Source: Escherichia coli
Lineage (GTDB): Bacteria; Pseudomonadota; Gammaproteobacteria; Enterobacterales; Enterobacteriaceae
Direction: 5' to 3' (one strand)
Assembly (NCBI RefSeq): GCF_041248615.1
Contig: NZ_CP158426.1
DNA length: 64,000 bases
This document shows, piece after piece, positions 1-64,000 of the stretch. The first letter of the stretch is position 1. Each line of letters opens with the position of its first letter. A program made the translations under genes and the position numbers. Below the pieces are notes generated by a model. The model had not been told where the DNA came from. It made no database searches and saw only the letters and a program-made list of their open reading frames with translations.

Positions 1-235
1 ACACAATAAACGGTTTATGGGCGAACTGGCTGATGTTTTGCGCCAGCAACACGCCATCCAGCGACGGAATATTGATATCCAGAAAAATGGCGTCGACGCG
101 GTTATGCTGCAAAAACTTCAACACGTCCAGACCGTCGTCAAAGGTGCCGACAATCTCCATCTGGCTGTGCTCTTTAATTAGCCAGCTCAGTTCCTGTTGT
201 GCCAGGAATTCGTCTTCAACAATGATGACTTTCAC
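1..235 (-). CDS. ypdB: LytTR-family two-component response regulator, N-terminal receiver domain only (3' end runs off the window)
   Basis: Minus-strand frame from GTG at 233-235 reads VKVIIVEDEFLAQQELSWLIKEHSQMEIVGTFDDGLDVLKFLQHNRVDAIFLDINIPSLDG; GGAG Shine-Dalgarno upstream; starts 14 bp after the ypdA stop. Too short for the six-frame track in this frame. Confidence 0.85.
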   Translation of the reverse strand, partial: MKVIIVEDEFLAQQELSWLIKEHSQMEIVGTFDDGLDVLKFLQHNRVDAIFLDINIPSLDGVLLAQNISQFAHKPFIV

Positions 236-249
236 AATATCACTCCGGC

Positions 250-1947
250 TCAAAGCAATAACGTAGCCTGTGAGGCGACTGGGGTGCGTTGGTTAGGAAT
301 GTAAAACGCAATTTCCGTCCCCGGTTCCAGGCGGCGGATATGCAGCCCCTCGCCATACAATAACTTCACGCGATGATGGACATTCAGCAGGCCAATTTTA
401 TTGCCCGGCATTTCGTTCGCTTCGACCCGCTCAATCACCTTTGGATCGATGCCGTGCCCGGTATCTCGCACCGCAATACGTACCCGATTACCGCACTCTG
501 CAACGCTGATGGTGACAACGCCTTTACCTTTGCAAGGCTGGATACCGTGGACAATGGCGTTTTCCACCAACGGCTGGATCAGCAGGCTGGGAATGCAGCA
601 ATTCACCTCTTCATCAATATCATAGATAACCGTCAGCTTGTCGCCAAAGCGGGCCTGCTCAATGGCAATATAGTCTTTAATTTGATACAGCTCTTTTTTG
701 ATATCGATTTGCTCATCGTCTTTTAATTCAATGTTATAGCGCAGATAACGCGACAGATTAAAGATCAGCTGGCGAGCGGTATCCGGATTCAGACGGATTG
801 ACGATGAAATAGCGTTCAAAGCGTTAAACAGGAAATGGGGATTAATTTTGCTTTGCAGGGCGCGAAGCTCTGCCTTATTTGCCATTTCACGTAGCTGCTC
901 GGCGCGTGAAACCTCCAGTTGCGTGGAGATGATTTGCGACAGACCGACCGCCATTTCCTGTAATGATGACGTAATCTGATGCGCGTGGCAGTAGTAAATT
1001 TTCAGTGTTCCGGTCACAACGCCTTTCTCCCACAATGGGATCACCAGCATGGAATGAATCTCTGGTGTGCGGTGGGCTTCATCATTGTTTTTAATGATGA
1101 TTTTTCCGTAATTCATCGCCTGTCGGGTAGTCGGGCTAATGAAGTCATCGCCATTCTGATAGTTGTGTTCACCCACGCCAACATAGGCCAGCACATGATC
1201 GGTATTGGTAATCGCCACCGCATCGGCATGAATATCATCGCGGATAATTTCACAAACTTTGCGTAATGACTCGCTATTGACATGGCGAAACAGCGGCAGC
1301 GTTTTGTTGGCGATATCCAGCGCCAGCTTGGCCTGCCGCGCGGCGCTGGCCTCTTTTTCGCCCTCAACGCTTTGCACCAGCAGCACAATAAAGCCGATAC
1401 AGACGCTACCGAGGATCATTGGAATCCCGATTTTAGAGACGATATCGATCCCCAATGCGGTAGTTGGTGCCCAGACAATCACCAGAATCATGGTCAACGT
1501 TTCACACAACATGCCGCCGAGAATACCGACGCGCCAGCGCTGTGCTTTGGGGATTTTCAGGTTGATCCAGCCCGATATACAACCCGCCAGAATGCTGGTG
1601 ATAAAGCAGGGGATTGCCGTCACGCCGCCGATATCAATTAAATAACGGTGAATACCTGCGATCACGCCGGTAATAATGCCTACCCACGGGCCAAACAGAA
1701 TCCCGCCTGACATCACCGCGATAATACGAACGTTCACCAGCGAGCCTTCTACGGGAACGCCGGACCAGGTGCTGAACAGGGCGAACAGCGAGAAAATGGC
1801 GGTAACAGCGAGCAGCTCTTTTGGGGAGTGCGCCGACTTGTGCAACAGTTCGCGAAACAGGCGGATACGGATGAGAAAGAACAGGCAGATAAGCATTAAC
1901 GCTGCCCGATCGAAGACCGCCAGCAGCATGTTGAATATTTCGTGCAC
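250..1947 (-). CDS. ypdA: LytS-family sensor histidine kinase (565 aa)
   Basis: 565-aa ORF with multi-pass membrane N-terminus, GAF-like middle and His-kinase C-terminus; immediately upstream of ypdB. Confidence 0.93.
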
Positions 1948-2323
1948 GGGTGACTCTGAATAAGGATTAAACCTCTATGATAGGTAACCTGAAGGCTGAT
2001 GACCAGCAGGCCGTTTTTGAGGAAAAACCACAATTTTAAAAGGGGATTGAAAGATAAATGGTGTATTAGCAATGCATCTCTTGATAATGCACATCTGCTT
2101 GGTAAATTTATTGAAATTATAATGTTAATAAAATGAGTGGTAATTTTCTTGTTAGCGCAGATAAATTTCCTGTTTTTGAAGTGGAGTTCCTCATTTAAAG
2201 CGATTGATAAAAATGTTCTAAAACGCTGGACAGACAGAAATTAATCAGGCTATTTTCAAAACAGCCACCATCGTGGCAGCGTCGCTCGGACGGTCCGGGC
2301 GCTAACGTTAATCTGAGGAAATT

Positions 2324-3562
2324 ATGGCTGACACTCGCCCTGAACGTCGCTTTACGCGCATTGATCGTCTCCCGCCCTACGTTTTTAATATTACCGCTGA
2401 ACTGAAAATGGCTGCGCGTCGGCGCGGCGAAGATATTATCGATTTCAGTATGGGTAACCCGGACGGTGCGACTCCGCCGCACATCGTCGAAAAATTATGT
2501 ACTGTGGCCCAGCGCCCGGACACGCATGGTTACTCCACGTCACGCGGCATTCCGCGGCTACGTCGCGCCATTTCCCGCTGGTATCAGGATCGCTACGACG
2601 TTGAAATCGACCCGGAATCAGAAGCCATCGTCACTATTGGTTCGAAAGAGGGACTGGCGCATCTGATGCTGGCGACGCTGGATCATGGTGACACGGTGCT
2701 GGTGCCTAATCCAAGCTACCCCATTCATATTTATGGCGCGGTGATTGCAGGGGCGCAGGTACGCTCAGTGCCGCTGGTGGAAGGTGTCGATTTCTTCAAC
2801 GAACTGGAACGCGCCATTCGCGAAAGTTATCCGAAACCGAAGATGATGATCCTCGGCTTCCCGTCGAACCCAACCGCGCAATGCGTGGAACTGGAATTCT
2901 TTGAGAAGGTTGTGGCGCTGGCAAAACGCTACGATGTGCTGGTGGTCCATGACCTGGCCTATGCCGATATCGTCTACGATGGCTGGAAAGCGCCGTCAAT
3001 CATGCAGGTGCCGGGCGCACGCGACGTGGCGGTCGAGTTCTTTACCCTGTCGAAAAGTTACAACATGGCGGGCTGGCGTATCGGCTTTATGGTTGGCAAC
3101 AAAACGCTGGTCAGCGCGTTGGCACGTATTAAAAGCTATCACGATTACGGCACCTTTACGCCGTTGCAGGTGGCAGCGATTGCGGCGCTGGAGGGCGATC
3201 AACAGTGCGTGCGCGACATTGCTGAACAGTACAAACGCCGCCGTGATGTACTGGTAAAAGGGCTGCATGAAGCGGGCTGGATGGTCGAAATGCCGAAGGC
3301 TTCGATGTATGTCTGGGCGAAAATCCCGGAACCGTATGCTGCCATGGGCTCGCTGGAATTTGCCAAGAAGCTGCTGAACGAAGCGAAGGTCTGTGTCTCT
3401 CCGGGGATTGGCTTTGGCGACTACGGCGACACGCATGTTCGCTTTGCACTGATTGAAAACCGCGACCGTATTCGTCAGGCGATTCGTGGAATTAAAGCGA
3501 TGTTCCGTGCCGACAGTTTACTACCCGCCAGCAGCAAACATATTCACGAAAACGCGGAATAA
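2324..3562 (+). CDS. alaC: glutamate-pyruvate aminotransferase AlaC (412 aa)
   Basis: 412-aa [24 protein letters not shown] with class I aminotransferase fold; GAGG Shine-Dalgarno upstream of the ATG. Confidence 0.95.
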
Positions 3563-3581
3563 ACACCATCGCCAGAAATGC

Positions 3582-3610
3582 AAACAGGAGCCAGATGGCT
3601 CCTGTTTTTC
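3582..3610. terminator. intrinsic terminator after alaC, plausibly bidirectional (also downstream of ypdK)
   Basis: Stem caggagcc/ggctcctg with 4-nt loop followed by TTTTT, 20 bp after the alaC stop. Confidence 0.75.
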
Positions 3611-3626
3611 ATTGCACAGTTTGCTT

Positions 3627-3698
3627 TTAGATCATCAGGGCAAAAGTACCGGCCCAAACGATGACCATAAAAGAAATGCCCATAAAGAAATATTTCAC
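3627..3698 (-). CDS. ypdK: 23-aa hydrophobic small membrane protein
   Basis: Minus-strand GTG at 3696-3698 with GGAGAG 8 nt upstream; translation (M)KYFFMGISFMVIVWAGTFALMI then TAA; matches the K-12 small protein YpdK as I recall it. Confidence 0.7.
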   Translation of the reverse strand: MKYFFMGISFMVIVWAGTFALMI

Positions 3699-4052
3699 TT
3701 TACATCTCTCCGCGTAATTACTGTTACGCCTGAATGACTTCATTACACCTGATACAGTGAGTTGACACCGGGCAAAACGACCTTAAAAGTCCTGTATTTT
3801 ACCGTGGGCATCACCCCAGAATTCTGAGCTAAACTGCTCCAGACGGCGCTAATGTACGCCTAAAACTGAAACGAGACAAGAGGCATTTTCTTATTTACTT
3901 TTAGTAACTTACAGGTGTCTCATATCGGCGACAGTTTAATTTCTGACGGTAATAATTAGAGATTCAGCGAAGGAAAAAACTTAAGAAAAAAGCCATAAAA
4001 ACCATGAGGTTATTATGGCTGATTTGAGGAGGGAAAGAGTAAGAGCAGTTTG

Positions 4053-4973
4053 TTAAATGTATAGCGACGATTCTCCCACCGGGCGCGTTTTAAAGCGACG
4101 GTGGATCCAGAGGTACTGCTCCGGTGCGCGCATGATCTCTTTTTCGATAATCTTGTTCATATAGGCAGCGGCTTGATTTTCATCTGCCGGGTAGCCTTCC
4201 ATCTCTGGGGTGATGTACAAACGATATCCGCTGTAATCCGCTTTTCTTACCATCGTTACGGTTAACATGGCTGCGCCAGAGAGACGTGAAAGGACATACG
4301 TACCATTGGTTGTGGCGACATTTTCCACCGCAAAGAACGGCGCGAAGGAGCTGCCTTTACGACCATAATCCTGATCGGGAGCAAACCATACCGCTTCACC
4401 TTTCTTCAGTGCACCGACAATGCCGCGCAGATTATTTCTGCCGATCATCGCTTTGTTAGAGCGCATGCGCCCACGGGTCTGCACCCATTCCATCAGCTGA
4501 TTATTATGTGGACGATAGGTAGCCATCATTGGTTGGCACAGTCCCATCACGCGGCCGCCCAGTTCCAGCGACATAAAATGGACGCCGACAACCATTACGC
4601 CGCGATTTTGCATTTGTGCGCGTTTAAGGTTATCCAACCCTTCAACATCAAACCATTTACGTACGCGACTGTCGGGCCAGAACCACGCCATGCCGGTTTC
4701 TACCAGCGCCATGCCGAGTGAACGAAAGTTTTCGGCAATCATCTTCTCGCGTTCTTCCGCAGAATGCTGTGGGAAACAAAGTTCCAGGTTTTTACGGGCG
4801 ATAGATTCACGCCGTTTCAGGAATGGTCGCGCCATTGCGCCAATACGCGTGCCGAGAAAGCAGAGAACAGGATAAGGAAGCTGTACCCAAAGCCAGAGTA
4901 CACCAAGCCCAAACCACGTGAGCCAGTAGCGAGGATGCAGAAACTCGCGGGAAAATTTGCATTTTGGAAACAT
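4053..4973 (-). CDS. lpxP: lipid A palmitoleoyl-ACP acyltransferase (cold-induced), 306 aa
   Basis: ORF 4053-5039; product begins MFPKCKFSREFLHPRYWLTWFGLG at the internal ATG (4971-4973), matching the LpxP/LpxL family; the longer upstream start is rejected. Confidence 0.9.
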   Translation of the reverse strand: MFPKCKFSREFLHPRYWLTWFGLGVLWLWVQLPYPVLCFLGTRIGAMARPFLKRRESIARKNLELCFPQHSAEEREKMIAENFRSLGMALVETGMAWFWPDSRVRKWFDVEGLDNLKRAQMQNRGVMVVGVHFMSLELGGRVMGLCQPMMATYRPHNNQLMEWVQTRGRMRSNKAMIGRNNLRGIVGALKKGEAVWFAPDQDYGRKGSSFAPFFAVENVATTNGTYVLSRLSGAAMLTVTMVRKADYSGYRLYITPEMEGYPADENQAAAYMNKIIEKEIMRAPEQYLWIHRRFKTRPVGESSLYI

Positions 4974-5325
4974 AGTTACCTTCTGTAGATACGAATTGTT
5001 GTATCGCAGAAGATTCCATGTCGACAGCGGTACACTCAATTGATTAGGCCATCATGTACGACAATGGTTCCTGTAAAGAGTGTAAAGACTAGTCAGGACA
5101 TAACCACGAGGAGCATGAATGCGGTATCTGTACTTTATCACTCGCTGACTGCTTTCAGCTACTGATTATTAATCGTGCAAAGTAAATATTTTTCCGTACG
5201 CAACAGTCTTGCATTTAACATGCTGTTTTCATTGATGCTTAGCAAAAATTGCCAGAGGTTAAGGATTGTCTTACTATTAAAGTGACTGAAGTTACAGGTT
5301 TTTTAGCGCGGCAGGAGGTTGAGCT

Positions 5326-5568
5326 ATGATTTATTTATGGATGTTTCTCGCCCTGTGTATTGTCTGCGTAAGCGGATACATCGGTCAGGTACTGAACGTG
5401 GTATCGGCGGTCTCTTCTTTCTTCGGCATGGTGATCCTCGCTGCACTCATTTATTACTTCACCATGTGGTTAACTGGCGGTAATGAACTGGTGACGGGGA
5501 TATTTATGTTTCTTGCCCCGGCTTGTGGCTTGATGATTCGCTTTATGGTGGGATATGGCAGGCGGTAG
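5326..5568 (+). CDS. yfdY: 80-aa small membrane protein YfdY
   Basis: 80-aa ORF with two predicted TM helices; GGAGG Shine-Dalgarno (5310-5314) upstream; position between lpxP and ypdI as in K-12. Confidence 0.8.
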   Translation: MIYLWMFLALCIVCVSGYIGQVLNVVSAVSSFFGMVILAALIYYFTMWLTGGNELVTGIFMFLAPACGLMIRFMVGYGRR

Positions 5569-5644
5569 TGGGTCAGGATGGCTCATTTGGGCAGGTGTTC
5601 ACATCAGCATCAGACATGATTGTTCACCTGCCGTGTGACAGACG

Positions 5645-5877
5645 CTATCGCACAGGATGGATAAGATAATTCGCCTTTGTCGGAAAAGGGGGCGGAATTT
5701 CTTCTGTGAGGTTTAATGGTGGCGCATCTTCTCTCATTTTTAACAAAATCGCCTGTGATGGCTGAAATTTTGTAGAGTGAGTTGTCGTCATCGCTGACGT
5801 TTTTTCCGTCTCTTTATAGCTCGTCTCACTTCCACCACCAGAAATGGAAAATGCAAAAACATTGCATGCCATAATAG
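5645..5877 (-). pseudogene. ypdI: ypdI lipoprotein gene remnant, 5' end and promoter removed at the IS1 boundary
   Basis: Minus-strand ORF encodes ...MACNVFAFSISGGGSE... with the candidate lipobox Cys at residue 3 of the remaining frame, so a signal peptide is missing; frame runs directly into the IS1 left end at 5878. Confidence 0.6.
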
Positions 5878-5932
5878 GGTGATGCTGCCAACTTACTGAT
5901 TTAGTGTATGATGGTGTTTTTGAGGTGCTCCA

Positions 5933-6208
5933 GTGGCTTCTGTTTCTATCAGCTGTCCCTCCTGTTCAGCTACTGACGGGGTGGTGCGTAACGGCAAAAG
6001 CACCGCCGGACATCAGCGCTATCTCTGCTCTCACTGCCGTAAAACATGGCAACTGCAGTTCACTTACACCGCTTCTCAACCCGGTACGCACCAGAAAATC
6101 ATTGATATGGCCATGAATGGCGTTGGATGCCGGGCAACCGCCCGCATTATGGGCGTTGGCCTCAACACGATTTTCCGCCATTTAAAAAACTCAGGCCGCA
6201 GTCGGTAA
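5933..6208 (+). CDS. insA: IS1 InsA (91 aa, transposition repressor / N-terminal part of the transposase)
   Basis: [43 protein letters not shown] with zinc-finger cysteines. Confidence 0.97.
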
Positions 6209-6630
6209 CCTCGCGCATACAGCCGGGCAGTGACGTCATCGTCTGCGCGGAAATGGACGAACAGTGGGGATACGTCGGGGCTAAATCGCGCCAGCGCTGG
6301 CTGTTTTACGCGTATGACAGGCTCCGGAAGACGGTTGTTGCGCACGTATTCGGTGAACGCACTATGGCGACGCTGGGGCGTCTTATGAGCCTGCTGTCAC
6401 CCTTTGACGTGGTGATATGGATGACGGATGGCTGGCCGCTGTATGAATCCCGCCTGAAGGGAAAGCTGCACGTAATCAGCAAGCGATATACGCAGCGAAT
6501 TGAGCGGCATAACCTGAATCTGAGGCAGCACCTGGCACGGCTGGGACGGAAGTCGCTGTCGTTCTCAAAATCGGTGGAGCTGCATGACAAAGTCATCGGG
6601 CATTATCTGAACATAAAACACTATCAATAA
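6127..6630 (+). CDS. insB: IS1 InsB frame (transposase C-terminal part; InsAB' is made by -1 frameshift)
   Basis: 167-aa ORF in the -1 frame overlapping the insA 3' end; slippery AAAAAAC at 6184-6190. Confidence 0.95.
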
Positions 6631-6645
6631 GTTGGAGTCATTACC

Positions 6646-7222
6646 TAATGCATTAAGTGCTGTGCGCGATGTATTGCGCGAGAACCAGGATATTTATTTA
6701 GTTAATGAAGGTGCAAATACCCTGGATAATGCACGAAATATTATTGATATGTATAAACCACGTCGCCGTCTGGATTGTGGTACCTGGGGTGTCATGGGCA
6801 TCGGTATGGGCTATGCCATCGGTGCTAGCGTGACCTCTGGTTCTCCGGTTGTCGCCATTGAAGGTGATAGTGCTTTTGGTTTCAGTGGGATGGAGATTGA
6901 AACGATTTGTCGATATAACCTGCCGGTGACGATCGTTATTTTTAATAATGGCGGCATTTACAGAGGAGACGGTGTTGATCTCAGTGGCGCTGGTGCACCA
7001 TCACCAACGGATCTGCTGCACCATGCAAGGTATGACAAATTAATGGATGCGTTTCGTGGCGTTGGCTATAACGTCACTACGACAGATGAACTTCGTCATG
7101 CTTTAACCACCGGTATTCAGTCGCGCAAACCGACCATTATTAATGTGGTCATCGACCCTGCAGCAGGAACTGAAAGTGGCCATATTACCAAACTTAACCC
7201 AAAACAAGTCGCTGGTAATTAA
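6646..7222 (+). pseudogene. oxc: oxalyl-CoA decarboxylase, 3' fragment only (C-terminal ~190 of ~564 aa)
   Basis: Frame right after the IS1 right end encodes [58 protein letters not shown]...GDSAFGFSG, a thiamine-diphosphate-binding C-terminal domain; no N-terminal or middle domain present. Confidence 0.85.
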
Positions 7223-7290
7223 ATACTGACATCGTCTCCTCTTGCCAACTCATTATCGATGGTGAGGGGACCCTTATCGGAAATACTATT

Positions 7291-8235
7291 ATGCTAACAT
7301 TTTTTATTGGCGATTTATTGCCTATTATCGTAATCATGCTGTTGGGTTATTTTAGCGGCAGACGAGAAACTTTTTCAGAAGATCAAGCCCGGGCATTTAA
7401 TAAACTGGTATTAAACTACGCTCTTCCTGCGGCCCTATTTGTTTCTATTACCCGGGCAAACAGGGAAATGATTTTTGCGGACACTCGCCTGACCCTTGTA
7501 TCACTTGTGGTTATTGTCGGATGTTTCTTTTTCTCCTGGTTTGGTTGCTACAAATTTTTTAAACGTACTCATGCAGAAGCAGCAGTATGTGCATTAATTG
7601 CAGGTTCACCTACCATCGGATTCCTGGGATTTGCAGTTCTCGATCCTATTTATGGTGATTCCGTATCAACAGGTTTAGTTGTAGCAATTATTTCTATTAT
7701 TGTTAACGCAATTACTATTCCTATTGGTCTGTATTTGCTGAATCCTTCCTCAGGAGCAGATGGTAAGAAGAATAGTAATCTGAGCGCATTAATTTCTGCG
7801 GCAAAGGAGCCAGTAGTATGGGCACCTGTTCTGGCAACGATCCTGGTGTTGGTTGGGGTAAAAATTCCGGCAGCATGGGACCCAACCTTTAATCTGATTG
7901 CGAAGGCTAACTCAGGGGTAGCGGTATTCGCTGCGGGGTTGACTCTGGCTGCACATAAATTCGAGTTCAGTGCTGAAATTGCTTATAACACCTTCCTGAA
8001 GCTGATTCTGATGCCACTGGCGCTGCTTCTCGTGGGTATGGCATGTCATTTGAACAGCGAACATTTGCAGATGATGGTACTGGCAGGCGCCTTACCGCCG
8101 GCATTCTCCGGAATCATTATTGCCAGCCGGTTTAATGTCTACACCCGCACTGGTACAGCATCATTGGCTGTGAGCGTACTGGGCTTTGTCGTCACGGCTC
8201 CTTTGTGGATTTATGTCAGTCGACTGGTTTCATAA
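7291..8235 (+). CDS. yfdV: AEC-family membrane transporter YfdV (314 aa)
   Basis: 314-aa polytopic membrane ORF downstream of the oxc fragment. Confidence 0.9.
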
Positions 8236-8263
8236 TTAATCATGTTATTGATTTTACATAAAT

Positions 8264-8294
8264 GCCGAAGTGTCTTTTCACCTTCGGCTTTTTT
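8264..8294 (+). terminator. intrinsic terminator between yfdV and yfdE
   Basis: Stem gccgaag(tg)/(ca)ccttcggc followed by TTTTTT. Confidence 0.65.
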
Positions 8295-8308
8295 CAAGGC
8301 ATAAGCAA

Positions 8309-9454
8309 ATGACAAATAATGAATGCAAAGGGCCGTTTGAAGGCTTATTAGTTATCGATATGACACATGTCCTTAATGGACCTTTCGGAACTCAACTTCT
8401 TTGTAATATGGGCGCAAGGGTAATTAAAGTTGAGCCGCCGGGTCATGGTGATGATACCCGCACATTTGGTCCCTATGTGGATGGGCAGTCACTCTATTAC
8501 AGTTTTATTAATCATGGCAAAGAGAGTGTGGTTCTTGATTTAAAGAATGCTCACGATAAAAGTATATTTATAAATATGCTTAAACAAGCTGATGTATTAG
8601 CTGAGAATTTTCGCCCAGGTACAATGGAAAAACTGGGGTTTTCATGGGAAAGGTTACAAGAAATCAACCCGCGCCTCATCTATGCTTCATCGTCGGGTTT
8701 CGGGCATACCGGTCCGTTAAAAGATGCTCCTGCCTACGATACCATTATTCAGGCAATGAGCGGGATAATGATGGAAACAGGGTACCCTGATGCTCCTCCA
8801 GTGCGTGTTGGTACCTCTCTTGCGGATCTATGCGGCGGTGTCTATTTATTCAGCGGAATAGTGAGTGCACTTTATGGTCGCGAAAAGAGCCAGAGAGGGG
8901 CGCATGTCGATATAGCGATGTTTGATGCCACGCTGAGTTTTCTGGAGCATGGTCTGATGGCATATATTGCGACAGGGAAGTCACCACAACGCCTGGGAAA
9001 TCGCCATCCCTACATGGCACCTTTTGATGTTTTTGATACTCAGGATAAGCCGATTACGATTTGTTGTGGTAATGACAAGCTTTTTTCTGCGTTATGCCAG
9101 GCACTGGAGCTTACAGAACTGGTTGATGATCCCCGATTTATCAGCAATATTTTACGCGTACAAAACCAGGCTATTCTTAAACAATATATTGAGCGGACGT
9201 TAAAAACACAGGCAGCTGAAGTTTGGTTAGCCAGAATACATGAAGTTGGTGTACCCGTAGCGCCGTTATTAAGTGTGGCTGAGGCCATTAATTTGCCACA
9301 AACTCAGGCGAGAAATATGTTGATTGAAGCCGGGGGAATAATGATGCCGGGTAATCCGATAAAAATCAGCGGCTGCGCGGACCCGCATGTTATGCCGGGA
9401 GCGGCAACGCTCGACCAGCATGGGGAACAAATTCGCCAGGAATTCTCATCGTAA
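8309..9454 (+). CDS. yfdE: family III CoA-transferase (acetyl-CoA:oxalate CoA-transferase), 381 aa
   Basis: ORF 8270-9454; product begins MTNNECKGPFEGLLVIDMTHVLNGPFGTQLL at the internal ATG 8309, CaiB/BaiF-type fold. Confidence 0.88.
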   Translation: MTNNECKGPFEGLLVIDMTHVLNGPFGTQLLCNMGARVIKVEPPGHGDDTRTFGPYVDGQSLYYSFINHGKESVVLDLKNAHDKSIFINMLKQADVLAENFRPGTMEKLGFSWERLQEINPRLIYASSSGFGHTGPLKDAPAYDTIIQAMSGIMMETGYPDAPPVRVGTSLADLCGGVYLFSGIVSALYGREKSQRGAHVDIAMFDATLSFLEHGLMAYIATGKSPQRLGNRHPYMAPFDVFDTQDKPITICCGNDKLFSALCQALELTELVDDPRFISNILRVQNQAILKQYIERTLKTQAAEVWLARIHEVGVPVAPLLSVAEAINLPQTQARNMLIEAGGIMMPGNPIKISGCADPHVMPGAATLDQHGEQIRQEFSS

Positions 9455-9475
9455 ATTAAGATGTGCTGGTAAATA

Positions 9476-9502
9476 GCTCCCACATTTGAACATTGTGGGA
9501 GC
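9476..9502. terminator. stem-loop between convergent yfdE and evgS, likely bidirectional terminator
   Basis: gctcccaca / tgtgggagc inverted repeat with 9-nt loop, between the two stop codons. Confidence 0.5.
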
Positions 9503-9508
9503 CGCTAT

Positions 9509-12500
9509 TTAGTCATTTTGTTGACAGAAAACAGCAATCTCCTGGTCCAGCTCTGCAATGTGTTCTTTAACAGAGTTCAGCAGCTGAAGAATTTCAGGCT
9601 TACTGTCATCTGAAACAGGTGTTATTTCTAACTGATGGCTAATATTAATCAACTTTTGCAAATTCAGGATGTTAGCCGCACCGTGGATGCGATGAATACA
9701 CTGATGGAAAGTTCTGTTGTCGCCAGCTTCTAGTGCATGAAACGCAGCGGGTAGATCTTTATGCGTTTCATGCTGGAAAGTCATGAGAATCTCCTGCATC
9801 AGTTGTAGATCGTTCGCCGTATTATTTTTCAGGGCCTCGATATCAAGGTGGCGATACTGAGGTGCAATAGGCGCAACCTGGTGTAACTGACTTAAATGTG
9901 TTTTCATTACATCCAGGGTCAACGGTTTGAACAAACATAAGTTCATGCCGTAATTTAACCCTTTTTCACGTTCGTTAGCCTGTGCGTTGGCTGTAAGCCC
10001 CCAGATGGGTAAGGAAGAATTTTGCTCACGGAGTTTGCGAGTCAACTCAAAACCATCCATATTCGGCATATTAACGTCAGTAATAAGCAGATCATAATGT
10101 TGCATACTGACTTTGTGTAGCGCTTGCACACCATCAGTTGCTTCATCAACATCATATCCTAATAGGTTTAGCTGGCGTTTGAGTAATAGCCTGTTGGTCG
10201 GATGATCATCCGCGATTAATATGCTCAACTTTTCAGGGAGTGTCATGGGTTGTTCTGCTTTTGCCTCGACAGTCGCCACTTGTTGGGTAATTTCTACCGG
10301 GATTGTGATCGTAAATGTCGTTCCTATGCCTGGATGACTTTCTAATGACAAATCGCCCTGCATGTTTTTAATTAATTCTTTGCAGATCATTAAGCCTAAA
10401 CCAGAACCTGTTTGCTGACGACCTGCACTTGTTTGGCTATAGCGTTTAAACAGTTGTTGTTGTTCTTCCTGTGATAATCCACTTCCAGAATCCATAATCG
10501 TCATTTTGATTACAGCGTGGTTGTCATCAATGTTAACCAGGGAGGTCGTAATTTTTACTGCCCCCTCGGTGGTAAATTTGAGAGCATTGCTCAGTAAATT
10601 AGATAAGACCTGCTTAAACGCCTGAGGGTCGATCTTAACCAGGTAATGTTCAGGAAACGTACTGCTGCAACTTAATGCGATCGATTTGCTTGCAGCAATC
10701 GCACCGAAAGAGTGACAAGTGTTCTGGACTAAAGTAGGGATATCGACCCATTGTGGTTGAAGTTGATAGTTACCCGACTCAATTTTGTCGACATCAAGGA
10801 TTTCACCAATTAAGCCGAGGAGTGATTGTCCGGTGGCGTAGGCAAGTGAAATCGCCTCCACCCGTTGCTCCTTGCTAAGACCAGAACCCGACAGAAGTTC
10901 CAGGAAGCCCATAATGGAGCTTATTGGTGTTCTTATTTCGTGACTCATTGTTGCCAGAAACTGGCTTTTTGCGACAGTTGCATTGATCGCTTTATTTCTC
11001 TCTACTTCGAGTGCATGAATTAAATCACGCGTCTCGGTAATATCTTGCCAACCACAAATATAAACAGCATGATCGCTGGCTGGCAGATTGCATAATGTAT
11101 GCCAGTGATTAATGCATCTTTTCTCTATGCCATTATCAATTTCAAATACCTGTGTGTATATTGTTCGATTTTCTTTCGTTTCTGCTGTGACTTCATGCGC
11201 ATTAGAAAAAACATCTTTAAAGGGTGAGTCACTGTTTTCTAATGGTAACATTGCATTTTTGTAGTAATCCGCAGTGAAATAATGTTCAAAAGCACTATTA
11301 TGACTAATGACATTACCTTGCCAGTTTACAACATAAGTTGGATTCGGTAAGGAATCCGAGAGTGCTTTTCGGAATGATATTTGGTTTTCTAAATCACCCT
11401 GAATGACTTTACGACGACGAACTGAGCGTAACAGGTAGAATCCCCATAAAAGGCTACTGCCAACTAATAAAACGGATAATGTCGTGACAATATAAAATTG
11501 CTCGCTATAGAGGTCCCATGTGTCAATGGTCACATTGGGCATTTTAATCCATTTTTCCGTCAGGCGCAGAACTTCGCTTGGGGGAATTGCATTCAGAGCT
11601 TTATTAATAATATCCTTAAGTTCCGGTTCTCCGCGAGGAAAAGCGAACGAAAGCGATGCATTCTGAACGCCGGGAATAAGAAAATGATAAAGTTCATTAG
11701 GATAGTAATGGTCGATCATGTAACGTGAATTTAGCTGTGTCGCGACCAGAGCATCAAGTTCACCTTCCTTGACCTTGTGAAATGCAGCGCTGGCGTTATC
11801 GACTTTTATCCACTCTACCTCCGGATACATCTCTTTTAATTGCGAATGCAGCTCATAATAATATGGAATGGCAACTTTCATTCCTTTTTTTAATGTTTGT
11901 TCACTGTCAGGCGCTTTTTGCATGACAAAAACGTAAGGCGTTGTTATGAAGGCTTCAGCAAATAAAACATTATTTTCTCTATCTTCACTATAAATAGCAC
12001 CGGGTAATATATCCCATCCGCCGGGATTCAGCTGTGTTCCAGCATGGATATTGTGTGAAACGGTGATCGGAGAAAAATTTAAACCTGTTTGCAAGGTAAT
12101 AATATTAAGAATATCCCCCATAACGCCCCGAACCGAGCCATTTTCATCCGTCATAGAATAGGGAGGGGAGTAAGGATTTTCCAGCACCTTTAAATCGGGA
12201 TGCTGCTTAATCCACTGTTTTTCATGTTCAGTGAGTTCTAATGGTTTGTTCAGAAAGGCCAGGTTTCCTGTATCAAGCCAATTTTGTGATACTTCATAGC
12301 GAACTTCGTTTGTCAAAGCATCAACAAATCGATTGAGTACTTCATTAAGAACGACAGATTCTTTTCTGGTCAAGAAAAAATTATATTGACGCGGTGAGTT
12401 ATAATATTTCACTACATTTAAGGAGTGAGTGAAATAGCGGGAAATCATACTGCTGGTAATAATGTTACTACCAATAAAGTAATCATTCTGTCCGGCTGAG

Positions 12501-13102
12501 ACGGATGCTAATGCCTGATATAAATTTGTAAAAGAGATAATTGTTGCTTTTGGAAATGATTGATGAATTACCTCGTCTGGAGGGTAATTTGCTACCCGAG
12601 CAATATTTACTGGTTTTGATGAGGTAAGCGGTCTCATTGAATCGTGAAGGGTGGTGACGAGCGCCGGAAAGGTAATTATCAGCGGTTTGGTTGCAGCAAT
12701 GTCATCATTAAGAGGCGGCGAAGCAACTAAATGTGATAACACTATATCGACTTCCCCTTCTGTAAGCGCGTCCATTGCTTTTTGATGATCTGCGTATTCC
12801 CGGAGTGTTAATTTGATATTTAACGCTCTTTTTAAAAGATTTAAATAATCAGCATTAATACCACGAACCCGTTGCTGCGAATCGGTATGCAACAAAGTAG
12901 CCGTTTGGGACTTGTGTACTGCAATCACAAGATTTTTTTTGCTCGCTAACCAACGTAATTCCTTGTTGCTCAGACGTAGTGGATCAAGCGTGACACGGTT
13001 GTTACTACTGATGCCACGATATTCGATGTAATCTTCGTCTGCGAAACTTATGGTCGACCAAAGACCACAACAGAGAAGAATAATATAGGGTAAAAACTTC
13101 AT
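9509..13102 (-). CDS. evgS: hybrid sensor histidine kinase EvgS (1197 aa)
   Basis: 1197-aa ORF: two periplasmic solute-binding-like domains, TM segment, PAS, HisKA/HATPase (SHEIRTP), receiver and HPt domains. Confidence 0.95.
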   Translation of the reverse strand: MKFLPYIILLCCGLWSTISFADEDYIEYRGISSNNRVTLDPLRLSNKELRWLASKKNLVIAVHKSQTATLLHTDSQQRVRGINADYLNLLKRALNIKLTLREYADHQKAMDALTEGEVDIVLSHLVASPPLNDDIAATKPLIITFPALVTTLHDSMRPLTSSKPVNIARVANYPPDEVIHQSFPKATIISFTNLYQALASVSAGQNDYFIGSNIITSSMISRYFTHSLNVVKYYNSPRQYNFFLTRKESVVLNEVLNRFVDALTNEVRYEVSQNWLDTGNLAFLNKPLELTEHEKQWIKQHPDLKVLENPYSPPYSMTDENGSVRGVMGDILNIITLQTGLNFSPITVSHNIHAGTQLNPGGWDILPGAIYSEDRENNVLFAEAFITTPYVFVMQKAPDSEQTLKKGMKVAIPYYYELHSQLKEMYPEVEWIKVDNASAAFHKVKEGELDALVATQLNSRYMIDHYYPNELYHFLIPGVQNASLSFAFPRGEPELKDIINKALNAIPPSEVLRLTEKWIKMPNVTIDTWDLYSEQFYIVTTLSVLLVGSSLLWGFYLLRSVRRRKVIQGDLENQISFRKALSDSLPNPTYVVNWQGNVISHNSAFEHYFTADYYKNAMLPLENSDSPFKDVFSNAHEVTAETKENRTIYTQVFEIDNGIEKRCINHWHTLCNLPASDHAVYICGWQDITETRDLIHALEVERNKAINATVAKSQFLATMSHEIRTPISSIMGFLELLSGSGLSKEQRVEAISLAYATGQSLLGLIGEILDVDKIESGNYQLQPQWVDIPTLVQNTCHSFGAIAASKSIALSCSSTFPEHYLVKIDPQAFKQVLSNLLSNALKFTTEGAVKITTSLVNIDDNHAVIKMTIMDSGSGLSQEEQQQLFKRYSQTSAGRQQTGSGLGLMICKELIKNMQGDLSLESHPGIGTTFTITIPVEITQQVATVEAKAEQPMTLPEKLSILIADDHPTNRLLLKRQLNLLGYDVDEATDGVQALHKVSMQHYDLLITDVNMPNMDGFELTRKLREQNSSLPIWGLTANAQANEREKGLNYGMNLCLFKPLTLDVMKTHLSQLHQVAPIAPQYRHLDIEALKNNTANDLQLMQEILMTFQHETHKDLPAAFHALEAGDNRTFHQCIHRIHGAANILNLQKLINISHQLEITPVSDDSKPEILQLLNSVKEHIAELDQEIAVFCQQND

Positions 13103-13106
13103 GTGG

Positions 13107-13721
13107 TTAGCCGATTTTGTTACGTTGTGCGAATGTGTAAAGATCCATCAGTGATTTACATTCTAATTTTTCCATCAGGCGACTTTTATAAGTGCTGACA
13201 GTTTTGTTGCTGATGAACATTTTTTCCGCAATGTCATTATTATCCTTGCCATCAAGAATATATCGCATGACACTAATTTCTTGTTTCGATAAGGAGTCGA
13301 GTTTTTGCTGGTCGGACGTTAAACTTCCAACAAACCGGTTGAGAGAGAAGGGGAAATAGCAGTAGCCATTTTTTGCAGCTTCAATAGCCGCAATGATATT
13401 GTTCATGCCTTCTTTTTTACTCACGAATCCATTAGCGCCAGCATCAGCACAATGTTTCCCGTAAAAATGGTCATTTTTAGCGGAGACGATAATAATAATT
13501 CCGCTATATTGGCGCTTCCTCAGCGTTTCTAACACCTGGATACCGTTAACTCCGGGGATATCGACATCAATGATGACGATATCAGGTTTAAGTGTTTCCA
13601 CCCGCTGAACGGCACTTCCCCCTTCAGTCAACTCCGCTAAGATTTCAATATCGTTTTTGATCAATAAATTACGAATTGCTGCGATAGCAAGAGGATGGTC
13701 ATCAATAATTATTGCGTTCAT
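13107..13721 (-). CDS. evgA: NarL/LuxR-family response regulator EvgA (204 aa)
   Basis: 204-aa ORF MNAIIIDDHPLAIAAIRNLL with receiver domain and C-terminal LuxR helix-turn-helix; 4 bp upstream of evgS. Confidence 0.95.
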   Translation of the reverse strand: MNAIIIDDHPLAIAAIRNLLIKNDIEILAELTEGGSAVQRVETLKPDIVIIDVDIPGVNGIQVLETLRKRQYSGIIIIVSAKNDHFYGKHCADAGANGFVSKKEGMNNIIAAIEAAKNGYCYFPFSLNRFVGSLTSDQQKLDSLSKQEISVMRYILDGKDNNDIAEKMFISNKTVSTYKSRLMEKLECKSLMDLYTFAQRNKIG

Positions 13722-13945
13722 AGATTATTCCCTTTGCAATGAAGCATCTCCCTTCTCCCTGTAGTAATACAGACATAAGGCATCATCTCATTTTCTCAAT
13801 AAAAATAAGAAAATTTGAGCTTCCTTTAAGATAATTCGACAAGTATACCATATAAATAGTCGGCATAAATGAAATGTCAACAATAAAATCAGGGATTGTA
13901 CCGATGATTTATAGTTTCACATTAGCACTATAAGTCTTCTCACTA

Positions 13946-13963
13946 ATCCTACATGCGTAAGAA
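13946..13963. promoter_or_regulatory. EvgA box (18-bp inverted repeat) in the evgA-emrK divergent region
   Basis: ATCCTACATGCGTAAGAA, i.e. TTCTTACG-CA-TGTAGGAT on the other strand, fits the EvgA consensus TTCYTACA-N2-TGTARGAA as I recall it. Confidence 0.6.
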
Positions 13964-14136
13964 TTGTATTGCAAAAGCTACGGTTTAGTCCTCTGTTGTT
14001 TTTTTTGCACCTCATTTAAATTAGGCCTCCAACGTTCCTGGGACAATGTGCAACACATGCACTGTGTTTGATATGAAGAATGAATACTCTTTTCATTCAA
14101 TTCATAAATTTCATCTATGCGAAATGAGAGATAATA

Positions 14137-15300
14137 GTGGAACAGATTAATTCAAATAAAAAACATTCTAACAGAAGAAAATACTTTTCTTTATTGGCGG
14201 TAGTTTTATTTATTGCGTTTTCAGGTGCCTATGCCTATTGGTCAATGGAATTAGAAGACATGATTAGTACAGATGACGCCTATGTCACGGGGAATGCAGA
14301 TCCAATTTCTGCACAAGTTTCAGGCAGCGTCACTGTCGTTAATCATAAAGATACGAACTACGTTCGACAGGGTGACATTTTAGTCTCACTGGATAAGACT
14401 GATGCCACTATCGCACTCAATAAAGCTAAAAATAATCTGGCCAATATTGTTCGGCAAACGAATAAACTGTACTTACAGGATAAACAATACAGTGCCGAAG
14501 TCGCTTCAGCACGTATTCAGTATCAACAATCTTTAGAAGATTATAACCGTCGTGTACCTTTAGCGAAGCAGGGGGTTATTTCAAAAGAAACGCTGGAGCA
14601 TACCAAAGATACGTTAATAAGTAGCAAAGCGGCATTGAATGCTGCTATTCAGGCTTATAAAGCGAATAAAGCTTTAGTAATGAACACACCATTAAACCGT
14701 CAGCCACAAGTCGTTGAAGCGGCGGATGCAACCAAAGAAGCCTGGTTGGCGCTTAAACGTACGGATATTAAGAGTCCGGTTACCGGCTATATTGCCCAGC
14801 GAAGTGTTCAGGTCGGCGAAACAGTGAGTCCCGGACAATCGTTAATGGCTGTCGTACCGGCACGTCAAATGTGGGTTAATGCTAACTTTAAAGAAACACA
14901 ACTCACGGATGTACGGATTGGTCAATCGGTCAATATTATCAGCGATCTTTATGGTGAAAATGTTGTGTTTCATGGTCGGGTGACAGGGATCAATATGGGA
15001 ACCGGCAATGCGTTCTCCTTATTACCTGCACAAAATGCGACAGGGAACTGGATCAAAATCGTTCAGCGTGTACCGGTTGAAGTTTCTCTTGATCCAAAAG
15101 AACTCATGGAACATCCCTTACGTATTGGTTTATCGATGACAGCAACTATTGATACGAAGAACGAAGACATTGCCGAGATGCCTGAGCTGGCTTCAACCGT
15201 GACGTCCATGCCTGCTTATACCAGTAAGGCTTTAGTTATCGATACCAGTCCGATAGAAAAAGAAATTAGCAACATTATTTCGCATAATGGACAACTTTAA
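14137..15300 (+). CDS. emrK: multidrug efflux periplasmic adaptor EmrK (387 aa, GTG start)
   Basis: HlyD/EmrA-family ORF with N-terminal TM anchor; stop overlaps the emrY start (TAATG). Confidence 0.92.
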   Translation: MEQINSNKKHSNRRKYFSLLAVVLFIAFSGAYAYWSMELEDMISTDDAYVTGNADPISAQVSGSVTVVNHKDTNYVRQGDILVSLDKTDATIALNKAKNNLANIVRQTNKLYLQDKQYSAEVASARIQYQQSLEDYNRRVPLAKQGVISKETLEHTKDTLISSKAALNAAIQAYKANKALVMNTPLNRQPQVVEAADATKEAWLALKRTDIKSPVTGYIAQRSVQVGETVSPGQSLMAVVPARQMWVNANFKETQLTDVRIGQSVNIISDLYGENVVFHGRVTGINMGTGNAFSLLPAQNATGNWIKIVQRVPVEVSLDPKELMEHPLRIGLSMTATIDTKNEDIAEMPELASTVTSMPAYTSKALVIDTSPIEKEISNIISHNGQL

Positions 15301-16838
15301 TGGCAATCACTAAATCAACTCCGGCACCATTAACCGGTGGGACGTTATGGTGCGTCACTATTGCATTGTCATTAGCGACGTTTATGCAAATGTTGGATTC
15401 CACTATTTCTAACGTCGCAATACCGACAATATCTGGCTTTCTGGGAGCATCAACAGACGAAGGCACCTGGGTTATCACCTCGTTTGGCGTAGCAAATGCC
15501 ATTGCGATCCCTGTTACCGGCAGGCTGGCACAAAGAATAGGCGAATTAAGATTATTTTTACTTTCAGTCACTTTTTTTTCGCTGTCTTCCTTAATGTGTA
15601 GTTTATCGACCAATCTTGATGTGCTGATATTTTTTAGAGTCGTTCAGGGATTAATGGCGGGGCCGTTAATTCCACTGTCACAGAGTTTATTATTAAGGAA
15701 TTATCCACCAGAAAAAAGAACATTTGCTCTGGCATTATGGTCTATGACCGTGATTATCGCGCCGATATGTGGGCCGATATTGGGCGGTTATATTTGTGAT
15801 AACTTTAGCTGGGGTTGGATATTTTTAATCAATGTCCCTATGGGGATTATCGTCCTGACATTATGCTTAACCTTACTTAAAGGAAGAGAAACTGAGACTT
15901 CACCGGTCAAAATGAATCTACCAGGACTGACCCTGTTAGTGCTCGGTGTTGGTGGCTTGCAAATTATGCTCGATAAAGGGCGCGATCTGGATTGGTTCAA
16001 CTCGAGTACAATAATAATACTAACAGTAGTGTCAGTTATTTCTCTGATCTCTTTAGTCATTTGGGAGTCGACCTCAGAGAATCCGATTCTTGACCTCAGT
16101 TTGTTTAAGTCCCGTAATTTCACCATTGGTATTGTGAGTATCACATGCGCGTATTTATTTTACTCTGGGGCAATAGTCCTTATGCCGCAATTACTCCAGG
16201 AAACGATGGGGTATAATGCGATATGGGCCGGACTTGCCTATGCGCCCATCGGCATCATGCCGCTATTAATATCGCCTTTGATAGGACGTTATGGCAACAA
16301 AATTGATATGCGGTTGTTGGTGACATTTAGTTTTTTAATGTATGCGGTTTGCTATTACTGGCGTTCTGTGACATTTATGCCAACGATTGATTTTACAGGC
16401 ATCATTTTGCCACAGTTTTTCCAGGGATTCGCCGTCGCCTGTTTCTTTTTACCCTTAACAACGATTTCGTTTTCAGGTTTGCCAGATAATAAATTTGCCA
16501 ATGCCTCGAGTATGAGTAATTTTTTTCGTACCTTGTCAGGATCAGTTGGTACGTCGTTGACAATGACGCTGTGGGGACGACGCGAATCGTTACACCATAG
16601 TCAGTTGACAGCAACCATCGATCAATTTAACCCCGTGTTTAATTCATCGTCACAAATTATGGATAAATACTATGGTTCGCTTTCAGGGGTTCTTAATGAA
16701 ATTAATAATGAAATAACTCAGCAGTCACTTTCAATTTCTGCAAATGAGATTTTCCGTATGGCGGCTATTGCTTTTATCTTACTTACGGTTTTGGTTTGGT
16801 TTGCGAAACCGCCGTTTACAGCGAAAGGCGTTGGGTGA
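15300..16838 (+). CDS. emrY: MFS multidrug efflux pump EmrY (512 aa, 14 TM)
   Basis: 512-aa EmrB-like MFS transporter ORF. Confidence 0.93.
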   Translation: MAITKSTPAPLTGGTLWCVTIALSLATFMQMLDSTISNVAIPTISGFLGASTDEGTWVITSFGVANAIAIPVTGRLAQRIGELRLFLLSVTFFSLSSLMCSLSTNLDVLIFFRVVQGLMAGPLIPLSQSLLLRNYPPEKRTFALALWSMTVIIAPICGPILGGYICDNFSWGWIFLINVPMGIIVLTLCLTLLKGRETETSPVKMNLPGLTLLVLGVGGLQIMLDKGRDLDWFNSSTIIILTVVSVISLISLVIWESTSENPILDLSLFKSRNFTIGIVSITCAYLFYSGAIVLMPQLLQETMGYNAIWAGLAYAPIGIMPLLISPLIGRYGNKIDMRLLVTFSFLMYAVCYYWRSVTFMPTIDFTGIILPQFFQGFAVACFFLPLTTISFSGLPDNKFANASSMSNFFRTLSGSVGTSLTMTLWGRRESLHHSQLTATIDQFNPVFNSSSQIMDKYYGSLSGVLNEINNEITQQSLSISANEIFRMAAIAFILLTVLVWFAKPPFTAKGVG

Positions 16839-16890
16839 TGGTAAAAAGAGAGAGCTATAGCAGGTAAGACGGTAGAATCTTAAGTCTGCG

Positions 16891-16940
16891 CCATCGGCAG
16901 CATCGCTCACCCAGGGAAAGGATGGCGATGCTGCGTTGAA
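16891..16940. terminator. stem-loop between convergent emrY and dsdA
   Basis: cagcatcgc ... gcgatgctg inverted repeat flanked by ccatc/gatgg. Confidence 0.4.
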
Positions 16941-16943
16941 ACG

Positions 16944-18275
16944 TTATGAACGGCCTTTTGCCAGATATTGCTCCATCTCTTCTTCCGGCACCATTCCACC
17001 TCCCGTCGCCCACACCAGATGAGTGGCATTACGCAGTTGTTCTGCGCTGAAACCGTGCATCTGTTGGTAACTTACTGATGCGCACACGCGCTGAGGCCCG
17101 GCCATACCCGCCAGTGCCGAAGGTTCAAGACGAATACCTTCTTCCTGCGCCAGCCAGCCAAGCATGTCATACATGGTTTGATCGCTAAGGGTATAGAAGC
17201 CATCCAGTAGACGCTCCATTGCCCGCCCGACAAAGCCTGATGCGCGACCAACTGCAAGGCCATCCGCTGCGGTAAGGTTGTCGATACCAATATCCTGAAC
17301 AGAAATCTGATCGTGTAATCCTGTATGGACGCCTAGCAGCATACAAGGGGAGTGCGTTGGTTCGGCAAAAAAGCAGTGAACATGATCGCCAAATGCCAGT
17401 TTAAGCCCGAATGCGACGCCACCAGGACCACCGCCAACACCACACGGCAGATAGACAAACAGTGGGTTATCAGCATCGACAATACGACCTTGCTCGGCAA
17501 ATTGCGCTTTAAGACGCTGGCCTGCGACGGAATACCCAAGGAACAACGTGCGGGAATTCTCGTCATCAATAAAGAAACAGTTCGGGTCAGACTGCGCTAC
17601 TTTACGTCCTTCCTCGACGGCAACACCATAATCTTGCTCATATTCCACGACCGTAACGCCATGGCTGCGCAGTTTCGCTTTTTTCCATGCCCGGGCATCA
17701 GCAGACATATGTACTGTCACCTTAAAGCCAATGCGGGCGCTCATAATGCCGATTGATAACCCCAGATTTCCGGTTGAGCCCACAGCAATGCTGTATTGAC
17801 TAAAGAACTGTTTAAACTCCGGAGAAAGCAGTTTGCTGTAGTCATCTTCAATCGTCAGCAACCCCGCTTCCAGAGCCAGTTTTTCTGCATGTGCCAGGAC
17901 TTCATAAATCCCGCCGCGTGCTTTTATGGAGCCGGAAATGGGCAAATGGCTATCTTTTTTCAGTAGCAGTTGCCCGCTGATCGGTTGTTGATATTCCTTT
18001 TCCAGCCGTTTTTGCATAGCCGGAATGGCAACCAGTTCTGATTCAATAATCCCCCCAGTAGCAGCAGTTTCAGGAAATGCTTTTGCCAGATAGGGTGCAA
18101 AACGGGATAAGCGCGCATGGGCGTCCTGAACATCCTGTTCGGTCAGGCCAACATAAGGTAAACCTTCAGCCAATGAGGTCGTGCCAGGATTAAACCAGGT
18201 GGTTTCTTTAAGAGCAACCAGATCCTTTACCAACGGATACTGGGCGATGAGCGAGTTCATTTTAGCGTTTTCCAT
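16944..18275 (-). CDS. dsdA: D-serine ammonia-lyase (D-serine deaminase), PLP-dependent
   Basis: 443-aa [34 protein letters not shown] with PLP-lysine motif SGSIKARGG. Confidence 0.95.
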
Positions 18276-18292
18276 AGTACGTCTCTTTGCGC

Positions 18293-18520
18293 TTAGATGA
18301 TAAATGACAGCAGGAATGTGCCCGCCAGAGCGACGACTGAAGCGATAAATGTCGCGGTCGTATAGTATTTAAATGTTTCATTGAGCGTAGCGTCGCAATA
18401 TTGCTTCACCAGCCAGAAAAGCGAGTCCGTAACGATCGTGCAGCCAATCGCACCTGAACCGATAGCAATCGCAATAATTTCCGGGCTGATGTCGGGATAC
18501 AGCGGCAGCACAATGATCCA
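18293..18520 (-). pseudogene. dsdX: dsdX D-serine permease (GntP family), 3' fragment only (~72 codons)
   Basis: Minus-strand frame encodes a GntP-family C-terminal TM segment ...[59 protein letters not shown]; in-frame stop at 18524-18526, no upstream dsdX sequence, cscR begins ~230 bp further on. Confidence 0.8.
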
Positions 18521-18753
18521 TATTTATATTTTCTTCTCCAGATTGGCGATGCCAGTTGGCATGTTTTACCTACTTGCCTACATGGTTACTCGTTGGCGAG
18601 AACAGAGGCGGAATTGGGTACAATTGTCCGGGAATTATTGTTATTTTTTATTGTATTGCCGTGTCGGGTGATAGGGCGTCGAGAATATCGTTGGATCTCG
18701 CCAGTGACGTCTGTTTCTGCTACAGTGCCCGTTTTACGGCAAACGGCTTGGGT

Positions 18754-19749
18754 ATGGCTTCATTAAAGGATGTCGCACGCCTGGCGGGAGTGTCGATGAT
18801 GACAGTCTCCCGGGTGATGCATAATGCAGAATCTGTGCGTCCTGCAACGCGTGATCGCGTATTGCAGGCAATCCAGACCCTGAATTATGTTCCTGATCTT
18901 TCCGCCCGTAAGATGCGCGCTCAAGGACGTAAGCCGTCGACTCTCGCCGTGCTGGCGCAGGACACGGCCACCACTCCTTTCTCTGTTGATATTCTGCTTG
19001 CCATTGAGCAAACCGCCAGCGAGTTCGGCTGGAATAGTTTTTTAATCAATATTTTTTCTGAAGATGACGCTGCCCGCGCGGCACGTCAGCTGCTTGCCCA
19101 CCGTCCGGATGGCATTATCTATACAACAATGGGGCTGCGACATATCACGCTGCCTGAGTCTCTGTATGGTGAAAATATTGTATTGGCGAACTGTGTGGCG
19201 GATGACCCAGCGTTACCCAGTTATATCCCTGATGATTACACTGCACAATATGAATCAACACAGCATTTGCTCGCGGCGGGCTATCGTCAACCGTTATGCT
19301 TCTGGCTACCGGAAAGTGCGTTGGCAACAGGGTATCGTCGGCAGGGATTTGAGCAGGCCTGGCGTGATGCTGGACGAGATCTGGCTGAGGTGAAACAATT
19401 TCACATGGCAACAGGTGATGATCACTACACCGATCTCGCAAGTTTACTCAATGACCACTTCAAATCTGGCAAACCAGATTTTGATGTTCTGATATGTGGT
19501 AACGATCGCGCAGCCTTTGTCGCTTATCAGGTTCTCCTGGCGAAGGGGGTACGTATCCCGCAGGATGTCGCCGTAATGGGCTTTGATAATCTGGTTGGCG
19601 TCGGGCATCTGTTTTTACCGCCGCTGACCACAATTCAGCTTCCACATGACATTATCGGGCGGGAAGCTGCATTGCATATTATTGAAGGTCGTGAAGGGGG
19701 AAGAGTGACGCGGATCCCTTGCCCGCTGTTGATCCGTTGTTCCACCTGA
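18754..19749 (+). CDS. cscR: LacI-family sucrose operon repressor CscR (331 aa)
   Basis: Product begins MASLKDVARLAGVSMMTVSRVMHN (helix-turn-helix) at the internal ATG 18754, followed by a periplasmic-binding-protein-like sugar-binding domain; the longer upstream ORF start is rejected. Confidence 0.9.
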   Translation: MASLKDVARLAGVSMMTVSRVMHNAESVRPATRDRVLQAIQTLNYVPDLSARKMRAQGRKPSTLAVLAQDTATTPFSVDILLAIEQTASEFGWNSFLINIFSEDDAARAARQLLAHRPDGIIYTTMGLRHITLPESLYGENIVLANCVADDPALPSYIPDDYTAQYESTQHLLAAGYRQPLCFWLPESALATGYRRQGFEQAWRDAGRDLAEVKQFHMATGDDHYTDLASLLNDHFKSGKPDFDVLICGNDRAAFVAYQVLLAKGVRIPQDVAVMGFDNLVGVGHLFLPPLTTIQLPHDIIGREAALHIIEGREGGRVTRIPCPLLIRCST

Positions 19750-19756
19750 TATTATG

Positions 19757-29470: not shown

Positions 29471-29713
29471 AATGTTGCAAGTATGTTTCTATCTTTTTTC
29501 AAATATGATCTAAGAAACGCGATCCAGCTGGCAAAATTTGGAGGTGGCGCACTCATGGATTCGGGTGAATTTTGTTTTAGATCATTTTTAAGTGTGATTT
29601 CGGTCACTTATCCGATTTTGCAGAATTAACAACTGGAGCAGCACTTTCCGGAAGCGTAAAATATCCACAACGTTTATCTGGCACCTTGGGTGCACATACA
29701 GAGGAAATCAACG

Positions 29714-29998
29714 ATGAGTAAATGTAGTGCTGATGAAACCCCGGTTTGCTGCTGTATGGATGTTGGCACCATTATGGACAACTCCGACTGCACCGCGTCT
29801 TATAGCCGCGTGTTTGCAAACCGCGCAGAAGCAGAACAAACGCTGGCGGCGCTGACTGAAAAAGCCCGTAGCGTGGAATCCGAACCGTGCAAAATCACCC
29901 CAACTTTCACTGAAGAGTCTGACGGTGTGCGCCTGGATATCGATTTCACTTTTGCCTGCGAAGCTGAAATGCTGATCTTCCAGCTGGGTCTGCGTTAA
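29714..29998 (+). CDS. yfcZ: UPF0381 small protein YfcZ (94 aa)
   Basis: MSKCSADETPVCCCMDVGTIMDNSDCTASYSRVF; AGAGGAAA Shine-Dalgarno before ATG 29714; the longer ORF from 29690 is rejected. Confidence 0.85.
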   Translation: MSKCSADETPVCCCMDVGTIMDNSDCTASYSRVFANRAEAEQTLAALTEKARSVESEPCKITPTFTEESDGVRLDIDFTFACEAEMLIFQLGLR

Positions 29999-30016
29999 TT
30001 CCTCTCGGGTACATAC

Positions 30017-30050
30017 GCCCCTGTCAGTTGTTGGCAGGGGCGTTTTATTT
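30017..30050 (+). terminator. intrinsic terminator after yfcZ
   Basis: GCCCCTG-tcagttgttgg-CAGGGGC followed by GTTTTATTTT. Confidence 0.75.
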
Positions 30051-30134
30051 TCTCTTCTACTTTTCTCTCTGTGTCATAGCTCCCACTTTCCCTTTTCTCC
30101 ATTTGGCTAAATGTAAAAAAATGGTTAAGACTAT

Positions 30135-30152
30135 GATCAGGTCAGACCACTT
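30135..30152. promoter_or_regulatory. FadR operator in the fadIJ promoter
   Basis: GATCAGGTCAGACCACTT about 30 bp upstream of the fadI start. Confidence 0.6.
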
Positions 30153-30178
30153 TATTTATTTTTTTACAGGGGAGTGTT

Positions 30179-31489
30179 ATGGGTCAGGTTTTACCGCTGG
30201 TTACCCGCCAGGGCGATCGTATCGCCATTGTTAGCGGGTTACGTACGCCTTTTGCCCGCCAGGCGACGGCTTTTCATGGCATTCCTGCTGTTGATTTGGG
30301 GAAGATGGTGGTAGGCGAACTGCTGGCACGCAGCGAAATTCCCGCCGAAGTGATTGAACAACTGGTCTTTGGTCAGGTCGTACAAATGCCGGAAGCCCCC
30401 AACATTGCGCGTGAAATTGTTCTCGGTACCGGAATGAATGTGCATACCGATGCTTACAGCGTCAGCCGCGCTTGCGCTACCAGTTTCCAGGCGGTTGCAA
30501 ACGTCGCAGAAAGCCTGATGGCGGGAACTATTCGCGCGGGGATTGCCGGTGGGGCAGATTCCTCTTCCGTATTGCCAATTGGCGTCAGTAAAAAACTGGC
30601 GCGCGTGCTGGTTGATGTCAACAAAGCTCGAACCATGAGCCAGCGCCTGAAACTCTTCTCTCGCCTGCGTTTGCGCGACTTAATGCCGGTGCCTCCGGCA
30701 GTGGCGGAATACTCTACTGGCTTGCGGATGGGCGACACCGCTGAACAAATGGCGAAAACCTACGGTATTACTCGCGAACAGCAAGATGCATTAGCGCACC
30801 GTTCGCATCAGCGAGCCGCTCAGGCGTGGTCAGACGGTAAACTCAAAGAAGAGGTGATGACTGCCTTTATCCCTCCTTATAAACAACCGCTTGTCGAAGA
30901 CAACAATATTCGCGGTAATTCCTCGCTTGCCGATTACGCAAAGCTGCGCCCGGCGTTTGATCGCAAACACGGAACGGTAACGGCGGCAAACAGTACGCCG
31001 CTGACCGATGGCGCGGCAGCGGTGATCCTGATGACTGAATCCCGGGCGAAAGAATTAGGGCTGGTGCCGCTGGGGTATCTGCGCAGCTACGCATTTACTG
31101 CGATAGATGTCTGGCAGGACATGTTGCTCGGTCCGGCCTGGTCAACGCCGCTGGCGCTGGAACGTGCCGGTTTGACAATGAGCGATCTGACATTGATCGA
31201 TATGCACGAAGCCTTTGCAGCTCAGACACTGGCGAATATTCAGTTGCTGGGTAGCGAACGTTTTGCTCGTGATGTACTGGGGCGTGCACATGCCACTGGC
31301 GAAGTGGACGATAGCAAATTTAACGTGCTTGGCGGTTCGATTGCTTACGGGCATCCCTTCGCGGCGACCGGCGCGCGGATGATTACCCAGACATTGCATG
31401 AACTTCGCCGTCGCGGCGGTGGATTTGGTTTAGTGACCGCCTGTGCTGCGGGTGGGCTTGGCGCGGCAATGGTTGTGGAGGCGGAATAA
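30179..31489 (+). CDS. fadI: 3-ketoacyl-CoA thiolase FadI (436 aa)
   Basis: Thiolase fold with active-site Cys context and C-terminal [14 protein letters not shown]; stop overlaps the fadJ start (TAATG). Confidence 0.95.
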
Positions 31490-33633
31490 TGGAAATGGCA
31501 TCAGCGTTTACCCTTAATGTCCGTCTGGACAACATTGCTGTTATCACCATCGACGTACCGGGTGAGAAAATGAATACCCTGAAGGCGGAGTTTGCCTCGC
31601 AGGTGCGCGCCATTATTAAGCAACTCCGTGAAAACAAAGAGTTGCGCGGCGTGGTGTTTATCTCCGCGAAACCAGACAACTTCATTGCTGGCGCAGACAT
31701 CAACATGATCGCCAACTGCAAAACGGCGCAAGAAGCGGAAGCACTGGCGCGGCAGGGTCAACAGTTAATGGCGGAGATTCATGCTTTGCCCGTTCCGGTT
31801 ATCGCGGCTATTCATGGCGCTTGCCTGGGCGGTGGGCTGGAGTTGGCGCTGGCGTGCCACGGTCGCATGTGTACTGACGATCCTAAAACGGTGCTCGGTT
31901 TGCCTGAAGTACAACTTGGATTATTACCCGGTTCAGGCGGCACCCAGCGTTTACCGCGCCTGATAGGTGTCAGCACAGCATTGGAGATGATCCTCACCGG
32001 AAAACAACTTCGGGCGAAACAGGCATTAAAGCTGGGGCTGGTGGATGACGTTGTTCCGCACTCCATTTTGCTGGAAGCCGCTGTCGAGCTGGCGAAGAAG
32101 GATCGCCCATCTTCCCGCCCTCTACCTGTACGCGAGCGTATTCTGGCGGGGCCGTTAGGTCGTGCGCTGCTGTTCAAAATGGTCGGCAAGAAAACAGAAC
32201 ACAAAACTCAAGGCAATTATCCGGCGACAGAACGCATCCTGGAGGTTGTCGAAACGGGATTAGCGCAGGGCTCCAGCAGCGGTTATGACGCCGAAGCTCG
32301 GGCGTTTGGTGAACTGGCGATGACGCCGCAATCGCAGGCTTTGCGTAGTATCTTTTTTGCCAGTACGGAAGTGAAGAAAGACCCCGGCAGTGATGCGCCG
32401 CCTGCGCCATTAAACAGCGTGGGAATTTTAGGTGGTGGCTTGATGGGCGGCGGTATTGCTTACGTCACTGCTTGTAAAGCGGGGCTTCCGGTCAGAATTA
32501 AAGATATCAACCCGCAGGGCATAAATCATGCGCTGAAGTACAGTTGGGATCAGCTGGAGGGCAAAGTTCGCCGTCGTCATCTCAAAGCCAGCGAACGTGA
32601 CAGACAGCTGGCATTAATCTCCGGAACGACGGACTATCGCGGCTTTGCCCATCGCGATCTGATTATTGAAGCGGTGTTTGAAAATCTCGAATTAAAACAA
32701 CAAATGGTGGCGGAAGTTGAGCAAAATTGCGCCGCTCATACCATCTTTGCTTCGAACACGTCATCTTTACCGATTGGCGATATCGCCGCTCACGCCGCGC
32801 GACCGGATCAAGTTATCGGCCTGCATTTCTTCAGCCCGGTAGAAAAAATGCCGCTGGTGGAGATTATTCCTCATGCGGGGACATCGGCGCAAACCATCGC
32901 TACCACAGTAAAACTGGCGAAAAAACAGGGTAAAACGCCAATTGTCGTGCGTGACAAAGCCGGGTTTTACGTCAATCGCATTTTAGCACCTTACATTAAT
33001 GAAGCTATCCGCATGTTGACCGAAGGTGAACGGGTAGAGCACATTGATGCCGCGCTGGTGAAATTTGGTTTTCCGGTAGGCCCAATCCAACTTTTGGATG
33101 AGGTAGGAATCGACACCGGGACTAAAATTATTCCTGTACTGGAAGCCGCTTATGGAGAACGTTTTAGCGCGCCTGCAAATGTTGTTTCTTCAATTTTGAA
33201 CGACGATCGCAAAGGCAGAAAAAATGGCCGGGGTTTCTATCTTTATGGTCAGAAAGGGCGTAAAAGCAAAAAACAGGTCGATCCCGCCATTTACCCGCTC
33301 ATTGGCGCACAAGGGCAGGGGCGACTCTCCGCACCGCAGGTAGCTGAACGGTGTGTGATGTTGATGCTGAATGAAGCAGTACGTTGTCTGGACGAGCAGG
33401 TTATCCGTAGCGTGCGTGACGGAGATATTGGCGCGGTATTTGGCATTGGTTTTCCGCCATTTCTCGGTGGTCCGTTCCGCTACATCGATTCTCTCGGTGC
33501 GGGTGAAGTGGTTGCAATAATGCAACGACTGGCCACGCAGTATGGTTCCCGTTTTACCCCTTGCGAGCGTTTAGTCGAGATGAGCAAGCGTGGGGAAAGT
33601 TTTTGGAAAACAACTGCAACTGACCTGCAATAA
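31489..33633 (+). CDS. fadJ: multifunctional fatty-acid oxidation protein FadJ (enoyl-CoA hydratase / 3-hydroxyacyl-CoA dehydrogenase), 714 aa
   Basis: N-terminal crotonase domain and C-terminal NAD-binding 3-hydroxyacyl-CoA dehydrogenase domain ([13 protein letters not shown]). Confidence 0.95.
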
Positions 33634-33835
33634 GAAGGTCAAAGCTATATGAATCCGCGCTGAATGGCGGAGTGTTGCTCAAAATGTAAACGCATATTGA
33701 CTATACTTACGCCATTGAGGTAAAAAACAGCGTTTCATTCGGTGAATGGATAAGGCACAATGCCGGCCACCGTTTTCTTTCTCTGGTTTCAGATGAAAGA
33801 AAACGGGCGAATCTGGTTAACAAAAGCGGTGCAAT

Positions 33836-34321
33836 ATGCAAGTTTTTATCATGCGTCACGGCGACGCAGCCCTCGATGCCGCCAGTGATTCGGTTCGTCC
33901 TCTGACTACTAACGGTTGTGACGAATCTCGCCTGATGGCGAACTGGCTGAAAGGTCAAAAAGTGGAAATCGAACGCGTTCTGGTGAGCCCGTTCCTGCGA
34001 GCCGAGCAAACACTGGAAGAAGTAGGGGATTGTCTGAACCTGCCTTCCAGTGCAGAAGTTCTGCCGGAGTTAACGCCCTGCGGCGATGTTGGTCTGGTCA
34101 GTGCCTATTTACAGGCGTTGACCAATGAAGGTGTTGCTTCGGTACTGGTGATCTCCCACTTACCCTTAGTCGGGTATCTGGTTGCTGAGTTATGTCCGGG
34201 CGAAACGCCGCCTATGTTTACCACCTCGGCCATTGCCAGCGTAACGCTTGATGAAAGCGGAAACGGCACATTCAACTGGCAGATGAGCCCGTGTAATCTG
34301 AAGATGGCAAAAGCGATTTAA
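33836..34321 (+). CDS. sixA: phosphohistidine phosphatase SixA (161 aa)
   Basis: MQVFIMRHGDAA with the RHG histidine-phosphatase motif. Confidence 0.93.
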   Translation: MQVFIMRHGDAALDAASDSVRPLTTNGCDESRLMANWLKGQKVEIERVLVSPFLRAEQTLEEVGDCLNLPSSAEVLPELTPCGDVGLVSAYLQALTNEGVASVLVISHLPLVGYLVAELCPGETPPMFTTSAIASVTLDESGNGTFNWQMSPCNLKMAKAI

Positions 34322-34333
34322 TACGCATGCACA

Positions 34334-34370
34334 AGGCCCGCTGGTGTAATCTATCGGGCCTTTATTTTCT
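34334..34370 (+). terminator. intrinsic terminator after sixA
   Basis: AGGCCCG-14 nt loop-CGGGCCT followed by TTATTTTCT. Confidence 0.6.
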
Positions 34371-34980
34371 GGCAATGTTGAATTTATGCAATCTTATTGT
34401 ACTAACAATGATCCGCTTGTGATCGAATGGTCTTTATTTTATACGGCATGACGCTTTTATTTGTAAAAATTTACATATTGAAAGAGAATTTACTTTTATT
34501 CATAAATTATTTTTCTGGAAGCATTTTTAGGTAAATAATGACTAAAGTGAAAAATATTATTGGGTCTTGATTTTATATTAATTATAGTGTTTTAATATTA
34601 TATCGTTGCGAAATTAATATCACAAGATAGTCATTGCCATGTGATTGTTTTTGACTTTAATTTATTCACTGGGTTTTTGCATTTGCCGTTTTTTTGAACT
34701 CATTCTTCATAACTGAGATGAAAAATTTCAGTAATTATTATTCCTGCCTATTAATTAAGTATTTCTAACTTTGAATGTTAGAAAATCTAAATTGCGTCAG
34801 TCATATTAAAATATCAATATGTTCGGCACGCCAAAGAATATTGATTCAAGGGACCTGTTTTTTCAGGATCTGAAAATATGTTCATTGGCTGGTTAAAAGT
34901 CGCTGCAAAAAATTGAAGAAGCTCTGTGTCAATATTTCAGTTGGCTTATATTCTAATTATTTATGATTTAAGGACAAATA

Positions 34981-35547
34981 ATGAGTAAGTTTGTAAAAGC
35001 AGCAGTTGCCACGGCAATGCTCATGGGGGCGCTGACTTCAGCATCAGTCGTTGCCGCAGGGAACAACGGTACAGTGAGATTTTACGGCACAATTGAAGAC
35101 TCCCCGTGCTCAATTGTTCCTGACGATCATAAACTGGAAGTGGATATGGGCAGCATCGGTACGGGTTCTTTAACCGGCGGCAAAACAACCACACCAAAAG
35201 ATTTCCAGATTCGTTTACAGGACTGTAATTTCAATACAGAAACGACAATGGCTACCACATTCACCGGTAATCCGTACTCCACTAACGCAGATAACTATTC
35301 TCTGTCTAACATGGATAATGGAACTGAAATTCCAAACGTTAGCCTGGTTATCGGTGACCAGCACGGTACAGGTTATGCACTGGGAGCAGAGATTAAGCAA
35401 CCTATCGTGAAGGACAGTTCAACGGGAAAAGGCAAGCCTAAACAAACTCTGAACTTTAAAGCATGGTTAGTGGGTGAAACGGATGCTGTAACACCAACAC
35501 CGGCACCGTTTGAAACGCTGACGACGTTCCAGATCACGTATCTCTAA
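34981..35547 (+). CDS. yfcV: fimbrial major subunit (chaperone-usher pilin), 188 aa
   Basis: Signal peptide then pilin domain with conserved Cys pair and C-terminal FQITYL donor strand. Confidence 0.88.
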   Translation: MSKFVKAAVATAMLMGALTSASVVAAGNNGTVRFYGTIEDSPCSIVPDDHKLEVDMGSIGTGSLTGGKTTTPKDFQIRLQDCNFNTETTMATTFTGNPYSTNADNYSLSNMDNGTEIPNVSLVIGDQHGTGYALGAEIKQPIVKDSSTGKGKPKQTLNFKAWLVGETDAVTPTPAPFETLTTFQITYL

Positions 35548-35618
35548 TGTATTTCCCCCATAGCTGCAAAGTTATGGGGTTTATAACTACCAAATAACTA
35601 AATTATAAAAAATCATGG

Positions 35619-38270
35619 ATGGATACGCCGATGCCAGAACATTCTTTTCTCCGTTTACGGGGGCTTTCGTGGTGGATTGCTCTGGCAATTTCTGGAAGTC
35701 CATTTAATGCCCTGGCAGACGATACCGTTCAGTTTGATGGCCGATTTCTTGATTTAAAAGGCAATACCAAAATTGATTTGGGCCGTTTTTCGCAAAAAGG
35801 CTATGTTGAACCGGGAAAATATAACTTACGCGTTCATGTAAATAATCAGCCGTTACCTGACGACTACGATATCTACTGGTACGCAACTGAAAACGATCCG
35901 AATAAATCATATGCCTGCTTATCGCCAGAGCTGGTTGCCCAGTTTGGTCTGAAGGAAGATATTGCAAAGAATTTGCAATGGATCCGCGATGGTCAGTGTC
36001 TGAATACGGCACTTTTAGCAGGTACAGAAATTAGCGGCGATTTAGGCCAGTCTGCACTCCTTGTTTCTGTACCGCAGGCTTATCTGGAATATACCGACAG
36101 CGAGTGGGACCCGCCTTCGCGCTGGGATGACGGTATCCCTGGGCTTATTGCCGATTACAGTATCAACGCGCAAACCCGACATGAAAATGGGGGTGATGAC
36201 ACTAACGACATCAGCGGTAATGGTATGGTCGGCGTTAACGTTGGGCCGTGGCGCTTACGAGCTGACTGGCAGAGCGATTATCAGCATACCCGCAGTAACG
36301 ATGACGGCGACACTGACGATAGCGGTACGCAAAAAAACTGGGAGTGGAGTCGTTACTACGCCTGGCGCGCCTTGCCGTCATTAAAAGCCAAACTTTCGCT
36401 GGGCGAAGATTATCTCAACTCCGATATTTTTGATGGCTTCAGTTACATTGGCGGCAGCATCAGTACCGATGATCAAATGTTACCGCCAAACCTGCGCGGC
36501 TACGCCCCCGATATTTCAGGTGTTGCACACACTACCGCTAAAGTGACTGTAACCCAAATGGGCCGTGTCATTTACGAAACCCAGGTACCCGCAGGTCCAT
36601 TCCGCATTCAGGATATTGGCGACTCCGTCTCTGGCACGCTGCATGTCCGCATTGAAGAACAAAACGGCCAGGTACAAGAATACGACGTCAGCACGGCGTC
36701 CATGCCGTTCCTGACTCGCCCCGGCCAGGTGCGTTATAAAGTGACAATGGGGCGTCCACAAAACTGGGACCATCAGGTTGCAGGTAGCTTCTTCTCGGGC
36801 GGCGAGGCGTCGTGGGGGATAGCCAATGGCTGGTCGCTCTACGGCGGTGCGTTAGCCGATGAAAACTACCAGTCGGCGGCGCTGGGCCTCGGTCGTGACC
36901 TGGCGCTGTTAGGCGCGTTAGCGTTTGATGTCACTCACTCTCGTGTTCAACTCGACGATAACAGCGTGTATGGCAACAAAACGCTGGACGGCAACTCTTA
37001 TCGCGTCAGCTATGCCAAAGATTTTGATGAACTCAACAGTCGGGTGACGTTTGCTGGATACCGCTTCTCTGAAAAAAACTACATGACCATGAGCGAGTAT
37101 CTGGATGCGAACGACGACGACCGGGCGCGCACCGGTAACGACAAAGAGATGTATACGGTCACCTATAACCAGAACTTCACGGATGCGCGCGTTTCGGTCT
37201 ATCTCAATTATTCCCACCATACCTACTGGGATCGCCAGGATCAAACCAACTACAACATGATGCTTTCTCATTATTTCAATTTAGGAAGCCTTCGTAACTT
37301 GAGCGTTTCTCTGACTGGTTATCGCTACGAATACGATAAAAGTGCCGACAAGGGTGTTTATCTGTCCTTAAGTTTGCCGTGGGGCGACAACAGCACCATC
37401 AGTTACAACGGCAACTATGGCAGCGGTGCCGACAGCAATCAGGTGAGCCTGTACCACCGCATTGATGACGCCAGCCACTACACGTTAAGCGCCGGAACCA
37501 GCGAAAACCACAGCAGCGTGGATGGCTACTACAGCCACGATGGCACTCTGGCAAAAGTTGATCTCAGTGCTAACTACCATGAAGGGCAATACACCTCAGC
37601 AGGGATCTCTTTACAGGGCGGGGCAACGTTGACCGCTCATGGCGGGGCACTGCATCGTACACAAAATATGGGCGGCACACGTCTGTTAATCGACGCTGAT
37701 GGTGTTGCTAATGTACCGGTTGAAGGTAATGGTTCCGCCGTTTATACCAACATGTTCGGCAAAGCGGTGGTGGCAGATGTGAATGATTACTACCGCAACC
37801 AGGCTTATATCGATTTGAACAAACTGCCGGAAAACGCCGAAGCTACAAAATCAGTGGTTCAGGCAACGCTGACGGAAGGCGCTATTGGCTACCGTAAATT
37901 TGCGGTAATCAGCGGTGAGAAGGCGATGGCAGTGCTGCGCTTGCAGGATGGCAGCCATCCGCCATTTGGGGCGGAAGTAAAAAACGATAATCAACAACAA
38001 GTAGGGTTGGTTGATGACGAAGGTAATGTTTATCTGGCAGGCGTTAAACCGGGTGAACATATGACCGTTTTCTGGGAGGGTGAATCTCACTGCGATATCA
38101 GCCTGCCAGACCCGTTACCGAATGACCTGTTCAATGGCTTGTTGTTGCCATGCCAGCAAAAGGGGGGAAGTTCTCCCGTCATACCGCATGATATTCAACC
38201 CGTCATTCAGGAACAGACACAACAGGTGACACCAATGGAACCGCCGATGTCTGTTTCATCGAACCAATAA
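35619..38270 (+). CDS. yfcU: fimbrial outer-membrane usher, apparently intact (883 aa)
   Basis: Single uninterrupted 883-aa ORF with usher-like N-terminal plug and beta-barrel regions; I recall the K-12 copy being split (yfcT/yfcU). Confidence 0.88.
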   Translation: MDTPMPEHSFLRLRGLSWWIALAISGSPFNALADDTVQFDGRFLDLKGNTKIDLGRFSQKGYVEPGKYNLRVHVNNQPLPDDYDIYWYATENDPNKSYACLSPELVAQFGLKEDIAKNLQWIRDGQCLNTALLAGTEISGDLGQSALLVSVPQAYLEYTDSEWDPPSRWDDGIPGLIADYSINAQTRHENGGDDTNDISGNGMVGVNVGPWRLRADWQSDYQHTRSNDDGDTDDSGTQKNWEWSRYYAWRALPSLKAKLSLGEDYLNSDIFDGFSYIGGSISTDDQMLPPNLRGYAPDISGVAHTTAKVTVTQMGRVIYETQVPAGPFRIQDIGDSVSGTLHVRIEEQNGQVQEYDVSTASMPFLTRPGQVRYKVTMGRPQNWDHQVAGSFFSGGEASWGIANGWSLYGGALADENYQSAALGLGRDLALLGALAFDVTHSRVQLDDNSVYGNKTLDGNSYRVSYAKDFDELNSRVTFAGYRFSEKNYMTMSEYLDANDDDRARTGNDKEMYTVTYNQNFTDARVSVYLNYSHHTYWDRQDQTNYNMMLSHYFNLGSLRNLSVSLTGYRYEYDKSADKGVYLSLSLPWGDNSTISYNGNYGSGADSNQVSLYHRIDDASHYTLSAGTSENHSSVDGYYSHDGTLAKVDLSANYHEGQYTSAGISLQGGATLTAHGGALHRTQNMGGTRLLIDADGVANVPVEGNGSAVYTNMFGKAVVADVNDYYRNQAYIDLNKLPENAEATKSVVQATLTEGAIGYRKFAVISGEKAMAVLRLQDGSHPPFGAEVKNDNQQQVGLVDDEGNVYLAGVKPGEHMTVFWEGESHCDISLPDPLPNDLFNGLLLPCQQKGGSSPVIPHDIQPVIQEQTQQVTPMEPPMSVSSNQ

Positions 38271-38289
38271 CGTGATTAAGGAATGATCC

Positions 38290-39039
38290 ATGACTAAATA
38301 TCTCTCTGCCAAAACATTGACAACGGTACTGTCGTTACTGGCAGCAACGGTAAGTTTTTCTGCTCAGGCGTCAGTAACGCCCGATCGTACTCGCCTGATT
38401 TTTAATGAAAGCGATAAATCTATCAGCGTGACGCTGCGTAATAACGACCCCAAACTGCCTTATCTGGCGCAAAGCTGGATTGAAGATGAAAAGGGCGTCA
38501 AAATCAGCTCGCCGCTGGCGGTATTGCCGCCTGTACAGCGCATTGAAGCAATGATGAATGGCCAGGTTAAAATTCAGGGCCTGCCGGATATTCATAAATT
38601 ACCTGCCGATCGGGAATCGATGTTCTATTTCAACGTGCGCGAAATTCCGCCGAAATCGAACAAATCCAACACGCTACAAATCGCTCTTCAGACGCGTATC
38701 AAACTTTTCTGGCGACCGAAAGCTCTGGAAAAAAACACCACGCAAAACCCGTGGCAGCATAAAGTGACCTTAACCCGCAACGGTCAGGAATTTACTGTCA
38801 ATAACCCGACGCCGTATTACGTCATTTTCAGTAATGCCAGCGCACAGAAAAATGGCAATCCGGCAGCCGGTTTCTCGCCTATAGTGATGTCGCCGAAAAC
38901 CTCTGCACCGCTGAATGTGAAGATGGGGAGTGTGCCGGTACTGACCTATGTCAACGACTATGGCGCTCGGATGCCGCTCTTTTTCACCTGCAACGGCAAT
39001 AGTTGCCAGGTTGATGAAGAGCAGAGCCGCAAAGGCTAA
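38290..39039 (+). CDS. yfcS: periplasmic fimbrial chaperone (PapD-like), 249 aa
   Basis: Signal peptide plus PapD-like two-domain ORF. Confidence 0.88.
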   Translation: MTKYLSAKTLTTVLSLLAATVSFSAQASVTPDRTRLIFNESDKSISVTLRNNDPKLPYLAQSWIEDEKGVKISSPLAVLPPVQRIEAMMNGQVKIQGLPDIHKLPADRESMFYFNVREIPPKSNKSNTLQIALQTRIKLFWRPKALEKNTTQNPWQHKVTLTRNGQEFTVNNPTPYYVIFSNASAQKNGNPAAGFSPIVMSPKTSAPLNVKMGSVPVLTYVNDYGARMPLFFTCNGNSCQVDEEQSRKG

Positions 39040-39055
39040 TGACGGGAGAGCCAGT

Positions 39056-39562
39056 ATGAAAGGATCTTGTTCTGTCTGGGCGGTAACTGGGTTACTGATA
39101 TGTTGTGTTGGTAGCGGCTTTGCAGTTGCAGCGAGTAAGTCAGTAAGTATGAATTTACGGGTACTTGTTGATGCCCCTCCTCCTTGTACGGTAAATGGTG
39201 CGGCAGTTGAGTTTGGTAATGTATTCATTAATAAGATCGATGGGGTGAGTTATAACCGTCCCATTGACTACTCGCTTGTTTGCAACAATTTGGCAATGGA
39301 TGACTTGCGTTTACAGATGCAGGCGACAACGGTCGTGATTAACGGTGAAACAGTTATCAGCACAGGTATTCCAGGGTTTGGTATTCGGGTTCAAAAAAGT
39401 AGTGATCACTCAATACTCGACTTAACGTCTGGTTCATGGTTGCCGTTTAATTTTTCCTCGGGCATCCCTGCACTTGAAGCCGTGCCGGTGAAACAGAGTG
39501 GTACAACCTTAGCGGCAGCGGAATTTAACGCCAGCGCCACAATTGTGGTGGATTATCAATGA
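39056..39562 (+). CDS. yfcR: fimbrial-like minor subunit
   Basis: Start placed at ATG 39056 (GGGAGAG Shine-Dalgarno, MKGSCSVWAVTGLLICCVGSGFAVA signal peptide); the longer ORF from 38948 overlapping yfcS is rejected; C-terminal VVDYQ. Confidence 0.8.
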   Translation: MKGSCSVWAVTGLLICCVGSGFAVAASKSVSMNLRVLVDAPPPCTVNGAAVEFGNVFINKIDGVSYNRPIDYSLVCNNLAMDDLRLQMQATTVVINGETVISTGIPGFGIRVQKSSDHSILDLTSGSWLPFNFSSGIPALEAVPVKQSGTTLAAAEFNASATIVVDYQ

Positions 39563-40029
39563 AACGGATCTCACTTCTTGTGCTGTGGGGCTTTTGCTCG
39601 ATGGCACTCTCAAATGTCTCTTTTCACGGCTATTTAGTGCAGCCGCCTAACTGCACTATTAGCAACGCTCAAACCATAGAAATCACCTTTCAGGATGTGT
39701 TTGTTGATGACATTAATGGCAGTAATTATGAGCAAACGGTGCCGTATTCAATTACCTGTGATACGGCGGTTCGCGACCCATCAATGGAAATGACCTTGAG
39801 CTGGAGTGGCACACAAAGCGATTTTGATGATGCCGCAGTAAGCAGCAATATCACTGGATTAGGTATTCAGCTTAAACAGGCTGGGCAGCGTTTTAGGATC
39901 AATACGCCACTCGTGGTGAATGAAACCGATTTACCGGTGTTAACGGCTGTGCCAGTAAAAAAGAGTGGTGTTGATCTGCCTGAGGCGGACTTTGAAGCCT
40001 GGGCCACGTTACAGGTGGATTATCAATGA
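39559..40029 (+). CDS. yfcQ: fimbrial-like minor subunit
   Basis: ATGA overlap with the yfcR stop; signal peptide; C-terminal QVDYQ. Confidence 0.85.
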   Translation: MKRISLLVLWGFCSMALSNVSFHGYLVQPPNCTISNAQTIEITFQDVFVDDINGSNYEQTVPYSITCDTAVRDPSMEMTLSWSGTQSDFDDAAVSSNITGLGIQLKQAGQRFRINTPLVVNETDLPVLTAVPVKKSGVDLPEADFEAWATLQVDYQ

Positions 40030-40550
40030 AGAAAAAGTGTGCGTTGATTTTTATCAATAGCCTACTGTTGCTGAACAGCGGCACCACAACAGCGGTAGAT
40101 AATCTGCACTTTACCGGCAATTTAATCAGTAAATCGTGTACACCAGTGATCAACGGTAGCCAGTTGGCAGAGGTACATTTTACTGCCATTGCCGCCAGCG
40201 ATTTAATGAACATTGGGCAGTCAGAGCGAGTGCCGTTGGTCATTCAATTGAAGGATTGTCAAAGTTCTACATCGCTGAGTGTCAGAGTCACGTTAACGGG
40301 AACAGAAGATAGTGAACTGCCCGGATTTCTGGCTTTTGACGCCTCGTCTTCTGCGTCCGGCGCTGGGATTGGAATTGAAACAGCGGCAGGTATACCAGTG
40401 CCAGTCAACAATACAACAGGCGTCACGCTCCCGCTGACTCAGGGAAATAACAGCCTAAATTTTAATGCCTGGTTACAGGCGAAGAGCGGGCGAAATGTAA
40501 CGTCCGGTGACTTTAACGCCACTGTGACGGCAACCTTTGAGTATTTATAA
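40026..40550 (+). CDS. yfcP: fimbrial-like minor subunit
   Basis: ATGA overlap with the yfcQ stop; signal peptide; C-terminal TFEYL. Confidence 0.85.
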   Translation: MKKKCALIFINSLLLLNSGTTTAVDNLHFTGNLISKSCTPVINGSQLAEVHFTAIAASDLMNIGQSERVPLVIQLKDCQSSTSLSVRVTLTGTEDSELPGFLAFDASSSASGAGIGIETAAGIPVPVNNTTGVTLPLTQGNNSLNFNAWLQAKSGRNVTSGDFNATVTATFEYL

Positions 40551-40551
40551 C

Positions 40552-41406
40552 ATGAAAAAATGGACCCTATTTTTCGCGAGCCTGATGCTGCTTGTCCTGA
40601 ATGTTGTCGGCACACCCAGGAGCTATGCTGGGGATAAACTTATGAGTTCAAGTTTCGACAGTGTGAGAGTTTATTATGCGATGGACACGGTAACAGGGGT
40701 GGCCGCGAGTATCGTTTTCAATGTTACGGTGTTAACACCAGGGGAGGTCGCGTATGGGAAATATAATTCTATTGGGCGTAAAGGAGATACTCTGAGGCTG
40801 ATTTCCTGGACGGGTTCGGGCCCGGCACCAACTCTGGTTATAACGGATTATGATACGATTAATAATTCACATTGCCCCGGTATTGATACGGATCTTTTCC
40901 GTTGTGCATATATGACATTTAAAGTCACCGTTGCATCTGATAATTATGGTTGCCCGTGGATCGCGTCCTTTTATTCATATACAAACTTACCCGGATATTT
41001 TGATGGAAGCTACACGAGCCCGACTGTGCATAACTCAATATGCCCAACGATACCGGTCGCCTCCTATGATATCTCCTGGAGTGAAAATTATGTCAGTCAT
41101 AATAAAGCGCTACAGCTACAGTCCACGGGGTCGACAATTACCACCACGCTTTCGACCTACCTGATGGAAAACGGCAAACTCTGTGACGGCAGCGTTTTTG
41201 ATAGTAGAGGTGCATACTGCCGTGCGGTATCAGAACTGTTAACCTTTACCTCTTATGGCTGCGACAAATCAACGGTAACGGTGACCCCCACACGTCATCC
41301 GGTAACCGATAAAGAGTTACATGATATCGTGGTGAAGGTGAATACCAGCAGTCGGCAACCGATTGATTCTACGTGTCGTTTTCAGTATGTATTGAATGAG
41401 TTATAG
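40552..41406 (+). CDS. yfcO: putative fimbrial tip adhesin-like protein
   Basis: ORF 40537-41406; start placed at MKKWTLFFASLMLLVLNVVG (signal peptide); last gene of the operon. Confidence 0.75.
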   Translation: MKKWTLFFASLMLLVLNVVGTPRSYAGDKLMSSSFDSVRVYYAMDTVTGVAASIVFNVTVLTPGEVAYGKYNSIGRKGDTLRLISWTGSGPAPTLVITDYDTINNSHCPGIDTDLFRCAYMTFKVTVASDNYGCPWIASFYSYTNLPGYFDGSYTSPTVHNSICPTIPVASYDISWSENYVSHNKALQLQSTGSTITTTLSTYLMENGKLCDGSVFDSRGAYCRAVSELLTFTSYGCDKSTVTVTPTRHPVTDKELHDIVVKVNTSSRQPIDSTCRFQYVLNEL

Positions 41407-41419
41407 CTCGTCGTTGTGC

Positions 41420-41520
41420 ACTGATGCCTGATGTGACGCCGACTGAAATGAATCACAATTTATTGAATTATCACATTTTTATCGGCCGGATAAGGCATTC
41501 ACGCCGCATCCGGCATTCGA
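41420..41520. repeat. REP/BIME repetitive extragenic palindromes
   Basis: GCCTGATGTGACGCC and GCCGGATAAGGCATTCACGCCGCATCCGGC. Confidence 0.8.
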
Positions 41521-41529
41521 TGCCAGCAT

Positions 41530-42081
41530 TCACGGTAATTCCGGCGGCAACCACTCATCCACTTCAATCAACACCAGCAATGCCGCATCACCACCGTACT
41601 CTTTTGGTGCCTGGTGAAATGCCATCACATGCGGATGTTGCGCCAGCCACAGCGGCGTTTGCTGCTTCAAAATATGCTTCCCATGACCATGCATCACGCA
41701 GGCACAAAACACATGTTCGCGGCGACAGGCGGCAATCAATGCGCCTAACTCCTGCTTGGCTTGCAGCTGCGTCAAACCGTGCAAATCCAAAAACAGCTCC
41801 GGTGAATAATCGCCACGGCGTAACTTCTTCGCCTCAAAATGGCTTACATCCGGGCGAACATATTTCACCGGACCTTCGGTATTCAATAACGGCTGAAATT
41901 CATCGGAAAAATAATGGCTGGCATCGGCCTGCTCCTGAATCAACCGTTTCACCGGCACTTCGCTGATTTTCTTACGCTGCGGTCGGTGGACAATCGTGTC
42001 CTGCTTAATCTTGCGAGTCCCCGCCATCAACTGGCGAAACAGAGCCTGGTCCTCCTCGCTAAGTGTTGTTTTCTTTTTCAT
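41530..42081 (-). CDS. smrB: Smr-domain ribosome-rescue endonuclease SmrB (183 aa)
   Basis: 183-aa ORF with Smr domain ([15 protein letters not shown]). Confidence 0.9.
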
Positions 42082-42246
42082 TTATCTGTCTCTATTTCTA
42101 ATTTTCCTACAGTTTACCCGACTCGTAGCACAATCGATCGTTTTAAACGTATTTTTCCTCACTCACCGCGCGTGAATGCTGATTTATCGTCATCTTCATG
42201 GCAAACTAGCCGCCGAAATTATTGCGATCATGCCCTGGAGGAATAC

Positions 42247-43179
42247 GTGGATAAAATTTTCGTTGATGAAGCAGTAAATGAGCTGCAAACCATTCAGGAC
42301 ATGTTGCGCTGGTCGGTGAGCCGCTTCAGCGCGGCGAATATCTGGTACGGCCACGGCACTGACAACCCGTGGGATGAAGCCGTGCAACTGGTGTTGCCTT
42401 CACTCTACCTGCCGCTGGATATTCCGGAAGATATGCGCACCGCGCGTCTGACCTCCAGCGAAAAACACCGTATTGTTGAACGCGTGATCCGCCGCGTCAA
42501 TGAACGTATTCCGGTGGCTTACCTGACTAACAAAGCCTGGTTCTGCGGTCATGAATTTTACGTCGATGAACGCGTGCTGGTGCCGCGCTCGCCGATTGGT
42601 GAACTGATCAACAATAAATTTGCCGGACTTATCAGCAAGCAACCGCAGCATATTTTAGATATGTGTACCGGTAGCGGCTGCATCGCCATTGCCTGTGCTT
42701 ATGCCTTCCCGGATGCGGAAGTTGACGCGGTGGATATCTCTCCCGACGCGCTGGCGGTTGCTGAACAGAACATCGAAGAACACGGTCTGATCCACAACGT
42801 CATTCCGATTCGCTCTGATCTGTTCCGTGATTTACCGAAAGTGCAGTACGACCTGATTGTCACTAACCCGCCGTATGTCGATGCGGAAGATATGTCCGAC
42901 CTGCCAAATGAGTACCGTCACGAGCCGGAACTGGGCCTGGCATCTGGCACCGACGGCCTGAAACTGACGCGTCGCATTCTCGGAAACGCGGCAGATTACC
43001 TCGCTGATGATGGCGTGCTGATTTGTGAAGTGGGCAACAGCATGGTACATCTTATGGAACAATATCCGGATGTTCCGTTCACCTGGCTGGAGTTTGATAA
43101 CGGCGGCGATGGTGTGTTTATGCTCACCAAAGAGCAGCTGCTGGCGGCCCGTGAACATTTCGCGATTTATAAAGATTAA
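42247..43179 (+). CDS. prmB: ribosomal protein L3 glutamine N5-methyltransferase PrmB (310 aa, GTG start)
   Basis: GGAGG Shine-Dalgarno then GTG 42247 ([14 protein letters not shown]); SAM-methyltransferase motifs [10 protein letters not shown] and NPPY; the long upstream ORF from 41914 is rejected. Confidence 0.88.
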
Positions 43180-43213
43180 GTAAACACGCAAACACAACAA
43201 TAACGGAGCCGTG

Positions 43214-44299
43214 ATGGCTGGAAACACAATTGGACAACTCTTTCGCGTAACCACCTTCGGCGAATCGCACGGGCTGGCGCTCGGCTGCATCGTCGATGGT
43301 GTTCCGCCAGGCATTCCGCTGACGGAAGCGGAGCTGCAACATGACCTTGATCGTCGTCGCCCTGGGACATCGCGCTATACCACCCAGCGCCGCGAGCCGG
43401 ATCAGGTCAAAATACTCTCCGGTGTTTTTGAAGGTGTTACTACTGGCACCAGCATTGGCTTGTTGATCGAAAATACCGACCAGCGTTCTCAGGATTACAG
43501 CGCCATTAAAGACGTTTTCCGTCCAGGCCATGCCGATTACACCTACGAACAAAAATACGGTCTGCGCGATTATCGCGGCGGCGGGCGCTCTTCCGCCCGC
43601 GAAACCGCCATGCGCGTGGCGGCAGGGGCGATTGCAAAAAAATATCTCGCCGAGAAATTTGGCATTGAGATTCGCGGCTGCCTGACCCAGATGGGTGACA
43701 TTCCGCTGGAAATCAAAGACTGGTCGCAGGTCGAGCAAAATCCGTTTTTCTGCCCGGACCCGGACAAAATCGACGCGTTAGATGCACTGATGCGCGCGCT
43801 GAAAAAAGAGGGCGACTCCATCGGCGCGAAAGTCACCGTTGTTGCCAGTGGCGTCCCCGCCGGACTTGGCGAGCCGGTCTTTGACCGCCTGGATGCCGAC
43901 ATCGCCCATGCGCTGATGAGCATCAACGCGGTGAAAGGCGTAGAAATTGGTGATGGTTTTGACGTGGTGGCGCTGCGTGGCAGCCAGAACCGCGACGAAA
44001 TCACCAAAGACGGTTTCCAGAGCAACCATGCGGGCGGCATTCTTGGCGGTATCAGCAGCGGGCAGCAAATCATTGCCCATATGGCGCTGAAGCCAACCTC
44101 CAGCATTACCGTGCCAGGGCGTACCATTAACCGCTTTGGCGAAGAAGTTGAGATGATCACCAAAGGCCGTCACGATCCTTGTGTCGGGATCCGAGCGGTG
44201 CCGATCGCAGAAGCGATGCTGGCGATCGTTTTAATGGATCACCTGTTACGGCAGCGGGCGCAAAATGCCGATGTGAAGACTGATATTCCACGCTGGTAA
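43214..44299 (+). CDS. aroC: chorismate synthase AroC (361 aa)
   Basis: [20 protein letters not shown]; start taken as the ATG immediately after an in-frame GTG. Confidence 0.95.
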
Positions 44300-44302
44300 A
44301 AA

Positions 44303-45127
44303 ATGAACAAAACCGCGATTGCGCTGCTGGCCCTGCTTGCCAGTAGCGCCAGCCTGGCAGCGACGCCGTGGCAAAAAATAACCCAACCTGTGCCGGGTAG
44401 CGCACAATCGATAGGCAGTTTTTCTAATGGTTGTATCGTCGGCGCTGACACGCTGCCGATACAGTCCGAACATTATCAGGTCATGCGTACCGATCAGCGT
44501 CGCTATTTCGGACATCCGGATCTGGTGATGTTTATCCAGCGTCTGAGTAGCCAGGTGAGCAATCTGGGCTTGGGCACGGTGCTGATTGGCGATATGGGGA
44601 TGCCTGCTGGTGGTCGTTTCAACGGCGGTCACGCCAGCCACCAGACCGGACTGGATGTTGATATCTTCCTGCAACTGCCAAAAACACGCTGGACCTCCGC
44701 GCAGCTCTTGCGCCCGCAAGCGTTAGATTTAGTTTCCCGCGACGGTAAACACGTTGTCCCGACGCTGTGGAAGCCGGAAATTTTCAGCTTGATCAAACTC
44801 GCCGCCCAGGACAAAGACGTCACGCGCATTTTTGTTAATCCGGCGATTAAACAACAACTTTGCCTTGATGCGGGCACCGATCGCGACTGGTTGCGCAAAG
44901 TGCGACCCTGGTTCCAGCATCGCGCGCATATGCATGTACGATTACGTTGTCCTGCCGATAGTCTGGAGTGTGAAGATCAACCTTTACCGCCACCAGGCGA
45001 TGGTTGCGGGGCAGAACTGCAAAGCTGGTTTGAACCTCCAAAACCGGGAACAACAAAGCCTGAGAAGAAGACACCGCCTCCGTTGCCGCCTTCCTGCCAG
45101 GCGCTACTGGATGAGCACGTGATCTAA
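44303..45127 (+). CDS. mepA: penicillin-insensitive murein DD-endopeptidase MepA (274 aa)
   Basis: Signal peptide and LAS metallopeptidase motifs; 3 bp after aroC. Confidence 0.93.
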
Positions 45128-45936
45128 TGGAAACGTTTAATAGCCTGTTTATGGTTTCCCCGCTGTTGCTGGGAGTTCTCTTTTTTGTCGCCATGCTGGC
45201 GGGATTTATCGACTCGATTGCCGGTGGCGGTGGGTTACTCACTATTCCGGCATTGATGGCGGCGGGGATGTCTCCCGCTAACGCGCTGGCAACCAATAAA
45301 CTGCAAGCCTGCGGCGGCTCTATTTCCGCCACTATCTACTTTATTCGCCGCAAAGTGGTTAGTTTAAGCGATCAGAAACTCAATATCGCCATGACCTTTG
45401 TCGGCTCAATGAGCGGCGCATTGCTGGTGCAGTATGTTCAGGCTGATGTCTTACGGCAGATTTTGCCCATTCTGGTGATTTGTATCGGCCTCTATTTCTT
45501 GCTGATGCCAAAGCTGGGTGAAGAAGATCGCCAGCGCCGGATGTACGGTTTACCCTTCGCGTTAATTGCCGGTGGCTGCGTCGGTTTTTATGACGGCTTC
45601 TTTGGTCCGGCAGCGGGATCGTTTTACGCGCTGGCCTTTGTTACGCTGTGCGGATTCAACCTCGCCAAAGCCACGGCTCACGCCAAATTACTCAACGCAA
45701 CGTCAAATATCGGCGGTTTACTGCTGTTTATTCTCGGTGGCAAAGTGATTTGGGCGACAGGATTCGTGATGCTGGTGGGGCAGTTCCTCGGCGCGCGCAT
45801 GGGTTCACGACTGGTGTTGAGCAAAGGACAAAAGCTGATCCGCCCGATGATTGTTATTGTCTCAGCGGTGATGAGTGCCAAATTACTTTACGATAGCCAC
45901 GGACAGGAGATCCTCCACTGGTTGGGGATTAACTAA
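45127..45936 (+). CDS. yfcA: TauE/SafE-family inner membrane transporter YfcA (269 aa)
   Basis: Polytopic membrane ORF; TAATG overlap with mepA. Confidence 0.9.
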   Translation: METFNSLFMVSPLLLGVLFFVAMLAGFIDSIAGGGGLLTIPALMAAGMSPANALATNKLQACGGSISATIYFIRRKVVSLSDQKLNIAMTFVGSMSGALLVQYVQADVLRQILPILVICIGLYFLLMPKLGEEDRQRRMYGLPFALIAGGCVGFYDGFFGPAAGSFYALAFVTLCGFNLAKATAHAKLLNATSNIGGLLLFILGGKVIWATGFVMLVGQFLGARMGSRLVLSKGQKLIRPMIVIVSAVMSAKLLYDSHGQEILHWLGIN

Positions 45937-46484
45937 TGAACAGTACACACCACTATGAGCAGTTGATTGAAATTTTTAATAGCTGCTTTGCCGATGATTT
46001 TAATACCCGTCTGATTAAAGGCGACGACGAACCGATCTATCTTCCTGCTGATGCGGAAGTACCGTATAACCGAATCGTCTTTGCTCATGGCTTTTATGCC
46101 AGCGCAATTCATGAGATTTCGCACTGGTGTATTGCCGGGAAAGCGCGCCGTGAGCTGGTTGATTTCGGCTACTGGTATTGCCCGGACGGACGCGATGCCC
46201 AAACGCAAAGCCAGTTTGAAGATGTTGAAGTGAAGCCGCAGGCGTTCGACTGGTTGTTCTGTGTGGCGGCGGGATATCCGTTTAATGTTAGCTGCGACAA
46301 TCTGGAAGGGGATTTCGAACCGGACCGCGTGGTGTTTCAACGGCGGGTACATGCACAGGTGATGGATTATCTGGAAAACGGCATTCCTGAACGCCCGGCA
46401 CGCTTCATTAAAGCATTACAAAATTATTATCACACGCCGGAACTTACGGCGGAACAGTTCCCGTGGCCGGAAGCGCTCAACTAA
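45936..46484 (+). CDS. epmC: elongation factor P hydroxylase EpmC (182 aa)
   Basis: MNSTHHYEQLIEIFNSCFADDFNTRLIKGDDEPIYLPA; TAATG overlap with yfcA. Confidence 0.9.
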   Translation: MNSTHHYEQLIEIFNSCFADDFNTRLIKGDDEPIYLPADAEVPYNRIVFAHGFYASAIHEISHWCIAGKARRELVDFGYWYCPDGRDAQTQSQFEDVEVKPQAFDWLFCVAAGYPFNVSCDNLEGDFEPDRVVFQRRVHAQVMDYLENGIPERPARFIKALQNYYHTPELTAEQFPWPEALN

Positions 46485-46517
46485 AGCCAGCGCCACGTTT
46501 TACAATGAGGAAAGAAG

Positions 46518-46796
46518 ATGATCGCGGAGTTTGAATCACGCATTCTGGCATTAATCGACGGTATGGTTGACCATGCCAGTGATGATGAGTTGTTTGCCAG
46601 TGGGTATTTGCGTGGCCACCTGACATTAGCCATCGCAGAACTGGAAAGTGGTGATGACCACTCCGCCCAGGCGGTACATACGACCGTTAGCCAGAGTCTG
46701 GAAAAAGCCATTGGTGCCGGTGAGTTGTCGCCGCGTGACCAGGCGCTGGTGACCGATATGTGGGAAAACCTGTTTCAGCAGGCGTCACAGCAGTAA
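46518..46796 (+). CDS. yfcL: small cytoplasmic protein YfcL (92 aa)
   Basis: [43 protein letters not shown]. Confidence 0.85.
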
Positions 46797-46802
46797 GTTG
46801 CG

Positions 46803-46903
<101 letters not shown>

Positions 46904-46916
46904 CTGCCAAAGCTGG

Positions 46917-48989
<2,073 letters not shown>

Positions 48990-48998
48990 CTATTAATT

Positions 48999-49034
48999 GG
49001 CTGATCGGACTTGTTCGGCGTACAAGTGTACGCT
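48999..49034. promoter_or_regulatory. fabB promoter operators: FadR site (CTGATCGGACTTGTTCG) next to the FabR palindrome (GCGTACAAGTGTACGCT)
   Basis: GGCTGATCGGACTTGTTCGGCGTACAAGTGTACGCT about 50 bp upstream of the fabB ATG. Confidence 0.7.
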
Positions 49035-49081
49035 ATTGTGCATTCGAAACTTACTCTATGTGCGACTTACAGAGGTATTGA

Positions 49082-50302
49082 ATGAAACGTGCAGTGATTA
49101 CTGGCCTGGGCATTGTTTCCAGCATCGGTAATAACCAGCAGGAAGTCCTGGCATCTCTGCGTGAAGGACGTTCAGGGATCACTTTCTCTCAGGAGCTGAA
49201 GGATTCCGGCATGCGTAGCCACGTCTGGGGCAACGTAAAACTGGATACCACTGGCCTCATTGACCGCAAAGTTGTGCGCTTTATGAGCGACGCATCCATT
49301 TATGCATTCCTTTCTATGGAGCAGGCAATTGCAGATGCTGGCCTCTCCCCGGAAGCTTACCAGAATAACCCGCGCGTTGGCCTGATTGCAGGTTCCGGCG
49401 GCGGTTCCCCGCGTTTTCAGGTGTTCGGCGCTGACGCAATGCGCGGCCCGCGCGGCCTGAAAGCGGTAGGCCCGTATGTGGTCACCAAAGCGATGGCATC
49501 CGGCGTTTCTGCCTGCCTCGCCACGCCGTTTAAGATTCACGGCGTTAACTACTCCATCAGCTCCGCATGTGCGACTTCCGCGCACTGTATCGGTAACGCA
49601 GTAGAGCAGATCCAACTGGGCAAACAGGACATCGTGTTTGCTGGTGGCGGCGAAGAGCTGTGCTGGGAAATGGCTTGTGAATTCGACGCGATGGGTGCGC
49701 TGTCTACCAAATACAACGACACCCCGGAAAAAGCCTCCCGTACTTATGACGCTCACCGAGACGGTTTCGTTATCGCTGGCGGCGGCGGTATGGTGGTGGT
49801 CGAAGAACTGGAACACGCGTTGGCACGTGGTGCTCATATCTACGCTGAAATCGTTGGCTACGGCGCAACGTCTGATGGCGCAGACATGGTTGCTCCGTCT
49901 GGCGAAGGCGCAGTGCGTTGCATGAAGATGGCGATGCACGGTGTTGATACCCCAATCGACTACCTGAACTCCCACGGTACTTCGACTCCGGTTGGCGACG
50001 TGAAAGAGCTGGCGGCTATCCGTGAAGTGTTCGGCGATAAGAGCCCGGCGATTTCTGCAACCAAAGCAATGACCGGTCACTCTCTGGGCGCTGCTGGCGT
50101 ACAGGAAGCTATCTACTCTCTGCTGATGCTGGAACACGGCTTTATCGCCCCGAGCATCAACATTGAAGAGCTGGACGAGCAGGCTGCGGGTCTGAACATC
50201 GTGACCGAAACGACCGATCGCGAACTGACCACCGTTATGTCTAACAGCTTCGGCTTCGGCGGCACCAACGCCACGCTGGTAATGCGCAAGCTGAAAGATT
50301 AA
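49082..50302 (+). CDS. fabB: 3-oxoacyl-ACP synthase I, FabB (406 aa)
   Basis: [22 protein letters not shown]...; active-site Cys in SSACATSAH and C-terminal [10 protein letters not shown]. Confidence 0.97.
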
Positions 50303-50308
50303 TTCGCA

Positions 50309-50380
50309 GTAGGCCGGAGTAGGTCGGATAAGACGCGCCAGCATCGCATCCGACATTACGCGCCAATGCGGCCTCCGGCA
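50309..50380. repeat. REP/BIME elements downstream of fabB
   Basis: GTAGGCCGGAGTAGGTCGGATAAGACGCGCCAGCATCGCATCCGACA and GCGGCCTCCGGCA. Confidence 0.75.
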
Positions 50381-50390
50381 CTAACGCCAA

Positions 50391-50415
50391 AGGGAACCTG
50401 ATGGTTCCCTTTTTC
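50391..50415 (+). terminator. intrinsic terminator (fabB transcript)
   Basis: AGGGAACC-tgat-GGTTCCCT followed by TTTTC. Confidence 0.7.
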
Positions 50416-50573
50416 ACATTATTGACAATCGCCGCCTGTTCCAGGCAAACTTCCCGCTTTGTCGATTTCCTTCTGAAAAGACGTACGCGTTAAATCCTGC
50501 CAACGCACCGTAACCCTGAAACCAGAGAGATGAGACGGGGATACTCCTCGCCTTGCGCTGCATTCTGGAGTAA

Positions 50574-52747
<2,174 letters not shown>

Positions 52748-52845
52748 TACGTATCCTTATACCTGAAATCTTCGCAAGTATGCCTGGCCGCGAGATTATG
52801 GCACACTTGTCCGGTTAACTCTCGTCTCATACAGGTAACACAAAC

Positions 52846-53982
52846 GTGAAAATCCTTGTTGATGAAAATATGCCTTATGCCCGCGACTTATTTAGCCGTT
52901 TGGGTGAGGTGACCGCGGTTCCCGGGCGTCCAATCCCCGTGGCTCAACTGGCAGACGCGGATGCGCTGATGGTGCGTTCGGTCACGAAAGTGAATGAATC
53001 TTTGCTGGCAGGAAAACCCATTAAATTTGTTGGCACTGCCACCGCGGGGACCGACCATGTCGATGAAGCGTGGTTAAAGCAGGCGGGAATTGGTTTTTCC
53101 GCGGCACCTGGCTGTAATGCGATTGCGGTGGTGGAATATGTTTTCTCCTCACTGCTGATGCTTGCCGAACGCGATGGATTTTCACTGCGCGAGCGTACCG
53201 TGGGGATCGTGGGCGTTGGTAACGTTGGTCGGCGTTTACAGGCACGACTGGAAGCGTTAGGGATTAAAACCTTACTTTGCGATCCGCCTCGCGCCGACCG
53301 TGGGGATGAGGGTGATTTCCGCTCGCTGGATGAATTAGTTCAGCATGCGGATATTCTGACTTTCCATACGCCACTCTTTAAAGATGGTCCGTACAAAACG
53401 CTACATCTGGCGGATGAAAAACTGATCCGTAGCCTGAAGCCCGGAGCGATTCTGATTAACGCCTGCCGTGGCGCAGTCGTCGATAATACTGCCCTATTGA
53501 CCTGTCTGAACGAAGGCCAGAAGTTAAGCGTAGTGCTGGATGTCTGGGAAGGCGAACCGGAACTCAACGTGGAATTGCTGAAAAAAGTGGATATCGGCAC
53601 GCCGCATATCGCAGGCTATACCCTGGAAGGTAAAGCACGCGGTACTACGCAAGTGTTTGAAGCCTATAGCAAGTTTATTGGGCATGAACAACACGTTGCG
53701 CTGGATACGTTGCTGCCCGCGCCAGAGTTTGGCCGCATTACGCTGCATGGTCCGCTCGATCAACCGACGCTGAAAAGGCTGGTGCATTTGGTGTATGATG
53801 TGCGCCGCGATGACGCACCGCTGCGTAAAGTCGCCGGAATACCGGGTGAGTTCGATAAGCTGCGCAAAAACTATCTTGAGCGCCGTGAATGGTCATCTCT
53901 GTATGTGATTTGTGATGACGCCAGTGCGGCATCATTGCTGTGTAAACTGGGTTTTAACGCCGTTCATCATCCGGCACGTTAA
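52846..53982 (+). CDS. pdxB: erythronate-4-phosphate dehydrogenase PdxB (378 aa, GTG start)
   Basis: D-2-hydroxyacid dehydrogenase fold with NAD motif GIVGVGNVG. Confidence 0.95.
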
Positions 53983-54047
53983 TCTCTTCTTCATGCTCTC
54001 TGCTGTAATATTGGCAGGGAGCTTTGCTATTTCTGGAGTAAACCACC

Positions 54048-55061
54048 ATGTCTGAAGGCTGGAACATTGCCGTCCTGGGCGCAACTGGCGCTGTGGGCGA
54101 AGCCCTGCTTGAAACGCTGGCTGAACGTCAGTTCCCGGTTGGGGAAATTTATGCACTGGCACGTAACGAAAGCGCAGGCGAACAACTGCGCTTTGGTGGT
54201 AAGACAATCACCGTGCAGGATGCCGCTGAATTCGACTGGACGCAGGCACAGCTGGCGTTTTTTGTCGCAGGCAAAGAAGCTACCGCTGCCTGGGTTGAAG
54301 AAGCGACCAACTCAGGTTGTCTGGTGATCGACAGCAGCGGATTGTTTGCTCTCGAACCTGACGTACCGCTGGTGGTGCCGGAAGTAAACCCGTTTGTACT
54401 GACCGATTACCGCAACCGGAATGTCATCGCCGTACCGGACAGTCTGACCAGCCAACTGCTGGCGGCACTGAAACCGTTAATCGATCAGGGCGGTTTGTCG
54501 CGTATCAGCGTTACCAGCCTGATTTCAGCCTCCGCCCAGGGCAAAAAAGCGGTCGATGCGTTAGCGGGGCAGAGTGCGAAATTACTCAATGGCATTCCGA
54601 TTGACGAAGAAGATTTCTTCGGGCGTCAGCTGGCATTCAATATGCTGCCGTTACTGCCGGATAGCGAAGGTAGCGTGCGTGAAGAACGTCGTATCGTTGA
54701 CGAAGTACGCAAAATCCTGCAGGACGAAGGGCTGATGATTTCGGCAAGCGTCGTCCAGGCACCGGTATTCTATGGTCATGCCCAGATGGTCAACTTTGAA
54801 GCACTGCGTCCGCTGGCGGCAGAAGAAGCGCGTGATGCGTTTGCTCAGGGCGAAGATATTGTGCTCTCTGAAGAGAACGAATTCCCGACTCAGGTGGGGG
54901 ATGCTTCTGGTACGCCGCATCTTTCCGTTGGCTGCGTACGTAATGACTACGGTATGCCGGAGCAAGTCCAGTTCTGGTCGGTGGCCGATAACGTTCGCTT
55001 TGGCGGCGCGCTGATGGCAGTAAAAATCGCCGAGAAACTGGTGCAGGAGTATCTGTACTAA
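54048..55061 (+). CDS. usg: USG-1 protein (aspartate-semialdehyde dehydrogenase paralogue), 337 aa
   Basis: [24 protein letters not shown]ossmann N-terminus. Confidence 0.9.
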
Positions 55062-55873
55062 TGTCCGACCAGCAACAACCGCCAGTTTATAAAATTGCGC
55101 TGGGCATTGAGTACGACGGCAGTAAGTATTACGGCTGGCAACGGCAGAACGAAGTCCGCAGTGTGCAGGAGAAGCTGGAAAAGGCGCTCTCCCAGGTGGC
55201 GAACGAACCGATCACCGTCTTCTGCGCCGGGCGTACTGACGCAGGTGTACACGGCACCGGGCAGGTTGTGCATTTCGAAACGACCGCGCAGCGCAAAGAC
55301 GCTGCGTGGACGTTGGGCGTAAATGCGAATTTACCTGGTGACATCGCCGTGCGTTGGGTTAAAGCTGTACCTGATGATTTTCATGCCCGATTTAGCGCCA
55401 CGGCTCGCCGTTATCGCTACATCATCTACAATCATCGGCTGCGCCCGGCGGTATTGAGTAAAGGGGTAACCCATTTTTACGAACCGCTGGACGCTGAACG
55501 GATGCATCGGGCTGCGCAATGTTTGCTGGGCGAGAATGATTTCACCTCGTTCCGTGCGGTGCAGTGTCAGTCCCGGACCCCGTGGCGCAACGTTATGCAT
55601 ATTAATGTCACGCGTCACGGTCCTTATGTGGTGGTAGATATCAAAGCGAATGCCTTTGTACATCATATGGTCAGGAATATTGTCGGCAGCCTGATGGAAG
55701 TCGGTGCCCACAACCAGCCGGAGAGCTGGATAGCAGAGTTGCTGGCGGCAAAGGACAGAACGCTGGCGGCAGCAACGGCAAAAGCGGAAGGGCTATATCT
55801 GGTCGCGGTGGATTACCCTGACCGATATGATCTTCCAAAACCGCCAATGGGCCCGCTATTTCTGGCGGACTAA
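55061..55873 (+). CDS. truA: tRNA pseudouridine(38-40) synthase TruA (270 aa)
   Basis: Catalytic Asp context in [24 protein letters not shown] overlap with usg. Confidence 0.95.
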
Positions 55874-55955
55874 CGAGAATAATGCTCGGAACATTTCAGG
55901 CTGTAGCCAACGTAGTTACAGCCTGATAGATGACGAGTACAAGGCATAGGCAAAT

Positions 55956-56615
55956 ATGGACCTGATTTATTTCCTCATCGATTTTATCCTGCACATTGAC
56001 GTGCATCTGGCAGAACTGGTCGCGGAGTATGGCGTCTGGGTTTATGCCATTTTGTTCTTAATTTTGTTCTGTGAAACCGGTCTGGTGGTAACGCCGTTTT
56101 TACCGGGTGATTCATTGCTGTTTGTTGCCGGTGCGTTGGCATCACTGGAAACCAACGATCTCAACGTCCATATGATGGTGGTGCTGATGCTGATCGCCGC
56201 GATTGTGGGTGACGCGGTGAACTACACCATTGGACGGTTATTTGGTGACAAACTGTTCAGTAATCCGGATTCGAAAATCTTTCGTCGCAGTTATCTTGAT
56301 AAGACTCATCAGTTTTACGAGAAACATGGCGGCAAAACGATTATTCTCGCCCGTTTTGTGCCGATCGTCAGAACGTTCGCGCCGTTCGTTGCGGGAATGG
56401 GCCACATGTCGTATCGTCATTTCGCCGCTTTTAACGTCATCGGCGCGTTGCTATGGGTACTGATTTTTACCTACGCGGGTTATTTCTTCGGAACGCTCCC
56501 CTTCATTCAGAGCAACCTTAAACTGATGATTGTTGGCATTATTTTTGTTTCAATATTGCCAGGTGTTTTCGAATTTATTCGCCACAAACGCGCTGCGGCA
56601 CGCGCCGCAAAATAA
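55956..56615 (+). CDS. dedA: DedA-family inner membrane protein (219 aa)
   Basis: DedA/SNARE-associated fold ORF. Confidence 0.9.

Positions 56616-64000: not shown

Follow-up and report, generated by a model that had tools for sequence, protein, structure and literature searches.

The closest described system is the fabB promoter of Escherichia coli K-12. Others have shown for K-12 that FadR and FabR both bind exactly the DNA considered here, in which direction each of them acts and where transcription starts. A 57-bp fabB EMSA probe, TCTATTAAATGGCTGATCGGACTTGTTCGGCGTACAAGTGTACGCTATTGTGCATTC, was printed with the FadR and FabR sites marked (PMC4537474; PMC4259882). Wild-type FadR shifts the fabB probe, whereas mutant FadR does not. 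FabR is known from ChIP and transcriptomics as a direct repressor of fabB in Salmonella.

The fabA promoter of E. coli has the same layout, with a FadR 17-mer and a FabR 18-mer, one base between them, and then a -10 beginning with TAT. It has 30 of 36 bases in common with the fabB element, and the FadR core CTGATCGGACTTGTT is identical to that of fabB at 15 of 15 positions. This is the motif comparison that the earlier note had named as a check of its reading, and its result agrees with that reading. However, the right palindrome arm of fabA is imperfect (TGTTAGC, compared with TGTACGC in fabB), the centre is CG rather than AG, and fabA has additional promoters (PMC7083825). When the 41-mer of fabB (48999-49039, both operators and the -10) is used for BLAST, the fabA promoter is the second match in essentially every E. 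coli genome.

The FadR repressor operators of the fad genes (fadL, fadI, fadBA and fadD) are bound by the same protein and have the same 17-bp architecture of the CTGGTC-nGA type. They differ in having a TGGT core and in working as repressor sites, placed on the promoter or downstream of it. At fabB, in contrast, the site has TGAT, a TTGTT right half and a position of about -40, where FadR activates. At fabA of Pseudomonas and Shewanella, FabR-related regulators of the TetR family (DesT/FabR) use a related palindrome, e.g. AGCTTACACGTGTTCGCT in Shewanella (PMC4537474; PMC3462791). However, Pseudomonas has no FadR and its repressor site lies upstream of that of the activator, and Shewanella has a FadR site at fabA and none at fabB (PMC3462791).

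The 36-mer GGCTGATCGGACTTGTTCGGCGTACAAGTGTACGCT, as quoted in the earlier note, is found at 48999..49034 on the + strand of the 64-kb stretch of DNA that was analysed (the window). It sits within the 158-bp mnmC-fabB intergenic region of the E. coli chromosome and is separated by 47 nt from the downstream fabB ATG (Table 1). The gene neighbours, mnmC and fabB, have the same arrangement in the K-12 record. The window is identical to K-12 MG1655 from 48998 through the fabB start, including the 36-mer, the -10, the 5' UTR and the start codon. Only three intergenic SNPs distinguish it from K-12 MG1655 (48950, 48972 and 48997), and neither operator is affected. The SNP at 48997, 2 bp 5' of the FadR site, is also the sole mismatch to the 57-bp EMSA probe (56/57) and lies outside both marked sites. 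The FadR 17-mer matches the marked site at 17 of 17 positions and the FabR 18-mer matches the characterised fabB site at 18 of 18. Base for base, the operators of the window are the CHARACTERISED operators, in comparison both with K-12 MG1655 and with the published EMSA probes. Operator coordinates here are published motif boundaries, taken from later open-access papers, and not protected (footprinted) regions.

Table 1. Features of the mnmC-fabB region in window coordinates
Feature	Position	Strand	Basis or remark
mnmC, GTG start	48923	minus	RefSeq annotation
Candidate divergent mnmC promoter: -35 TTGCGC (48983->48978), 17-nt spacer, -10 TAAGAT (48960->48955)	48955..48983	-	Conservation
Reported CpxR box; the window reads GTCAGgctgcGCAAA	48970-48984	+	K-12 position converted
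FadR operator, 17 bp, GGCTGATCGGACTTGTT	48999..49015	+	About -46..-30 from the fabB start; mark in the published probe
Putative -35 hexamer TTGTTC, within the FadR site's right half	49011..49016	+	17-nt spacing to the -10 and published start
Single base C between the operators; also last base of the -35 hexamer	49016	+	Published boundaries
FabR operator, 18-bp palindrome GGCGTACAAGTGTACGCT	49017..49034	.	About -28..-11; bold italic in the published probe (PMC4537474)
Putative -10 hexamer TATTGT	49034..49039	+	Ends 6 nt before the published start
fabB transcription start	49045, +/- 1-2 nt	+	Published start converted to window coordinates
Shine-Dalgarno-like AGAGG, 6 nt before the ATG	49071..49075	+	Read from the sequence
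fabB CDS, beta-ketoacyl-ACP synthase I, 406 aa	49082..50302	+	ORF and RefSeq annotation of matching genomes

This DNA is the K-12 fabB promoter itself rather than a relative of it, and as such is already known. Since the DNA is identical to that of K-12, the K-12 mechanism can be assigned to it with high confidence. We are thus nearly certain that E. coli fabB has its dual-operator promoter at 48999..49034, activated by FadR and repressed by FabR. With this canonical control region intact, unsaturated fatty-acid synthesis should be regulated in this strain in the same way as in K-12. The earlier note had claimed a FadR-type site followed by a FabR palindrome in the fabB promoter, and the two sites are placed as it said and equal the published probes. 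Both are intact, again as claimed, in the sense that they are identical to K-12. The note had also suggested a search for differences from characterised operators at the contact positions, and there are none, although a sequence identical to the characterised one passes such a comparison trivially.

The word "overlapping", which the earlier note used for the two operators, should be given up. The motifs abut and are 1 bp apart, the separating base being C49016, and the literature has FabR "immediately downstream". This base is invariant in 80 of 80 species of Enterobacterales when the alignment is anchored on the FabR half-site.

The published transcription start of fabB is located 37 nt before the ATG (RACE; PMC7083825). 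From the sequence we infer that TTGTTC and TATTGT, separated by 17 nt, are the -35 and -10 of fabB. The -35 agrees with TTGACA at 3 of 6 positions only, and because of this the generic sigma-70 consensus scan of 48850-49150 reported no promoter. A -35 as weak as this fits an activator-dependent promoter. In the -10, nearly all of the 80 species have T, A and T at positions 1, 2 and 6 (80, 79 and 79 species, respectively), and positions 3-4 vary. Relative to these putative hexamers, the FadR site overlaps the -35, and the FabR site fills the -35/-10 spacer and reaches the first base of the -10. The placement of the FadR site is compatible with activation, as described for fabA, and that of the FabR site, over the spacer and the -10, is compatible with repression. 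In the fabA promoter FabR lies across the -10 and FadR across the -40 region (PMC3462791). Further downstream, the segment 49067-49081, which includes the Shine-Dalgarno-like stretch, is 77% conserved.

Within E. coli the region is nearly invariant. A 401-bp query round the site is matched with at least 95% identity in 5,425 of 5,426 complete genomes, where the flanking genes are annotated as fabB and mnmC. BLAST finds the 41-mer without a mismatch in 5,425 of the 5,426, which contrasts with the variation of up to 5% in the surrounding 401 bp. For a wider comparison, fabB loci were taken from 80 species-level genomes of Enterobacterales via the FabB protein, so that the motif was not presupposed. 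In 73 of the 80 species an ungapped match to the 36-mer, identical at 30 or more of its 36 positions, lies 40-61 nt ahead of the ATG. In a motif-free MAFFT alignment of the 80 species, mean identity to the window is 96.7% for the FadR core 49001-49015 and 93.6% for the FabR 18-mer. In the same terms, the operators have 0.93-0.97 identity and the flanks 0.615 (upstream intergenic) and 0.476 (5' UTR). This cross-species footprint confirms that the two-operator layout and its spacing are tightly held across Enterobacterales, and it adds detail to an established picture.

One may ask whether this conservation reflects the core promoter elements only, that is the -35, the spacer and the -10, with no regulator binding, as the conserved block does run from the -35 to the -10. 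We regard this as extremely improbable. Conservation reaches 10 bp upstream of the -35, and the same 30 of 36 bases recur at fabA. Moreover, spacers of sigma-70 promoters are not conserved in sequence, whereas that of fabB hardly varies and is mirror-symmetric. This explanation is also contradicted by published EMSA and ChIP data, which show binding in vitro and in vivo.

Taken as a bare motif, the FadR half is a weak match to the fad-gene consensus. The FadR matrix was built in two variants, from EMSA-validated fad-gene operators only or from the same operators plus fabA. The fad-only matrix gives the fabB site a score of 11.2, which places it seventh in the window, and a random 64-kb sequence should contain about 4.5 sites that score as well or better. 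When fabA is added, the score rises to 17.1 and the site moves up to third place, with 0.09 such sites expected by chance. Motif statistics alone cannot establish the FadR half, and it is carried by its identity to the validated operator and by its conservation.

Other FadR sites are present in the window. Two tandem operators of fadL, AGCTGGTCCGACCTATA and CACTGGTCTGATTTCTA, lie at 29452-29468 and 29428-29444 on the minus strand; they are identical to the published EMSA probes and are the top two matches of the FadR matrix in the window. A further strong FadR-type site, AAGTGGTCTGACCTGAT, is located at 30136-30152 and precedes the fadI ATG (30179) by 27 nt. It is near-palindromic, scores on both strands and is presumably the fadIJ operator. 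The recovery of both fadL operators and the fadI site indicates that the FadR matrix works. The fadR and fabR genes themselves are outside the 64-kb window.

The left half of the FadR site, CTGATCGGAC, is kept in 73-77 of the 80 species (92-96%). Being upstream of the -35, it has no core-promoter role and is conserved nonetheless. Both this half across the 80 species and the 41-mer in E. coli show that purifying selection on the FadR half exceeds core-promoter needs.

In a few species the two halves have different fates. The FabR palindrome is kept and the left FadR half is lost in Rosenbergiella (two species, L045 and L056), Candidatus Schmidhempelia bombi (L073) and an Alkalimonas MAG (L082). 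In these loci, where fabB is at position 1201, the stretch concerned precedes it by about 40-100 nt. The first two of them retain TTGTTC as the -35 although they are without the left FadR half. In Edwardsiella (L069 and L071) the FadR and FabR sites are pushed apart by a 1-bp insertion (…GACTTGCCTCGGCGTACAGGTGTACGCT), and in the mealybug endosymbiont Candidatus Gullanella endobia (L076) both operators are degraded (TTATAATCAGACTTGTTTATCTTATGTTTTTAAACT). These exceptional species indicate that the two operator halves are separable modules.

The loss of the FadR half in several lineages that retained FabR, together with the weak consensus match, could mean that the FadR site of fabB is present but physiologically minor, with FabR being effectively the sole regulator that matters. 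A review summarising Feng and Cronan 2011 points in the same direction, as it reports FabR as the dominant regulator of fabB and FadR as that of fabA. However, fabB expression is lowered 2-2.5-fold in a fadR mutant, and the left half is held across Enterobacterales at the level given above. We therefore consider a merely minor role of FadR unlikely and retain the reading of fabB as a promoter under the control of both regulators.

The FabR operator is formed by the arms GCGTACA and TGTACGC, which are perfect 7-bp inverted repeats round a non-symmetric AG centre, so that on the reverse strand the palindrome differs solely at the 2 central bases. The earlier note was right in identifying a near-palindrome typical of FabR; its extent, however, is 18 bp, with GCGTACA-AG-TGTACGC inside, and not the 12 bp of GTACAAGTGTAC that the note had given. 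The 16-bp palindrome core has no other occurrence within 3 mismatches in the 64-kb window.

The conservation of the FabR site is also mirror-symmetric and follows the pattern GC-K-TACA-nn-TGTA-M-GC in the 80 species. Inside the palindrome (49018-49033) only the dyad partners 49020/49031 and the centre 49025/49026 are variable. The other mirrored positions (49018-49019 and 49021-49024 with their partners) are 99-100% conserved and complementary. Mirror symmetry of this kind is the signature of a dimeric DNA-binding protein and not of a promoter spacer. The core ACAnnTGT, which was proposed from the FabR ChIP targets of Salmonella, is present as ACAAGTGT at 49022-49029; all 80 species share its ACA and TGT, and the two bases between them vary.

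We also considered the palindrome as an RNA element or terminator and rejected this, as it is upstream of the transcription start and has no T-run. A terminator scan of 48850-49150 found none, and Rfam, run on the whole 64-kb window, found tRNA alone and thus nothing at the palindrome. In the whole window Rfam and ARAGORN detect a single RNA gene, tRNA-Arg(CCT) at 24080-24154.

According to the literature on K-12 and Salmonella, in which FadR is an activator of both fabA and fabB, the promoter would work as follows. The FadR dimer (GntR family) would bind the 17-bp site over the poor -35 and raise transcription about 2-fold. Imported fatty acids, in the form of long-chain acyl-CoA, would release FadR, and the activation would be lost, as is known for K-12. 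The FabR dimer (TetR family), bound to the 18-bp palindrome, would block RNA polymerase. Unsaturated acyl-ACP/CoA would strengthen the FabR repression and saturated acyl-ACP would relieve it, which is also known for K-12. With these opposite effects on FabR, which close a feedback loop, the level of FabB would track the saturated:unsaturated ratio of the acyl pool. The earlier note saw the role of the arrangement in balancing unsaturated fatty-acid synthesis, and the literature on opposing FadR/FabR control is in agreement with it.

Steric occlusion as the mechanism of repression, and simultaneous occupancy of the promoter by FadR and FabR, are suggested by the geometry. From centre to centre the operators are separated by 18.5 bp, about 1.75 helical turns, so that the two dimers would presumably occupy different faces of the DNA. 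Alternatively, FabR might act mainly by anti-activation, displacing or neutralising FadR with mutually exclusive occupancy, and not by blocking RNA polymerase. Such exclusive occupancy is what the word "overlapping" in the earlier note would imply. The motifs are only one base apart and protein footprints usually exceed motifs, and the operator spacing is fixed in nearly all of the 80 species. However, repression of fabB by FabR persists in a fadR-null strain, so FadR is not required for it, which makes pure anti-activation unlikely. The palindrome also covers the spacer and the edge of the -10, a classic position for occlusion, and the FabR half is kept in species that lost the FadR half. The different helical faces, to which the spacing of the centres points, likewise speak against competition. 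On balance, anti-activation as the main mode of FabR action seems quite improbable to us, and we favour occlusion of RNA polymerase by FabR.

As to the operators themselves, the analysis brings nothing new, and any novelty is limited to the flanking DNA on the mnmC side. In K-12 a CpxR box of fabB, GTAAGgctgcGCAAA, was reported at -112..-98, with a DNase footprint at -119..-94 (PMC7083825). The SNP at 48972 (C vs A) gives GTCAG as the first CpxR half-site in the window, compared with GTAAG in K-12. Across Enterobacterales C is commoner than A at this position, and 1,581 of 5,425 E. coli genomes carry an exact copy of the window's 42-mer haplotype at the CpxR box. Between species the first half-site shows no conservation. 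The element GCAAATTT (48980-48987, about -65..-58 from the fabB start), which coincides with the second CpxR half-site plus ATTT, is as conserved in the 80 species as both operators.

The sequence TTGCGC, 17 nt and TAAGAT on the minus strand is the probable divergent promoter of mnmC, as its conservation suggests. Of 81 sequences, 77-80 share the TTGC of its -35, and the T, A, A and T of its -10 are present in 80, 79, 74 and 81, respectively. This candidate -35 also coincides with the second CpxR half-site. It is conceivable that CpxR control of fabB is lineage-specific, or that the GCAAATTT element couples the transcription of fabB and mnmC, but we hold this to be doubtful. In the reading frame of mnmC the ORF continues for 20 codons on the 5' side of the RefSeq GTG, up to a TTG at 48983. 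The conservation of 48924-48983 looks like that of promoter or 5' UTR blocks and not like that of coding sequence.

The 401 bp round the site are 100% identical to those of E. coli 2012C-4221. As a whole, the window is about 98-99% identical to this genome and not colinear with it. The window is without the IS621 (between yfcL and mnmC; about 46853) and IS1397 copies of E. coli 2012C-4221, and further differences from that genome are located at 1-6640 and 39061-41508.
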